Source: the human T2T-CHM13v2.0 reference genome, Homo sapiens
Direction: 5' to 3' (one strand)
Length of the DNA stretch: 64,000 nt
Assembly: GCF_009914755.1 (NCBI RefSeq)
Contig: NC_060935.1
Part shown: positions 1-64,000 of the stretch, in pieces
How the letters are laid out: every line of letters begins with the position of its first letter
How positions within the stretch are numbered: the stretch's first letter is position 1
Translations under genes and position numbers: made by a program
The notes under the pieces: model-generated
Databases searched by the model: none
The model's input: the letters and a program-made list of their open reading frames with translations, nothing else
Told to the model about the DNA's origin: nothing

Positions 1-577
<577 letters not shown>

Positions 578-680
578 CTATCTTATCAGGTCATTGTGAG
601 GATTAAATGAGATGATGCCTGTGAAGCATTTGGCACAATGGCTGGCACATAGTAAAATTCATTGAATGTTAGTCATTTTT
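578..680 (+). mobile_element. MIR fragment
   Basis: MIR core gtgaggattaaatgagatgatg...ggcacatagtaa. Confidence 0.7.
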
Positions 681-1292
681 AGGACAGTAAATTAATCAGC
701 ATTATTTTTATTTATTTATGAATGTCAGAAACCCAATTCAGTCCTTGTGTGGCTGGATCTGGGTGCTCAAATGAGGCTATGGAGGGCCTTTCCTTCTTTG
801 TCGCCCAGCTTTCTTCATTGTCTTTATCCTTAGGCACACTCTCCTAGAGAGGTGGCAAGAAAATCTCTCAGCAGATCTAGGGCTCCATTTGACCAGCTCA
901 TCATGCTTGATGGAAAAGGATCACCTCTTTCTCAGTAGCGTCAGCCAAAGTTCCAGGGCTGAATCTCATGGAAACAATCTGGAATATGAGCCTATCCCAG
1001 AACCAATCTCTGTGGCCAGGGGGATGCACTATCCTGAACTAGCAGGTAGGGTGGAGGGTGAACCACCTGAGCTGCAAGTGACGGAAGGGTGGCTCCCAAA
1101 AGAGAAGTCAGAATGTGAACCCTCAGATCTCAGATACCAAGTCTGCAAAAACACAAATATAGACCGTGACAATGTTGTGTGCCAGCTCCTAGTATGGTCT
1201 TTGGCACAGTGTAGAAGTTCAGTAAATGTTTGTTGAATAATCGTATGAATAATGCAAGAAAACATGTTAGGCACCAAGTAAAATGCTCATGT

Positions 1293-1621
<329 letters not shown>

Positions 1622-2184
1622 TCACTTCCCACTGCAAAGAAGATATTCCATTTTGCAGGTGTGGAAATTGAGGCTGACTGAGTTTAAGTGATCTAAGATG
1701 ACAGAACAAAAAGCAGTAGAGCTAGGATTCAAAGCCAGGTGGGTTTCATTGCAGTGCCTGTGTTATTTCTATTACACCATGCTGCCTTTGTCCACCAGAC
1801 TCACAGCCAGAGAAGAAAGTTTGAACACACACCACTGTTAGGTGCAAAAACAAAATGAGTTTGTTGATGAAGATGCTGATTTAGAGGAGGTAGTGGAGGA
1901 GACTGGAGAGAATAAACCTAAAGAGGATGTTGTAGGGAATTCACCCTGAGAAATTCAGATCCGCCTCTGGGACTGGAGAAGGAGGACATTCCAGGAGCTC
2001 CGAAAGAGCCCAGTAAGTGGGTGAATCAGGTGACCTAATCCACCAAAACAGCTGCTGTGTCTCCAAGAGGGAGGGGGACATCAAGTCTGTGAGGGTCACC
2101 CATGCGTCAATAGTTCATCAATTATTGATGGTTTTTCTTTTTTGATTGCTATGTAGTATTCCATTGTATAAATATGCCATAATT

Positions 2185-2297
2185 CTATTTTTTGAGATGG
2201 GGTCTCATTCTGTTGCCCAGGCTGGAATGCAGTGGCCTGAACTCCTGGGCTCAAGGGATCCTCCTGCCTCAGCCTCCCAAGTAACGGGGACTACAGG
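2185..2297 (-). mobile_element. Internally deleted Alu/FLAM within an old L1 fragment
   Basis: Alu motifs flanked by duplicated aaatatgccataatt. Confidence 0.7.
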
Positions 2298-3064
2298 AAA
2301 TATGCCATAATTATTTTCTCCATTCAGTTGTTGACGATATTTCGGTTGTTTCTAGTTTTTTGCTATTAGGAATAAGCCACTATGAACACTCTTGTGCATG
2401 TCCTTTGGTGGCCATAGCATGCATTTCTGTTGGATACACTCAGGAAAAAAATTGTTGGGTCATCCAGATGTCCCCCATTCATCGTTGGCTGTTCTTTGTC
2501 TTCTACCTCTCAAAGCCCCTCAGATAGTGCAGAACTCCTGCCTGTCTAGAGCTCTCTAAGCCTGGAGGCAGGGGGTTGGACAAGGTGATCCCCCGAGGCC
2601 TCTCAGCATTTCTCTGAAGGATTTAGCCATGCGTCTCTGGCCCCAGCTCCCGCCAGCATCACTGTTTGCTCACAAAAACGTTTCATGCGATTAGCCAAGT
2701 AATGACATCTTAAAACTGTAGAGCTAATATATTACGTAATAAAACACAGAAGCAAATCTCTTTGACACATACTGGTGATTTACTCCACCAGCCATAAAGA
2801 TAATTACATTTCAGGTTGATATATAAAAGGCGGCAGGCAGAGCTTATGAAAAATTAGCATAGCTTTGTGTTGGACCTCTCCATTCATGGGGACCAGTTCA
2901 TCATTCCTTCTGCAGTTAGCCAGCAAACATTGACTCAGCTGGGCTTTCCCAGTGACTGGTCACCGCTGCCACTGGAAGGCCCTGTTGGCAGCATGGAAAG
3001 GGCAGGTGAAGAGGGCCAGGTCTGAAGTGTAAGGCGTTCATTCCTACAGGCAGCTCTGTGACAT

Positions 3065-3610
3065 TGAAGCTGTCTTCACAGGGTTAACAAGAATTCTGAA
3101 CAGAAATATGGTTATGATTAAGCATTAATCAGGCCGCACTTTGACCAGCTTCCTTGTAACCAACAGTCATGGTAGGACTAGATAGATACTGGCCGTTTGC
3201 ATCCCCATGGTTCCTATAGATAGGATTTCTGATGTTAGAACCACAAGACTTTTGTTTAAGCTAGATAGGATCTCTGACATTAGAATCACAGGGCTCTCAT
3301 TTAAAAATTGCTTACAATGTCTTTCAGATCCCCAATTCCAGTAAGACAGCTTATGCCAACCAGTTTGAAGACCCCCAGAGAAGAACAGAATCAATATGAG
3401 AATACAGTTTCTTCACCTGCCTGTCTTATGGCTCCAACCTGCACTCTTTGACCAATCAACAATCTCCACACTTTGGCACACTCCAAAACCCTTAAAGACA
3501 CTATCCCCAAACTCCTCAGAGAGTCGGATTTGAGGTTTCCTCCTGTCTCCTTGTTTGGTGGCCCTACAATTAAACCTCTTTCTCTGCTGCAGTCTGGTGT
3601 CTTGGGCATA
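3065..3610 (+). mobile_element. ERV1-class LTR (family uncertain)
   Basis: LTR-like internal repeats and an ATTAAA polyA region near 3570. Confidence 0.6.
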
Positions 3611-3611
3611 T

Positions 3612-4700
<1,089 letters not shown>

Positions 4701-4976
4701 TGGTGACTTGCTGAATGCATCAGGCCATGGACCTATTGCAGTTACAACACTGTAGAAGAAGCATCTGGCCTGGGAGACAGGGTGCCTTGTCTCTGGGCCT
4801 GATTAGCCACCACCAGCCTTAAGCAACTCACCACCTCCCTTGGAGTCAACATACATGCTGGGAGCAAGAGGCTCCCAACTCCTCGCTGATCACCCAGGAG
4901 AGGTTTACAGTAAATGCTCTGAACTTCCAGGACCAATTTTCCAAAGCAAAAGTCAGGTCTCTCAGTCTGACAAGTT

Positions 4977-5161
4977 GTTTCTTCTTCTTCCTTCTTCCCT
5001 TCTCCTTCTCCTTCTTCTTCTCCTCCTCCTCCTCCTCCTCCTTCTTCCTCCTTCTCCTCTTCTTTCTCTTCTTCTTCCTCCTCCTCTTCCTCTTCTTTCT
5101 TTCTCTTCTTTCTTCCTCTTCCTTCTCCTTCTTCATCTCCTTCTCCTTCTCCTTCTTTTTT
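4977..5161 (+). repeat. (CTT/CCT)n pure polypyrimidine tract
   Basis: About 185 bp of only C and T. Confidence 0.95.
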
Positions 5162-5288
5162 AAATCAGGCAGGCTCCCAAGCCCGAGTAGGCACAGAGAG
5201 GTTACTGGCGCATTTCTAAGGATGAAGGGACAAGGAATTTGCAACTGAGCTGTCCTGGTGTCGTTGACCTCAAGGATTCTCTTCCCCA

Positions 5289-6253
<965 letters not shown>

Positions 6254-6406
6254 CCATGTTCTCTACTGCCCCACACCATGAGGCAAGGGCTCAGAGGGAG
6301 TTCAGTGAGAAAAGAATTTGGAAAAACGCTCAGGCATCAATATTCAAAGTCCTTGTTTAGAAATAGGAAACTAAGGAAGACAGGAGCCCCTGGGTCATCC
6401 AGATTC

Positions 6407-6971
6407 TGTAGAGGAGGAAAAATACCTTTTCCTTCCACCTTTCTTAGGTTCATTGGCTGGAACACCTGTAACAAAAGACAGATTAACAAGAGAAAAACAA
6501 ACAGAAGTTTATTAACCTCTATACCTCATGTACACATGGGAGATGCCCAGGGAAAAAGGAGTACATCTCAAGGAAGTGGTTTAGAATTCAGGCTGAAATA
6601 CCATCTTCAGCTGAAACGAAGAAAGAAGGGTATGAGGGAGGCCAGTTATGGGGAGGTGACCAGGAAAAGCACAGTAAACAAGGGTAAGGTTTGCTATGCA
6701 TATTAAAGTCAGTGCTTATCCATTGATAAGTCTCTAGTGATTTGGAGACATCCTTCTCTTCCTGGTACAGAGAGGGAGACATCCTTACAAAGGGAGATTT
6801 CCTTTGTAAATGTAAATTTCCCATATGAAAGGGTAACTTCTACTCTGTTTTCAGTTTCTCCTGTGTCTGCAGATTCTCAAAATAATTAACTCAAAATAAT
6901 CCTTATGCCAGAGAGGCATATGCTAGGGTGGTATATTCTGGTCCCCTACAGTCATATTTTGGTCTCCTACA
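6407..6971 (-). mobile_element. MER4-group LTR-like element; related copies at ~18625-19030 and ~30578-31105
   Basis: Shared motif cagattaaca(a/g)gagaaaa in all three copies. Confidence 0.55.
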
Positions 6972-7077
6972 ATTCACAGAGAAAACTAGTGTCAGAGACG
7001 AGACTAGAAGCCAGCACAAGATGTATAGAGCCAAAGATATGTTGCTGCCATTCTGGGTGAAGGAGCCCAGAATCTAA

Positions 7078-7410
<333 letters not shown>

Positions 7411-7872
7411 AACTGCAATCTTAAAGGAAACCCAGCCTCATGCTTCGTCTTTTCTCATGTTTCCCTGCCCCTCTTCTCTTGCTCAGGTGCTGGCAGCCTG
7501 TCTAGTGGAGGGTTGCTCTGGATGCAGCAAGGTTGGACAGGATGAGCTCTAGAGAGCCAGGGCTTTTGATCTTAGACCTGGGGAGAGGTGGGACCTGGGA
7601 GGTGAGCTGCAGGTAACCCAGTTGCAGTAGCCATTAGCCAGCTGTGAGCCCTCGGGAACTGGGAGTCAGGACTCCTGGGATCTGCCTCCTTTCTCTCTCC
7701 TCCCTGGTCTTCTGAGGCCAACTCATCTTTGGTTTTCCACTGGGAAATGTTTTCACCTCTCCAAACCTGGACAGAGCGCCTCCTCCTGGCTGAGTGGGGA
7801 TGTTCTCCAGAGAAACTTGGGACCTTGGGGAGCAACACTGCACACATGGGGTTCATCAAAAAGCCATTTGCA

Positions 7873-8253
<381 letters not shown>

Positions 8254-8419
8254 CTAGTTGGATGGTTGGAGGAGGACTCCAACTCAGAGCAGAGCAGCAC
8301 GCGGGGCCTAGAAGGCAGTATGGGAGCCACTTCTAGGTTCTGGAATGTGCAAACTCAGCCACGCACAAACCCTCAGCTTCCGGCCCAACCTCCTGCTGAG
8401 TTATTGAGGCAGATAATGG

Positions 8420-9560
8420 AAGAGGGGGGGCGCCTAGAAACCCCCAAGCCCCTCCTCCTGCCCATTGTGTCCTCCGATTCCCTCTTCCGCGGCTCCGCGC
8501 GGCGGAGCTCAGGGGCGCAGGCTCTTAGAGCTGCGGTGGGGCGGGGGCCGCGGGACGTCCGTTTGTTCTCCGCGGAGGAGGCGACGCGCCGCCAACGACC
8601 GCAGCTCCACGTCCTGGCGCTTCTGGGAGCCGCCCCAGCGGGAGCCAGGGAGAAAATGAATCGCCTTGAGTGACACAGGACATGGCAGATTGGATGTTTA
8701 ATTTGGGTATCTCTTTAGAACGCCCCCCACGCCCACCTCCTCTGCTCCCACTTAGCATCCAGCCGGCGAGAAAGCCCTGCTCCTCACAAATTGCCTTGTC
8801 GGCTCGGAGAAAAATGCCAGCGTGACTGATTGCTAGGTGGGTCCCTCCAAGTGCGCGGGAAGGAACCGGCACGACCGCACAATGCTCCTTCCTACAGAGA
8901 CGCGGCGTCGTGCCAGAGCCGGAGATTTGAGTCAGACACCGGGAAGGACTGCCCGTGGAGGAGGGCGGCTCGTGGGGCTGGGGGTTTGTTTAGGGGTCTC
9001 TCGGGTCCAGAGGGAGGGCCAGGCGACCCTGGCTGGGGTCTGGTGGCTGTGGGGGGCCTGCGGGGCCCAGAGGAAAAGGCCGGCACCCGGTCCGCGAGAG
9101 GGGGCACGTACGGGGCGCAGAGGCAGAACGCAGCCCGCAGCAGACGGACAGCCTTCCCCAGACTGCCTGGAGCTCGGAGCCCGGCGCCGAAACCTGCAGA
9201 TCACAACCTGTCAGTCGCGCTTTCCCGGCAGCCTCACCTGCCTCCAGATCTTTCCAAACAAGGAAAGGAGCTGCAAACATGGCAATCACCTTCCCGGCAG
9301 CGGCAGACAGCTGCCAGGGAGCAGCAGGCGACGAGCCAGCCCAGTCAGGGAGGCGGAGACGTGATCAGGCTGCGGCAGCCCCCTATACCGAGCTAGAGCT
9401 CGGGCGGACCCCGCCCCCCGCCGCAGGGACTTTGGTGGATGTCCAAGGTCACCCGCAGCTCGGCAGGGGTTCAGCACCGGAGCAGCCACCTGTTCAGGTG
9501 GCAGTTCTGGAAGGACCCCTCGGGGCTGGGGGAGGGTGGGACTAGGGCCGCACCCTGGCT
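8420..9560. promoter_or_regulatory. CpG island with GC boxes and no associated coding gene
   Basis: Very high GC and CpG density relative to CpG-depleted flanks; GGGGCGGGG at ~8538; repeat-free. Confidence 0.8.
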
Positions 9561-10357
9561 TTTGCTAACCATTTATGTGACTGGGGCAAGCGCCCTGGCC
9601 TTGGACTCTGACCACACCGCACAGGGCCTGGGGTCGCTTCCATGCAGCTCTCTCATTCTGATTCTGGAGATATCTTGGGAAGAGCTAAGAGTGGCTTTTA
9701 GGCCCTGAAGCTGGGTAGGGCCCAGAAACCACACTTTCTAGGCTGTGGAGTGGCCCTGATCCTCTCTTCATTGTCCAGATTATTGCTTGAAGCCAACTCA
9801 GTGGGGTGTTGAAGTGGCTAATCCAAGCTACTTGAGATGAAGAGGTGTTGGAGGTCTGACCCGGGATAAACCTGAGTGATCCCAGACTCAGGGCTCTCAA
9901 AAGGCTGGAATGAAGAACCTCCTTTGGAGGGTTAATATAGGAGAATTTAAGGGGTCCCCACCTTCCTTCCCATCAGCCTGCTTAATGTTACTACCCATGC
10001 CAAGGACAGCCCGATGGGTGCGCCAGCTTCCCTTAGAACTGACTGCCTTTTACTCCATGAACTGTTTGAGATTGTGTGGGTTCTTCTGAGTTCTTGAAAG
10101 TATAGGACAAACAGAAGGGAGGATGCTCTCAACATGAATGTGGATAATTTGCCCCCAGTGAAGCCGCAGTGTGGGTAATTCACCTGTACAAATCAAGAGA
10201 TGGATGCCTTTTCCATCTGGTCTCATTCAGATGTCTTCTCAAATCAGAAAATATCTACTCTTTAGCTCCCAGCCCAGGTGACACTTACTACTCCTTCACC
10301 AAGCCCACCTTCCCAGCTTCTTCACATACAGTAGCGGATGAATCGCCCCCCCCACCC

Positions 10358-10642
10358 ATGCCACACGGAACAGGGCCATCAAAGTGGCCCTAGGCCAAGG
10401 GGAGGTCTCTGCCCCCTTCCCCAGCCCTGGGCTACCCTTGGGTCCTGCTCCTCAGGCCACTCCCCTGTCCCTGGCCATGTGGGGAGGAGGCTGCCCTGGT
10501 CATGGCCGCCTGCCTGTCATTCCTGACTCACCACCATCCCCAGGTGTACCATTCCTGCCCTCTGCTCAGCTGCAATTGAAGGCTTTAACTTTGCACACTT
10601 TGGGATCACGGTTGTGTCATTGGAATAAATTAAGCAGGTCTC
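10358..10642 (+). pseudogene. Candidate 5'-truncated retrocopy of an unidentified mRNA 3' end
   Basis: AATAAA at 10624-10629 close to the 3' end; flanked by 17-bp direct repeats (10341-10357 and 10643-10659, 15/17 identical). Confidence 0.45.
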
Positions 10643-11095
10643 AACCGCCTCCCCCACCCCAGGAAAAAAAAAAGCCAGGGGGGGCCCTAGAATGAGAAAG
10701 CTGGAGGGAGCGGGCAGGAATCCACTTAAAACTATTCCTTAAGCTTAAAACATGGTGTAGGCGGGGAAAATATGATCAGATGGAAGTTAGGGTGGCAGAG
10801 AATGTCACCAAGTCATCTTGATCCATTGCAAGAAAGAGGCTGGGATCTGGGTGCCGAGGAAACCTTCACCAAGCTGTGTGAAGAAGACTCAGCCTTTCCT
10901 CAGTATCCTAGCTAGCTCTCCCTTCCCGTGCCACACCTTCTCTACTCTCTAAAGGGGCTTAACATCCTCATGCTCTCTGCTTCTTCACCAAGTTTTCAGC
11001 AAAGTATCTCTAATAGTCATTTACACCTGCATTAGAAGATAAGTTCCCGGGTGACAGCTTATGTAAATGTTCAGGTCAACTTTTCAGAAGGTATT

Positions 11096-12178
11096 TGCTA
11101 TGGTTTGAATGTGTCCCTCCCAAAAGCATGTGTTGGAGGCATAATTCCTATTGTAACCATATTAAGAGGCGAGCCTCTTAATACGGTGGTTCATCCTGTA
11201 ATTCCAGCTATTTAGGAGGCTGAGGTGGGAAAATCGCTTAAGGCCAGGAGTTTGAGACCAGCCTGGGCAACATAATGAGACCCCATCTCCAAAAAGTAAA
11301 AACATAAAAAATTAGCTGGGTGTTTGTAGTATGGCTATTAGCAGGTAGTTGGTGCCAGCTACTCGGGAGGCTGAGACTGAGGTGGGAAGATGGCTTGAGC
11401 CTAGAAGTTTGAGGCTGCAGTGAGTTATAATTGTGCCATTGTACCCCAGCCTGGGCAACAGAGTGAGACCTCGTCTCTAAAAAAACAGAAAAAGAGGCTG
11501 GGCATGGTGGCTCACACCGGTAATCTCAGCACTTTGGGAGGGTGAGATGGGCAGATCATGAGGTCAGGAGTTCGAGACCAGCCTGGCCAACATGGTGAAA
11601 CCCCACCTCTACTAAAAATACAAAAATTAGCTGGATGTGGTGATGTGTGCCTGTAATCCCAGCTACTTGGAAGGCTGAGGCAGAAGAATCACTTGAAACT
11701 GGGAGGCGGAGGTTGTAGTGAGCTAAAATCATGCCATTGCACTCCAGCTGGGGTGACAGAGCAAGACTCTGTCTCAAAAAAAAAAAAAAAAAAAAAAGAA
11801 AGAAAGAAAGAAAAAGAAAGAGGCAGGATCTTTAAGAGGTGGTTAGGCCATGAGGGGTCTGCCTTCATGAATGGATTAATGCCATTGGCCATTGTCTCAG
11901 GAATGGGTTCCTTATAAAAAGAGGTTAGCCCTTCTCTCTGTCTTCACCCTCTTCCTCCCCCCTCTCTCTCCCCCACCTCCTCTCTCTGTCTCTCCCGCTC
12001 TCTCTCGCTCACCCATGTGATGCCTTCTGCCATGCTATGGTGCAGCAAGGGCTTACCAGACGCCACCCCCTCAGTCTTGGACTTCCCAGCCTCCAGAACC
12101 ATAAGCCAGTAAATTTCTATTCACTATAAATTACCCAGTCTGAGGTATTCTGTGGGAGCAGCACAAAACAGACAAAGA
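11096..12178 (+). mobile_element. MST-type MaLR LTR interrupted by two Alus (~11180-11490 and 11496-11820)
   Basis: tgctatggtttgaatgtgtccc start; ataaattacccagtctgaggtattctg end; Alu consensus within. Confidence 0.8.
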
Positions 12179-12311
12179 TGATATTCATATTTAAATAATG
12201 TAAGACTTTTTATATCTAACTCTGGACTTTCTTCTCTGGTAAAAATAAGATCAATGTTGATAGCACTTGGTCTCAGAGCCCCTGACGTTAGCACTAAGTT
12301 ATAAGCACTTA

Positions 12312-12950
<639 letters not shown>

Positions 12951-14299
12951 TTAGAGAGTCAGGCCCAGAGATTCCTGAAAGGAGCTTTGTCAGTTCCCCC
13001 TTGTCCAGAAAGGACTGAGTAAGCCCACTCTTGGTCTTTTTCTGAATCAGCCTAAAAGTGGCCTCTCTTGGTTGGGGCAATTTTGGAGAGCAAATTGCAA
13101 GGGGCAGAAGCTTGGAAAGGGCTAAAAGTAAGGAAAGAGGGTATTGTTGCAGCCAATGCCAGCTGTTCCCCCTCCCAACCCAATGCTGTGGACTGCTGGC
13201 TAATGGGTGCACATGCTTTTTAGTCTCTGGCTCTTCTCTGCCATTCCCACCCCACAGCTGGAGTGTGCTTGGCAGAGGCACATAATTGGCTCTGTGCATT
13301 GGAGCCAGTGAGGCAAGAGCTACAGTGTGAGGGACAGAAGGGAGATGACAGGGAAAGAAGGATCCTGCACCTTTCTCTCTGCCTACCCACTGTGATTCCT
13401 TCTGCCTTCAGGTGGGTCACAGAATGGTGGAACGGAAAGCTCAAGAGATCTGCAGTCAGAAGACCTGAGATCTCTTCATTTGCTAGCTGTTACCTAATTT
13501 TGTTTAGCCTTATTTTTCCCATCTGTAAAACTGGGATATTGGTTAGGGTTACAGACAAACACAGGTTGGGAGGATGCTCTTTGGTGTGGGAAGGAACTTG
13601 ATAGTCTGTAGAGGGATGTGCAGATGTGAGTTGTTATTCCTACTCCTGTCTTGCAGGAAGTGGGATGCCTGGCCAGACACCTCAGCATCCATATCACTCA
13701 TCAAACCACCCCCACCCCTGCACATACAGGTGCATGTTCCATGGTAAACCAAAACAACAGCCTCAAAAACAACCAACAAAAACTGAAGTTGTGATATGTA
13801 TCCACGTGGGTTCCTCCCAATCCAACAAAAGTTAGACTTGGGCCTCTAGGACTCATTCCAGTGAGGACCCTCTGAGCACTCATGAAAGCTTTCATGGGAG
13901 TCTGCAGGAGGGAAGGAGGGTGGAGGAGGGGCAGGATCTCTTCAAAGGGCAAATTAATGCATGCCAAGCTAACACATGCCAAGCACCATTACTGAGCATC
14001 CCCTGAATGCCCATATTTGCTGGACATTTCACAGGAGCCAAGACAACTCTGATGGGTTTTACAGTCATTGGAGATGATAAGTAAACCTTCCTTCAAACAG
14101 AGAAATAATGGGAAATAATGGGAAACAGATTGCAGTACACACAATTGGAGAAGGAAGGAAGCTGTTTTCAGAGCCCTAGGCCCATCCCATCAAACAATGG
14201 TGCTCCAAGGGTAAATTGAGTTCTCTTTGGCTGGGCAGAGAGCATGAGGCCAAGAGGGAAAGATATTGGGGTGCCGAGCATCACAGCAGGCTCCCTTTC

Positions 14300-15145
14300 T
14301 GCCTTCCCACACCAGTCCCCTGACACCGACTGGATGTCACTCAATTCAATTCAATTCAATTCAATTCAATTCAATTCAATTCAATTCAATTCAATCCAAT
14401 TCAATTCTGACATCAGCTACCTGGCGTTAGCACAAATCCCACAGGTTAAGGGGCTTAGTCCCGCAAGACTGCCCACTTCAGGTACCAACTACAAGTCCTG
14501 GGTGTCCTCAAGCCACTCACACTTCTGCCTGCCCAGCTATAAATTCGGGGGTTCCTCTACACCCTCATTTTGGGTTGATAAAGAATGACTCAGAGAACTC
14601 ACTGGAAGCATTATATTTACAATTACCATTTTATTGTAAAAGATACAAATAAACAGCCTGATGAACATGCACACACAGCAAGGTCTGGAAGAGTCCCAAG
14701 CACAAAAGCTTCTGTTGGAGTCAGGGTGTGCCACCCTTCTGGTATGCCAATATTAGTATGTTTACCAACCAGGAAGTTCTCCAAGCCTTGTTGTTCAGAG
14801 TTTCTGTTGAGGTTTCATTATGTAAGCATGATTGATTTAATCATTGGCCATGTGACTGGACTCCATCTCCATCTTTTCCTGGAGGTGGAAGGGAGAGGGG
14901 AGGGGCTGAAAGTTCCAACTCTTTAATCCCTTGGTTGGTTTTCCTGAGAACCAGCCTCTGTTCTGAAACTGTCTAGGGGATCTGCTGTGAGTCATCTCAT
15001 TAGCATAAACTCAGGTGTGGCTGAAAAGGGCTCATTATGAATAACAAAAGACATTCCTGTCATTCAAACTTCTGAGGGTTTTTGAAGCTCTGTGCCAGGA
15101 ACCTGGGACAAAGACTAAATATATTATTTTTGACTTTATCCCACT
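14300..15145 (-). mobile_element. MER21-like LTR
   Basis: caattctgaca...cccacaggttaaggg signature. Confidence 0.7.
14341..14407 (+). repeat. (TCAAT)n pentanucleotide microsatellite, ~13 units
   Basis: Direct reading. Confidence 0.95.
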
Positions 15146-16009
15146 TTCCTACTCACAGAGAAGAAGGAAGAGAATGGGGGAGCATCCTGAGTGTTTCGTG
15201 ACTTCATTGTGGGAGGAGGCGCCGGAACTGTATGAGTGGTTGAAGGAAAGTATGAAGAAAACAGAATCACAGATCATCTTTACTTAACTGGAGGTCTATC
15301 CTACAGAAGAGGGAGCCTCTGCCAGGAGGAATTTGGACCAATGAGCGAAAGTAATGGGAAACCAGTTTTCAGCAGGAGCTGATAGGGTGGGCTGCCTTGA
15401 GAAGTAATAAGCTCCTAGAGAATATTTTAACAGAGCTGAATGCAAGTTCCATGTGAGCATCAACTCAGTCGGACTTGACTTCTGCTGTGTGCCTGGGGCC
15501 TGAATATTACCTGACAAACAGTAGATGCTTACTAAATATTTGGTAAATATTTGTTGAATGCACATTTGTGGAGGAGAAGGGAAGGTAGTTTAAATAACAT
15601 GAAAACCTAGGCCCAGTCATAAGTCTTTAGTATCCAGCCGTTGTGCTGGCTTTTGAGGCAAAAAACAAAAAAACAAAAAATTCTTCTTAAGAAGCTCACC
15701 ACAGTAAGTGCTGTAAGTGGGGAGATAGACATTTATGTCTAGAGCAAAGTTTAATAACAAACAAATCAGTTCCAGTTAAAGATGGCAAGTTGAACCCATT
15801 CATTAGTTTACACTCCCCAAAGCCCATGGAAATAACAGTAAAAGGATTTTATTAAAAGGCATAAGCCCATCAGTTCAAAGGTGGAATGCAGATGGAGACT
15901 TCCAGTAAAGATGGTGAATTGAATGCACACAATTCATCTTGCTCTTCTTGAAAACCCTAAAGTGACTATAAAGGGATTTTTTAAAAATCAGAAACCCATA
16001 AAGGTGGAG

Positions 16010-16881
<872 letters not shown>

Positions 16882-17108
16882 GAAATAATGGGAGAGAAGA
16901 CAACAGCAGCCCAAGTTTGGAAACTGTAAAGCAATGAATGAGTAAACTGAGTAGACTGGGAAAAGCTGAAGCCCAAACTGAAAGAGGGGAAAGCTAAAAA
17001 GCCAATTCCCACCCCCTTTCTCCAAAACCCCTCCAGAGTCTCAGGCATTGGTGACACTACTGTTGCTGGAAAGTAGAGTGAGGAAGGGAGTTAAATAAGG
17101 AGCTCTTG

Positions 17109-17412
<304 letters not shown>

Positions 17413-17752
17413 AGAGACTGGGTAATTTATAAAGAAAATAAATTTATTTTTTATAATTCTGGAGGTTGGGAAGTCCAAGAACATGGTGTCATCATCTGCT
17501 CAGTTTCTGCAAGGGCCTTCTTGCTGTGTCATAGCATGGTGGAGGGCATCACATGGCAAGAGGGCAGGAGCATACATGTCAGTTCAGGTCTCTTTTCCCT
17601 GATGGGACTGGTGGCTTTATAAGAAGGAGTTTCACTCTGATGATCTTACTTAATCCTAAGAATCTCCCAAAGGCCCCACCTCCAATTGACATATAAATTT
17701 GAAGACTGTTTCCAACACGTGAAACTTGGGGAACAGATTCAAACCATAGCAG
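17413..17752 (-). mobile_element. MST-type MaLR LTR
   Basis: gactgggtaatttataaagaaa...ttcaaaccatagca. Confidence 0.75.
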
Positions 17753-17753
17753 T

Positions 17754-18470
<717 letters not shown>

Positions 18471-20040
18471 TAAACTATAGCAGTGGATAATTGCTGTTTC
18501 TCCATGCTGGCAGAAGACTGAGGTTTGTTCTTGGAAATGGTAAAACGGGATCTCTGGATTGGGGGATACCAGGTTGAGGATAGAGATACTATGTTAACAA
18601 AAAAAAAGGGGAAAGAGATGAAACTGTTGGAAGAAAAAACTTCCTCTCTACCAGCTTGGGTCTGTGTAGTTGGGGCCCTGCAAATGGATGGACATTAGAC
18701 AGATTAACAGGAGAAAAGACAAATGTGCAGGAGCAGTCAGTAGTGAGTGCCTTGCTGGACAGCAAGAGTAAAAGGTTTATACATGGTTAACAAAAGAAGG
18801 GGTTAGGGCTTCAAGTATGGGAGGTTCTGATGAAGTTTCTTTACACAATTTTTTTGGAATGTCGTAGTGTCCAAGGTCAGTTGACCTCCCTGGAGGGTGG
18901 GAGGGGGGCAGGGTTGTGGCCGCTGACTCACATAAAGCTGTGTTTTAGTCAGATAAGGAACATGCAGATCATATATCTTTCTGTTTCTCCTTTTGTGTTT
19001 TTGGTCTCTTCAAAATGAACTTATGCATATAGGAGCCTGACGCCTCCATATCCCTCTCCTGAGAATGCTGACAGTCAGGCCTTTACTTTCTAAGCCAAAG
19101 ACTGGAAGAGTTTTTTTCTGGGGAATCTGGTTAGCTCAAGAGGAAAGATTTAAAGATACAGACATCAGAGGTTCCCCAACTACATAGCCATTCACCCTAC
19201 AGGGATCTCATGGTCAGACAGGTCCCACTCACCCACTAAGAGCTTCCAATTAACAGTCGGTCCCCAACTCTCACACAGGAGCTAATAATGCGGGAAAGTC
19301 AAGACAAACAAGACAATAAGCAACTCAGCAGTGCTAAGTGCGATGTAGGAAGAAGAAAACTTCTGAAGAACTATTATTAATATCTTTAGATAGATAAGTG
19401 AAGATAATTGCATGAAATAAGAAATGGATGCTATATAAAAGAACAAAAAAGAGCTCTTAGAAATTAAAAATATAACAGGAGAAATTGAAAATTTCAGTAG
19501 AAGCATTAGAGGATAAGGTCTAGGAAATGTGGGGGCCAAAGCCCTCGAACTTCTGGAGTTTTGAGGAAAATTTAACATGCAAAAGACGAGTATGAACAGC
19601 TATGTAGAAATACGATAGAAAGAAAGAGGGTCTGACCTAATGCTGATAGACTGAGTGGGGAAACCCAGCAGGGTTGTCTGTCCAGATTCTTCTCGGCCTC
19701 TCTGAGAATGCTTTCCTTCCGTTGGGTGTGCGCATCGGGACCCTCTCTGGATTAGGGGGTCTCACAACCTTCAATCTAACAAGGTAGGTCAGATAATTTC
19801 TTTATGCGCAGTTTTTTATGCAGAAAGGCAAAGGGAAAATGAGAGTAATCTTTTTAGGTTTCATGGCTGGCTTTGGGGAAAAAGGATTCTTGTTTCTGTG
19901 GCTGGCCTTGAGGGAGAACTGGACTGACAGACAATGGGCAGGAGAAGATCAGAGAAGAGCTTTTGCTTCTGAGGCTGCTGCTGAGGCCTTCATTTTGGGG
20001 TATTGTTTCCTGAGCCCAAACAAATCTCTCAGAAAGTGGA

Positions 20041-20735
20041 ATGATATGGTTTGGCTGTGTCTCCACCCAAATCTCATCTTGAATTGTAGTTCCCACAATC
20101 CCCATATGTCATGAGGGGGACCTTGTAGGAAGTGATTGGATCACAGGGGCGGTTTCCCCATGCTGTTCTCATGATAGTGAGTTCTCACACGAGATCTGAT
20201 GGTTTTATAAGTGTCTGGCATTTCCCCTGCTGGCACTTCTCTCTCCTGGCACCTTGTGAAGAAGGTGCTTTGCTTCCCCTTCACCCTCTGCCATGATTGT
20301 AAGTTTCCTGAGGCCTCCCCAGCCATGCAGAACTGTGAGTCAATTAAACTTCTTTCCTTTATAAATTACCCAGTCTCAAGTAGTTAATTTTTTTTTAATT
20401 TTTTTTTTTTTTAGACAGAGCCTCACTCTGTCACCCAGGCTGGAGTGCAATGGCGCGATCTCAGCTCACTGCAACCTCTGCCTCCTGAGTTCAGGATTCT
20501 CCTGCCTCAGTCTCCTGAGTAGCTGTGATTACAGGTGCACACCACCATGCCCAGCTAATTTTTGTATTTTTAGTAGAGATGGGATTTTGCCACTTTGGCC
20601 AGGCTGGTCTTGAACTCCTGGCCTCAAGTGATATGCCCGCTTCGGCCTCCCAAAGTGCTGTGACTACAGGCGTGAGCCCCTGCACCCAGCCCTCAGGCAG
20701 TTCTTAATAGAAGTATGAGAATAGACTAATACATA
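20041..20735 (+). mobile_element. THE1 LTR interrupted by an Alu (20385-20692, - strand)
   Basis: tgatatggtttggctgtgtc start; gactaataca end. Confidence 0.88.
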
Positions 20736-21114
20736 GAACAAAGAAGACAAAGAGATAGAAAATAGAAAAGATAAGAAAATTAGTGGAGTGGTCCAGGAAG
20801 TCCTCTATATGAAGGAAAGAAAACCTAAACAGAGGAGGGGAAGTTGTAAACTAACTCAAGAAAAGTACCAGGCCAGAAGAACATGAGTTTCCAGACTGAA
20901 AATGCCTACCAAGTGTCCAACATGGTGAAAAAATAGCTCACACCAAGGTGCAAAATCATGAAGAGAAGATTCTACAAGTTTCCTGAGAAAGACAAGGGAA
21001 AAGCAATCACTTACAAAGGATCTAGTATCAGAAAGCCATCTTTAGCGTCACAATCATGTAAATATTGATCTAACAAAAATTGCAATATACACAAATCGTC
21101 AGGATGGAGAGGAG

Positions 21115-21116
<2 letters not shown>

Positions 21117-21161
<45 letters not shown>
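21117..21161 (+). repeat. (GT)n microsatellite, ~22 units
   Basis: Direct reading. Confidence 0.97.
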
Positions 21162-21162
<1 letters not shown>

Positions 21163-22970
21163 TGGCAGGAGGGGGAAGACGGCCAAATCTTCATACTATT
21201 TAATGGAAAGTCAATAGATAATGCCAAAAATGGAATAACAAAGACGTAGCAACATAAGCACATTTTAAAGAGATTTGGAGGTAAATATCCAAAGAATCAG
21301 CTAAAAGCATTGAAATAGTTGCCTCTAAGGAGTGGTTGCCTCTGCCTGGGGTGGGTGAGGGGTTGGAAAGCAAGGGATTACTGTCGTGTTTTGTTTTTAA
21401 TTTCAAACCCAGTAGAATTATGTAACTCTTTAAACCTTGTGGATGCATAAAATTAAAAAGTGGAACTAAAAAAATGTTGGGCACATGTTTTTTGCTATGA
21501 TGTTGTATGTATTTGGATGTCATCTTTCATAATAAAAATGTTTTAAGGAGAAAAAAATCCCAGGCCTGATGATAACGTCAGAGGAGGGAGAGATTTCTGT
21601 GGGCTGGAGAAGCCTTCGTGAGTGGGGCTTTCTTGAGCTGAGTGGTGAGCTTGGATGAGAGTTAAATGGGCAGCGGGAGGGAGGGGGCTTTCTGTGATGA
21701 GGAGGTCGCAAAGAGCAAGGGTTCAGGGATGCTCTGATGTAGGTGTGTTTAGTATGTCCGTTGCTCTGGTTGGGTAAAATGCTACCCCCTCCCCCTGTAC
21801 TCTGCTCACACAGTGAAAGATGAGGTAGATTTTGGGGGAGACAGAAAGCCAGGCAGAGGGATCTGGACTTCCCCTGTGAGGCTGGCACCGTGGGATGAAA
21901 GGTGTGCCTGAAAAAGCAAGCTGCCCTGGCCACAAGCAGGATGGGCCCATGGGAGAAGCTGGGGCCATGACTTTGCAGCAAACCAGTGATGGCCTTGGGT
22001 GGTGGCAGTGGAGAGTGGAGAGGGAAAGAAGGGAAGGGTGAAAGAAGGTTTTGAAGTTGAAGGAAAAGAACTTGTTGGTGGCTGGAGGAGAGAGATGGAG
22101 GGAAGAGTCCAAGGTGGTGGAGGCTTTGTGTGTGGGAGAAGGATGGAGATGTGGGGAGAAATAGGAACACAAGGAGTGGGATTGGGGGAACCAAGGATGG
22201 GGTTTGAAAGTGTGTAGGGGCAGAGGGAAGGATCCGCAAGTAGAAAGGACTTCCTGCGAATTGGGAGGGAAGAGAAACAGCTGATCTAGAGGAGAAGTTC
22301 GAGGTGACGGGCCAGAGTCCACTGTGACAACTGACATGTTTCTCAGGCTTTGCAGCCTTTCTCGGGCCCAGCCTCATTCAGCTTTGTGGGAGAGGCAGAC
22401 TTATCTCCATTTTACCAAAGGGGAAACTGAGGCTCCCAAGAACTTACCCAGTGGTCACATATCAAAACTCTCATTTTTTGCCCAAACCACTGTGGTAGGT
22501 GATCGGAGTGGATGTTGCCCCTGAAAGAGGTGTGTAGAGTGAGGAGAGCAGAGGGTACAGGGGCTGAGCACCCCCAGGTGGAGGGCTGGGGAGGCAGGGG
22601 AAGAGTCAGACAGGGAGACAAGAGAAGGGAGAGTCTGGTACAGATGGGGAGAAAGCACAGGGTTGAAGGGGATGTCAGGACAAAAACAGCTGCAAATGAG
22701 ATGTACTAGGCTCATGCCCCAGGCCGAGCACTGTGCTCAGCTTCTTATCTTATTTGGTCCTGAGGACAACCCTATGAAATAGGTGAGGAATTAGTGAGGA
22801 AACAGGAACTAAGCCCTTTCCAAGCCCACTCATCAGTGAGTGTTGCAGCCAGGATTTGAATCCCAGCATCTGACTCAGAGACCTGGAATCTCAACTCTGC
22901 CATATTGCAGGCCATAGGCCTGCCAGCTAGTGGGTAGGAGATAGGAGCAGTGCTTTTTTAAAGAATTTAA

Positions 22971-23268
<298 letters not shown>

Positions 23269-23667
23269 AAACATCTTTTTTATATTAAAAAAATAGAGTT
23301 TTAAACCATTTACCAAAAATAGTGATGCTCATCATAATAAATAAAAGTAAACCACTACTAAAAGCCAATGGGACTTCCTCCTTTACCCCCTCTACCCCCA
23401 GACATTGGTGCACTCACCCCGCTATGGGTAGGGATGGGACTGCCTGGGACCCCAGATCAAGGGACAAGCTTCGGACCTGGGTGGATTTCATAAAGGACGA
23501 AGCCCTTGGGATGGTGTATGAACGTTTGTGTTTCTGCAGACACAAACAGCATGGCTGTGGGGAGCGGCCATCAGCGTGAGGGCCCCTCAAAAGTTAAAAA
23601 GCTACTGATGCTGCCCTGTGGCCTGGCCTGCTCTGCGGTGGGCGTCCTGCCTGTGCAGAAAGAGGGG

Positions 23668-24185
23668 AGTGTGTATGAGAGAGTGTGTGTATCAATATGT
23701 GTGTGTGCACATATTTGTGAGTTTCATTGTGTGACTATGTGTGTGGGTCTTGTTTGTAATGAATTGTGTCTGTGAGCAAAGAGTTGTGTATGTGCCTATA
23801 AACCAATGTCTGTATGTGTGTATGTGTGTGCAGGTATGTGAGTCTGTAAGTGAAAGTGTAAGGATGTCAATGGTGATAAATTGTGTATCTGGGGACGGGT
23901 ACGTTTGTGCATGGGAGCGCCTGTGTATTAATGTGTGTGCATATGTGCATGTGAACAGAAGTGTGGGATGCATGTTCTGTGATTATGGGTCATGTGTAAG
24001 AGGGCAGATGTATATAAATATGTGTGTCAATTATGTGATGTTGTCTGTGGATGGAGTGTGAGGTGTATGTGGTTATGAATCATGTGCCTGGGGCACGTTG
24101 ATTTGGGGTGTGTGTGTGTGTGTAGTGGTGCCTGGGCATGAGTGACAGTGCATGGCTGCAGGTCTGTTTATAGCCTGTGTGTGCT
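23668..24185 (+). repeat. Degenerate TG-rich low-complexity tract
   Basis: About 500 bp of eroded (TG)n/(TATG)n. Confidence 0.85.
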
Positions 24186-24959
24186 GGGAAAAGACATCAG
24201 AAGTCCTTGCCATTCCCCCATCCCACCCAAGCCCTCAGAGCCTGCTCCCATTTGGGTCTAGAGCAGCATGTTCGAGAGAGATGTGAACATCCTTTCAGCT
24301 GCCTGTAGCCGGTCTGGGGAACAGTGACAAGGAAATGTGCTTGTTTATACCCGAATACATTAATAAACCATAAAATTTACATGTGTGTTGCGGGGAGGAT
24401 GGGAACAGGCAGCATTCAACCTGCAGGACATGCAGATATTAAACTCAATGTGAAAGTTAATTTGTAAGCCCAGAGAGTGAGTCGTGCTGGAGACAAGACT
24501 CCCAGGCCCCTGAGAGATCTGGGGCACCATTTCCTTTTTCGCTTCTCTCTCCCTTGCATGGCTTTTAGCAGAGCTTTGGAGTAACATTAATTTATCTAAT
24601 GCGTGCACGCCATAAGTTACTTTTTTAATTATTATGATCAAAATATTGCTTAAAATTGATGCCAGCTGCATGTGTTTCTGTCAGAGTTCATAATTGCAAT
24701 TGTAAATTGGGGAGCAGCTCGGTTCCAGGAGCCTCCCTGAGTAACGGCCCCAATACCATTACCGAGAGGTGGATAAAAATAAAACTGCAGATCGTGCGGC
24801 AAAAATACACCAGTGCGAGTTAAAAGGATAATTAGTGGAGCAGAAAGGGAAGCGGGACTCTGTCTGCTCTGTGGCCCACGGGGGCGAGGACTGTGCCGGA
24901 GGCTGGCCCCAGGCTGGGCTAGGGCTGGGCGGCAGAAAGGCTCTTAGGGAAGGACCCAA

Positions 24960-25940
24960 GCAGGTCTCTGCACCTCAGTTTCTCCTTCTGTAAAATGGAA
25001 ATAGGAACACCCAGTGGCTCCAACCAGGTGATGCATGTGAAAGTTTTCCAGAAACCCACAAGTTCCCTATCTAAGTAAAGGGATTATTCATGGGCTAGGG
25101 AGACAGTGCTTTTTTCATCTTCCCCATCAGGAATGGTTTAGGCTGACTTTGACTTTCAAAGGAAACTGCAGGTCTAGGACCAGAAGGCTGCCTTAGAGTG
25201 CAATGGTAAGGAGCACAAGCCTTAGAATTCTTTTATTCATCCATGCATTCACTTGACAATATTTATTGTGCACCCTCTATGTTCCAGGACCTATCCAGGC
25301 ATTAGGGATAGAGCAGTGAACAAAACAGAGATCCCTGCCCTGCAGAGCTCACATTCTAGCAACGGGGCCAATAAGCAATGAAGATAGTAAATAAACTGGG
25401 TAATACAGAAGTGAATTGTATGGCACACTACAAGATTACAAGTGGACACATTGTATGACTTTAGACAACTTACTTAACCCAGCACTGCTGAACCTTTTTC
25501 ACATAGTGGCTCATGCCATCATCATCTTAGTGACAATGCAACCTACTAACAACCCATGTGATTATCATAGTGGTAATAGTAAGAACGATCGCTTATAAGG
25601 CATCAACTGGGTGCCAGACACTGTTCTAAGGACCTGCCATATAAGCGATTGATGATGATGGCATGGGCAAGGCTATCTTTCTTGAACCTTCACGCTATGC
25701 CATTAACCCTCACAAGGAATCGATGAGGCAAGGAAGTGATCATATACTGTAGGGCTGGTGGGGTAGACCCATGGAGCTGCCATTCTGCAGCTGAGCAGAA
25801 TGAATTTCCATATCAGAGAAATGGGAACAATAACAGTGCTGAGCCCCCAAGGGTTGAGAAAATGCCTGGGAAGTGCTCAGCGCAGTGCATGGCACAGCAT
25901 GAAAATTCAAGAAAGATAAGCTTGTTTTTGTTACTAACCA
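24960..25940. mobile_element. Cluster of MIR and L2 fragments
   Basis: cctcagtttctccttctgtaaaatgg (MIR); cattcacttgacaatatttattg (L2 end). Confidence 0.65.
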
Positions 25941-26279
25941 GTAAGCCCTGAGAAACGGGAGAGTCATGAAGCTGGTTGGGGGCATAGAGGGGAGCTCATT
26001 AACCTATCAGTGAACCTGGTTACCTGCAGAGCTGATACGTCACCTAAGGGACCAAGTGGAGGCCACTGAGGGTAGATGGCCTGTGAGAGGCGATTTCAGT
26101 GGGGAAGGGTTCTTGTTCCTGGCTGGTGTCAAACAAAGAGCAAATCAGGACTTAGGTGAAAGAGGTGAGAGAGACTATGTGAAGACAATTGCAATAAGAG
26201 GGGAGGGTTACTGCAATAGGGAAAACACAGATGTCTCAAGGTCAGACAGAACGGGCTTTTAAAAAAACAGGGAGGCTAT

Positions 26280-26610
<331 letters not shown>

Positions 26611-26634
26611 ATTATTATTATTATTATTACATTA

Positions 26635-28400
26635 CTCTTTGGCGGAGCTAGCTGAGGTTATTTTGGACCAAAAAGAAAAAAACAATTGAATTGCTTTGTA
26701 GCTGGAGGCATGGGCAACGGGGGTCCCCAGGCAGTAAACTCCCCAACGGGTGGGCTGAGGGCTAGGGCTGAGCCTCAGGTGGGTCTCCTGTTCCCTGTGC
26801 TCCCCAGCACAGCAGCCTCCCTCGTGGGCTCTGGGGCAGCCGCAGGAGGGGCAGGCTGGGAGGGGCTGCCGTGGCTGTTCACTTGGGCAGGACATCAGAG
26901 GACTCCAGCTTCCCATCGCGGGTCTTGATCTTCTTCACAACCACAGCCCTGGTGGAGCCGGTGCTGCTGAAGGAGCTGGAGCCCGCCCCAGAGCCAAAGC
27001 TGGAGCCCAGGCTGTAGCTGAGGCCGGGGCTTGTGAGGCCCCCAAAGGCTTAGCTCAGACCACCTGCATAGCTGCTGGTGGTCTTCGTATGGATGCTCAT
27101 GTTCAGCATCCCAGACTCCAGCCGGCTCTCGTCGCCCTCCAGCAGCTTCCTGTAGGTGGCGATCTGGATGTCCAGGGCCAGCTTCACGTTCATCAGCTCC
27201 TGGTACTCACGCAGCGGCCGCGCCATGTCCTGCTTGGCCCGCTCCTGGGCGGCCTCCAGCTCCGACAGCTCGGCGTTGGCATCCTTAACGGCCAGCTCCC
27301 CACGCTGCTGGGCATCTGCTATGGCGGCCTCCAGGGAAGTCCTCTGGCCCTTGAGACCCTCAGCCTCAGCCTGGAGTCGGCTGATGTTCCGGTTCATCTC
27401 GGAGATCTCAGTCTTTGTGCGCCGCAGGTCATTCCCGTGCTTCCCAACCAGCGTCTGCAGTTCCTCATACTTGATCTGGTACATGCTCTCAGCCTCAGCC
27501 TGGCTGTGGTTGGTGATCTCCTCGTACTGCACCTTGACCTCAGCGATGATGCTGTCCATGTCCAGGGAGGGCTGTTGTCCATGGACAGCACCGCAGATGT
27601 GTCTGAGATCTGGCACTGCAGCTCCCGGATCTCCTCTTCATACAGCTGCCTGAGGAAGTTGATCTCATCAGTCAGTCCTTCCAGGCGAGACCCCAGCTCT
27701 ACCTTGTTCATGTAAGCTTCGTCCACCTCCTTCTTGATGAGGACAAATTCATTCTCCATCTCTGTAAGCTTATGGATCTCATCCTCATACTTGTTCTTGA
27801 AGTCCTCCACCAGCCCCTGCATGTTGCCAAGCTCCACCTCCAGCTTCAGCTTCTCCTGGCCCAGAGTCTCCAGCTGCTGCGTAAGGTTGTTGATGTAGCT
27901 CCCGAACATGTTGTCCATGTTGCTCTGAGCCATCTTCTGCTGCTGCAGGAGGCTCCACTTGGTCTCCAGCATCTTGTTCTGCTGCTCTAGGAACCGTATC
28001 TTGTCTGTGAAGGAGGCAAACTTGTTGTTGAGGGTCTTGATCTGCTCCTTCTCCTGGGTGCGCACAGCCTGGATATTGGGGTCCACCTCCAGGTTAAGGG
28101 GGCTCAGCAGGCTCTGGTTGACCGTGACAGTGGTGATGCCTCCTATGCCGCTGGCCCCACCATAGCCTCTGCCCAGGCCACCCCGGAAGCTGCTGCTGCC
28201 CACTCAGGAGAAGCTCGAGGAGCTGATGCGGGCACTGGGCCCACTGGTGTAGAAGTGGCTGCTGAAGGCCCGGGGTTCAGAGGTGGACACCTTGTAGGAC
28301 TTCTGAGTCACCCTGATGGACATGGTGGAGGCAGGAGTGGAGGCAGGTGGGCTGAACCAGGTGGAGATTCCAGAAGGAGCGGAGAAGCTGCTTCTTGGTC
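26635..28400 (-). pseudogene. KRT8P7: Processed keratin 8 pseudogene (probably KRT8P7 given the locus)
   Basis: Intronless KRT8 5'UTR+CDS+3'UTR; ATG 28321-28323 (MSIRVTQKSYKVSTS); TGA at codon 40 (28204-28206); 1-nt frameshift near 27572; TAA 27050-27052; original stop 26879-26881; decayed (TAA)n tail at ~26610-26633. Confidence 0.93.
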
Positions 28401-30125
28401 TATTATTTTTAATAAATAAGGCTAAAAGGAGCCAGGTGCGGGGAGTGGGGCCAGCAGGTGGCCTGGCTGGCAGTTGATGCAGGAATGTTTGCCCCTGCAT
28501 CCTGAGAGGGGGCGTTGAGAAGGGTGTCCTGAGTTCCTATGCTGGCTCAGGCTGAGGGTGGGGCAAAGTTCAGGGCAGAGATGCCTGACTCAAGTGTGGT
28601 CGGGTCAAGCTGGCGGCATTTTGTCTAGATTGGCTGCTGGTTTGGCTCATCAGTTATGAGACAAAGGATGGGACTTAGGAGTGTCTGTGCCTGGCCTTCT
28701 CACACCTAAGGAAGGAATCTTGGGGAAGGGGGCTTCTTGGCAGTGAGCCTTTTCCTAGAACACAAAAGGGTGGGGAGTTTCTTGACCATCGGGCACAGGG
28801 CTCAGGATGCATTTAGCATTGTCACTGGCCACTGCAGCCTGGGGTGGAATGGAACAGCAATTTAGTCCCACCTTGGAAATGGGAAGGCAGGGATGGGGGA
28901 AGCTTTAGAAGCTGGTCCTGGCTAGAAAGAGGTGGCATGTGGTAAGAGGAGGCAATGGTGCTGGGCAGTTCACCGCTTGCTTGACCTCCCTGTGCTCCCC
29001 ACCTGTGGCCCAGGGAGACACTGGGGGCTGGGCCACTCCCTGGTCTACGCCCTGGACCAGGAGAGGCAGAGCCCTATCCCTCTGGGTGGGAGCAGAGGCT
29101 GGAGGTGGGAGCCCAGGAGCCTGGGCCCTGCTCTCTCCCACCAAGTTTAGAGGCTGCTGCATGTCTGACCTCTGCCCGGTAGGGACAAGAATTTTCTTTA
29201 GCCTCTTCCCTCTCAAGCCTTCTTTCCAACCATCCTATGGGAAGATGTGCAGGAGCTGGCCGTGGTTACAGAGTGCCCTGAAGCTGGCGGGGGCCTGGAG
29301 GCTGGACTGAGAGGCATCCATTTTGTCTAGAGCCTCTCACTGTCACCCTCCCACTGTTCTTGCTGTGCCAGCCATGGGCTGTTTGACTGGAGCAAAGGAT
29401 GCCTCCCCACAGGGAGAGGGCAGGAGAGGAGCTCAGCCTCTGCGCTTTCTCCAGGCTCTGCTCTCCAGCCTGAGCCAGTCCTGCGGCACCCCCCAGCCAC
29501 CTCTGGCCTCCCGGGCTGCCGACGTACCACCCGCTTGTCTTCCCGTCGCTCAGGGTGATTCCCTAATGACTATAATCGGGGTGTGCGCGGAGAGGTGAGG
29601 GAGGGACAGCGAGTGCTTCCCTAGACAGCCCATCCATTAGTGGGGCAGTGGCCTGTCGCAGCTGTCCAGAGGTAGATGAGCCCGGACCAGGCCAGAGAGG
29701 CCTGGGGAGGCAGACCAAGAACCCCTGTCTCCATCCCTTCTTCCCCTTCCCTGTTCCTTGGCCTTCTGCTTAGGAACTCTGCTCTAATTATAAATGGTTT
29801 GACAACTTTAGGCTAGGCTCTGTAATTAAAAATAAAGAAGAAGACAGGCAGCATTGTCTCCTAACGATGCCTTTAATTGGTGGAGTTAATTTTAACGGGG
29901 CCTAGTTCAGTGCCTTGGAGGAGGCAATTCCAGAATTGGGGCTCTTGCTGGCATCCCCTGAAAGGCTCGCCCAGCCCAGCCTATTTACCTCATCAGCCAG
30001 GGGCTCCTCAGGCGGCGGGGGCAGGATCTTTATTTATTTATTTTTATCTCCAGTGCTGGGCACACAGTAAGTAGAAGAAGAGGTCTGTGGTGAGGAAGAC
30101 CCAGAGCATCTGGAGCTTCCAGCCA

Positions 30126-30425
30126 GTCAGGAGGATTGCCTGAGGCCAGAAGTTTGAGACCAGCCTGTGCAACATAGTGAGACCCCGCATCTCTACCACA
30201 AACAAAAAACAAAAAACAAAAAAACAAAACTTAGCGAGGGGTGGTGGTGTGCACTTGTAGTCTCAGCCACTCAGGAGGCTGAAGAGGGAGGATCGCTTGA
30301 GCTCAGGAGAACCAGGCTGCAGTGAGCTGTGATGGTACCACTGCACTCCAGCCTGGGCAAGAGAGCAAGACCGTGTCCCCCACTCCAAAATAAAGTAATT
30401 TAAAAAATAAAAATAAAAAAGAAAC
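30126..30425 (+). mobile_element. 5'-truncated AluJ-like element
   Basis: Alu consensus. Confidence 0.85.
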
Positions 30426-33324
30426 ACACTGGGATGGTGACTTGCAAGAAATAGAAAGAAAGCTTCCCAGACTGGCTCAAGTGACAAGGGAGACATTGCA
30501 AGGGCAAGGTGTTGGGGCTCTTGGGGATAGATACCCCAAGGAAGGAAGGGAACAACAGCTGATCCATGCAGGAGCCCGTATCAGGGAGGGAAACCCCTCC
30601 CTCTCCCTCTGAGACTTCCATAATTGAGTCTATGAAATAAACTGACAGCAGGCAGATTAACAGGAGAAAAGATAGATGTGTTTTTTGTGTGTACAGGAGC
30701 GTCACATGGAGGAAAACTGCATACCCCAAACCCAGCGAGATCTAGAAGCTGAGATGCATTCTTCATAGAGGAGGGAGAAGGGGGATGCAGGCAAGTTAGG
30801 GGAGAGTATACAAGGTTTGGAAAAATGAATGGGCCCTTAAGAGAATAAGCGACAGTCTAAGTCTGCCTGGGTGGGTGCCCCCTAGACCCCCAGTTTCCTC
30901 TCTCTCCTGTGATAGGAGCCAGTCTTCTCTGGTTGATGGATTCCTGGGGAGGGACTCACGACAATTGGCTTCTTTTTGGAGGACCTGTCTTTAGGCAGTT
31001 ACAGGGAGTTCAGAGAGAGAGAGAGAGCCCCTGACCTCATTTACTGTACCCCAAGTGCTCTCAGTTTGAGGTAATCAGCATACCAGAGCTGAAGAGCTGA
31101 ATATTTTGGGGTGACATTTCCTGAACTTTTTTTTTTTTTCAGAAACCAGGGAAGCCAGAAACCCAACCTACTTTCTCCATCTCTCAAGGCCTCCCCAGTA
31201 GCCAAGACTTCTCTGTCTCAAGGGTCTCACATCCCTTGGGGACCAGCCTCCCCAGAGGTAAGGGACAGTTTTTCCCTTTTAACTTCAGCTCATGCTGAAA
31301 TTAAATCCTTTCTTTAGTTCTTTTAGCACTGCCAAAGACAGGCTGGTATTTTCAAATATAACTGTATCTGTTAAAAGCTAGAAAATAGAAATAGAAAATA
31401 CAAATAGCAGAATCAGTTTTCCAAAGGGCAGATTCTGAGTGCTAGGAATCCTGGAAGAAGTAGAAACTCTGTTTTCTAAATTCCAAGCTACACAATAACT
31501 TTTCTCTAACCTTCCAAGAGCTGGGACAATTCTACCCCTGCCCCCAAGAGATAGATGCCTCAGGTGGAATCTATAGAAGCAGAATTGCCCCAATCTTTTT
31601 GAGGAACCCCTTTGAGAATAGAGCCTGGCACATAGCAGGTGCTCAGTAAATATATGGCATCCTATTTTCCATCAAGTGGAACAGTTTAGCAGGATATTTA
31701 TTCCCTCCTGGGAGGAATAAGAAAGACCCCCCAAAAACAAACCCTTCTGTAAATTAAACCTCTTGGATCTAAGCCTTCCCTCATCCCCATTACCTAAGCT
31801 TCATCCCTAAATCTTGCCAGTTTCATAAGAGGCTGGATAATGTTTTTGAAATAGTAAACCTCCGTGTTCCTATTGCCTGGTAGCCCTGCACCCACTGAGT
31901 CAATGACATCGATGCCTCTGGGGAGGGCGGCTACAGCCTAGAACAAAGAAGTCAATTGAGTTGCTGAATGGATTTTTTTTTTAACTCGAGGCAGATGCAG
32001 ATACAATAGTCTATGGGCAAAGCGATTTTGATTTGCAAGAGCTAGAGCTTAAGAGAGAAACAGTTTAGCTTTAAATTCCAAGAAGGCTTAGTTTAAACTC
32101 AGGACTGATCATTGAATTTCTGAAAGTTAACCATAGAGTGTCTGCAGATGTAGTAGGTGTTTAAGTGTTGATTAAATCAACCTTTCTCCACGTGCAAAAA
32201 TCCATCTATGTGACTAAACTTTTATTCTCATGCAATGCTTTAATGAGTAGTAGTGGTTAACATTGTGATTACCTTGTGCTACGTACTGTGCTAAGGGTTA
32301 GATAACTCATTTAATATTCTCAACAACCTCATAGAAATGGTAGCACGATTATTCCTATGCTCAGATGAGCTCATGTCGATTGCCTGCTACCCAGCTATAA
32401 CAATGCCTCTCTTTCAATCAGTTCTCTCACTTCTGTTTCCATTGCTCCTTCTCCATCCAGGTTCTTGTGCGTGCGCTTCTCTCTGCTGGGAAGATCCATT
32501 GACACCTTGTCTCTTTGGAGAAATCAGACCCCCTTGTTCTGAGGCTTCCAGAGACAAGTAATCATATCCTTTTCCATGCCCCAGCTAAACCTGTGCACAC
32601 ACAGGTTTTCTTTTTGCACTTTATATACAGAACATTACTGTAATTATTTGTGTACATTGGTCTTATTGTTTGCTCTGACAGTAGTGGGGTTTTCTCTGTA
32701 TCTTTAGAATCTAGCAAATGCTCGGCACGTAGTAGGGACCAATGATTATTAAATAAGTGACTAAATGATGGATGAATGGAGGAAAATAGTTAACCACAGA
32801 GCAGAGACCTGAGGGTAGTTGCCCCTCCACGCAGGAAAGGCTTCCTGGGAAATTGGGGAGCCCAAGGAGACAGGCAGAACCATTGTTTGGAAGGAGCTGT
32901 TGGGTCTGGTCTCCACCTCTGCCTCCTTTTCTTTTCACTTAGAGGTCAGAACTCCAGGGGGTGATAGAGACCACAGGTGCATCTGCTCAGCCCCAGGCAG
33001 TTTATGCCCTGCTTCCTTCTGGAACTCTCATAATATCCTGCACCAGCAGGGAACAGACAAGCGGAGCAGAAGGTGCCTTTAGGCAGTGCGATGCCCTGAG
33101 ATCCTTGCAGCTGATCCTTCCCCATAACTCCCTTCAGGTTCCTGGCCTGTGGCTGGTACCAAGGAAATCTGGAGTGGCCTCCAATCTGAGAGATGAGGAC
33201 TAGGGGGACAAGTCAGGGCTAGCAGGAGGGGAGCAGCCCAGCAATCAAGATAAATAATATTTAAATGCAATACTTAAAATTGGCAAAGTATGGCTCATGG
33301 GATTTCTGCCTAGTTTTATTTTTA

Positions 33325-34270
<946 letters not shown>

Positions 34271-34612
34271 CAATTGCTGAGTTCTGGGGCTATACCTTAC
34301 ATTCTGTGCCTGCGGTGAGTGCCTTGGTTTCCTTGCCCCAGTCTTGGCCTAGGAGGTGGGACCTGTGTCAGAGGAGCTGGGGGAGTGGTAAGGGCTGCTG
34401 CCTCTATAAGATGCCTTTGCTTTTTGACAAGAGCACAGGCTGGATTTCAGTTTCTTTCACCATCTCAGCAGCCCCCTCTGTACAGAGTACAGTCTGCACA
34501 ACTTTACGGGGTGGCCATGTCTGGAGAACAGACTACAGATTAGTCCACCCACAGGTAGTCCACTGCAGAGGCAGATGCACCACGAACAGAAACCAATGCC
34601 CAAGACCATTGA

Positions 34613-34911
<299 letters not shown>

Positions 34912-35245
34912 AGTGATTTGTCTTTTAACTGCTGAGTTATTAGACTTCTTTATATATTTTGTATACGAGAATGTTATCAATGGCTTCCTTTTGTATAGAG
35001 GATGCATTTCAGTCCCTTCAGCTGGCCTGCAAGTTTCTTCCAGATCTAACCTGATTTCCTTTACTGCTGGCTTTATCTCCTGCTACTCCCTTCCTTTTAC
35101 TGATAACGCTTTTTCACTTTTCTGTCCAGAAAATGCTTTCTCTCACAACTGGCCTTTTGTAGATGCCATTCCAAGAACATTATTGTCCCTTCTTGCCTGG
35201 CTAAAATCCACTCACTCTCCACTTAAGGTTCTTCTCTGTGGGCTA

Positions 35246-35421
<176 letters not shown>

Positions 35422-36177
35422 GATGATGCAGCAGGCAAGCTCCATGCCTGAGAGCTGGTCTACGTTCAGGGCCAGCTGCTGAGGGCACGTGTGGATTCTG
35501 GCCCTGTGATGCTGACAGTGAGGTGGTGGAAAGCGATTGTAACACTGTCCCTGTGATCCAAGGTGAGCAGTGAATCCCTCGAACTTAGAGGAGATTTTAA
35601 AGGTTATTTAGCCCACCGTCCTGCCCCGGAAGTTGGAGCATTTCTGCATCACCCCCATCTAGCCTGTCCTGTCTCTGGATTCCACCACGGACAGCTGGGG
35701 ATACTCAACATGGCCTTTGGGGAATGGGGGTGGTGTGTTTACCTGCAGGCAGGCGGCCCTGGGCTTCAATCCTGGCTCCACCCTCAGCCATAGAATCTAG
35801 GGCAGGTCTCTTTAGTTTTTCAATCTGCAGAATGGGCCTAGGTAGTAACACCTGCCTCGTGGGGCTGTTATTTGGCATTGGGCAGGCACTCAGCAGTGTC
35901 GGTTTCCTTTCCCTCCTATTAGAAAACTCGTCCTCAGATTGAGCCTAAATCTGTTTTCCTGTGAATTCTAAACATTGGTCTTGGAGCCACAGGGGGCACA
36001 TCTCTCTCAGCCCCCTGTCTGTTCCATGTTTGGAGTTTGTCCCCTTAAAAGCCTCTCTTCTGCAAACTCAACATCTTCACCTCCCTCAGCAGCTCTGCCC
36101 AGTCACCCATGCTGAGGTGAGCCTCACCCAGACGCCCTTGAGAGGCAAATCCATTCCACAGACAATGGCTGCTCTAT

Positions 36178-36557
36178 TGATATGGTTAGGCTTTGTATCC
36201 CCACCCAGATATCATCTTGAATTATAATCCCTATAATCCCCATAATCTCTTATATGTCAAGGGAGAGACAAGGTGGAGGTAATTGGATCATGAGGGCGGC
36301 TCCCCCTATGCCGTTTTCACAATGAGTTCTCACGAGATCTGATGGTTTTATAAGTGTTTGGTAGTTGCATCTGTGTTCATTCTCCTTCCTGCTGCCTTGT
36401 GAAGAAGGTGCTTGCTTCCCCTTCTCCTTCCACCATGATTGTAAGTTTCCTGAGGCCTCCCCAGCCACACTGAACTGTGAGTCAATTAAGCCTCTTTTCT
36501 TTATAAATTACCCAGTCTCAGGCAGTTCTTTATAGCGTGTGAAAACGGACTAATACT
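36178..36557 (+). mobile_element. THE1 solo LTR
   Basis: tgatatggttaggctttgt...ggactaatac. Confidence 0.9.
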
Positions 36558-36829
36558 GTTATCCATGGCGTTAGGTCATTTCTGTCAGGATGGGAGCCGT
36601 TTCTGATTCACTACATGGGGTAGAGCTGTTTGCACTTGCTAAGTGTGTAATAAATATGTGTTGACTGAGCCCGTCTCCCTTGGTCAGAGGGAGTACTCTT
36701 GCCCCAAGTCTTCTTTCCCTTCCTCAGCTACAATTTGAGGCCAGGGAGTGAGGCAGGCAGTGTATTGTAAGACCTTCCATTAATTCACTCAAAGCATTTA
36801 CCAAGCACCAGGCTAGGGGCTCCGATGAG

Positions 36830-37278
36830 AACCCTGTGAATTTCCTAGGGCTGCAGTAACAAATTACCACAAACGGCATGGCTTAAAGCAACAGACATTT
36901 CTTCTCTCGCAGCTCTGAAGGCTGGAAGCCCAGAATCAAGGTGACGGCAGAGTCATGCTCCCTCTGAGGTTCGAGAAAAGAATCTGTCCCATACCTCTCT
37001 CCCAGCTTCTGATGGCTTCTGGCAGTCCCTGGCATGCCTAGGCTTGTAGAGCCTCACTCCAATCTGTCTCTGTCTTCACATGGCATTCTCCCGTGTGCTG
37101 CTAAGTCCACATTTCCCTCTTAAAAGGATGCCAGTTGCGTTGGAGTGAGGGTCCACTCTAATCCAGTGTGAACTCATCTTAACCCTGATCATATCTGCAA
37201 AGACACTATTTCCAAATTAAAGTCACATTCCCAGGTTCTAGATGGACATGCATTTTGCAGGGATAGCAGTCAACAGCA
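36830..37278 (-). mobile_element. MLT1-type MaLR LTR
   Basis: gctgcagtaacaaattaccacaaac...tttccaaattaaagtcacattc. Confidence 0.8.
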
Positions 37279-38799
37279 TGGGAAACAATGCTTGCTCTCA
37301 AGGAGCCCATTGTCTCATGGAAGGAGGAGCAGACCTGTTAACATAGAGGAGCGATGTGGTGATTCCCGGAGGCACGCTGGAGCAGAGAGAGAGCATGTGT
37401 GCTGGGAAGACCCCTGAACCAATCTCTGAGGGGACAGGAGCTGGTCAGAAGAAGGGTGTGAGTAAAGGTGGGAGAAATGGCCTGGGGCATGCAGAGAACT
37501 CCCAGCAGCTGGTGAGGCTAGAGCCCAAAGAAGGGATCAGGGAGTGATGAAGACAAGGCTGGGAGGTGAGCAGGGGGCAGTTGTGGAACACCTTGGACAC
37601 CACGGGCCTTTATCTTACAGGCAGCCAATCAGAAGCCAATGAAATACTTTACGTAGGAAAATGATAAGGCTAAATGTATCTTGAAAGCTGACTCTGGCAT
37701 CCATGTGGGATGGGTTAAGGGGTGAAACTGGAGGCCAGCGAACTAGTTGGATGCTGTTGCTAGTGCAGGCTAGAGATGTGAGGCTGTCAGCGGCTGATGG
37801 GGGTCTTGGCCAGTTCGTGCCCACTGTTATTCCAGAGATAAACACTGTGGACTTGCATCACAAACACCATTCTGCAGGTAGAACTTGACCTTCATAAAAG
37901 GAAGACAGAAAAAGACATCAGAAATTGTTTTTTAAGAACAAATGTTGGATTTTCAAGGGATCTGAAGTCAAGGTTGAATTTTCCAATGAGCTAGCTGGAC
38001 TCTTCTTGGCATTTAGACATCCCAGGGTTTGCTTTCCATTGATTTTCCAGTGGGAACCTCCTTCTCATGCGTGATCTTCCTCCTACACTCTCGGCCCCTT
38101 GTCAGGTGCAGTTTCTGGTGAGGTCTTAAATTTTTCAATGGTGCCCAGCTAGCTGGTGTAGAAGCCCTTAGGTCTGGGCAGCCTGGGGATGCCCTTTCCT
38201 GTAAGACTGTGTCAGGCACGCTCTTTCCTGGGCTAAGATCTTCATGGGCCAATGCCAATGTGAGTGGCAAGGGAGTCCACGCACTGTAGGGCTCTCCCTC
38301 CCAGCCCATCTGTGCCCTTGCATGGCTGTTCCGAGTCACAGGCCCCCTCCATTTAGGACATTGTAATGCGGCCTTCTTTCTTTACTCTAGACAAAGGAGA
38401 TACTGCATAGGCAGTTGTAAGTGTGAGTCTGGGGTGTCAGTATCACTGTGGGTGGAGTTGGTTGGCAGTTGAAAGGCCTCAGGCCCAAGCTGTGGGACCA
38501 CCCACTGTCTGATGGAAGTGAGTGATGAAAGAAGCATGACAAAATGCAACCCCAGAGAGGTGGGATTGGGGGTGGATGGGGGAGTGGACACTCCCAGCGG
38601 CATCCCAGACAGCTGTTTTCATTGATGCGTTCTATAGGGAAAAATTGTGAAAGACTTTGAAATGGACCAAAAAGATGATTGGGTGTCTTGTCTAGCATAC
38701 TCTTCTGGGTTTTTTTCAGGCTTCATGGTCTTTGAGCTATTTTACAGCCCTGGAAGTTACAGAAAACTGGTAATAACACAACGAGGAAAAGGCATGTGA

Positions 38800-39545
38800 G
38801 GCCATAGCAAGAGGACACACAAGCCAGGAAGTGAGCCCCCATCAGACACCTGAACCTTGATCTTGGACTTCCAGTGTCCAGAACTGTGAGAAATAGATTT
38901 CCCTTGTTGAAGCCACCAGCCTATGGTGTTTTCTTATGGCAGTTGGAGCAGACCATGAGAGCTATATTTCAGGTTCTTTGAGATTTTCTTTTAACCAATT
39001 GTAATATCTTACTGGTTCCCCCATGAATTAATGGACTAAATACAATTTTTGACATAGGTTATTGGTATCAGAGTCACGATTTTGTCCTTAAGAAAAAGTT
39101 ATTCTTTGACCATTCAATCATTCAGCAGAATGTTTGTTGATGCCGTCCCTGGCCCTGGCACTGTGCTGATGGCTGGAAATACAAAGATGAGTTCAACATA
39201 GTCCTTGTCCTCAAAGAGCTCCTTGTGTGGTGCAGAGGCGGGCAGGAGGCACACCAGTGAGCATCAGAGTGTCGGTGCTGAGGCTGCAGTTGGAGGAGGT
39301 CGCTTTTGGCAGGGATTCGGGGCAGGGCTGGGAAAAGCATGAGTTTTGGAGTCAGACAGGCCTAGCTCTAAGTCCTCAATTCACCACTTCAAAGCTTTGT
39401 GGCTTCAGATACATTCATTTTCTTATCTGTGAAGTAAGGATAGTATTTTCATCTTAAGGGTTTATGAGAAGTAAATGAGGTATTGTGTGCAAAGAGCTTA
39501 GCCCAGTGCCTGGCATATACTAAATGCTCAACAAATGCTAGTCTC
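38800..39545. mobile_element. MLT1 fragment (38800-38960), L2 (39110-39330) and MIR (39340-39545)
   Basis: Diagnostic cores of each family. Confidence 0.65.
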
Positions 39546-42500
39546 AGCCTTCTGGGCTATGATTTCAGAGGTGCAAGGAAGGCCCCTGATTCCTTCCTCT
39601 GCCTGCTAGGAGACACCTGAAATTCCTTTAGGAGAGGAAAACCCTTTCATTACACAGCTAGCAAAGCACTCCCAGTATAAACAGCTTGGGACAGGAAGTG
39701 TGGTGACTCAACACACGTTAATATGTAATTTGCTGATGCCAGGGCTTCCGCTTAGAGAAAGTTTTCATAAGCATAACCCCTTGCCTGTGAGTGCCTCTGA
39801 AAGCACTTTCACATCTCTGACCTCATGTAATCCCCCCAGCGCCTATCTGGGGAGGGCAGGTCCTGGAGGATCATCCTTACTCATTTTACCAAGGAGGGGA
39901 CTTGGGCTTTGAGCCATGAAATAAATAGTCCATTCCAGGTTACTCAGCCATGATCCAGGAGCCAGGCCTCAGACCTCAGTCTCCAGACTCAAACAATGCA
40001 CCCTTACCTCCAGTGGAGTGAAGAGGGGAGAGGAGTCACTCTAGAAGAGAACTTGGGGAACCTGAGCTTAAAGAAGCTGAGTCAACCCTGGGTGGAGGAA
40101 GCAGAGCCTCCCAGGATGGTGGGTTAAGGATCTGCTCTCTATAAGCTGTGGAATTCTTACCATGTTGGGCCTTGATTTCTTCTTTTCTAAAATGGTGGTA
40201 GTAATGCTTGTCTCACAGGGCTGCTGTACGGATAAAGAGGATAACACAAGCAGTGTCTAGCACAATGCTAGATGGAAGGCTTCAAGCCACACAAGAGCAG
40301 GGACAAATCTGACTTGCTCCCCATTGCATCCCAGCAATCGGTAAAGCACCAGGCACGTGGTAGGTGCTCCAGGAGTATTCAACAAAGGAATGGATCAGTG
40401 AGTGGCATGGGCTCAGTGCACGGCCACTGTTGTAGTCATTGTGTAGGAACAGGATCGCTGGTGGAACTCACCGAGCCTGGGGACGTGGAAGAGAGGCTGG
40501 GGGAGCCGGGTCTGCAGACACATTTCAGTGGCTGTGGGGAGGGCAGGCTCAAGGAAGAATTCAGTTTCTTTGGATATGAGGGCTTTGGGACACCTTCTGC
40601 TCTGAATGGAGGAGCCAGGAGCTGGGATACTCCATGTCCAGGCCAGGGGACAGGGTGACTTCAGGTAGAAGTTGTAGGCATGCAGGTAAGCCCCAGAGAG
40701 CATAAGGAGAGAGAAACCCAGGCCCATGCTAAACCAGCAGGGGCAGCCCATGTGGGTGGTGCAAGGACCAGACAAGCAGCCTCCAGGGGGTGGGCAGAGA
40801 GCTTCTCTGTGGCCCCTGTGCTGGGGTAGGGGGCATGGGTGGCCCAGAAGGACAGGATGCCACTGTATTTCCTGAGAACTGCTGCCCCAGCCCTTAGCTG
40901 TTCCTTCCACTAGAAGCCATTTTCACTCCTACTCTGACCCTCCTGAGACCATGGCTCACGGTCAGGCCCTGATCTTCTCGTGGATTTCTATCGATTTGGA
41001 TGTTTTTGACAGAGCGTGTCTTTAGGAGAGGCTGGTGGGACCTTCTGCTCCTGAGCCGCGATCTCTGCCTCCACCTGAATCTTCACCTCTGCTCTGTACC
41101 TCCCCTCTTCACTCACAGCCACTGGCTCAACTCTCCCACTTAAAACAAAACAAACAAAACCCTCTCTCCCTTGGCCCCAGCTGTCTCTTCAGATCACGTC
41201 TTATCTTTTCTCCCCCAACTCGTATCTTGGGAGGATTAGCGTTCCTTGCTGTCTGATGTTCTCTCTCATTCACTTTTTTTTTTTTTTTTAAGCAAGTGGT
41301 CTTCCAGGTGTTTTTCCTCTGAGTGGCATCACCAGTGGTCTACAAAGTCACCAAGTCCCCTCTCCAATCCACCCCCTTACCACTTCTAAATCCAACTGCT
41401 GTTCTCAGGACGTTTCTGCCTCCCATGGCATTTGGCCATGTGGGCCGCTGCCTGCTTGGAAGTCCAGCCTCAGGTCCCAGGCGGAACCCCGCCGGTGCCT
41501 GTGGCTTTGGCCTTGGCTGGCTTCTTGCTTTCCTTCGCTGGTCGCCCGCCCCCTTTGCTGTGGGTGCTTCTCGAGTGGATCCCAGTCCTCACCTCCTCCC
41601 TCCACGCGTTCTCCCTGCGTGAGCTCATCCTCCCTGTGGCTTTAATTACCATCTGTAGGCTGCTGGCCGCTCCAGTGTGGGCTTGTCTCAGGAGAAACAG
41701 CCCAGCAGCTTAAGAGCATCTCCATCCCCACATGTGTGAACTTGAGCACGTTCTGAACACCCCTCCCGCCTTCCCGCATGGCCACTGTCTCAGTAAGCAT
41801 CTCTCCAGTTGCTGGTCAGAAACCTGGACAGGACTCCTGATTCCTCCTTCTCTGTCAGCCCCCACACTCAGTCCTTCTGTTTGATTTGACCCAATCGCCC
41901 CTTAGGTTTTCCTCCTAATTTGCTTTCCAGTCCACCCGCTGATCTCCTGCCCGCCTCAGTGATGGCTTCCTCCCAGGCTCCCTGCCTCAGTTGCCCCGGC
42001 TCACTCCCATGGGCTCAGCAGGTCTTGGGCTCTGCCTCATGCCTTGGGCTTCTCTGTCTGTCTGTTCCCTCCCTCCAAGCTTTCCTCAAGCCTCACCTCT
42101 TTGAAAGCTCGTGTCACAGTTAAGAGGGATAGTCTGGAGCCCACAGACCTATTTCAAATCTAGATGTCAGCACTTAGCAGCTTTGTGATCTCAGCCTCAG
42201 CAAACTTCTTACCTGCTCTATGCCTCAGTCTCCTCTTATGTAAATGGCGATCCCTGCTTCTCATCGATTGCTGTGAGTCAAGTGTGTGTCTCTAGCTGCT
42301 TTTGTATTCTAGAGAAAGGCGTTCATTGCTGCCAGGGAGACAGGGATCTTTGTTCCGGAAAATGACCCATTGATTGTGTCAGATAAAGCTCTCTACCCAC
42401 CAGAGTGAAACTGGGAAGGCCAAAGAATGGGGCTGAACTTCTCCAAAGACAAAAGCCATTTCAGCAGGAAGCAATGAGAACCCGGAAATGGCAGAGGGGG

Positions 42501-44244
42501 GTCAGCCACGGGATTGGAGTGCAGAGGCTGAAGACAGAACCCAGAAGATGTGACTGGTTCAGGAGGAACTGGCAAGAGCAAGAGGTCTGATTTTTAAATT
42601 TCGAGTCACTTGTTAGGCTTCAAGAAGGTCCCTCCTATTCCCCAACTTCTAGGAAAATTATCTTACAAGTTCTGCCATAGGTTAGTAACATTTTGGGAGA
42701 AAATTCAGGACGAGACAGATCCCATCTGCCACTTCTTCCAGGAAGCCTTCCTGGACTCCCCCTGTCTCCCAAGTCTGGTTTTGGTATCTCCTCTTCTGTA
42801 GGTCAACAAGAAGAAAAAAACAAACAAAAACAAAAAACAACCCAAAAAATTGCATAAACTCAAGAGTCAGAACAGGATTGAGAGAGAAGAGGAAATCAGA
42901 ATGAGAGGAAATCATGAAAATGCCAGGTCCTGGCAATTCTTAGGCATCTTGGAGACTGTACGGCATGGAACTGTTTTTATCTGAATACTGAAAGTGACCC
43001 CAAAGCTTTAAAGGGACATCAAGAGATCATCTGTGTTACTGAGAATTAAATTAGATGATGTACATAGAGTTCTTAGCCCCAGCCCCAACACACAGGAAAC
43101 TCAGAAATTTGGGAGTTACTTTTTTTTTTTTTAACAAACATTATAATGTCCTATTTTATAGATAGCAAGGATATAACAATCTCATCAGAGGTGAGGTGGG
43201 CAGAGATCTACAGGAACAGAGGGAGCTTATCTCCTCTTAACTTCCCTGGGCACCCAGGCCCCCTAATGGGGACACAGCTGCTGGTGACACTGGCCAAACA
43301 AGGACAATCTGACCATATCTGGAAATGTCCACTTTTGTTTTTATTGTCAGCTACTATTATCATTTTTAATAGGACAGGGTCTCACTATGTTGCCCAGGCT
43401 GGTCTCGAACTCCTGGACTTAAGCAATCCTCCCGCCTCGGCCTCCCAAAGTGCTGGGACTGAGCCGCAGTCTGAGCCGCAGCGCCAAGCTCTATTATTTT
43501 TAACATCACTGTCCTTCCTCAGTGTCCCCAGAGTGCCTCTGCCTGTCCCCACTCATCTGTTGTTGAGTGTGGATCTTGGATTACTACTTTTCTACTTAGA
43601 TGTAAGAAATCTGGCTGATTTTCACATGTGGTTTATAGAAATAGAATGATTTTTTTGGTTCCATCATGTATCCTGTCTTCCTCCCTCCAATTTCACTGCA
43701 AGCTCTGAGTTGGAACTCAAATGGCCAGTTCTCCTTAGGTCCCTTGTGCCTCATGCACAGCAACGGCTGCACCGATGTCTGTTGCTGTGGGTGTTAATTT
43801 CATCCCTGGATGGGTCCAGAGAGTCCACACCTGGGCAGGAGGCTCAGCCCGGAAGCCCCTGCTCTGTCTTTGCCTGTGTCTTCACTCAAGTCTCTTGGGA
43901 CAGCCTGAGCTGCTGAGATGTGGTGGTGGAGAGGAAACAGAGATGGGGTCTTTGAGAAGAGAAGGACTAGCAGTGTGAAACTAAGTGGGTGGTCACAGGG
44001 TGTGGGGGTTGTATTTAATTAGTCACTAAGCCCTTTCATGAGATCTTGAGCCATGGTCCCTTGTTGAGGAAATGTGTGTACATGTGAACTGCATGGAAAA
44101 GGACCTCAGGGTTGTCACATCCAACTCTGATCCATTGTAAGAATCTCCTTTTATACCTCTGACAGGTTTTATTCAGTCTTTACTTGAATGCTTCAAATGA
44201 TGGAGAGTTCATTACCTTTAGGGCAGGAATTTTTGATTACCTAA

Positions 44245-44470
<226 letters not shown>

Positions 44471-45164
44471 AGAACTTGATTTTAATTAAGTACTCACCCT
44501 CCTTCATAACTGATCCAAAGAGTTATAGTGAGCCCATTTCTCTTCCCCGTGGATAATTTAGGCGAGTGTATGAGCATGCGACACAATTCTAGCTAACGAG
44601 GTAGAGAGGAAGCCCAGTAGGGGCTTCTGGGAAAGGTTTCCTCTCTTTTAAAAAGAGATACAAAAAGGGCTGGCCTGTTCTTCTATTAGAAATTTGAGCA
44701 GATATGTGATGTCTGGAACTGTGGCAGCTATCTTATGACCATGAGGGGAACTAACCTGAAAGCCAAGAGGACAAATTAAGGCTAACAGAACAGAAATGTG
44801 TTAAAAAACAAAACAAAATAAACATGCAAGCAAGCAGGAAAACAAACTGGGGTCATTGATGTAATCACTGAACAGCTAATTCAGTGATTAGCTGGGGGTG
44901 CACCTACTATTTAAAGCAAACCTGAAAAGCTGTTCACTCATTTTTAACATGAGGTCAATGAAATAGTTTATATGAACTGGAACCAAACAGGAAATCTCTA
45001 ATTCTAAATGTCAGTGGCCGAGTTTTGAGCCTAAATAATGAACTTTATATCCATCTGTGTTACACTTTATTTTTTGGTTTTGATCTAATCTTCCACCTTT
45101 TACAGACTTTTTGGATTTCTGTTTTAACTCTACAGAACATTCCTAGTCCCTCTCAACTCTCTCT

Positions 45165-45491
<327 letters not shown>

Positions 45492-46145
45492 TAGAGCTTC
45501 CGTGAGCATAATTTCTTCATTCAAGGAAATGATGAGTTGAAAAGAGCCAGGCCAAAGAGAGAGCCTGGCAACACTGCACACAGCACTGGGGGCCAGACAC
45601 TTTGGGGTCACCTAGATGTATCACACAGCCCACATTTCTCTATCTTGTCTGCATTTGAACAAATGCCTTGCTGAAAGCAGGATTTAGTGACTATGATACA
45701 CTGACCCATTCTTCCTTATAAAAAATGGAACCACCGTCAGCAGAACTATGCTGGGTCTGCCTTGCCAGGGCTGTGACCTTCTCTGTACAAGTCTGTTTGC
45801 ATGTGGGCAGGGACGGTGAGTTTGTGGCCTTTTCTACGCGTTTCATATCTGGACCCATAGTTCAGTTTTGGGGGTTAGGACTGAGCTCTGGTTGGCACTG
45901 GCTAGGGCTAGACGCTGGGAAGATGGCTGGAAATATTGATGACAGATAAGCCTTTTTTGTCCAAGGCCAGACAGGTTATATCAGCCCAGACTGAGAGCCT
46001 TCTGAGTCCCCTCCCCTCCCCTCCACTTACTTCTATTACCCTGGCCTTGCCCTGGGCCTTCCTCCTTCAGAGCTTTCTGGCTCTCTGTTAGGGTAGGGCT
46101 CCATCTCCCATTGATCCTGAAAATAGATCTTGAGGGGACTCTTGA

Positions 46146-46534
<389 letters not shown>

Positions 46535-48809
46535 TGACAGGAGATTTATTCTACCTGGGACTGAAATTTTCCTGAGCTGTCCTGAGGGTGCCGGCTCCTG
46601 TCCCCACCATTGGAGATCCGGTCTCTTCCCTGCATCTTTTGTTGGCACAAGAGAGAGGGGATGGCTGGACTCCCAGTGCTCTGGCCACTCCCTCCCAGCT
46701 CACACGGGGGCTGCTAGCCTGCGAGCAGGGGTGAGGTAGTGAGGGCAATGGTGGCCTTATAGGACTGTAGGATGCACTGGGCTCACTCTGGAGATGCACC
46801 TGTGCCAGGCCTGAGGGTTTGGAAGATGGGAATCTCTCTATATGGCTTCCTGGGTTTGCTCTCCCCCAGCTGGAGGAGAGTCAGGCTAGAACAGCACTGG
46901 CCTGGAAGCTTCGTAACCCCCAGCAGGAGGAGCCCCCTCACAATCCAGGAGCCTCCAAGCCTCCTGGACTTCCTCGGCCCTGATGGTCGGCGAAGGGACT
47001 CGGCCCAGCGGAGACGTCCGAAGCTCTGAGTGCCCAGAAGAGGTTACGTTCTGGTCTGAGTTCCTTGGCCCCTTTAGATAATCTGCCTCTAAAGGCATGA
47101 TCCTGAGATAATAGGGCGTAGGAAGACGGATGTTGGTTTAGAGTTTGGAGGTGATTTGGGGGTGGCTGGAAGGTTGGGGGAGCTGCCTCTTGGGTTCTAC
47201 TGCCTCTTGCTAATGGCTCAGCTTCCCAGCAGGAGAGGAAGGGCAGGAGGCTCAGGCCTGGCAGCCTAGGCTGGTGCTGAGCCTGGGAGATGGAGGAGGA
47301 GTCTGGTAGCCTCTGTGAGAGGATGAGAGTGTGTGGCAGTGGCGGGGTGCCCACCTATGCACCCTCAGGCACACCTGTCCTTTCCCATTCAGAATTCATG
47401 TTCACCCGCGGGAGTCACGCTCAGGTGTTCACCCCACAGGTTTATCCCCGTGATCGGGGTGGAGGGAGGTGGAGCCTGGGGGCTCTGGAGGTCTGGGAGG
47501 AGGGAACCGAGATATAGGATGGGGCTTCTGTCCCAGGCTGGCCTGGAGGCAGCAGGTAAGGGCAGGGTGTGTGTGTGAGAGGGACAGTCTTGTCCACAAG
47601 TGCCCTTACAGGAAGGAGCAGAGCCCAGGGAGGCCAGTGAAAAGAGGCTGGAGGAAATGGTCCTGGGGTGGCAGGTGGGCAGCTGGCCCCAGGTCGTGGT
47701 CTTCCCAGATGTCAGGGTAGCTCTGGAGGTCCTGGGGGTGGCTGTTCTCACCCTGGAGTTCTAGGGAAAGAGAGAGGAAGAGGGGAGAGCGGGGAAGACA
47801 GCTGGGGATTATGGTTGCCCACCACCCGCCAGGCCTGCAAGCAGCGCATCCTGAAATCCCCTCACCCTGTCCATCCCCCCCTCCCAGCGGGCCCAGGAAG
47901 CTCCACCCCTTTGCCCAAGGTCATACACAAGTAAGTGGCATAGCAGGGTTTGAAATCAGGTCTGCCTAACTCTAAAGCCCGTGACTGATCCCTCCCCTGC
48001 ACCAGGAGCCGGGGACAGAGGAAGGCAGGGAGGGAAAAGAAGGGCACTCTGTCTGGGCAGGGTGTGGGTGGCATGGGGTGGTGTGTTCACTTGGGGTCCT
48101 GTACTGACCTCCACTTGGCTTCCCACCACCCTAGGCCCTGGAGAGGATGTCTTGGGTCCTGGTCACTCCATCCTGTCACCCACGCCGGACCTGAAGTCCC
48201 AGGCAGCTTCCCTGGGGGAGCTTAGCTTGGAGAGGGGCTCCCAGCCCTGCGTATGGCATGGGGGCACGTTTCCCAGGCTGTCCAGCAGGGGGAGCCCCAC
48301 CCCCCACCCCCCGCCTCGGTTATCCCGGGTCCGACAGGACAGGAGGGCCCAGGCAGCCGGCCTCTGCTCTGCCCTCTAAACACAGCTGGGGCCAGGGCTC
48401 CAAGGCCTAAGGACTGGACAAGAGTGGCTGGCTCTGGGGAAGGCCTCTGGCCCTGTCTGACCCTGGCCTGCCTGGCCTCCCATGAGGTTGACAGAAGACT
48501 GTGGCCACCAGGCTCCCAGGCCCCCTCCATGGGTGAGCCTGGGCCCTCCTGCCTCCTCATCAAAGGCCTGGGAGGGTGCTCAGGCTTCCAGGGCTCCCCG
48601 GCTGCACACCCAGACTCAGGAGCCTACTGGGCGCTGCGGCACCTCTCTTCTTAGGGTGTGCTCCCACTCCACTCGCTCAGCTGAGGACACTGTCCTGGGC
48701 TGGGGAATTCAGGAGCAAGGAATTGCTCTTGCCCACCCAATATGTTCCACTGCTGCAGGTGTCTGCAGAGGAGAAGGGCAGAGACCAGACATTCGGGTGA
48801 TGCCTCTAT

Positions 48810-49015
48810 CTGCGCTGTGCAGTATGACAGCCTGTAGCCATGTTTAAATGAAATGAAAATTAAAGAACATTAGCATTAACATAACGACAACACCGGTTAC
48901 TCGGTGGCACTGGCTGCATTTCCAGTGTTCCATAGGCTCCTGTGGCTAGTGGCTATGTATGGGGGAGCACAGAGGTGGAACATTCCATCAGGCTGTTCTC
49001 CTGGATGACACTGGT
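48810..49015. mobile_element. MER3/MER33-like hAT-Charlie DNA transposon fragment
   Basis: gcgctgtgcagtatg...gtggctagtggcta motifs. Confidence 0.55.
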
Positions 49016-49754
49016 TCAGCCCCTAAGCTGGGGGAGGGGGAGGCCCTGGTGTGGGGGGTTGGGGTCAAGGAGCTGGAAGCTGGGTGGGAGCCAGTGTATG
49101 TGTGGGGTGCTACCATGGGGTGCCCTGGGACGGGAGGAGGGAGGGGCATCAGAGGAAGAGGGCAGACATCCGAGGAGCCCAGGAAGGGCCTGGGGACATG
49201 AGCGGGGGTGCAGGTTGGAGCCTTGTCTGCGTATCTTAGCTCTGAGCTTCCATGTGCCCATTTACAACCTCGGAGGACTGTCACAGTCAGGTGGCGGGGC
49301 AGAGAGAGCCCGAGAGAGGCTTAGGTCCGCTTTGTCACGCTGCCTCTGCTTGCTGTGACTTGGGCAGGCTCCTTCCCCTCCCGAGCCTCAGTCCCTTGCT
49401 CGGTGACACAGGACCCACAAGGTCTGTGTCCCAGGGCTGCGTGGGGCCCAGGGAGACACAGGGTGTGTTCCGCCTGTGGGAAGCGGGGCAGACTGGAGAT
49501 CGGCACCTCCTCGTCTCCTGCTGTCCTGAGGGAGCTCAGAGATCTTTGAGTTCTAGCTCCTTGGTTTTTTAAAATTACCATGTAGACAGTCTGCTTCCTA
49601 AGGAGGATTTGAGGCAGCTAACCCCTTATTTTACAAATGAGAAAACAAGCTTTGGGAGGTTTAGGGACTTACTCAAGTCACGTCGTCTCTGAAGTTCCCT
49701 GATGTTCAGAGCCAAGAAAAGTTTCATAAATGCAGCCTCGGCCTCTCAGCCCCA

Positions 49755-50737
49755 CCTCCCACCCCATCCAGACGCCTTTATTCCCTTAAGGGATGTGGGG
49801 CTGGGCTGAGCTCGAGGAGGAGGACTGGGGCCAGAGATTGAGGGTGAGGCGGTGGCCTGGGCAGAGGAATCCAGTATGGGGAGAGAGCCCAGTGCCTGGC
49901 AGGGGAGGGTAATGGGGATAATGGGGACTTTGAAGTGGCCACTACATCCTGCAAAGCCCAGGCCTAGAGAATGGGGTTTATGTGGAGCCTCTGTGTGGAG
50001 AGGGGCCCCGACTGGGGATGTCAGGGTCCCCCTGCCCTTCAGGGCAGCAGCAAGCCTTCCTCCCAGCACCTCTGCTCTCATCTCCACATGCGCTCATGCA
50101 GAGGGCTTTGTAACGGCAGTAGTGTTAACAGCAGCAATTCATTGAGCACCTGCTATAAAACAGGCGGATCACTAGATATTTTACCTGCTTTCTCTCCTTT
50201 AATTCACTCAGCAACACAATCAACTCCATAATAGCCCTATTTAAAACCTAATGTAACTGTGAGTCAGAGAGGGTCAATGACTTGCCCAAGGTCACACAGC
50301 CTAAAAGGGGCTGGCTGTGTCAGCTTTCCAGCTGGTTCCCTGAATCACACATGCCAGGAGCTTTCCCCCGGGCACAGTGGTCTGTCCAGCACCGGGTGCT
50401 GGCTGATGATGTGCTTCCCAGGGGGCTGGAATGCAGGACTCTGGCCTGTCAGGGAGAGTTACAGTCTGATGGGAGGGGGCTGCTCCTGGCAGAGCCCGGT
50501 CTTTGATGGGGGAGCCCAGCTTTGATCTCCTTTTGAAGTCCCGGCCTCTGGAACCAGCAGCTTCAGTGGGGAGAGTGCAGGGGAAGGGGGAGATGAAAGG
50601 GCAGGGGAAGCCAGATTTGGAGAGAGAGGGGGGCAGCCACAAGGAGGGAAACAGATGTGTGCATGAGGACCCGGGAGACAGGGATCTGGGAGAGGGAGTG
50701 GGAGCGGCTGGTGGGAAGAACTGAGGGAAAGGAAATG
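49755..50737 (-). other. NECTIN1: Predicted non-coding 3'UTR terminal exon of the extended NECTIN1 isoform (3' end approximate)
   Basis: Pyrimidine-rich acceptor cccttccccctcctggccttccctgtctgcccacag|CATTTCC; junction to 53108 is reproduced at 54046-54161; AATAAA on the - strand at 49777-49782. Confidence 0.55.
49777..49782 (-). terminator. Candidate polyadenylation signal AATAAA
   Basis: TTTATT on the + strand; first canonical hexamer I found downstream of the 50737 acceptor. Confidence 0.4.
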
Positions 50738-53148
50738 CTGTGGGCAGACAGGGAAGGCCAGGAGGGGGAAGGGCTGAGTGTGCCACTGTGGGGCAGGGGA
50801 GACATGAGAGACAGGCTGGGCCCAGCAGCTCCTCACCCACCATCCCCAGCTTCAAATCCCCTTTCTGTTCCCAGGGAGGCCTTTCTGGCTCTGCCATGGG
50901 CTGACTCTCAGTGTCCAATGGTCCAGAAGTTCCAGTGAGGTCCTGGCTGAGGCCTTATCCAATGGCCTGGGGATGGGGCCAGGGGGAGGTGAGGAGCTCA
51001 CATCCAGGACTTTTCTGGGATCTATCACCCAGGCTTGCACCCCAGGCGAGGGGGCTGGGATGACGGATGGGGGAGGGTGTCTGCCGCATGGCGGTGCACC
51101 TGTTCCTGTCTGACATCCTGGTTCCTCCTGTGGGGCTGCCAAGCAGGGAAGTGAGAGTGCGTGGTGGGGCGGGCTGCCTGGCAGGAAGGGCTAATTCCCA
51201 GCTAATCCCCCAAGCCTACCCCACCCAGTGCCTTGCACTGCTCTCCCATCCCCCACACTCTCAGGTCCCCTTCAGCTCCCCGCAACGCCTCCCCTGTCCT
51301 GGCACCCTGTTCCAGTGCCCTTCAGACCCTGCACCCAAACAGAGGGCCTCTCTGGGGTTCAGGGCAGCAAGTGAAAGCCAATGAGGGGGCAGCAGTAGAC
51401 CCCTCCTTTTTTGAGTTTCCTTCAGGGGCGCCTGGGATTACACCCACTCCAACTCCACGTACTTCAGAGAGGCTGGGAGGAGGTCCAAATTAGGGTTTAT
51501 GGGATTAATGACTTTTCTTCTGGCCCCCCAGACTCTCTCCCCAACTCCAAGCCTCACGCTTTCCTCCCGTTGGCCTCTCCCGGGACCCAGACCTTACAAG
51601 GAGCTGCAGTAGCCAAGCATGCCTCCTTTCACAGGGGCTGGGGAGGGGAGGAACCGCATCTGGCACCCGGCCCCTTCCTCATGCCCACAGCACCCCTTCT
51701 TTGGCGAGGGAGAGGACAGGCTGGAGCAGGGACACATCCTGGTTCTCACACCAGGTTCTCCAAGGATGCTGCACAGACGGCCTCGGGCCCCTTGCTCTTC
51801 ACTCCTCCATACCTAAGCGGGGAACTGAGGCTAAGCACATTTCTGTTGAGGTGGCAGAGGATGGTGTGTCACAGGAGGACAGGAGGTGGTTGAGATGTAG
51901 TAGGGGTGGGGAACACTGGGAAGTGGGGAGCAGATTTCTGTTGTTTGTGGGTCCTGGGACCCAGCGGGCTCTCCTGGTGGGTGGGAAAGGTTCTGTAGGG
52001 GCCACCAGAGAAGCCCCTCCTGGGCCCATCCCCCTGTGCCAGCCGTCTCGGGACCTGCTGGCTCCTGGACCCATGGGACCCCTCTTATACTCAGCGCCAT
52101 CATGTCCCTCCCAGCAGTCCTGTCTCCTCCACCTGTCCTTGTCTCTGTCCCCGTCTCTCTCCCCTCCCACCCTGCTCATCCCAAACCACTCAGCACAAGG
52201 GCCGAGGCCAGGCTTCCTCACCGTATGTGGCCCCTTGGCCTGAGTCCCCAGCGCTCAAATTCCAGTTTCTCAGTCTGAGACACCTTCACCTTCCTTTGGC
52301 TCTCAGGGAGGTCACATGTTTGCTGAAACTCCTCTGATCTTACCACGTCCCCCAGACACTGCCTGGGGTCTTTGCACTGTGGCCTCTGTGTACCTCGCAG
52401 TATCTTCCAGGGCCCACGGTAGAGACAGCCCTGCTCACCACCCATCCCTGCAGAGCCTGTGGGCTCCCCTTCAGCCCAGGACTTAGAAGTCCCGAGCTGG
52501 CCACTCTACTGAGAGTGCCTCAAGGCTAGGAACTCCCCTGGACCCTGGGCCCTCTGCGCAGGGCCTGGAATGAGCAGGCACTCAATAAAGGTTGGTTGAA
52601 TTCAACTGTCCAGCTGGGCCGGGGGGTCAAGAGGAAATGTGGGTGTGCAGCCTTGACCCTGGGGGCTCCTTGGTAAGAAAATGAAGTGGAGGCCAGCGTG
52701 GTGGCTCACACCTATAATCCCAACACATTGGGAGGCCAAAGCGGGTGGATCACCTGAGTTCAGGAGTTTGACACCAGCCTAAGGGGCCGGCTGGGATGCA
52801 GGGAGTGAGGCCACTTCTGGGGCCCACAGAGGGATAAGGAGGACTGTTGGAACAGGAAGGGGCCCTAGACTTGATTTAGATTTCACCGGTGGGGAAACTG
52901 AGGCTCAGAGAGGGGAAACAGTGTATGGCAGAAATGGAACAACATTCCTGCCCTCTGGCTCCTGGTCCACATTTCTTCTCCTGTTCTCACCAGGCCCCTG
53001 CCCACCTCCCCCACCCTTTCATTGCCAAGCCCAGCAGGTAGGGTGCAGGCCCTTCCAGGAAGGGCAAGAAGGGGCTCTCAGAGCAGGAGGGAGGTGGGTG
53101 GGTTTACCTGTGGTCCAGAAGCAGGGGTGGGTGGCTAGGGGTTATGAG

Positions 53149-53289
53149 CTAGGGTGGGCTCAACTGGATGGTGGCATATTCCACAGCCTCTGCAGGCCCT
53201 GGCACGGGGGTCCGCAGCCCTGGCACGAGTTCCAGGGCAGAGGTGTCCAGCTCTGCATAGTGGCTGTGAGTGTCCTTTAGGCCAGAGCC
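53149..53289 (-). CDS. NECTIN1: Predicted alternative terminal coding exon of NECTIN1 carrying tandem ITIM/ITSM-like motifs (46 aa + stop; exon spans 53108-53289)
   Basis: Acceptor cctgtcccttctgcctcattcctag|GGC; open phase-0 frame GSGLKDTHSHYAELDTSALELVPGLRTPVPGPAEAVEYATIQLSPP*; in frame with the donor at 62143; downstream donor CAG|GTAAAC at 53107. Confidence 0.8.
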   Translation of the reverse strand, partial: GSGLKDTHSHYAELDTSALELVPGLRTPVPGPAEAVEYATIQLSPP

Positions 53290-54045
53290 CTAGGAATGAG
53301 GCAGAAGGGACAGGTGGCAGGAGGGGTCGGTGGGGGTGTGGTCAGGACCAGACGAGGCACCCCAGGGCCAGGCGTCGGGGGAGATGGGAGGTGTGGGTGT
53401 GCAGGGAAGCATATGAGAGAGAAGGGAACCATGGAGGGTCAGGGGGATGGGGGGAGAGAGAGACGCAGAACACCAATTACTCAGTGACAACAGAGGAAAC
53501 AGGTTTAGAAAAGGTGTTTACAAAAATTAGTCACAAAACATTTACCTGCTGTGCTAAGCTGTGTCCTCTTAGGCCATGGGCATGGGTGGACAGAGGCAGG
53601 GTGGGTCCTACTCCTGAACCCCCTGTATTTGCCTCCGAGACGTTATTTGTGCTAACCCTTTCATTTTGCAGAGGGAAGAGAGATGCCTGGAGAGGGGACA
53701 TGCTGTGCAGGGGGTCACGGGGAGGCTCCTGGGGCATAAAACAGAACTTGGAGTCAAAGGGCCTGGCTTTAAAGTTTTGCCGGACCCCCCTGCTGTGGCT
53801 TGACAGGCAGATGGCTCAACCCATCTGAGCTGAGTTTTTCTTTTGTGAAATGGGAAAATAGAACTTATAAGCATATCACTATGGTTAGAACCCAGGGCTC
53901 CAACTCCCACCTCTAGCTATTCAGCGGCACTGCAGTTCTTTGACTCTTAGTGTGATTTGCAAATTATTAGAATAAGAGTGCTCCAAGGACAGGGGCTGAC
54001 ATGAAGTTGAGTAGCAGAGGCTCTCCCTCCCTCTGCTGGGAGTTG

Positions 54046-54161
54046 CAGATGTGCGAATGGGGACCCAGGAGACAGGGAGCTGGGAGAGGGAATGGGAGTG
54101 GCTGGTGGGAAGAACTGGGGTAGAGAAAATGCTGTGGTCCAGAAGCAAGGGTGGGTAGCTA
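54046..54161 (-). other. Intronless local copy of a spliced NECTIN1 3'UTR junction
   Basis: 54132-54161 matches 53108-53137 (28/30) and 54046-54131 matches 50652-50737 (75/86); the join removes exactly a GT...AG segment. Confidence 0.75.
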
Positions 54162-54929
54162 CTGACAACTCACCCTGTGGCTGTGCCAAGCTCCTTTCCC
54201 TCCCAGGGCCTCAGTTTCCCCTTCAGCAAAATAGGAGGGTGGCTTGATGATCCCTGAGGTCCTTCCAGCTCTTCTCTCTAGATCTATCCTCACAAGCTCC
54301 TCCTCCTCAGCTCAATGCTCAGTGCCAGTGTGCAGGCAGATAGATCATCTGTCCACAGAGCAGGGGCTGAGGGAGAGGAGGGCTCTCGCACGCCGGGAGG
54401 GCAGGGGCTGGTACAGGAAGAAGGCTGTGTGCTATTGCAGGGAGCTCTGTGACCTGGGCTGCTGCTCACTCTTTTCCTTGGCTGGGCCGCCTGGGCAGCA
54501 GGGAAAGCTAGGTGTGCTGATTTCAGTTGCCCTCCATCAACGCCCATCTCGTGTCCATCAATGACACATGGCATGGGCAGGGACACATGGCAGAGCTAAG
54601 ATGAATGCAATGAGCTCCTGATTCCTCACAAGGGAAAGTCACACTCTGACACCTGCTCCTCCCTTTGGCCCTGTGCTTCCACAGCCTGCCTGGAGTTGGA
54701 GGTGGGGTCAGGGGCTGGGAGGAGACACCTCTTTTCCAGAAGGAAGCAGCCTGGGTTGGAGGTTGGGGGTACAGGAGACCAGGGGCAGAAGGAAGGGGAA
54801 GGAGGCTAGACAGACAGGAAGTCTGGGTCCCAACCCACAAGTTGGGGGGACCTATAAGTGTGGCTGAGGGGCGGGGAGGTGGGGTCTGGGCAAGCAGCAC
54901 AGTGTGAGTAGGAGATGCTGGGAGCAAAA

Positions 54930-55295
<366 letters not shown>

Positions 55296-57020
55296 TAAAG
55301 ATGGGAAGAGTGGCTGCTGCTCTGGGATGGTGTGAAGGCCATCCTGCAGAGGCAGAGGGGTACATTGGTGGTGTCCCCATGACTAAATGGATCCTACCTC
55401 TTGTCCCTCCCATCATCCTGAGGATGCCTGGGGACTGGTTCTTCAGGTAAATGCGAGGCCAGGTGTGTCCTGGGGTTGTGCAGACTCTATAGATTTCCAC
55501 TGGGGAGGTCTTCCAGACAGCTTCTTTATGCAGACCTTCCCTAGCTGTGTGCCACTGGACAGGAGCAACCTGACTCTGAGCCCCAGGGAAGCCTGGGAGT
55601 TTAGAGGGTGATGGCCAAAGGTCGTTTGGGAATATCTCACCCAGGTAAGTGGAGAGGAGCTCAACTACATGGTTTGGGACCACCTTATCCAGGATGTGGG
55701 GCTGCCCAGGGAGCACTGGGCACTTTGCCTTTAGCCTTCGTAGAATCTGTCTCAAAGATGACAGAAAGCAATGACATGTGACTCCTGCTGGGTGATACCA
55801 GGAGGGTCCCAAGAAAACAGGTGGCGAAAGGTAAAATAGAGAATTGGGCCAGCACCTGCTGGCAAGGAAGACCTCACCCAAAGTGGAAGGCAGGCCCTGG
55901 AGAGTTCCTGGCACAAAGTGGTAGCCCAGTTGCCAAATCTTTCATCAGCAGGGACCTGGGAGAACATCGTGGTGGAGGGGAGTTTCAGGTCCAGTGCTTC
56001 ACGCATTTGAAAGATGTGCAGGGAACAGGGCTGCAAGGGCAGCAGAGCTGGCTGGTTATTGTTAAGTCATGTTGGAGAAGGAGAAACTGAGGGCCATCAG
56101 CAGTTAGAGGCTCAACCTCAGAGCTGGAGACCCTCTTTGGTTGCTTCCAAAGAGACCCATATCCTACCGTGGAGGAGTGGACACAGCTGAGGAACAGACC
56201 CAGGATGTGAGAGTAGGAATCAGAGGGCTCCAGGGCAGCTCAGCCAAGGCAGGCCTGTTGTGCTTGGTAAGGGCCCTGCTGGGGAAAACCTGGGTCTCTG
56301 AAACCGATGGGAGGATGAGTGAGTGGAGAACCTTGAGTGGGTGGCCCACTCTTCTCTAGTTAAAGAGCTAACAGCACCGCATGCTGGAAGATGCTGTGGA
56401 GGCCTTTCCCCTGCGAGGCAACGGATGCCCCCTCCTCTGTTCCTGGCTGTAGGCTGATGCTGGGGTTAAAGCCCAGCACAACCCAGCTGGGTCCATGCTG
56501 GACCTGATCAAGAAGGAAGATGACAGGCCTGCAGAGCCAGGAGAGCAACAGCAAGCTAGCGTTGACCAGCAGAAGTCTGGGGAGCACCCCTGGGTTGGAT
56601 TTTGAGGGTTCTTGACCAAGTGAGCCAGAATATAGACTGAATAAACAAGAATTCATTGATTTGGGAGCGCACTTTCTCAGGACATGGGATTCAACACCCT
56701 TCAAGGACCCCAAAGGATTGGGCAAATTTACTGCTGAGGCATGGTGTTTGCACAGTGCACAAGTGCAGAATTGGGATTGACATACTAAACCCACATGAGG
56801 TCTGTGGGGGTGAAGGCCAACTGGAAACTCTGAAACTACCTCATCACCCAAGAGAGTAAATCAAAAAGGATATTGTACTCAGGACGGGGAAGATGGCAGA
56901 GATCATTGTCATCACTAAAGACCTAAAGGATGCAAGGGTGCAGGGCCCTCTCTAATCTTCATTTAACTAATCAGTCTGACCCCTACAGAAACCAGACAGA
57001 TCCTGGAGAATTACGGCCAA

Positions 57021-57350
57021 TGCTATGGTCTTAATGTTGGTATTCCCCCAAATTCATATTCTGAAATCCTAACCTCCGAGGGGATGACATTAGGAAGTGA
57101 GGCCTTTGGGAGGTGAATGGGATTAGTGCCCTTATAAAAGAGGCCCAGAGGGCTTCTATCCTCTTCCACCGTTTGAGAACGCAAAGTGAAGTCACCATCT
57201 GTGAACCAGAAAGTATTGCCCTCACTAGACACTGAATAGCTTGATGCTTTGGACTTCCCAGCCTCCAGAACTGTGAGAAACACGTTTCCATTGTTTATAA
57301 GCCACCCGGTTCATGGTATGTTTTTATAGCAGCCTGAATGGGAAAAGACA
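57021..57350 (+). mobile_element. MLT1A-like LTR
   Basis: tgctatggtcttaatgtt...ttataagccaccc...tagcagcctgaa. Confidence 0.8.
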
Positions 57351-57478
57351 GCTAGCATAGCCTCAATCAAGTGGTCACCCCGATGGCAGCTGCTGGAATG
57401 GTCTTCTAAATGACAGCTGCAGTGCCAGTTTGGCGGCAATACTCCGAAAGGCCTCTATAGGATGCTATGTCCCCACTA

Positions 57479-57910
<432 letters not shown>

Positions 57911-60723
57911 AGCAGGAGTGGCTCACGGTTACCATCACACCCAGTGACCCAATGGGGGAATTTTGTGCTTTTATTCCCACAACTCTGAGCTCTGCGGGAG
58001 GGAGGGGCCCACAGACTATAAGCTAGGACTGCTGCCTGGGCCCTTGGACTGCATGTGTTTGGGGCCAGCAGGGAAGAAAAGGAGTTGGGTGGTGGCAGGG
58101 GTAACTGACCCATCAGCAGGAGGAGGCCAGGCTGCTTCTGTGCAATGGGGCTAGGGAGGAATGTGTGGAACCCACGCTTGGCCTACTTAGGGGCCTCTTC
58201 TCTTTTGAAGGAATGGACACTTCCAACAACCCTGGCCTGAGGAAGGTGTGTTCATCAAGGCCTCAGCGTCCTCAGGAATAAAACTTTTGTTCACACCAGG
58301 ACCTGCTGTGGAGACAGCCGAGCGAGGGGAATTGAGAAGGGATATGGACAGGAGAGGATGGGTACCAGTGTGGCCCTAAGATCTGCTGCAGCAACAGGGG
58401 CCACATCCCCAGGAAGGAAGGCACACTGAATCGAAGAGGAGCTGCTCCCTGCCCCTGGATGGAAGAGCAGATCTCAGCACGCGGCAGACCGTGGCAGTGT
58501 GGACCCGGACAGCTGCGGAGCGTGGCTGGCTGCAGCCCCAGCTGCCACCCCGCTGGATCCACCCAGCATTTGTGCTGAGACCGCAATTCCCCTAGACCGC
58601 TCTCAGCCAACAACTAGACAGGCTGGGAATCCAGCGCAGGCCCTTTCCTGTGGGACGCAGGAGTCCTCTAATAGCAGCGATGGCCCAAGGATGGCACAGT
58701 GCTTGGCTACACTGCGCTGCCATCCTGAGACTTTCTTTTCAGCCCTCCTTCTTTCCCCATCCCCTTTCATGGGAGGTGGATCAGCATCCTGCTCTGAGGC
58801 TCTCCCTGCCACCTGCTGCTCCCTCGTGTGTCCTTCACAGGTGTCCCCCAGTGACTCTTGCATGTCTAATCTCAGCTTGGCATCTGCTCCTTGGAGTACC
58901 TGAACTTCAGACTCCATCCATCCAAAGGTCATTGGGTCCAGTTTTCTGCTTCTAGCCTGGGCTGTCCGTGCTCACAACACCGGGGAGATGGAAGCCCCTC
59001 TCCTTAGGACAGGGGATGTCTCCTCCTCCCTCCTTGTTGAGACATTGGCTTTGAGTCCTCTGGAAGTCCTTCCTCAGACCCAGTTTAGAGCCTCCCAGCT
59101 CTCTAAATGGTTCCTGCCACTTGAGCGGTCCCTAGTCCAGAAATCATGGCGGGTGTTGAGTGGAGTACCACGGCCTTAGTGAGCACCCTTGGGTGTGTGT
59201 GCATCATGGACCTGGCCCACACAGAGGGGCCTTGGCCCACCCGGTCTGGGGCCGCTGAGCTTGGCCCCCAGGCTCCCTGCAGCCTTCCCACCTCCCTTGA
59301 AGCCCCATGGTGAACAGCGCCTGCTCTCTGCCTGGCTCCTTCTCGTGACTTTTTGGGAAGGAGAATTGATAATATCAATGATGTGACTTGTAGACAAGCT
59401 GCATCGCCAACGAATCCGAGTTCTGGGGATAAATCCTTTTCTCGCCCGGTAATTGCTCTGTAAGCCAAAAGGAATTACACTTTTTGGCAACCACAACAGA
59501 GCCTCCCCAGGACGCCAGAGCTTCCCTTCCGCTGGTGACTTCCACACACCACCCGGCAGGCCGTTCACAAGCCTCTGTCCATCCAGACGCCCTAACCACG
59601 GCCCCTGGGCTCAGGACATAGGGTGTAGGTGCTCTCTTCGCCCCCTCAACCTGCCGCTCCTGCCCGTGGCTGGTGGGTGGAGGTGGGCTCACTGTGCTCT
59701 TTGTCCCAAGTGGCTCTTGAATGGATACAGTCATCAGGGGATTCCACCAACCCAACATAAGCAGAGCCCGGGGAGGGAAGGCGGTGAGGGACGAGGAAGA
59801 GTCAGGGCCATGAGCTAGGGTCTGGGCTTGGATGAGAGAGGAGGGGAGCGAAAGGATGAGTGTGCAGAGGGACGGGTGAAGGCAGTGGGCACTGTCCTGA
59901 AGCTGCTCCTTGTGCCCCCAGGGAGGGCTGGGCATGCCAGGCGTGGGGGCAGCAGTCAGAGAGCAAGACCGAGAAGCGTCAGTGGGGATTAGGGCCAGCT
60001 GCAGCTGTTCCATTCCGTCACAGAGATTTTTATGCCGAGCCTGGGCCCGCTCTATGGGGGATCCCACTGGAGTTTCCATGATTTTCCAAATTGCTCCCTT
60101 CCATCATCTTCCTTCTCCCTCCAGCCCCAGGCCCCCATCGCTCCCTCTTTCTCCTCCCCTTCTTTCACCATGGCTCTGACAAGTGAGGTTAGTGACTCTT
60201 GACTGGAGGCTAAGGGAAAAGGCCCATTTGGAGAACGCCGAATGAGGCATGGCTTTCTCTTTCTGGAAATAGTGGTCTCCCCGCTCCCCTACCTCCCTTG
60301 CTTTCGGGCCTGGGATGATGTGCTCTCTCTCTCCTGAGGCAGGCGTGAGCTGGTGTCTGCAGGTGGGAGATTCTCGCCCTGCTTGGTGCTTAGAATGCCC
60401 TGGCCCCCGACGCAGGACTCTGAACCCAAGTTCTCTGGCCTGTGTGTTCACTGTCTGGGTCCCTGGAGCTGAGGGGCCACCAGGCAGCAGAGCTGGGCCC
60501 TCCTGCTGACAGTAATCCCGGGGCTGCAGCAGCCTTGGCATTAGCGGTACCAGGTGACCCTGAGGCTCTCAAGCCCTGCCCAGGCTTCCCTGTGTTCAGG
60601 TGAACTGCCCAGCATCTGCTCATCATGCTGGCTGCTGCCTGCTTAGGGCCTGGACTTGAGAGCCAGGGTCCCAGGGTGTGAAGCCTTCCCCAATGTCTCT
60701 GGGTGATCTTGGGCAAGACTTTT

Positions 60724-61118
60724 GTTATGGTTTGAATGTGTCCCCCCAAATTCGTGTGTTGGAAAGTCTATCTTCAGTGTAAGGGTGTGGGAGGTGGGGC
60801 CTAATGAGAGGTGATTAGGTCATAGATTAGGCCTTCACGGATGCATTGTCTCTATCAAGGGAGCAGGTTAGTTATGGAGGCAGTGGGCATGTTATGAAAC
60901 TGAGTCTGGCCCCTTCCTGCTCTCTCACTCTCAGGGCATGCTTTCTCGCCTGCCGGCCTTCCACCATGGGATGAAGCAGCAAGAAGGCTCTTGCCAGAGG
61001 CAGACCCCTCGACCTTGGACTTTCCAGCCCCCAGAACTGTAAGAAATAAATCTCTCTTCTTTATATATTGCCCAGTCTCAGGTATTTTTTTATAGCATCA
61101 CAAAACAGACTAAGACAC
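60724..61118 (+). mobile_element. MST-type LTR inserted in a MIR
   Basis: tgttatggtttgaatgtgtcccc...cagactaagaca; MIR halves on both sides. Confidence 0.82.
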
Positions 61119-62107
61119 TTCAAGTTCACTGAGCCTCCGTTTCCTTATCTATAAAATGGGGCAACGGAAGGACTTATCATATAGATTGTTGAACAATCCA
61201 TGTGATAAGAACAATGTTTGAAAAGTGACTAGCCAGCAAGTGTTCCACACTGTCATTATGATCCCTTCTGTTGGAACCGGCAGGCCCATGCTGTGCAGAC
61301 TGGGATGTGGGGGTGCACCTCAGATGAGAAGGAGAGTGGTACAGGAGCTACCCAGCTGCTGTTTGAGGAATGGATGTTGTGTCCACAGTGAGTTCTAGCT
61401 CATTTCCATGTCTCTAGGTTGGTTGAGGAATAGCACATAGCTGGTGGTCCTTTGTACCCTGGGTAGTATCAGAAGGTGGACGCTGGGCTGGCTCTCTGGG
61501 CTCAGTACCCTGGGAAGGGAATGCTACCTCCCTGGGGGCAGGATTTGGCACCTCCAGATGGGTTCATGTTGGTACTTCCTGCCAAGAGTGAGGATGGCTG
61601 TACCACGGAGACAAAGGCCTGGCTCTCCTGCCAGTGCCAGGAGAGTGTGTGTTATCTTTGGGTCCAGGCGGTCTGGCCTGGGTCTCTGGGCTGCACTGTA
61701 TGGGTAACACCCCTTGCCCCCAAGTCTGCTGAAAGGAGCCAGATATGGGCAAAGGTGGCAGCCATTCAAGTGGATGCTGGCCCTCTGAGTGGCTGGGAGT
61801 GAGGCCAGGAAGAGGCAGCACCTCCCGCTGGCAGCCCCGTTGGCAGCACTGGGAACTAAGGTGCAGGGTACAGAGCTGGAGGTGGGGCTTGGGGGAGGGA
61901 GAGGTGGGCACCAAGCTGGGGGGCCAGACTCATTGGAAATGCCAGTCTTCCAGAATGGTCTGTCCAGCATCCAGTCACCCTTTGCCCAGGGTGCCTGCAG
62001 TGCTTGGGTGGGCCTCCCTGTGCCCCCCTGCCCTCACCTCCTCCACCTCATCTGTCTGGTTTCCCTCTAAGGCAGCTGGGCTCATGGCCAGGCTGGGTGG
62101 TCCTGGG

Positions 62108-62257
62108 CTAGGGGCACTCTCCTCGAGGTTCGGTTGTCCTTACCGAGGGGTGGTAGGAGGGGGAGACCCCCAGATCATAGTAGGGGGGCTGCAGGGACAG
62201 CTTCTGCAAGTCCTCCTCTTCTTGCTGCTGCTGCCTCCCTGGGTCCAGGTGGACAAC
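62108..62257 (-). CDS. NECTIN1: NECTIN1 beta last coding exon as classically described (ends VRTTEPRGECP*)
   Basis: Acceptor ttctcttccag|GTT; 150 nt = VVHLDPGRQQQQEEEDLQKLSLQPPYYDLGVSPSYHPSVRTTEPRGECP plus TAG at 62108-62110; contains internal donor TCG|GTAAGG at 62143. Confidence 0.95.
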   Translation of the reverse strand, partial: VVHLDPGRQQQQEEEDLQKLSLQPPYYDLGVSPSYHPSVRTTEPRGECP

Positions 62258-62740
62258 CTGGAAGAGAAGGCGGTGAGTGCTGCACAGACCTTTCCATGCC
62301 CCTGCTCCAGGTGGCCCTCATGGACTCCCAGTTGGATTGGGACTCCTCAGTTCCCATGCACCCCCATTCTGGCATCCCCCACACTGGTGACTGTCTTGGA
62401 GGGCACAAGTGCACCCTAAGCCTTTAGCTTTGCTGGCTCTAGCAGGGACCCAGCTTGGGGCCAGGCACCTGAGAGGTGCTCAATGCATTTTTTAAATGAA
62501 TGAAAGGACTGTGAGGTAGAGGAAGAGGTCCCCTGGGGGCCCTGGGTAGGGAGAGTCCTAGGTTGTCATCTCTTAGGGTGAGGCAGATGGATCCCTCTAG
62601 CATGGACCTGGCCTTGTGGGAACTGGACCATGAAGGCGTGGCGGCTCTGTCTTCAGCTTGGGCTCTCTCCTTGGGGCCATCTCCCATTTTTCTCCCTCCC
62701 CGCAGTCCAGGGACCTTGTCCTCTGCTGCCTCAGGCCCAC

Positions 62741-62816
62741 CTGGATATCCTCAGGCACAAGGGAGCTTTGCCTGCTGGGAGAAGGCTCCGGCTTCTGGGA
62801 GAGGGGCTGGTCGGTC
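62741..62816 (-). CDS. NECTIN1: NECTIN1 beta cytoplasmic exon (76 nt)
   Basis: Acceptor tctccag|G; encodes (G)TDQPLSQKPEPSPSRQSSLVPEDIQ; donor CAG|GTGGGC; phases match both neighbours. Confidence 0.96.
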
Positions 62817-63139
62817 CTGGAGACAGAATGAGGGTAAGCTCAGCACAGGAGCACACATGGGGGCTCTCCCCATCAGGCCACCAGACAGCTACCGGTCCCT
62901 GAGCCCCACTCACAAGAGCAGGCCTGGGAGCTCTGCTTCCCAGGCAGCCTCCTGAGAGGCCAGAGCTTGGGCTGGGGCTCCTCAGGGTCATGGGTTACAG
63001 GCTGAGAGTGCCCGGCCACCTTTCCCAGGTGTGTCTGCCCCGGACCCCAGCCCAGCTTGGGATGGGAACCATGTGAGTCTCAGGTTTCCTAGCTCAAAGG
63101 ACAGGGAGGAACCAGCAGCAGCACTGTGGGCCCTCACCC

Positions 63140-63520
63140 AGGGCGGGCATGAGGCCTCAGGTGCACGGTATGCGGCACCGACAGCCTTAGCCAGCACGGG
63201 AAATAACACGTGATGCAAGATTTTAAAGATGAAAATCAACGTAAAAATCCGTGATGAACAAAACGTCCACATTGTAAGTAAAGACAGGATCCATCACAGT
63301 GGTGTGCTGGGTGTCTGATGCGAAAGGAAAAGTCAGTTATTCTAATCCTGTCTTTATTTACAATGTGGACGTTTTGTTCATCATGGGTTTTTGCTTTCAT
63401 TTTGATTTTTTAAAAATATCACATTAAAATATGATTTATCCTGATGGTTGAGGGTTTTGGCTCCCCCCATATACTTTGTGCCTCTCTCTCCTCTCTGGTC
63501 CTAGGTCTGCCCTCACCCCT
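63140..63520. mobile_element. Palindromic hAT-type MITE (MER96B-like, family uncertain) in a NECTIN1 intron
   Basis: Long internal inverted repeat 63252-63290 / 63345-63383. Confidence 0.55.
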
Positions 63521-63873
63521 TGTCAACGGCTGGGAGCACGTAAACTCTTGCAAATTATTTAACCTCTCTGTGCCTCAGTTTCCTCACTATAAATCGTGGA
63601 TTGTAATCATGCACCTGCTCCTCTGAGCTGCTGTGAGGATAAAATGCATCTTTATGAAGCCCTTCTGAACTGGGGCGGTGCCTGGCACGTAGCAATCACC
63701 ACTCAGGAGGGTCAGCTCTTCCTGCCAAAGGGTTAGTTCCTGGTCCCCCAGGGTGGGGAGGCCCTAGAAAGGCCCTGAGCTTTCACAAGTTTAGGTGCTT
63801 TAAGTCTGGGGCTCCCAGGGTGCTGGGGAGCAGACCAGTGGGAGTTTAGTGGGCAGAGTCCTGCCTGGCTCAC

Positions 63874-64000
63874 CCGGCCCCATCCGTCTCCGGTGGGCTC
63901 TTCTGCTGCCGGTTGTACAGGAAGAAGACAGTGAGCACAGCACCTAGGATGAGGAACACGGCCACGGTGCCCGCCAGGAGCCTGGCTGCACTTCCCAGAC
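63874..64000 (-). CDS. NECTIN1: NECTIN1 beta (HIgR) isoform transmembrane exon, 5' part beyond the window edge
   Basis: Minus strand translates LGSAARLLAGTVAVFLILGAVLTVFFLYNRQQKSPPETDGAG, the recognised nectin-1 beta transmembrane/juxtamembrane sequence; phase-2 donor GG|GTGAGC at 63873. Confidence 0.97.

What the first reader, a model, noticed from the sequence alone, without database searches (positions are those of the whole stretch)
53108..53289. Hidden NECTIN1 exon encoding a tandem ITIM/ITSM-like tail: a candidate inhibitory-receptor form of the HSV entry receptor nectin-1
Seen: a - strand exon with a pyrimidine-rich acceptor (cttctgcctcattcctag|) and an intact phase-0 frame GSGLKDTH-SHYAEL-DTSALELVPGLRTPVPGPAEA-VEYATI-QLSPP-TAG. 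It is in frame with the phase-0 donor TCG|GTAAGG at 62143 (intron 53290-62143). SHYAEL (53248-53265) and VEYATI (53167-53184) both fit the ITIM consensus [SIVL]xYxx[IVL], and the tyrosines are 27 residues apart. Established: PD-1 has an ITIM plus the ITSM TEYATI about 25 residues apart, and such tandem motifs engage the two SH2 domains of SHP-1/SHP-2. The paralog PVR/CD155-alpha also has an ITIM. The classical nectin-1 isoforms are alpha (afadin-binding PDZ motif), beta (no known signalling motif) and soluble gamma. Inference: splicing gives a ~493-aa nectin-1 (447+46, using the 458-aa beta numbering) that could recruit SHP-2 on adhesion, CD96 binding or HSV gD binding. The stop lies 41 nt upstream of the next junction, within the usual NMD-escape distance. 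I do not know whether any database already annotates this exon.
Basis: partly seen in the sequence, partly recalled or inferred. Interest (0 to 1): 0.95.

Follow-up and report, generated by a model that had tools for sequence, protein, structure and literature searches.

The report
Ancient ITIM-tailed nectin-1 isoform exon
An exon missing from the human RefSeq gene table, downstream of NECTIN1, encodes a tail with two inhibitory-type tyrosine motifs that is conserved from sharks to humans, so this adhesion molecule and herpes simplex receptor probably has an overlooked signalling form.

Summary
The minus-strand exon 53108-53289, its splice signals, the 46-codon frame, both tyrosine motifs and the in-frame donor at 62144 are all as described.

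It is not chance. This is the only tandem ITIM-like pair in all six frames of the 64 kb window. Those models map to the same four window exons and the same 62144|53289 junction.

The tail is also present in a bird, a catshark, an axolotl and three frogs. Across 24 aligned sequences VEYATIQ is 100% identical, the first motif about 82%, and the linker only 37-55%. The tyrosines are 27 or 28 residues apart in every sequence.

Human RefSeq lacks the exon. Full-text searches found no description of it.

The likely mechanism is phosphotyrosine-dependent docking of SHP-2 or SHP-1, as in PVR-alpha. This is inferred, not shown. Human expression could not be tested here. Human alone has Ser instead of Val/Ile two residues before the first tyrosine.

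The parts
63874..64000 (-). Beta-type transmembrane exon of NECTIN1. It is annotated as 63874-64021 and runs off the window end.
   Evidence: It is in the hub gene table. Capuchin residues 344-384 map to 63995-63873. The hydrophobic segment followed by a basic RQQK stretch in the orthologues places the tail in the cytoplasm.
62741..62816 (-). Beta-type cytoplasmic exon.
   Evidence: It is in the hub gene table, and the orthologous models map to 62815-62741.
62144..62257 (-). Penultimate coding exon of the ITIM-tailed form. It is 38 codons long, contains the conserved YYD[LM] motif, and ends at the phase-0 donor TCG|gtaagg.
   Evidence: translation; orthologues map to 62260-62144; donor.
62108..62143 (-). 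Read-through of that donor. It gives the annotated 458-aa beta/HIgR ending (11 codons plus TAG). The RefSeq exon ends on the last base of the stop codon.
   Evidence: and the hub table. There is no AATAAA or ATTAAA on this strand until 57975.
53290..62143 (-). Intron removed to join the beta-type exons to the ITIM exon (gt...ag).
   Evidence: The junction is implied by the orthologous models.
53108..53289 (-). The candidate exon. The coding part is 53152-53289 (46 codons), the stop is at 53149-53151, and 41 nt of 3' UTR run to the donor CAG|gtaaac.
53248..53265 (-). Motif 1, SHYAEL (ITIM consensus). It would be Tyr458 in the numbering of the 493-aa capuchin model.
   Evidence: It is conserved as [VI]xYAELDT[SA]AL in 22 of 23 other sequences.
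53167..53184 (-). Motif 2, VEYATI (ITIM consensus; shares EYATI with the PD-1 ITSM). It would be Tyr485.
   Evidence: VEYATIQ is identical in 24 of 24 sequences.
50738..53107 (-). Putative 3' UTR intron (gtaaac...cccacag).
   Evidence: A 116-nt patch at 54046-54161 matches the spliced product without gaps.
49760..50737 (-). Putative terminal 3' UTR exon. The first canonical polyA signals after the ITIM exon are ATTAAA at 50203 and AATAAA at 49782. The 3' end is not determined.
54046..54161 (-). Isolated 116-nt copy of [53137-53108] joined to [50737-50652]: 103 of 116 bases identical, with no gaps.
   Evidence: The whole human genome holds only these two copies.

Best explanation
53108-53289 is a genuine, evolutionarily ancient alternative 3' coding exon of NECTIN1. 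The gene's beta-type exons encode an alternative transmembrane segment and two cytoplasmic exons. When their last donor at 62144 is spliced instead of read through, the product is a type I membrane protein of about 493 aa. It has the normal nectin-1 ectodomain and lacks the afadin-binding C-terminus. Its cytoplasmic tail ends in two ITIM-consensus tyrosine motifs 27 residues apart. [quoted passage not shown] That would turn adhesion or ligand binding into a phosphatase-mediated signal, as documented for the family member PVR/CD155-alpha. My separate odds: conserved coding exon of vertebrate nectin-1, about 0.95; used at some level in human, about 0.75; acts by phosphotyrosine/SH2-phosphatase docking, about 0.55.
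For: Sequence: intact acceptor, frame, stop and donors. It is the only tandem ITIM-like pair in six frames of the 64 kb window.

Orthologues: all 15 database proteins found with the 46-aa peptide end in this tail. Among them are five named full-length nectin-1 models of 487-494 aa. They map to the same four window exons and the same junction.

Depth: 12 of the 22 proteins found with the tail profile carry both motifs. Six of those are non-mammals: a bird, a catshark, an axolotl and three frogs. An elephant shrew model adds Afrotheria.

Selection pattern in 24 aligned tails: VEYATIQ is 100% identical, motif 1 is 82-83%, and the linker is 55% (placentals) or 37% (all). The Tyr-Tyr spacing is 27 in 21 sequences and 28 in 3. 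Against capuchin, horse, beaver, rat, ferret and tree shrew, the ITIM exon is the best conserved of the four beta-type exons relative to human, e.g. capuchin 43/46 versus 34/40, 19/25 and 34/38.

Mechanism by analogy: both motifs have Ala at pY+1 and Leu/Ile at pY+3. An Ala at pY+1 of an ITIM favours SHP1 recruitment (PMC8631942, abstract). PD-1's two motifs are 25 residues apart (PMC7078208, abstract start in the listing). The CD155-alpha ITIM is phosphorylated by Src and recruits SHP-2 (PMC7037299, passages).
Against: No human transcript, junction-read or peptide evidence could be examined here. The human RefSeq table has only 3 NECTIN1 transcripts, and none uses this exon. Among primates only one model (capuchin) with this tail was returned. 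Human is the only one of 24 sequences with Ser instead of Val/Ile at position -2 of motif 1, and it has His where most have Asp at -4. That could weaken SH2 binding or reflect relaxed constraint. The badger model has His in place of the first tyrosine. Motif 2 is not a strict ITSM. Both motifs also fit the YxxΦ sorting-signal pattern. Nothing shows phosphorylation or phosphatase binding. The orthologous proteins are automated predictions, although the sequence conservation itself is a property of the genomes.
Confidence: 0.6

Rival explanations
1. The two tyrosine motifs act mainly as unphosphorylated YxxΦ sorting signals. In that case they bind clathrin-adaptor mu subunits and direct basolateral sorting or endocytosis of this nectin-1 form, and do not dock phosphatases.
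For: YAEL and YATI both fit Tyr-x-x-hydrophobic. In the same family, the CD155-alpha tail binds the mu1B adaptor subunit for basolateral sorting and also carries the ITIM (PMC7037299, passages). The two roles can therefore coexist.
Against: Conservation extends well beyond a four-residue YxxΦ core. The Val/Ile at -2, the DT[SA]AL that follows motif 1, the full VEYATIQ, and a fixed 27-28 residue spacing over the whole of jawed-vertebrate evolution fit a bidentate reader better.
Confidence: 0.2
2. The exon is functional in other vertebrates but is silent or decaying in humans. The human gene would then make only the alpha, read-through beta and gamma forms.
For: The exon is absent from human RefSeq (hub table). 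Only one primate model has the tail. Human-specific replacements lie next to the first tyrosine.
Against: The human frame, stop, acceptor and both donors are intact. Human differs from capuchin at only 3 of 46 residues, less than in the annotated beta-type exons. Ser at -2 is still within the ITIM consensus. No canonical polyA signal follows the read-through stop for 4.1 kb, so beta-type transcripts must continue somewhere.
Confidence: 0.2
3. The tail belongs to a separate transcription unit that starts near the beta-type transmembrane exon and makes a short membrane protein without the nectin-1 ectodomain.
For: Several automated models are short 'uncharacterized LOC' proteins of 108-280 aa containing only the TM segment and tail. 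They come from jaguar, Weddell seal, badger, rabbit, sheep, ferret and tree shrew.
Against: Five named full-length mammalian models and six non-mammalian ones join the tail to the complete nectin-1 ectodomain. The short models have heterogeneous, non-homologous N-termini typical of fragmentary predictions.
Confidence: 0.07
4. It is a chance open frame with chance motifs in intergenic DNA.
For: The frame is short (46 codons), and single ITIM-like motifs are common: 106 in the window.
Against: This is the only tandem pair in the window. It is conserved from shark to human, with invariant motifs and a variable linker.
Confidence: 0.01

Closest known systems
PVR/CD155 alpha isoform (Necl-5)
   Same: It belongs to the same nectin family, with a V-C2-C2 ectodomain. 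Alternative splicing decides whether the cytoplasmic tail carries an ITIM. That ITIM is phosphorylated by Src and recruits SHP-2 (PMC7037299, passages). PVR is described as the only family member with an ITIM (PMC7286890, passages).
   Different: PVR has a single ITIM; the nectin-1 tail has two motifs at a fixed spacing. No sequence similarity between the tails was detected. Searches of the human genome with the tail found only NECTIN1's own exons. PVR is described as fast-evolving (PMC7286890), whereas this tail is conserved across jawed vertebrates.
Nectin-1 beta / HIgR (annotated 458-aa isoform)
   Same: It shares the ectodomain, the alternative TM exon and the first two cytoplasmic exons. 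It lacks the afadin-binding E/A-x-Y-V end (PMC2175253, passages).
   Different: Beta reads through the donor at 62144 and ends after 11 more codons. The form described here splices that donor to 53289 and gains 46 residues with two tyrosine motifs.
PD-1 cytoplasmic tail (ITIM Y223 plus ITSM Y248)
   Same: Both have two tyrosine motifs about 25-27 residues apart at the end of an Ig-superfamily receptor. The second motif shares EYATI. [quoted passage not shown]
   Different: PD-1's second motif has Thr at -2 (a true ITSM), while nectin-1 has Val. PD-1's ITIM has Gly at pY+1, while nectin-1 has Ala, the residue reported to permit SHP1 binding (PMC8631942 abstract). The ectodomain and biology are unrelated. 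The resemblance is one of motif architecture, not demonstrated homology.
Other adhesion receptors with paired ITIMs (PECAM-1, SIRP-alpha, PZR/MPZL1, CEACAM1-L)
   Same: As I recall, not from any call, these are Ig-superfamily adhesion molecules whose paired ITIMs recruit SHP-2, some of them only in a long splice form.
   Different: This was not tested here. No sequence relationship was examined.

Membership tests
NECTIN1 gene product (alternative isoform) | The exon lies on the gene's strand, downstream, and is in frame with an upstream NECTIN1 donor. | tested here: met
   The phase-0 donor is at 62144 and the phase-0 acceptor at 53289, with a gt...ag intron.
NECTIN1 gene product (alternative isoform) | Orthologues join the same exon to the nectin-1 ectodomain. 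| tested here: met
   There are five named mammalian and six non-mammalian full-length models. The V-set and C2-set Ig domains were confirmed in the capuchin model.
NECTIN1 gene product (alternative isoform) | There is human transcript or protein evidence for the junction. | not testable with these tools
   No RNA-seq, cDNA or proteomics resource was available. Human RefSeq lacks the exon (hub table).
ITIM-bearing inhibitory/adhesion receptors | A cytoplasmic [S/I/V/L]xYxx[I/V/L] motif in a type I membrane protein. | tested here: met
   SHYAEL and VEYATI lie after a TM segment and a basic stop-transfer stretch.
ITIM-bearing inhibitory/adhesion receptors | Tyrosine phosphorylation and SH2-phosphatase (SHP-1/SHP-2/SHIP) recruitment. 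| not testable with these tools
   This needs experiments. The complex predictor offered no human reference proteins and cannot model phosphotyrosine, so it was not used.
ITIM-bearing inhibitory/adhesion receptors | Spacing of two motifs compatible with tandem SH2 engagement. | tested here: inconclusive
   The spacing is 27-28 residues in 24 of 24 sequences, against 25 in PD-1 (PMC7078208). That is similar, but no structural test was done.
ITSM (switch motif, TxYxx[V/I]) | Thr at position -2. | tested here: not met
   Val is at -2 in all 24 sequences.
Afadin-binding nectins | C-terminal E/A-x-Y-V PDZ-binding motif (PMC2175253). | tested here: not met
   The tail ends in LSPP in human and in P-x-L-R or similar in non-mammals.

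The most novel reading that the evidence does not exclude
The textbook 458-aa nectin-1 beta/HIgR ending is the product of an unspliced or truncated cDNA. On this reading, the physiological product of the beta-type exons in all jawed vertebrates, humans included, is the ITIM-tailed protein of about 493 aa. Engagement of its ectodomain by nectin-3, CD96 or herpes simplex gD would trigger tyrosine phosphorylation and recruit SHP-1/SHP-2. Nectin-1 would then be a signalling receptor that answers back to the cell carrying it, not only an adhesion molecule, ligand and virus receptor.
Probability: 0.2. Interest if true: 0.85.

Novelty: new member of a known kind. Interest (0 to 1): 0.72.

Why it matters
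Nectin-1 has been studied for about 25 years as an afadin-linked adhesion molecule, the main herpes simplex entry receptor and a CD96 ligand. The literature I could search credits an ITIM only to PVR within this family. A tail with two ITIMs, conserved since the common ancestor of sharks and humans, implies a conserved signalling output of nectin-1 that current human annotation and reviews omit. It gives direct, cheap tests: junction RT-PCR, Tyr-to-Phe mutants and SHP-1/2 pull-down. It could change how nectin-1 engagement by neighbouring cells, NK/T-cell receptors or viral gD is interpreted. It also flags a probable gap in human gene annotation, and a possible artefact in the reference beta isoform, whose record ends at its stop codon.

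Tried and rejected
- **Exhaustive profile search:** the Ig-domain columns entered the profile (499 positions), so the 150 listed hits were mostly generic Ig/nectin ectodomains. Scanning the 148 representatives held gave 4 more tails with both motifs, 1 with only the first, and 1 unrelated nectin-like protein. The search was therefore of little use for finding paralogous tails.
- **Paralogue search in the human genome:** the 46-aa peptide found only itself. A non-mammalian tail found only NECTIN1's own three exons, plus 8 scattered matches at E 1.4-8.6 that I treat as noise. A profile query is not accepted for this genome.
- **Library and structure look-ups:** Pfam finds no family in the tail. 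A PDB sequence search gives nothing meaningful, with best E 0.67. The protein atlas gave no usable hit.
- **Other model endings:** the extra C-terminal peptide of the Weddell seal model, beyond the 53108 donor, could not be placed in the window. The other alternative endings, in the grey seal and ground squirrel models, could not be placed either.
- **Original HIgR and isoform papers:** these were not held, so I could not check how the beta cDNA's 3' end was defined.
- **Rejected readings:** a chance ORF; an interspersed-repeat origin for the 116-nt patch, since the genome holds only two copies; and a segmental duplication including flanks, since there is no flank similarity above shuffles.
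- **Complex prediction:** not used, for the reasons given in the membership table.
Full report
**1.

Reading the minus strand shows the reported acceptor (cttctgcctcattcctag|G at 53290/53289). A 46-codon frame follows, with SHYAEL at 53265-53248 and VEYATI at 53184-53167. The TAG stop is at 53151-53149 and the donor CAG|gtaaac at 53108/53107.

A TAG overlapping the acceptor closes the frame upstream, so the open frame begins exactly at the exon boundary. The upstream donor TCG|gtaagg at 62144/62143 ends a complete codon. It sits inside the annotated NECTIN1 exon 62108-62257.

In the acceptor, 16 of 18 bases at positions -21 to -4 are pyrimidines, and the 55 nt before it contain no AG.

**2. 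It is not chance**

Translating the whole 64 kb window in six frames gives 106 single matches to [SIVL]xYxx[IVL]. Only one pair lies 20-35 residues apart within a stop-free stretch, and it is this one.

**3. It is a nectin-1 exon in other species**

Searching the protein database with the 46-aa translation returned 15 proteins (E <= 10, 46 candidates). All 15 end in this tail.

- Five are named full-length nectin-1 isoform models: capuchin X3 (493 aa, 96% identical over the peptide), horse F6ZBM6 (494), beaver X2 (488), rat X1 (487) and guinea pig X2 (488).
- One unnamed 711-aa protein also has the nectin Ig domains.
- The other nine are short or fragmentary models: jaguar, tree shrew, Weddell seal, ferret, badger, rabbit and sheep, plus two from unnamed sources.

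tblastn of these proteins on the window places them on four minus-strand exons: about 63995-63873 (alternative TM segment), 62815-62741, 62260-62144 and 53289-53152. For capuchin, residues 409-447 end at 62144 and residues 448-492 start at 53289. No human protein with this tail was listed, and the hub's human RefSeq table has no such exon.

**4. The tail is ancient**

A profile of the TM-plus-tail region found 22 proteins (E <= 1; the 8000 candidates sharing most words were scored).

- Twelve carry both motifs. Six of those are non-mammals: a flycatcher (X4, 497 aa), a catshark 'nectin 1b' (X3, 495 aa), an axolotl (X3, 499 aa) and three frogs.
- The other ten end differently. Five have read-through endings like human beta (Cebus, mouse lemur, porpoise, pangolin, kangaroo rat). 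Two cat models use another segment. Grey seal, ground squirrel and one sheep-hybrid model have other endings.

A third search, restricted to the tail of the capuchin protein, returned 7 proteins among 37 candidates. It added an elephant shrew model fused to an unrelated protein. The exhaustive representative search was swamped by Ig domains but yielded four more unnamed tails with both motifs.

**5. The pattern of conservation points to the motifs**

I aligned 24 tails: human plus 23 others. I left out P0013 and P0014 as near-duplicates of guinea pig and sheep, P0099 because its model diverges before motif 2, and P0180, which was fetched later.

| Region | 14 placentals | all 24 |
|---|---|---|
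| VEYATIQ | 100% | 100% |
| 11-residue motif 1 block | 82% | 83% |
| Linker between motifs | 55% | 37% |

These values are mean pairwise identities. The tyrosines are 27 residues apart in 21 sequences and 28 in 3 (catshark and two unnamed).

The exceptions are these:
- Badger has His in place of the first tyrosine.
- Seal, ferret and badger have single changes in the DTSAL stretch.
- Human is the only sequence with Ser instead of Val/Ile (23 of 23 others) at position -2 of motif 1. It also has His where most have Asp at -4.

Measured against human, the ITIM exon is the best conserved of the four beta-type exons in capuchin (43/46 versus 34/40, 19/25, 34/38), horse, beaver, rat, ferret and tree shrew. 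It is not the best in every species: guinea pig, sheep and rabbit each have another exon slightly higher.

**6. What the protein would be**

The orthologous models have a signal peptide, V-set and C2-set Ig domains (Pfam on the capuchin model) and a hydrophobic segment followed by a basic stretch. The tail is therefore cytoplasmic. It has no Pfam family, no PDB relative and no detectable paralogue elsewhere in the human genome. It lacks the E/A-x-Y-V afadin-binding end that defines the alpha form (PMC2175253, passages).

**7. How it most likely works (inferred)**

Both motifs fit the ITIM consensus, with Ala at pY+1 and Leu/Ile at pY+3. Three published points support the analogy:

- In the same family, the ITIM of CD155-alpha is phosphorylated by Src and recruits SHP-2 (PMC7037299, passages).
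- PD-1 and BTLA bind SHP1/SHP2 bivalently through two motifs, and an Ala at pY+1 of the ITIM permits SHP1 recruitment (PMC8631942, abstract).
- PD-1's motifs are at Y223 and Y248 (PMC7078208, abstract start in the listing).

A fixed 27-28 residue spacing maintained across jawed vertebrates is what a bidentate reader such as a tandem-SH2 phosphatase would impose. I therefore favour phosphotyrosine-dependent SHP-2/SHP-1 docking at about 0.55.

The main functional rival is that the motifs act as YxxΦ sorting signals. CD155-alpha also binds the mu1B adaptor, and the two roles are not exclusive. The second motif is not a strict ITSM because Val, not Thr, is at -2.

**8. The human question**

I could not examine any expression data. 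Three observations favour use in human:

- All signals are intact.
- Only 3 of 46 residues differ from capuchin.
- No AATAAA or ATTAAA lies on this strand between the read-through stop and 57975, a gap of 4.1 kb. The RefSeq beta exon ends on the last base of its stop codon (hub table). The reference beta record therefore has no 3' UTR, and beta-type transcripts must continue somewhere.

Three observations count against it:

- The exon is absent from human RefSeq.
- Only one primate model carries the tail.
- The two human-specific replacements lie next to the first tyrosine.

**9. A fossil of the next junction?**

A 116-nt stretch at 54161-54046, inside the upstream intron, matches the last 30 nt of the exon (53137-53108) joined directly to the 86 nt after the proposed next acceptor (50737-50652). 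The match is 103 of 116 with no gaps.

Alignments to the unspliced sequence break at the junction. The flanks show no similarity above shuffled controls. The whole human genome holds only these two copies.

CCACAG occurs both at the exon end and at the intron end. A microhomology-mediated deletion in a duplicated segment could therefore mimic splicing. However, the absence of any flank or intron similarity makes a small insertion templated by spliced RNA the simpler reading. The first canonical polyA signals after the exon are ATTAAA at 50203 and AATAAA at 49782.

**10. Is it known?**

- The motif strings VEYATI and YAELDTS occur in 0 papers of the searchable library.
- 97 papers hold 'nectin-1' and 'ITIM', and 69 hold 'PVRL1' and 'ITIM'.
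- The six I opened use ITIM only for TIGIT, CD96 or PVR. These were PMC7286890, PMC13434784, PMC6373967, PMC10045777, PMC8390200 and PMC7037299, read as passages.
- The 2020 family-evolution study took only the longest isoform per gene. It states that PVR alone has an ITIM.
- 'nectin-1' + 'SHP-2' + 'splice variant' gave 4 papers, all reviews of nectin-4 or checkpoint therapy by title (listing only).

Subscription papers, supplements and the original HIgR papers could not be seen. The exon does exist in databases as automated predictions for other species. I therefore rate it a new member of a known kind: an ITIM-bearing Ig-superfamily adhesion receptor produced by alternative splicing. It is unannotated in human RefSeq and undescribed in the literature I could search.

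**11. Verdict**

The signalling function and human expression remain to be shown.

Noticed in passing
window 54046-54161 (minus strand): An isolated 116-nt copy (103/116 identical, ungapped) of the candidate exon's last 30 nt joined to the 86 nt after the proposed next acceptor at 50737. The genome holds only two copies and there is no flank similarity. It looks like a small insertion copied from spliced RNA, or a deletion between CCACAG microhomologies.
   Followed up: yes
window 62108-62143 and downstream to 57975 (minus strand): The RefSeq beta-isoform exon ends on the last base of its TAG stop, so the record has no 3' UTR. No AATAAA or ATTAAA follows for 4.1 kb. The reference beta ending may come from an unspliced or truncated cDNA.
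   Followed up: partly
window 53259-53265 (minus strand), motif 1: Human is the only one of 24 aligned sequences with Ser, not Val/Ile, two residues before the first tyrosine. It also has His where most have Asp two residues further upstream. Whether this is fixed in humans or apes is unknown.
   Followed up: partly
window 61585-61908 (minus strand; open frame 61564-61929, 121 aa): Two cat nectin-1 models (556 and 562 aa) continue from the 62144 region into a proline-rich segment. It matches this human open frame at 56% identity over 108 residues. This may be another alternative ending or a mis-prediction.
   Followed up: partly
window 62171-62182 (minus strand), penultimate exon: A YYD[LM] motif is conserved from shark to human in the preceding exon. 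In non-mammals it reads YYDM, which fits the YxxM pattern that I recall as a PI3-kinase SH2 site. It may be a third signalling tyrosine.
   Followed up: no
proteins P0002, P0006, P0009, P0010 (jaguar, Weddell seal, badger, rabbit): Automated annotation in several mammals calls the TM-plus-tail exons a separate 'uncharacterized LOC' gene. This hints at transcripts covering these exons that were not linked to the NECTIN1 ectodomain exons.
   Followed up: partly
protein P0132 (unnamed representative, 562 aa): A different nectin-like protein (V, C2, Ig domains, TM) whose long tail holds three ITIM-like motifs, one of them followed by the same YAELD as in nectin-1. ITIM-bearing tails may be more widespread among nectin relatives of unnamed species.
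   Followed up: no
window 52690-52780: A roughly 90-nt Alu-like fragment lies inside the putative 3' UTR intron. A full Alu lies at 54930-55240, in the intron upstream of the exon.
   Followed up: no

What the first reader, a model, noticed from the sequence alone, without database searches (positions are those of the whole stretch)
54046..54161. Genomic splice fossil: a 116-bp intronless copy of the junction between the hidden exon and a downstream exon
Seen: 54132-54161 matches 53108-53137 (28/30) and 54046-54131 matches 50652-50737 (75/86), with no gaps. On the - strand the two source segments end at CAG|GTAAAC (53107) and begin after ...ctgcccacAG| (50738), so the copy lacks exactly a 2370-nt GT-AG intron. 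It lies in the same orientation about 0.8 kb upstream of the exon and has no poly(A) tail. Inference: a cDNA fragment of the gene's own spliced mRNA was inserted into its own intron, for example by RNA-templated break repair. That would show the extended transcript was spliced in the germ line. About 11% divergence suggests an old primate event. Caveat: donor and acceptor share CCACAG, so a microhomology-mediated DNA template switch could produce the same junction.
Basis: partly seen in the sequence, partly recalled or inferred. Interest (0 to 1): 0.85.

Follow-up and report, generated by a model that had tools for sequence, protein, structure and literature searches.

The report
Spliced NECTIN1 RNA fragment in intron
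A 116-base stretch inside a NECTIN1 intron is a diverged copy of two nearby pieces of the same gene joined exactly as splicing would join them, so it is most likely an old patch made from the gene's own spliced RNA.

Summary
54046-54131 matches 50652-50737 (75/86) and 54132-54161 matches 53108-53137 (28/30), with no gaps and a shared CTGTGG at the join. In the whole CHM13 genome the copy matches only itself and its source.

The "hidden exon" (53289-53108, minus strand) is real. It encodes the C-terminal 46 residues of predicted nectin-1 isoforms of capuchin, horse, beaver, rat and guinea pig, spliced from 62144 to 53289. The copy therefore lies in an 8.85-kb NECTIN1 intron, 757 bp upstream of that exon.

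The missing 2370 bases start with CAG|GTAAAC and end with a pyrimidine tract plus CAG. Among 59,672 six-base repeat pairs in the window, only 4, this pair included, look this splice-like on the gene's strand. The outer junctions have no microhomology, target duplication or poly(A).

Best reading (about 0.68): a reverse-transcribed fragment of spliced NECTIN1 RNA was captured at a break, like a class-2 templated sequence insertion but in cis. The main rival (about 0.2) is a DNA-level template switch on the 6-bp homology.

No outgroup genome or RNA data could be consulted. Divergence is 11% (CI 6-18%), roughly 30-60 Myr.

The parts
54046..54161 (-). The intronless 116-bp copy. On the minus strand it reads as 30 nt of the exon end followed by 86 nt of the downstream segment.
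54132..54161 (-). Part of the copy derived from the last 30 nt of the hidden exon (28/30). 54132-54137 is the ambiguous CTGTGG overlap.
54046..54131 (-). Part of the copy derived from the first 86 nt after the acceptor (75/86).
53108..53289 (-). Hidden NECTIN1 exon. Acceptor ...ttcctag|GGCTCTGG at 53290/53289. It codes GSGLKD...EYATIQLSPP with stop TAG at 53151-53149, then 41 nt of UTR, then donor CAG|GTAAAC at 53108/53107. Source A is 53108-53137.
50738..53107 (-). The 2370-nt GT...AG interval absent from the copy. It is a mosaic of unique sequence, a MIR core (about 52880-52920) and a roughly 100-bp Alu piece (about 52673-52780).
50652..50737 (-). Source B, the first 86 nt after the acceptor ...ccttccctgtctgcccacag|CATTTCC. 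This is the putative 3'UTR exon. Poly(A) signals follow on the minus strand at 50203 (ATTAAA) and 49782 (AATAAA).
62144..62257 (-). NECTIN1 beta-type exon up to its internal donor CCCTCG|GTAAGG (62144/62143). Other mammals' predicted isoforms join this donor to 53289. The copy lies in the resulting 8854-nt intron.
54187..54237 (+). MIR fragment just right of the insertion (positions 92-142 of a 223-position profile built here). It is context only.

Best explanation
A short DNA copy of spliced NECTIN1 RNA was inserted at a chromosome break in the germ line of an early primate ancestor. The copy covers the last 30 nt of the unannotated alternative last coding exon (53289-53108) and the first 86 nt of a downstream 3'UTR exon that starts at 50737. 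The break lay in the intron 757 bp upstream of that exon.

**Shown**
- The composite copy is real and unique in the genome.
- The exon is an orthologue of a predicted NECTIN1 exon of other mammals.
- The missing interval is bounded by donor- and acceptor-grade signals on the gene's strand.
- The outer junctions are blunt, without target-site duplication or poly(A).

**Inferred**
- The intermediate was RNA that was spliced, reverse-transcribed (enzyme unknown) and joined by end joining.
- The event happened in cis because the gene's own transcripts were at hand at the break.
- It dates to roughly 30-60 Myr ago.

The piece itself probably does nothing now. It is a fossil of a splice junction.
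For: 1. **Composite match.** 75/86 plus 28/30, ungapped, with E 4.9e-24 and 4.0e-5 within the window. In the whole genome the copy matches only itself and its source.
2. **Splice-like boundaries.** The missing 2370 nt begin CAG|GTAAAC, which matches 7 of 9 positions of the recalled consensus MAG|GTRAGT. They end with 14 of 17 pyrimidines plus CAG.
3. **Null test.** Among maximal 6-bp direct repeats 0.5-5 kb apart in the window:
   - 3739 of 59,672 are GT-AG compatible on either strand, and 18 of 59,672 reach these grades.
   - On the gene's strand 4 of 59,672 reach them, the real pair included.
   - Over k=4-8 the figure is 77 of 1,052,950.
   - Locally (49-55 kb) it is 1 of 4242, which is the real pair.
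4. **Site density.** In 6000 local minus-strand positions there are only 11 donor-grade and 16 acceptor-grade sites. 53108, 53289 and 50737 are among them.
5. **The exon is real.**
   - Its 46-residue peptide is the C-terminus of predicted nectin-1 isoforms: Sapajus 96% identity, also horse, beaver, rat and guinea pig. These are among 15 proteins at E<=0.01 out of 46 candidates.
   - The Sapajus isoform maps colinearly to 63995-63873, 62815-, 62263-62144 and 53289-53155.
6. **Donor use in another mammal.** A Weddell seal model that lost the stop codon stays colinear with human DNA up to the codon that spans 53108|53107. It then departs.
7. **Outer junctions.** They show 0 bp microhomology, no duplication and no poly(A). 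This fits capture of a ready-made fragment rather than serial microhomology switching.
8. **Size and features fit class-2 templated sequence insertions.** These measure 73-414 bp, lack target duplication and poly(A), are RNA-derived, and some carry spliced exons (PMC5110952, sections 4, 5 and 9 and passages read).
9. **A terminal exon is plausible.** Poly(A) signals at 50203 and 49782 lie downstream of 50737.
Against: - **The 6-bp overlap is long for a splice junction.** The exon end and the intron end share CCACAG. CAG is expected from the two consensus signals, but the other three bases are a coincidence. My rough estimate, from recalled consensus frequencies, is under 1% of real junctions. 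A 6-bp overlap is just what a microhomology switch would use.
- **Proximity favours a DNA mechanism.** The sources lie only 0.9 and 3.3 kb from the insertion, in the same orientation. Replication-based template switching explains this naturally. Published templated insertions come from distant sites.
- **The acceptor at 50737 has no independent support.**
   - The seal model's 32-residue tail does not match the 50737 exon (56 of 300 shuffles score as high).
   - It points weakly to 46135-46164 instead (window-wide E 0.54; 1 of 300 shuffles in a region picked after the fact).
   - The break in seal colinearity at the donor could also reflect simple loss of similarity in unconstrained sequence.
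- **No human transcript is annotated here** in the table supplied with the finding.
- **No empty site was seen.** No primate genomes were available.
- **The splice scoring is crude.** It counts consensus matches and uses thresholds set at the observed values. It is not a trained model.
Confidence: 0.68

Rival explanations
1. A DNA-level templated insertion without RNA. During replication or break repair the growing strand left 54045, copied 50652-50743, switched on the CTGTGG microhomology to 53108-53137, and returned to 54162 (FoSTeS/MMBIR-like). A variant is that the whole 2.49-kb segment was duplicated and then lost its middle by microhomology-mediated deletion.
For: - There is a 6-bp exact overlap at the internal join.
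- Both templates lie within 3.4 kb, in cis and colinear.
- Published reviews keep template switching open as an alternative for templated insertions (PMC5110952, section 5).
Against: - The join would have to fall by chance on a donor-grade and an acceptor-grade site on the gene's strand. That occurs in 4 of 59,672 six-base repeat pairs, the real one included, and in 77 of 1,052,950 for k=4-8.
- The 5' breakpoint is also the end of an exon that other mammals' nectin-1 models use.
- The two outer switches show 0 bp microhomology, which is unusual for serial microhomology-driven switching.
- The duplication-then-deletion variant needs two events plus the same coincidence.
Confidence: 0.2
2. Reverse polarity. 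The 116 bp was once contiguous in the source locus too, and a 2364-bp piece was later inserted there with a 6-bp target duplication (CTGTGG). This split it and created the apparent intron (an intron gain). The copy at 54 kb would then be a plain DNA duplicate of the unsplit state.
For: CTGTGG flanks the interval on both sides, like a target-site duplication.
Against: - The interval is not a mobile element. It has no terminal repeats or poly(A) ends and is a mosaic of unique DNA, a MIR core and an Alu piece.
- 50744-52660 is single copy in the genome, 1 match of 1 candidate. In the search with the whole interval, all 40 candidates scored (of 2241 found) hit only the Alu piece apart from the interval's match to itself. 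A duplicative insertion younger than the 11% divergence therefore has no visible donor.
- From recall, intron gain is essentially unknown in mammals.
- This model still needs an unexplained first duplication of 116 bp.
Confidence: 0.04
3. The three segments are members of an interspersed repeat family, or the similarity is chance in GA-rich sequence.
For: - The region is purine-rich on the plus strand.
- MIR fragments lie next to the copy.
Against: - The whole-genome search finds only the copy and its source.
- The MIR profile built from 41 copies does not match the copy or either source. The only hit in the source pieces is at E 2.8, below inclusion.
- Rfam gives nothing in 50000-54600.
- E-values are 4.9e-24 and 4.0e-5, with exact abutment.
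Confidence: 0.01

Closest known systems
Class 2 templated sequence insertions / polymorphisms (TSI, TSIP; Onozawa and Aplan, PMC5110952)
   Same: - It is a short patch: 116 bp, against a reported range of 73-414 bp.
- It is copied from an intact donor.
- It has no target-site duplication, no poly(A) and no TTTT/A site.
- An RNA origin is indicated by removal of an intron. Spliced cDNAs are reported among templates.
- It is heritable, so it arose in the germ line or early embryo.
   Different: - Reported donors are distant and scattered over chromosomes. Here the donor is the same gene, 0.9-3.3 kb away.
- This one is old and presumably fixed, not a known polymorphism.
- The empty site is unknown, so end-joining scars cannot be read.
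RNA-templated double-strand-break repair leaving whole-intron deletions (Jalan et al. 2025, PMC12065846; abstract and passages read)
   Same: A gene's own spliced transcript serves as the source of repair DNA at a break in a transcribed gene, in cis. The mark is the precise absence of an intron.
   Different: - There the intron is deleted in place, by homology with the flanking exons.
- Here the source intron is intact and the spliced piece sits ectopically in another intron, without flanking homology.
- Those events are somatic (tumours, cell lines).
Processed pseudogenes / LINE-1-mediated retrocopies (class 1 insertions)
   Same: An intronless copy of an exon-exon junction made through RNA.
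   Different: It has no poly(A) tail, no target-site duplication and no 3' end of the mRNA. It holds only 116 nt from the middle of a transcript.
FoSTeS/MMBIR templated insertions
   Same: Nearby templates in cis, two template pieces, and microhomology at the internal join.
   Different: The join coincides with splice signals on the gene's strand. There is no microhomology at the two outer joins.

Membership tests
Class 2 templated sequence insertion | Insert is a copy of sequence found elsewhere, with the donor left intact | tested here: met
   Both source segments are intact in place.
Class 2 templated sequence insertion | No target-site duplication, no poly(A) tract or signal at the insert end | tested here: met
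   Flanks GGGAGTTG| and |CTGACAAC share nothing. There is no A or T run. The nearest minus-strand poly(A) hexamers are at 50203 and 49782, outside the copied part.
Class 2 templated sequence insertion | End-joining marks at the junctions (microdeletion, microhomology, untemplated bases) | tested here: inconclusive
   There is 0 bp microhomology at both outer joins. Without the empty site, deletions or added bases cannot be seen.
Class 2 templated sequence insertion | RNA origin of the template | tested here: inconclusive
   The precise absence of a GT-AG interval with good signals is very unlikely for a DNA junction: 4 of 59,672 at k=6 on the gene strand. However, no RNA data were seen and the acceptor is unconfirmed.
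Class 2 templated sequence insertion | [quoted passage not shown] | tested here: not met
   The sources lie 0.9 and 3.3 kb away in the same gene.
LINE-1-mediated retrocopy (processed pseudogene, class 1) | Poly(A) tail, target-site duplication of 5 bp or more, insertion at TTTT/A | tested here: not met
   None of the three is present.
FoSTeS/MMBIR templated insertion | Microhomology at each template switch | tested here: not met
   Only 1 of 3 joins has it: 6 bp at the internal join, 0 bp at both outer joins. Later mutation (11%) could hide 1-2 bp.
Whole-intron deletion by RNA-templated repair | Intron removed in place between its own exons | tested here: not met
   The 2370-nt interval is still present at the source. 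The intronless version is ectopic.
Interspersed repeat (MIR or other) | Many diverged copies in the genome; match to a family profile | tested here: not met
   Only 2 places in the genome match, the copy itself and its source. A MIR profile built here does not cover the copy. No Dfam library was at hand.
NECTIN1 alternative last coding exon (for the source exon 53289-53108) | Orthologous peptide at the C-terminus of nectin-1 proteins, joined to the preceding NECTIN1 exon at the predicted boundary | tested here: met
   These are predicted models of other species, not experimentally shown isoforms. The exon is absent from the human table supplied.

The most novel reading that the evidence does not exclude
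A break in a transcribed NECTIN1 intron in an early anthropoid germ line was patched with DNA copied from the gene's own spliced mRNA held at the locus. That would make this a fixed, roughly 30-60 Myr old footprint of transcript-templated break repair acting in cis at a non-homologous site. It would also preserve a 3'UTR splice junction (53108->50737) of an unannotated NECTIN1 isoform that carries ITIM-like motifs, and so show that this isoform was expressed and spliced in germ cells.
Probability: 0.5. Interest if true: 0.7.

Novelty: new member of a known kind. Interest (0 to 1): 0.55.

Why it matters
If the RNA reading is right, three things follow.

- **Repair history.** It is a natural germ-line example of a break patched with a gene's own spliced transcript. 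Evidence for this process so far comes mostly from engineered breaks, tumours and polymorphic insertions from distant donors (PMC5110952, PMC12065846).
- **Gene annotation.** It gives independent, sequence-only evidence that NECTIN1 transcripts run about 9-12 kb beyond the annotated human 3' end. These transcripts pass through a conserved exon that encodes two ITIM-like motifs, and they carry a 3'UTR intron 41 nt after the stop codon.
- **Method.** Local "junction fossils" could be mined genome-wide to find unannotated exons and to measure how often transcripts are used in cis during repair.

If the DNA reading is right, it is an ordinary small complex duplication of no consequence.

Tried and rejected
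**1. Polarity test through the flanking MIR.** The idea was that if the copy splits one MIR element, it must be the derived state.
- I built a MIR profile from genomic copies only: 13 pattern matches, iterated to 41 copies.
- MIR is found at 54187-54237 and, as a separate copy, at 53804-53890. The left flank 53960-54045 is not MIR-like and is unique in the genome.
- The test is inconclusive.

**3. Outgroup genomes.** None is held; the genome tool states that the window's genome has no relatives. The empty site and the date could not be checked.

**4. Human paralogues of the exon peptide.** None: 1 match, itself, of 3 candidates.

**5. Mapping the seal model's 32-residue tail.**
- It does not match the intron start (107 of 300 shuffles score as high).
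- It does not match the 50737 exon (56 of 300).
- There is a weak post-hoc hit at 46135-46164.

**6. Rfam on 50000-54600.** No family.

**7. Literature.**
- No paper contains the peptide word EYATIQL.
- No paper holds both 'retrocopy' and 'own intron'.
- 'nectin-1' with 'ITIM' gave 97 papers. In the 10 listed titles and abstract openings I saw none on such an isoform, and I did not open them.
- 'templated insertion', 'exon-exon junction' and 'reverse transcri' gave 3 papers with unrelated titles.

**8. Single-element insertion into the source.** Rejected on the content and uniqueness of the interval.

**9. A trained splice-site model.** None was available. I used consensus-match counts instead.

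Full report
**Observation**

- 54132-54161 matches 53108-53137 at 28/30, and 54046-54131 matches 50652-50737 at 75/86, both without gaps.
- blastn of 53800-54400 against the window reports the first match as 92 bp at 88.0% (54046-54137 vs 50652-50743, E 4.9e-24) and the second as 30 bp at 93.3% (E 4.0e-5).
- The 6 extra bases arise because CTGTGG stands at the start of both 50738 and 53108. The join in the copy is therefore ambiguous over 6 bp.
- Beyond 54045 and 54162 there is no similarity to the source flanks.
- On the minus strand the interval absent from the copy is 2370 nt, from ...GGACCACAG|GTAAACCC to ...CCTTCCCTGTCTGCCCACAG|CATTTCC.

**Not a repeat, not chance**

- A search of the whole CHM13 genome (held as G000) with 54030-54180 scored 2 of 2 candidates: the copy itself and the 50652 segment.
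- A self-blast of the window gave 1044 HSPs. Only 10 are low-copy pairs, and this is the only local one.
- The right flank (54170-54240) is a MIR fragment. It matches 11 other genomic places, and a profile I built from 41 genomic copies matches it (model positions 92-142, E 4e-10).
- That profile does not cover the copy or either source.
- Rfam finds nothing in 50000-54600.

**What the sources are**

The minus strand of 53289-53108 has the following layout.
- An acceptor-grade site lies at 53290/53289.
- A 46-codon frame (GSGLKDTHSHYAELDTSALELVPGLRTPVPGPAEAVEYATIQLSPP) ends at TAG 53151-53149.
- 41 nt follow the stop.
- A donor-grade site CAG|GTAAAC lies at 53108/53107.

Evidence that this is a NECTIN1 exon:
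- A protein search found 15 proteins at E<=0.01 among 46 candidates. In them this peptide is the C-terminus of predicted nectin-1 isoforms of Sapajus apella (96% identity), horse, beaver, rat and guinea pig, and of several 'uncharacterized' carnivore, rabbit and sheep models.
- The Sapajus isoform maps colinearly onto the window: 63995-63873, 62815-, 62263-62144 and 53289-53155.
- In human DNA the exon ending at 62144 has an internal donor CCCTCG|GTAAGG. The annotated human isoform reads through this donor.

So the 'hidden exon' is a conserved alternative last coding exon of NECTIN1. It is not in the human table supplied with the finding. The copy lies in the 8854-nt intron in front of it, 757 bp upstream, on the gene's strand.

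The peptide carries two motifs of the ITIM form (S-x-Y-x-x-L and V-x-Y-x-x-I; the motif definition is recalled). It has no paralogue in the human genome (1 match, itself, of 3 candidates).

**Is the join a splice junction?**

I scored donors by matches to the recalled consensus MAG|GTRAGT (9 positions). I scored acceptors by pyrimidines in positions -20 to -4 plus YAG. The real pair scores 7/9 and 14/17 with CAG.

As a null for DNA-level microhomology joins, I enumerated all maximal exact direct repeats 0.5-5 kb apart in the window. I asked whether any equivalent placement of the deletion gives GT...AG.

| Null set | GT-AG compatible | Reaching the observed grades |
|---|---|---|
| k=6, either strand | 3739 of 59,672 (6.3%) | 18 of 59,672 |
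| k=6, gene strand | 1507 of 59,672 | 4 of 59,672 (real pair included) |
| k=4-8, gene strand | 21,364 of 1,052,950 | 77 of 1,052,950 |
| k=6, 49-55 kb only, gene strand | 85 of 4242 | 1 of 4242 (the real pair) |

- With laxer grades (donor at least 6, pyrimidines at least 12) the rate at k=6 on the gene strand is 96 of 59,672.
- Locally there are 11 donor-grade and 16 acceptor-grade sites in 6000 positions.
- Between a possible branch site (cactcAg) and the acceptor there is no other AG (read).
- The thresholds were set at the observed values and the score is crude, but the effect is large.

**Independent support for the donor, none for the acceptor**

- A Weddell seal model (P0007) has lost the stop and reads on. 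By tblastn it is colinear with human 53214-53107 (E 4e-14) and stops being colinear at the codon that spans the donor.
- Its last 32 residues match neither the human intron start (107 of 300 shuffles as good) nor the 50737 exon (56 of 300).
- The best place for that tail is 46135-46164 on the minus strand (window-wide E 0.54; 1 of 300 shuffles in a region chosen after the fact).
- This suggests the donor is used in another mammal's model. It could equally reflect loss of similarity outside the exon, and it does not confirm 50737.
- Downstream of 50737 the minus strand has ATTAAA at 50203 and AATAAA at 49782. A terminal 3'UTR exon of about 0.55-1 kb is therefore plausible.

**Polarity**

I could not see an empty site, because no other primate genome is held. 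The MIR test failed to decide: the left flank is not MIR-like and is unique in the genome.

Polarity rests on three points.
- The contrary view needs either two independent copies that abut exactly, or a 2364-bp insertion into the source with a 6-bp duplication.
- The interval is not an element. It is a mosaic of unique DNA, a MIR core and a roughly 100-bp Alu piece.
- 50744-52660 is single copy in the genome (1 match of 1 candidate). In the search with the whole interval, 40 of 2241 candidates were scored, and apart from the interval's own match all hit the Alu piece.

At one of the two mismatches in the 30-nt part, the source agrees with the seal (His) and the copy does not (Tyr). This single site is compatible with either polarity and is not decisive.

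**Junctions of the insertion**

- The left flank ...GGGAGTTG| and the source flank ...GGAGGGAAA| end differently.
- The right flank |CTGACAAC and the source flank |GGGGTTAT start differently.
- So there is 0 bp microhomology at both outer joins, no target duplication, no poly(A) and no TTTT/A site.
- This fits end-joining capture of a ready-made fragment. It excludes LINE-1 target-primed insertion.

**Age**

- There are 13 mismatches in 116 bases: 10 transitions and 3 transversions, 3 at CpG.
- p = 0.112 (95% CI 0.061-0.184) and K2P = 0.124.
- The two parts do not differ in divergence (11/86 vs 2/30, Fisher p 0.51).
- With recalled neutral rates of 1.0-2.2e-9 per site per year this gives about 28-62 Myr. 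That points to an early anthropoid or older primate event, with wide error.

**Weighing the mechanisms**

A trans capture of a random cDNA would hardly land within 1 kb of its own exon, so the event was local. The contest is therefore between a cis RNA patch and a cis DNA template switch.

| Reading | In its favour |
|---|---|
| DNA template switch | The 6-bp overlap. Only CAG is expected from the splice consensus; I estimate the extra three bases at under 1% of real junctions, from recalled frequencies. Proximity to the sources. |
| RNA patch | The splice-grade boundaries on the gene's strand (about 7e-5 under the null). The breakpoint at the end of a conserved exon. The blunt outer joins. 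|

My rough likelihood ratio is of the order of 100 for RNA, against prior odds I cannot fix well. I put the probabilities as follows:
- RNA patch: 0.68
- DNA template switch: 0.20
- Split of the source by insertion: 0.04
- Repeat or chance: 0.01
- Unknown: the rest

**Comparison with what is known**

The closest kind is the class-2 templated sequence insertion (PMC5110952; sections 4, 5 and 9 and passages read).
- Reported features are 73-414 bp, no target duplication or poly(A), and RNA origin supported by reverse-transcriptase inhibitors and RNA transfection. Spliced cDNAs are among the templates.
- The difference is that those donors are distant.

The closest in logic is RNA-templated break repair that leaves whole-intron deletions in cis (PMC12065846; abstract and passages read).
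- There the intron is lost in place.
- Here the spliced piece is ectopic and the source intron is intact.

I found no report of a gene's spliced fragment inserted into its own intron. This rests on the searches only, in open-access full text. Supplementary tables of the TSIP papers were not consulted and may hold such cases.

**Verdict**

It is a new member of a known kind of event. It serves as evidence for an unannotated NECTIN1 3' structure and as a possible germ-line footprint of transcript-templated repair.

Noticed in passing
window 53108-53289 (-), with 62144-62257 (-): A conserved alternative last coding exon of NECTIN1 that is absent from the human table supplied. It encodes 46 residues with two ITIM-like motifs (HYAEL, VEYATI). 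It forms the C-terminus of predicted 487-494-residue nectin-1 isoforms of capuchin, horse, beaver, rat and guinea pig, spliced from the internal donor CCCTCG|GTAAGG at 62144/62143. The human frame, acceptor and upstream donor are all intact. No paper in the searched library contains the word EYATIQL.
   Followed up: partly
P0007 (Weddell seal model) vs window 53107-53214 and 46135-46164 (-): The seal model has lost the stop codon and reads 47 residues further. It is colinear with human DNA only up to the donor at 53108/53107. Its tail matches weakly at 46135-46164 (PTNTSLLKSP vs [10 protein letters not shown]), which may mark another downstream exon.
   Followed up: partly
window 53149-53151 vs 53108: The stop codon of the hidden exon lies only 41 nt before the putative exon junction. 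By the recalled 50-55-nt rule, a spliced 3'UTR here would not trigger nonsense-mediated decay.
   Followed up: no
window 53804-53890 (+), 54187-54237 (+), about 52880-52920 (-): MIR fragments, recognised with a profile built here from 41 genomic copies. The two around the copy cover overlapping model positions, so they are separate elements and not one element split by the insertion.
   Followed up: yes
window about 52673-52780: A roughly 100-bp Alu piece inside the 2.37-kb interval. It is the only part of that interval with other copies in the genome.
   Followed up: partly
loci L004-L013 (chr15 and chrY of G000): The MIR-like right flank of the copy has its best matches (81% over about 65 bp) in a sequence present at many places in chr15 80-83 Mb and on chrY. 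These are evidently copies within segmental duplications.
   Followed up: no
window 54079 and 54174 (-): The simple site scan flags an acceptor-grade site inside the copy (54079, homologous to 50685) and a donor-grade site just outside it (54174). I did not examine whether the copy is ever exonised.
   Followed up: no

What the first reader, a model, noticed from the sequence alone, without database searches (positions are those of the whole stretch)
54046..54161. Genomic splice fossil: a 116-bp intronless copy of the junction between the hidden exon and a downstream exon
Seen: 54132-54161 matches 53108-53137 (28/30) and 54046-54131 matches 50652-50737 (75/86), with no gaps. On the - strand the two source segments end at CAG|GTAAAC (53107) and begin after ...ctgcccacAG| (50738), so the copy lacks exactly a 2370-nt GT-AG intron. 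It lies in the same orientation about 0.8 kb upstream of the exon and has no poly(A) tail. Inference: a cDNA fragment of the gene's own spliced mRNA was inserted into its own intron, for example by RNA-templated break repair. That would show the extended transcript was spliced in the germ line. About 11% divergence suggests an old primate event. Caveat: donor and acceptor share CCACAG, so a microhomology-mediated DNA template switch could produce the same junction.
Basis: partly seen in the sequence, partly recalled or inferred. Interest (0 to 1): 0.85.

Follow-up and report, generated by a model that had tools for sequence, protein, structure and literature searches.

The report
Intron-less copy of a splice junction
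A 116-base stretch downstream of NECTIN1 is a real, one-off copy of two nearby segments joined exactly as if a 2,370-base intron had been spliced out, most likely a scrap of spliced RNA copied back into DNA at an old break, though a purely DNA-level copying slip is not excluded.

Summary
54046-54131 matches 50652-50737 (75/86) and 54132-54161 matches 53108-53137 (28/30), both ungapped. The missing 2,370 bp is bounded on the minus strand by CAG|GTAAAC and ...ctgcccacAG|.

The copy is not chance and not a repeat family. The 116-mer has two places in the genome. The 'intron' is single-copy apart from an Alu fragment and a MIR-like core.

There is no poly(A) and no target-site duplication, so this is not a classical L1 retrocopy.

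Of 30,115 direct-repeat pairs of ≥6 bp in 20 kb, 5 mimic an intron with splice scores this good; one of them is an annotated NECTIN1 intron. A 6-bp junction ambiguity occurs in 6 of 215 real introns. This favours a spliced-RNA origin, like the cDNA patches captured at double-strand breaks (PMC4516963, PMC5110952).

Against it: no annotated minus-strand transcript uses these sites, and the source lies only 0.9-3.4 kb away, which suits DNA template switching. No RNA or outgroup data could be consulted.

Verdict: RNA patch about 0.55, DNA-level event about 0.3. It is a new member of a known kind, of moderate interest.

The parts
54132..54161 (-). Copy, part A: the last 30 nt of the putative upstream ('hidden') exon. 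54132-54137 is the 6-nt stretch that could come from either source segment.
   Evidence: 28/30 to 53108-53137. The 24-mer is specific genome-wide.
54046..54131 (-). Copy, part B: the first 86 nt of the putative downstream exon.
   Evidence: 75/86 to 50652-50737; 88% over 92 nt including the ambiguous 6-mer.
53108..53137 (-). Source segment A: 3' end of the putative exon, lying in its untranslated part 12 nt after the stop.
50652..50737 (-). Source segment B: start of the putative terminal exon.
50738..53107 (-). The 2,370-nt GT...AG interval absent from the copy (putative intron). It is single-copy apart from an Alu left-arm fragment (52696-52780) and a MIR-like core (52880-52917), and it overlaps an annotated H3K4me1 hESC enhancer (52009-52884).
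   Evidence: Donor CAG|GTAAAC scores 6.6 bits (31st percentile of 200 true donors). The acceptor scores 12.6 bits (76th percentile of 214 true acceptors).
53108..53289 (-). Putative 'hidden' exon. Its acceptor ...cattcctAG| scores 11.1 bits (57th percentile). It holds a 46-codon open frame ending in TAG at 53151-53149, with two ITIM/ITSM-like tyrosine motifs. It is not annotated in RefSeq.
49777..50203 (-). The only two canonical poly(A) signals on the minus strand between 46.5 and 54.2 kb (ATTAAA 50203-50198, AATAAA 49782-49777). They lie 0.5 and 1.0 kb downstream of the 50737 acceptor, a possible end of the terminal exon.
54170..54237 (+). MIR-like repeat core directly to the right of the copy (context of the insertion site).
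   Evidence: pair I8.

Best explanation
A minus-strand transcript crossing 53.3-50.6 kb was spliced from the donor at 53108 to the acceptor at 50737. This transcript was either a 3' extension or read-through of NECTIN1, or an unannotated RNA. A 116-nt internal piece of the spliced RNA, truncated at both ends, was reverse-transcribed. It was captured as a patch at a chromosome break about 0.9 kb upstream in the same transcription unit, in the germ line or early embryo of an ancestor. End-joining sealed it, leaving no poly(A) tail and no target-site duplication. It has since drifted neutrally to 11% divergence. Shown: the copy, its exact GT-AG-shaped gap, its uniqueness, and the absence of L1 hallmarks. 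Inferred: the RNA intermediate, the break, and the identity of the transcript.
For: The gap has exact GT...AG limits on the strand of NECTIN1. Donor and acceptor score at the 31st and 76th percentile of true sites. The donor closes a 182-nt exon-like unit with a 57th-percentile acceptor and a 46-codon frame. That frame is in phase with NECTIN1 exon 62741-62816 and with an internal donor at 62144. Only 5 of 30,115 local >=6-bp direct-repeat pairs (200-5000 bp apart, 20 kb, both strands) give a GT-AG reading with both scores at least as good. Those 5 include the observed pair and the annotated NECTIN1 intron 62258-62740. A junction ambiguity of >=6 bp is found in 6 of 215 annotated introns, so the shared CCACAG is not unusual for a real intron. 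My rough likelihood ratio from these counts is about 30-170 for a spliced origin (inference). There is no TSD and no poly(A), and the 116-nt size lies inside the 73-414 bp of experimental templated insertions (PMC5110952, section 4). Mouse-zygote breaks captured 5'- and 3'-truncated, poly(A)-less pieces of spliced Pcnt and Inadl mRNA. They also captured a 50-bp piece of Peg10 cDNA at a break in Peg10 itself (PMC4516963, passages and section 6). No other non-transposon local duplication occurs in 46-58 kb, so there is no local habit of DNA shuffling.
Against: RefSeq annotates no minus-strand transcript or exon between KRT8P7 and NECTIN1 (annotation given), so the intron is hypothetical. The donor is mediocre (GTAAAC, 31st percentile). 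Acceptor-like sites are dense on this C/T-rich strand: 22 at or above this score in 20 kb. The source is 0.9-3.4 kb from the insert. Reported templated insertions came from distant loci without regional preference (PMC5110952). A randomly landing retro-fragment would fall within 4 kb of its source about 3 times in a million (my arithmetic). A strong cis bias must therefore be assumed. NECTIN1 isoform 2 transcripts were undetectable in one neuronal RNA-seq set (PMC11306101, passage). Junction microhomology at the outer ends cannot be read without the empty site. My splice-site matrix is crude (200 donors and 214 acceptors from GC-rich chr11 loci).
Confidence: 0.55

Rival explanations
1. A DNA-only event. 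Either replication or repair synthesis at 54046 switched template to 50652-50743, jumped forward on the 6-bp microhomology CTGTGG to 53108-53137 and returned (MMBIR/FoSTeS type). Or a 2.5-kb dispersed duplicate later lost 2,370 bp between the two CTGTGG copies. The splice-site look is then coincidence.
For: Both templates lie within 3.4 kb, are collinear and in direct orientation, and the internal junction has 6 bp of microhomology. Germline multi-template insertions exist: about 100 events of >=25 bp per genome, some with several templates copied forward (PMC8421209, passages). Short-range template switching is described in great apes (PMC7954356, search listing only). No transcript is annotated here. 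6.9% (2,079 of 30,115) of local >=6-bp repeat pairs can be read as a bare GT-AG.
Against: Only 5 of 30,115 such pairs (1.7e-4, the observed one included) have splice scores this good. The donor also ends an exon-like open frame. The insertions linked to MMBIR in PMC8421209 are defined by templates within 100 bp and inverted copies, unlike this case. No other local non-transposon duplications occur in 12 kb.
Confidence: 0.3
2. An ordinary L1-mediated (target-primed) retrocopy fragment of the same spliced RNA, whose poly(A) tail and target-site duplication have since been lost or eroded.
For: Intron-less; 5' truncation is common in such copies; old enough (about 11%) for decay.
Against: The copy ends 86 nt into the downstream exon, 0.45-0.9 kb short of either poly(A) signal. 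No A-run and no TSD are present. There is no A-rich tract in the source after 50652 for internal priming.
Confidence: 0.05
3. The contiguous 116 bp reflects the ancestral arrangement. The 50.6/53.1-kb copy was later split by a 2,364-bp insertion flanked by a 6-bp target duplication (in effect an intron gain).
For: The CTGTGG...CTGTGG flanks formally resemble a 6-bp target-site duplication.
Against: The interval is single-copy in the genome except for an Alu fragment and a MIR-like core. It therefore does not look like a young transposon or a segmental duplicate, although ancient, highly diverged repeats would escape this search. It would still have to bring a GT and a polypyrimidine tract to the right places, which is the same 1e-4 coincidence.
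Confidence: 0.04
4. Chance similarity, or three members of an interspersed repeat family.
For: None beyond the G-rich, low-complexity flavour of the sequence.
Against: E = 2e-24. The 116-mer has only two places in the genome. The 24-mer is specific.
Confidence: 0.01

Closest known systems
RT-product-mediated double-strand-break repair (capture of reverse-transcribed spliced mRNA fragments; Ono et al. 2015, PMC4516963, passages and section 6 read)
   Same: An internal mRNA fragment truncated at both ends, introns skipped, no poly(A), no TSD. It occurs in zygotes and is therefore heritable. One captured fragment there came from the cut gene itself.
   Different: Those events were induced by Cas9 and are de novo, whereas this one is natural, fixed and about 11% diverged. 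The exons here are unannotated. Outer-junction microhomology cannot be read without the empty site.
Class 2 templated sequence insertion polymorphisms (Onozawa/Aplan; review PMC5110952, passages and section 4 read)
   Same: A patch of templated sequence with an intact donor. Templates include cDNAs with spliced exons. No TSD, poly(A) signal or tail. The size is within 73-414 bp.
   Different: These insertions are defined as templated from a distant region, whereas this donor is 0.9-3.4 kb away in the same transcription unit. This copy is not known to be polymorphic.
Processed pseudogene / L1-mediated retrocopy
   Same: Loss of an intron through an RNA intermediate.
   Different: It has no poly(A) tail, no TSD and no 3' end at a poly(A) site. 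It is only 116 nt long and sits inside its own parent locus.
MMBIR/FoSTeS templated insertions (PMC8421209, passages read)
   Same: Nearby templates, a multi-template join, and microhomology at the internal join.
   Different: The copies are direct rather than inverted. The templates are kilobases rather than <=100 bp away. The join coincides with good splice sites.

Membership tests
cDNA-patch repair (RMDR / class 2 templated insertion) | The insert is a copy of sequence found elsewhere, and the donor is left intact | tested here: met
   Both source segments and the interval between them are intact.
cDNA-patch repair (RMDR / class 2 templated insertion) | RNA intermediate shown by precise removal of a real intron | tested here: inconclusive
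   The gap has exact GT-AG limits and good site scores, but the exons are not annotated and no RNA data were available.
cDNA-patch repair (RMDR / class 2 templated insertion) | No target-site duplication, no poly(A) tail | tested here: met
cDNA-patch repair (RMDR / class 2 templated insertion) | End-joining marks (microhomology, small deletions) at the two outer junctions | not testable with these tools
   This needs the pre-insertion site from an outgroup genome. An attempt to use the flanking MIR-like element as a stand-in failed.
Class 2 templated sequence insertion (as defined in PMC5110952) | The template lies in a distant genomic region | tested here: not met
   The donor is 1,024 and 3,394 bp away. 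I therefore file this as working like such a patch, not as a textbook member.
Processed pseudogene (L1 target-primed) | 3' poly(A) tail at the mRNA end, plus a flanking TSD | tested here: not met
MMBIR-type templated insertion | Nearby template(s), with microhomology at every switch | tested here: inconclusive
   The templates are nearby and the internal join has 6 bp of microhomology. The outer joins are unreadable without the empty site. The orientation is direct and the distance is kilobases, unlike the <=100 bp inverted class of PMC8421209.
Interspersed repeat family | Many dispersed copies | tested here: not met
   The 116-mer has two places in the genome. The 24-mer has the two copies plus one chance hit.
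Structured RNA gene | A stable fold or an Rfam match | tested here: not met
   z = +1.42 against shuffles. There is no relevant Rfam hit in 48-55.5 kb.

The most novel reading that the evidence does not exclude
The fossil is a cis event: a break in the NECTIN1 transcription unit was patched with that unit's own freshly spliced RNA. It thereby records germ-line use of an unannotated NECTIN1 3' extension. The coding exon of that extension (53289-53152) would give nectin-1, the herpes simplex entry receptor, a cytoplasmic tail with an ITIM/ITSM-like tyrosine pair. The nectin-family review I read attributes such a motif only to PVR (PMC7286890, passages).
Probability: 0.2. Interest if true: 0.65.

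Novelty: new member of a known kind. Interest (0 to 1): 0.4.

Why it matters
If RNA-derived, this would be a natural, fixed human example of break repair with a spliced-RNA patch taken from the broken gene's own transcript. That speaks to whether such repair prefers RNA in cis. It would also be independent, DNA-archived evidence that an unannotated exon pair downstream of NECTIN1 was transcribed and spliced in the germ line. If it is a DNA template switch, it is a cautionary case of how microhomology joins can imitate splicing. Either way there is no sign that the 116 bp itself has a function.

Tried and rejected
Repeat family: rejected.

Structured RNA: rejected.

Classical retrocopy: rejected.

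Empty-site proxy. I tried to show that the two flanks are adjacent parts of one MIR-like element by comparing them, as they stand, with other MIR-like copies in the window and in chr15/C24 loci. The right flank matches from 54170 on. The left flank scored at null level against all 7 window copies tried and against the two fetched loci tried (L003, L007). The test was inconclusive.

Reality of the hidden exon. A paralogue search in the genome found only the exon itself. One search was a first try one base out of frame and is void. The word search with the 46-aa peptide gave no candidate; because only proteins of 25-80 aa were eligible, this says nothing about full-length isoforms. The Atlas search gave a best score of 0.83, which is uninformative. 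A longer query could not be made without joining exons or reading through stops, so it was left out.

Literature. A search for retrocopies in their own intron (200 papers holding at least 2 of the 3 terms, 12 listed) gave nothing specific. A 'nectin-1 + ITIM' search (15 of 97 listed, titles and abstract starts only) showed no paper on an ITIM in nectin-1. The ENST00000341398 search gave only an expression remark, not an exon structure. I recall that Ensembl extends NECTIN1 about 14 kb beyond the RefSeq end, but could not verify it, and it is not used as evidence. Supplementary files were not opened; the supplementary figures of PMC4516963 on the Peg10 fragment may bear on the cis-capture point.

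The absence of masked repeats is weak evidence, because the table masks only 22% of chr11.

Full report
**Observation.** The two matches are exactly as reported. 54132-54161 vs 53108-53137 is 28/30, and 54046-54131 vs 50652-50737 is 75/86, both without gaps. An independent repeat finder gives the same two pairs with spacings of 1,024 and 3,394 bp, which differ by 2,370. Homology stops abruptly at both outer ends. The join is ambiguous over six bases: + strand CTGTGG occurs at 50738 and at 53108, and once in the copy. Read on the minus strand, the upstream segment ends ...GGACCACAG|GTAAAC and the downstream one begins after ...ctgtctgcccacAG|. The copy therefore lacks precisely a 2,370-nt GT...AG interval.

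**Not chance, not a repeat.**
- The 92-bp match has E = 2e-24 and the 30-bp match E = 2e-5 in a 0.9 x 20 kb comparison.
- The 24-mer beyond the ambiguous hexamer had no match at <=3 mismatches in 100 shuffles of the window.
- In the whole genome that 24-mer hits only itself, the source and one 3-mismatch site on chr20.
- The whole 116-mer has two places in the genome.
- Within 46-58 kb, every other repeat is Alu or a MIR-like core, apart from one doubtful 27-mer. This is an isolated event, not part of a shuffled neighbourhood.

**The source locus.**
- On the minus strand, 53289-53108 looks like an exon. Its acceptor ...cattcctAG| scores 11.1 bits (57th percentile). It carries a 46-codon frame, GSGLKDTHSHYAELDTSALELVPGLRTPVPGPAEAVEYATIQLSPP, then TAG, then 41 nt of untranslated sequence, then the donor.
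- The copied 30 nt lie in that untranslated tail.
- The frame starts in phase 0, as does the end of NECTIN1 exon 62741-62816 (the coding lengths sum to 1,227).
- An internal donor TCG|GTAAGG at 62144, inside the last exon of NM_203285.2, is also in phase 0. That RefSeq stops on its stop codon and has no 3' UTR.
- Downstream of the 50737 acceptor lie the only two canonical poly(A) signals on this strand between 46.5 and 54.2 kb.
- The 2,370 bp is single-copy apart from an Alu left-arm fragment (52696-52780) and a MIR-like core. It is not a young transposon, which argues against the 'ancestral sequence split by an insertion' reading.
- RefSeq annotates nothing on this strand here (annotation given).

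**RNA or DNA?** I built crude position-weight matrices from 200 GT donors and 214 AG acceptors of NM_ introns in 20 ten-kb chr11 loci.
- The donor CAG|GTAAAC scores 6.6 bits (31st percentile of true donors). The acceptor scores 12.6 bits (76th percentile).
- In 44-64 kb there are 30,115 left-maximal direct-repeat pairs of >=6 bp lying 200-5,000 bp apart. Of these, 2,079 (6.9%) can be read as a bare GT-AG on some strand, so GT-AG alone means little.
- Only 5 pairs (1.7e-4) have both scores at or above those observed. The five are the observed pair, a pair that uses the same donor with another acceptor, the annotated NECTIN1 intron 62258-62740, a pair that uses that intron's real donor, and one unrelated pair.
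- A junction ambiguity of >=6 bp is seen in 6 of 215 annotated introns, and the annotated intron next door has 7 bp. The shared CCACAG therefore does not argue against splicing.
- Taking P(ambiguity >= 6 | intron) = 0.028 and P(both scores >= observed | true sites) = 0.69 x 0.24, against 1.3-1.7e-4 for a DNA join, gives a likelihood ratio of roughly 30. It rises to about 170 if only a fifth of DNA joins have >=6 bp of microhomology. This is my inference and rests on a crude matrix.

**The counterweight is location.** The donor is 0.9-3.4 kb from the insert. That is what template switching predicts. Reported templated insertions came from distant loci on 18 of 24 chromosomes (PMC5110952, section 4). 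A randomly landing fragment would fall this close about 3 times in a million (my arithmetic). An RNA origin therefore needs capture in cis of the locus's own nascent or just-spliced RNA. There is one suggestive precedent. Among the exonic fragments captured at Cas9 breaks in mouse zygotes, one 50-bp piece came from Peg10, the gene that was cut (PMC4516963, passages and section 6). That piece does not itself prove an RNA intermediate.

**Type of insertion.** There is no A-run and no flanking duplication of >=5 bp at the borders. The copy stops 86 nt into the downstream exon, far from either poly(A) signal. It is therefore not a target-primed L1 retrocopy. It resembles the 5'- and 3'-truncated, tail-less spliced Pcnt and Inadl fragments of Ono et al. 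and the class 2 insertions of Onozawa and Aplan. At 116 bp it lies within their 73-414 bp range. It fails that review's 'distant template' criterion, so I say it works like such a patch rather than filing it as a standard member. Germline multi-template DNA insertions also exist (PMC8421209, passages), but the class defined there is inverted and templated within 100 bp.

**Age.** The 13 differences comprise 10 transitions and 3 transversions, with 3 at CpG. The K2P distance is 0.124. The two parts do not differ in divergence (2/30 vs 11/86, Fisher p = 0.51). At 2.2e-9 to 1e-9 substitutions per site per year this gives 28-61 Myr. Poisson limits at the same two rates stretch it to about 14-96 Myr. 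'Old primate' is plausible but loose.

**What could not be done.** No outgroup genomes, no RNA reads and no GENCODE models were available. The protein word search for the exon peptide was blind to full-length isoforms. The attempt to reconstruct the insertion site from the neighbouring MIR-like element failed.

**Verdict.** The best reading is a spliced-RNA patch (about 0.55, plus about 0.05 for a decayed L1-type copy). The serious rival is a DNA template switch or a duplication followed by a microhomology deletion (about 0.3). The ancestral-contiguous reading gets about 0.04 and chance or a repeat family about 0.01. It is a new member of a known kind. It is interesting mainly as a possible cis example and as indirect evidence for an unannotated NECTIN1-linked exon pair.

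Noticed in passing
window 53108-53289 (-), with 62144 and 62741-62816: The unannotated exon-like unit encodes 46 aa with SHYAEL and VEYATI, an ITIM/ITSM-like pair with 27 residues between the tyrosines. Only 2 such open-frame pairs occur in the six-frame translation of the whole 64 kb; the other is inside KRT8P7. The frame is in phase with NECTIN1 exon 62741-62816 and with an internal GTAAGG donor at 62144. A family review attributes an ITIM only to PVR (PMC7286890, passages). There is no paralogue in the genome.
   Followed up: partly
window 62108-62257 (-): RefSeq NM_203285.2 (NECTIN1 variant 2) ends exactly on its stop codon TAG (62110-62108), so it has no 3' UTR and is 3'-incomplete. Its last 11 codons lie beyond a 40th-percentile internal donor at 62144 and could be intron read-through.
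   Followed up: partly
window 62258-62740: This annotated NECTIN1 intron has a 7-bp junction ambiguity (ACCTGGA), a handy local control showing that real introns can carry long 'microhomology'.
   Followed up: yes
window 52696-52780 (+) and 52880-52917: An Alu left-arm fragment (85-110 bp, 83-93% to many genomic copies) and an inverted MIR-like core lie inside the 2,370-bp interval. They overlap, or lie just beyond, an annotated H3K4me1 hESC enhancer at 52009-52884.
   Followed up: partly
window 54170-54237; loci L003-L012: The MIR-like core next to the copy is 81% identical over 62-68 bp to a sequence present in at least 10 copies on chr15 (80.3-83.0 Mb) and C24, presumably carried inside segmental duplications there.
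   Followed up: no
window 49777-49782 and 50198-50203 (-): These are the only two canonical poly(A) signals on the minus strand between 46.5 and 54.2 kb, and both lie within 1 kb downstream of the 50737 acceptor.
   Followed up: no
window 54162-54180 (-): Immediately upstream of the copy, the minus strand reads CCACAGG|GTGAGT, a 65th-percentile donor-like site (9.1 bits) that begins with the same CCACAG hexamer as the copied junction. This is probably chance or MIR-derived.
   Followed up: no

What the first reader, a model, noticed from the sequence alone, without database searches (positions are those of the whole stretch)
62108..62146. The classical nectin-1 beta C-terminus (VRTTEPRGECP*) looks like read-through of a 5' splice site
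Seen: the codons after ...SYHPS begin GTAAGG, a strong donor, and the stop comes 11 codons later. By eye I found no canonical AATAAA on the - strand until ~57970, about 4 kb away. Inference: the known 458-aa beta form may be an intron-retaining or intronically terminated product of the ITIM isoform. Use of this donor would then act as a switch between a signalling tail and a motif-less tail.
Basis: partly seen in the sequence, partly recalled or inferred. Interest (0 to 1): 0.7.

Follow-up and report, generated by a model that had tools for sequence, protein, structure and literature searches.

The report
Nectin-1 beta tail is unspliced intron
The last 11 amino acids of the textbook human nectin-1 beta (HIgR) protein are the start of an unspliced intron, and splicing there instead joins a shark-to-human conserved exon, absent from the human RefSeq table supplied, that carries two inhibitory-type tyrosine signalling motifs.

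Summary
Observation confirmed. On the minus strand the beta exon reads ...SYHPS (TCG 62146-62144), then GTAAGG, then stops at TAG 62110-62108. The RefSeq exon ends on that stop, so no 3'UTR is annotated.

Interpretation supported by comparative gene models, not by human RNA. Of 38 mammalian models that hold this exon end, 14 splice exactly there to a 46-codon exon. A further 16 read through; all start with V-R and run 6 to 129 residues. In 131 non-mammal nectin-1/1b models (shark, fish, amphibian, lizard, bird among those named) the same junction leads to that exon in 82 and to another tail in 41.

The human copy of the exon is intact at 53289-53149, 8,854 bases downstream. It has a good acceptor in matching phase and two ITIM-type motifs, SHYAEL and VEYATI, 27 residues apart. 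The predicted protein is 493 aa. The hub table lists no gene or exon there.

No poly(A) hexamer of 16 variants lies within 1,013 bases after the beta stop. The first AATAAA is 4.1 kb away.

Still open: whether human cells use the donor, where beta mRNA ends, and whether the choice is regulated. MaxEntScan was not run.

The parts
63874..64000 (-). Beta-type transmembrane exon. The annotated exon is 63874-64021, so its first 21 bases lie outside the window. It encodes ...LLAGTVAVFLILGAVLTVFFLYNRQQKSPPETDGAG, with donor GTGAGC, phase 2.
   Evidence: hub annotation; matches orthologues.
62741..62816 (-). Second beta-specific exon (TDQPLSQKPEPSPSRQSSLVPEDIQ). Its acceptor is ...tctccag and its donor is CAG|GTGGGC.
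   Evidence: hub annotation; orthologues.
62144..62257 (-). Third beta-specific exon proper, 38 codons (VVHLDPGRQQQQEEEDLQKLSLQPPYYDLGVSPSYHPS). It ends in phase 0 at the conserved splice junction.
   Evidence: junction position shared by orthologue models.
62138..62146 (-). 5' splice site TCG|GTAAGG. Positions -1 to +5 match the consensus.
   Evidence: recalled-matrix score 7.66 bits, against 8.24 and 8.00 for the neighbouring annotated donors. V-R is invariant in 16 of 16 read-through models.
62108..62143 (-). First 36 bases of the intron, read as VRTTEPRGECP plus TAG in the catalogued 458-aa beta form.
   Evidence: The length of this read-through varies from 6 to 129 residues across 16 mammalian models.
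53290..62143 (-). Intron of 8,854 bases between the donor and the ITIM exon. The first canonical AATAAA is at 57970-57975. There is one A-rich tract, at about 54962.
53149..53289 (-). Exon with no row in the hub's RefSeq table: 46 codons (GSGLKDTHSHYAELDTSALELVPGLRTPVPGPAEAVEYATIQLSPP) plus TAG at 53151-53149. It is preceded by a pyrimidine-rich tract and TAG|G acceptor, phase 0. The two ITIM-type motifs are SHYAEL and VEYATI.
   Evidence: 95.6% identity to the Sapajus nectin-1 X3 tail.; 56% identity to bird and axolotl tails, E about 1e-9.
53102..53110 (-). Donor-like CAG|GTAAAC, 41 bases after the ITIM-exon stop. It may mark a 3'UTR intron.
   Evidence: the Weddell seal model reads past the stop position and leaves the genomic frame exactly here. 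Recalled-matrix score 7.77 bits.

Best explanation
The three beta-specific NECTIN1 exons in the window (transmembrane exon, 62816-62741, 62257-62144) belong to an ancient isoform. Its third exon is internal and ends at the donor TCG|GTAAGG. Normal splicing removes an 8,854-base intron and joins a 46-codon exon at 53289-53149. The predicted human product is a 493-aa nectin-1 whose cytoplasmic tail carries two ITIM-type tyrosine motifs, SHYAEL and VEYATI, 27 residues apart.

The catalogued 458-aa beta/HIgR protein arises when that donor is not spliced. The ribosome then reads 11 intronic codons and meets a chance stop, which gives a tail with neither the ITIMs nor the afadin-binding end.

Shown: the sequence, the phases, the intact human exon, use of the junction in gene models from shark to primate, and the absence of a nearby poly(A) signal.

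Inferred:
- Human cells use the donor.
- The beta mRNA is mainly an intron-retaining or incompletely processed transcript rather than the product of a dedicated intronic poly(A) site. My split is about 0.5 retention, 0.3 distal or non-canonical intronic polyadenylation, 0.2 other.
- The phosphorylated motifs recruit SH2 phosphatases.
For: -: the sequence and the stop position.
- Sapajus nectin-1 X3 (493 aa) and rabbit LOC127491610 X2 continue from ...YYPS / ...HHPL into GS..KD..YAELD...VEYATIQLSP.
- the human exon at 53289-53149 is open, in phase 0, and preceded by a pyrimidine tract with no AG before the acceptor.
- the same tail appears in horse, beaver, rat, guinea pig, sheep, ferret, badger, seal, jaguar and tree shrew models.
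- of 38 mammal-type models, 14 splice straight to the ITIM exon, 1 does so with an insert, 7 leave the genomic frame at this point for other sequence (or are truncated), and 16 read through.
- all 16 read-through models begin V-R, as a GTRAG donor forces. Their lengths are 6,6,6,6,6,6,7,11,11,26,26,37,105,123,123,129.
- named nectin-1/1b isoforms of shark, ray, bichir, gar, bowfin, teleosts, axolotl, frog, lizards and a bird carry the tail. Of 131 non-mammal models, 51 have both motifs, 31 have the first motif with another end, 41 take an alternative tail, and 8 are other.
- the second motif is VxYxxI in 89 of 89 models, and the Y-Y spacing is 27 to 29 residues.
- no poly(A) hexamer within 1,013 bases of the beta stop.
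- Hub table: the RefSeq beta exon ends on the stop codon, so no 3' end has been defined.
Against: - No human transcript, junction-read or 3'-end data could be consulted.
- The orthologue proteins are mostly automatic predictions of unknown RNA support. Some read-through models (Cebus, Microcebus) may simply be projections of the human protein.
- The two database queries were biased. One search contained the read-through peptide and the ITIM exon, so the ratio of 14 to 16 says nothing about abundance.
- Similarity persists past the donor. VRTTEP is shared by human, rabbit and cat models, and human and rabbit agree at 9 of the first 11 residues. Some constraint therefore acts there, whether coding or splicing-regulatory.
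- The human first motif has S at Y-2, where 114 of 117 database models have V or I and none has S. It still fits the recalled ITIM consensus, but it is derived and could signal relaxation.
- The donor is only average by the recalled matrix.
Confidence: 0.8

Rival explanations
1. Beta is a regulated composite terminal exon. A dedicated intronic cleavage and polyadenylation site competes with the donor, as in the IgM secreted/membrane switch, and yields a stable beta mRNA and a functional motif-less receptor.
For: - A curated RefSeq record and a 1998 functional cDNA exist. The JCB 2000 passages read cite Cocchi 1998; the original paper was not held.
- The 11-residue length is shared by the human sequence and the Cebus and Microcebus models.
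- Sequence just past the donor is partly conserved.
- A review figure legend lists PVRL1 among targets affected by alternative polyadenylation in neuroblastoma, with no site given.
Against: - None of 16 hexamer variants occurs in the first 1,013 bases after the stop. The first AATAAA is 4,133 bases away, next to a masked repeat.
- The RefSeq model has no 3'UTR at all (hub table).
- The stop position is not conserved outside primates.
Confidence: 0.3
2. In humans the ITIM exon is a relic. The donor is no longer used, and beta is the only human product of these exons.
For: - The hub table lists 3 human NECTIN1 transcripts, a gene end at 62108, and no row at 53149-53289.
- The human first motif carries two derived changes (DTDIHY in Sapajus becomes DTHSHY in human).
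- No paper found mentions such a human isoform.
Against: - The human exon is open over all 46 codons and stops at the same place as most mammal models.
- It keeps both YxxL/I motifs, the acceptor and the pyrimidine tract.
- It is 95.6% identical to the Sapajus tail, more than the read-through peptide (9 of 11 against Cebus) or the preceding exon.
Confidence: 0.12
3. GTAAGG is a chance donor-like hexamer inside an ordinary terminal coding exon.
For: The expected chance rate is about 0.03 per 150-base exon. That is not negligible over a whole scan.
Against: The same position is the exon junction in 14 of 38 mammal models and in 123 of 131 non-mammal models, counting the ITIM and KEQ[S/Y/T]V tails together. 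V-R is invariant in 16 of 16 read-through models.
Confidence: 0.03

Closest known systems
CEACAM1-L / CEACAM1-S (recalled, not tested here)
   Same: An Ig-superfamily cell adhesion molecule in which alternative RNA processing chooses between a long tail with two ITIM-type tyrosines and a short tail without them.
   Different: In CEACAM1 the choice is inclusion or skipping of an exon. Here it is splicing or read-through of a donor. There is no sequence relation.
IgM heavy chain secreted/membrane switch and other composite terminal exons (recalled)
   Same: A 5' splice site in the last common coding exon competes with reading on into the intron, where a short peptide and a stop follow.
   Different: The IgM secretory poly(A) site lies close by and is well mapped. 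Here no poly(A) hexamer lies within 1 kb, so simple intron retention is at least as likely.
PVR/CD155 (Necl-5)
   Same: Same protein family. PVR is stated to be the only family member with an ITIM in a 2020 survey, which took the longest isoform per gene (passages read, PMC7286890).
   Different: The nectin-1 exon has two motifs. It shows no detectable sequence match elsewhere in the human genome (self hit only).
Nectin-1 alpha and other afadin-binding nectin isoforms
   Same: The same gene and the same ectodomain.
   Different: Alpha ends in the E/A-x-Y-V motif that binds afadin (passages of PMC2175253). Neither the beta end (...GECP) nor the ITIM-isoform end (...LSPP) has it.

Membership tests
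Composite terminal exon made by intronic polyadenylation | A functional 5' splice site at the internal boundary of the exon | tested here: met
   The junction is used in 14 of 38 mammal and 123 of 131 non-mammal gene models. These are models from other species, not human RNA.
Composite terminal exon made by intronic polyadenylation | An in-frame stop shortly after the unspliced donor | tested here: met
   TAG at 62110-62108, 11 codons on.
Composite terminal exon made by intronic polyadenylation | A poly(A) signal and cleavage site in the intron, near the stop | tested here: not met
   No hexamer of 16 variants in the first 1,013 bases. The first AATAAA is 4,133 bases away. Non-canonical sites cannot be excluded.
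Composite terminal exon made by intronic polyadenylation | Mapped 3' ends | not testable with these tools
   No 3'-end sequencing data are on hand.
Intron-retention isoform | Transcripts that carry the whole intron through to the next exon | not testable with these tools
   No RNA data. The absence of a nearby poly(A) signal is consistent with it.
ITIM-bearing inhibitory receptor | (S/I/V/L)xYxx(I/V/L) in the cytoplasmic tail (consensus recalled) | tested here: met
   Human SHYAEL and VEYATI lie downstream of the transmembrane exon. The first motif is VxYxxL or IxYxxL in 114 of 117 models, and the second is VxYxxI in 89 of 89.
ITIM-bearing inhibitory receptor | Tyrosine phosphorylation and recruitment of SHP-1, SHP-2 or SHIP | not testable with these tools
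   Needs experiments. No paper found reports it.
Afadin-binding nectin isoform | C-terminal E/A-x-Y-V | tested here: not met
   The ends are ...RGECP (beta) and ...QLSPP (ITIM form). The motif is as given in PMC2175253.

The most novel reading that the evidence does not exclude
The catalogued human nectin-1 beta/HIgR is an incompletely spliced by-product. The true and ancient product of these exons, conserved from sharks to humans, is a 493-aa nectin-1 with a tandem ITIM tail. When phosphorylated, that tail recruits SHP-type phosphatases, which would make nectin-1 an inhibitory signalling receptor as well as an adhesion molecule and herpesvirus receptor. Splicing versus read-through at 62144|62143 would set how much of it a cell makes.
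Probability: 0.4. Interest if true: 0.8.

Novelty: new member of a known kind. Interest (0 to 1): 0.62.

Why it matters
Nectin-1 is a major herpes simplex virus entry receptor, an adherens-junction organiser, a cleft lip/palate gene and a ligand of CD96. Its signalling is described through afadin, and a 2020 family survey gives an ITIM to PVR alone.

A tandem-ITIM nectin-1 tail conserved across jawed vertebrates would add an inhibitory signalling output to this protein. It would also change what 'nectin-1 beta' means in expression constructs, antibodies and isoform quantification.

On the practical side, the human RefSeq table supplied by the hub lacks the exon. It also carries a beta model that ends at its stop codon.

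Tried and rejected
- Paralogue search. The 38-aa exon and the 46-aa ITIM exon each found only themselves in the human genome. No comparison with NECTIN2, NECTIN3 or PVR exon structure was therefore possible.
- Original HIgR papers (Cocchi 1998, J Virol and PNAS) are not held. What 3' end the cDNA had remains unknown to me.
- The search for the alpha terminal exon in the 20 kb upstream of the window gave no tblastn hit. I dropped it.
- The non-mammal alternative tail ending KEQ[S/Y/T]V gave no match in the window. In the human genome only the transmembrane exon matched, at E 0.002.
- A-rich tracts that could explain internal oligo-dT priming: only one in the intron, 7.1 kb from the stop.
- Literature. 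searched 'nectin-1'+'ITIM' (97 papers, listing and abstract starts of 20 seen, passages of two read), 'NECTIN1'+'intronic polyadenylation' (0), nectin-1+SHP-2+cytoplasmic tail+isoform (8, listing only), the two peptide strings (0) and nectin1b names (11, 9 listed). None showed a description of this isoform. Supplements and non-open journals were not searched.
- MaxEntScan could not be run. The matrix I used is from recalled frequencies.
- No structure or complex prediction was attempted, because phosphotyrosine binding cannot be modelled that way.

Full report
**1. The observation**

On the minus strand the annotated exon 62257-62108 reads VVHLDPGRQQQQEEEDLQKLSLQPPYYDLGVSPSYHPS, ending with TCG at 62146-62144. 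It then continues GTA AGG ACA ACC GAA CCT CGA GGA GAG TGC CCC TAG, with the stop at 62110-62108.

The two upstream beta-specific exons fit together in frame. The transmembrane exon ends at 63874 with donor GTGAGC, and the second exon is 62816-62741 with donor CAG|GTGGGC.

According to the hub table the RefSeq beta exon stops at 62108, the last base of the stop codon. No 3'UTR or poly(A) site has therefore been annotated for this form.

On the minus strand there is no AATAAA or ATTAAA between 62108 and 57975. Even with 16 hexamer variants (a recalled list), nothing occurs within 1,013 bases of the stop.

**2. Is the donor more than chance?**

By itself, only mildly.
- GGTAAG occurs 21 times in 128 kb of both strands, and about 0.03 would be expected in an exon of this size.
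- With a matrix typed from recalled frequencies the site scores 7.66 bits. The two annotated donors of the same transcript score 8.24 and 8.00.
- 55 of 2,793 minus-strand GT sites score at least as high.
- MaxEntScan could not be run.

The decisive evidence came from other species.

**3. What lies beyond the donor**

A search with the 49 residues of the exon plus read-through returned 8 mammalian proteins.
- Two leave the genomic frame exactly after the codon that corresponds to human Ser-447: Sapajus nectin-1 isoform X3 (493 aa) and rabbit LOC127491610 X2. They continue GS.(L/P)(K/E)D.D..YAELDTSAL...VEYATIQLSP.
- Five read on as V-R...
- One (Ictidomys) leaves at the same point for another sequence.

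A local tblastn with these tails found the human counterpart at 53289-53155, 95.6% identical to Sapajus.

The human sequence there has these features:
- a pyrimidine-rich tract with no AG before the acceptor (...cattcctag|G);
- a CTGAC branch-point-like element upstream;
- a phase-0 start at 53289 that matches the phase-0 donor;
- 46 open codons, GSGLKDTHSHYAELDTSALELVPGLRTPVPGPAEAVEYATIQLSPP, then TAG at 53151-53149.

The intron is 8,854 bases long. The spliced human protein would be 447 + 46 = 493 aa, the length of the Sapajus model. The hub table has no row for any gene or exon at this place.

**4. How widely the junction is used**

A search with the human 46-residue exon found 15 proteins. 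They include nectin-1 isoforms of horse, beaver, rat and guinea pig, and fragments from jaguar, tree shrew, seal, ferret, badger and sheep.

A profile of four tails, run against 1.84 billion representatives, gave 91 hits at E up to 0.001. A third word-indexed search with one of these hits gave 191 proteins, of which 120 were listed. They are named nectin-1 or nectin 1b isoforms from catshark, devil ray, bichir, gar, bowfin, many teleosts, axolotl, a frog, lizards and a bird (14 of them inspected).

All 224 proteins were classified by script.

| Set | Models holding the exon end | Outcome at the junction |
|---|---|---|
| Mammal-type | 38 | 14 splice straight to the ITIM exon; 1 reaches it after a 16-residue insert; 7 leave at that point for other sequence or are truncated; 16 read through |
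| Non-mammal-type | 131 | 51 continue to both motifs; 31 to the first motif with a different end after ...DLVE; 41 to a long alternative tail ending KEQ[S/Y/T]V; 8 are other |

- The bird and axolotl tails align to the human exon at 56% identity, within its boundaries.
- The second motif is VxYxxI in 89 of 89 models.
- The first motif is VxYxxL in 106 and IxYxxL in 8 of 117 models.
- The tyrosines are 27 to 29 residues apart.

The exon end at 62144 is therefore an old internal exon boundary, and the exon beyond it has been kept as coding sequence across jawed vertebrates.

**5. What the read-through looks like across species**

All 16 mammalian read-through models begin V-R, which is what GT(A/G) AG(G/A) must encode. 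After that, identity to human falls:

| Read-through position | Models identical to human |
|---|---|
| 3 | 11 of 16 |
| 4 | 6 of 16 |
| 5 | 10 of 16 |
| 6 | 11 of 16 |
| 7 | 3 of 10 still running |
| 9 | 1 of 9 still running |

The peptide lengths are 6,6,6,6,6,6,7,11,11,26,26,37,105,123,123,129. Six models end at codon 7, which in human is CGA, one transition from TGA. The rabbit read-through model aligns along the human intron across three human stops.

This pattern fits sequence that is kept for a short distance next to a splice site but is not kept as a protein.

Against my reading, VRTTEP is shared by the human sequence and by rabbit and cat models, and human and rabbit agree at 9 of 11 positions. 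Some constraint therefore extends past the donor, and I cannot tell whether it is coding or regulatory.

**6. Mechanism**

Shown: two mutually exclusive outcomes at one site.
- Splicing gives a tail with two ITIM-type motifs.
- Read-through gives 11 residues and a stop, with neither these motifs nor the afadin-binding E/A-x-Y-V end. Nectin-1 beta/HIgR is known to lack that end (passages of PMC2175253).

Inferred: how the read-through RNA ends. No poly(A) hexamer lies within 1 kb, the first AATAAA is 4.1 kb off beside a masked repeat, and the intron holds only one A-rich tract. I therefore favour retention of the intron, or an incompletely processed transcript, over a dedicated intronic poly(A) site. 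A distal or non-canonical site is not excluded.

I also infer, from the recalled behaviour of tandem ITIMs in PECAM-1, CEACAM1-L, SIRP-alpha and PZR, that the phosphorylated tail would bind the tandem SH2 domains of SHP-2 or SHP-1. Nothing here tests that.

**7. Caveats**

- The orthologue proteins are largely automatic predictions. I do not know their RNA support, and some primate read-through models may be copies of the human record.
- My queries were biased toward each form in turn, so the counts do not measure abundance.
- The human first motif has S at Y-2 and H at Y-3, where Sapajus has I and D. None of the 117 database models has S at that position. It still fits the recalled consensus but is derived. 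I cannot say whether it is fixed in humans.
- I could not see GENCODE, UniProt or human transcript data.

**8. Comparison with what is known, and novelty**

The kind of event is familiar: a splice donor in competition with read-through into an intron. So is the use of alternative tails to add or remove ITIMs in an Ig-type adhesion molecule (CEACAM1-L/S, recalled).

The isoform itself sits in sequence databases as predicted 'isoform X' entries for many species. I found no paper that describes it:
- 'nectin-1' with 'ITIM' gave 97 papers. In the listing of 20, and in the passages of two that I read, the ITIM belongs to TIGIT, PVR or PILR-alpha.
- A 2020 family survey that took the longest isoform per gene assigns an ITIM to PVR only.
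- The peptide strings occur in no main text.
- Searches for intronic polyadenylation of NECTIN1, for SHP-2 with nectin-1 isoforms, and for nectin1b gave nothing relevant.
- Supplements and closed journals were not searched.

I file it as a new member of a known kind. It is of real interest to people who work on nectins, herpesvirus entry and nectin-family immune receptors, pending a look at human RNA data.

Noticed in passing
window 53102-53110 (-): A donor-like CAG|GTAAAC lies 41 bases after the ITIM-exon stop. The Weddell seal model lacks the stop, reads to the homologous ...LDYR and then leaves the genomic frame there. This suggests a 3'UTR intron and a further exon downstream. After the stop, the first ATTAAA and AATAAA on the minus strand are at 50203 and 49782.
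   Followed up: partly
window 62171-62188 (-), residues PPYYDL of the 62257-62144 exon: P-P-Y-Y-D-(L/M) is nearly invariant from shark to human in the retrieved models. It fits both a PPxY motif (WW-domain ligand) and a YxxL motif; both motif names are recalled. It is present in both the beta and the ITIM forms.
   Followed up: no
proteins P0139, P0031, P0135, P0140, P0181, P0182, P0168 and others: In 31 of 131 non-mammal models the tail departs after ...DLVE, just before the second tyrosine. It then either reads on (V-G-I...) or joins a short end (TLGGVQKSC, or TLESVTQRYRMRVIT). This looks like a second donor that removes only the second ITIM. The human exon has no GT at that point.
   Followed up: no
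proteins P0036, P0044, P0045, P0049, P0184 and others; window and G000: 41 of 131 non-mammal models join the same exon to a long tail ending KEQ[S/Y/T]V, which resembles the afadin-binding E-x-Y-V end. No counterpart was found in the window. In the human genome only the transmembrane exon matched.
   Followed up: partly
window 53257-53271 (-), first ITIM motif: Human (T2T-CHM13) reads DTHSHYAEL where Sapajus reads DTDIHYAEL. None of the 117 database models has S at Y-2. I do not know whether this is a hominoid change or an individual variant.
   Followed up: partly
proteins P0022, P0023, P0028, P0015, P0016: Several unnamed or ab initio models fuse the beta-specific exons to unrelated sequence. 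P0023 ends in what I recognise from memory as a THY1-like GPI-anchor region. In rabbit, jaguar, seal and badger the beta/ITIM exons are modelled as separate 'uncharacterized LOC' genes.
   Followed up: no
window 61097-60855 and 57330-57023 (-): Two similar repeat-like segments lie inside the intron (...TATAAA..ACAGTTCTGG(A/G)GGCTGG(G)AAGTCCAA..). They supply the only weak TATAAA hexamers near the beta stop.
   Followed up: no
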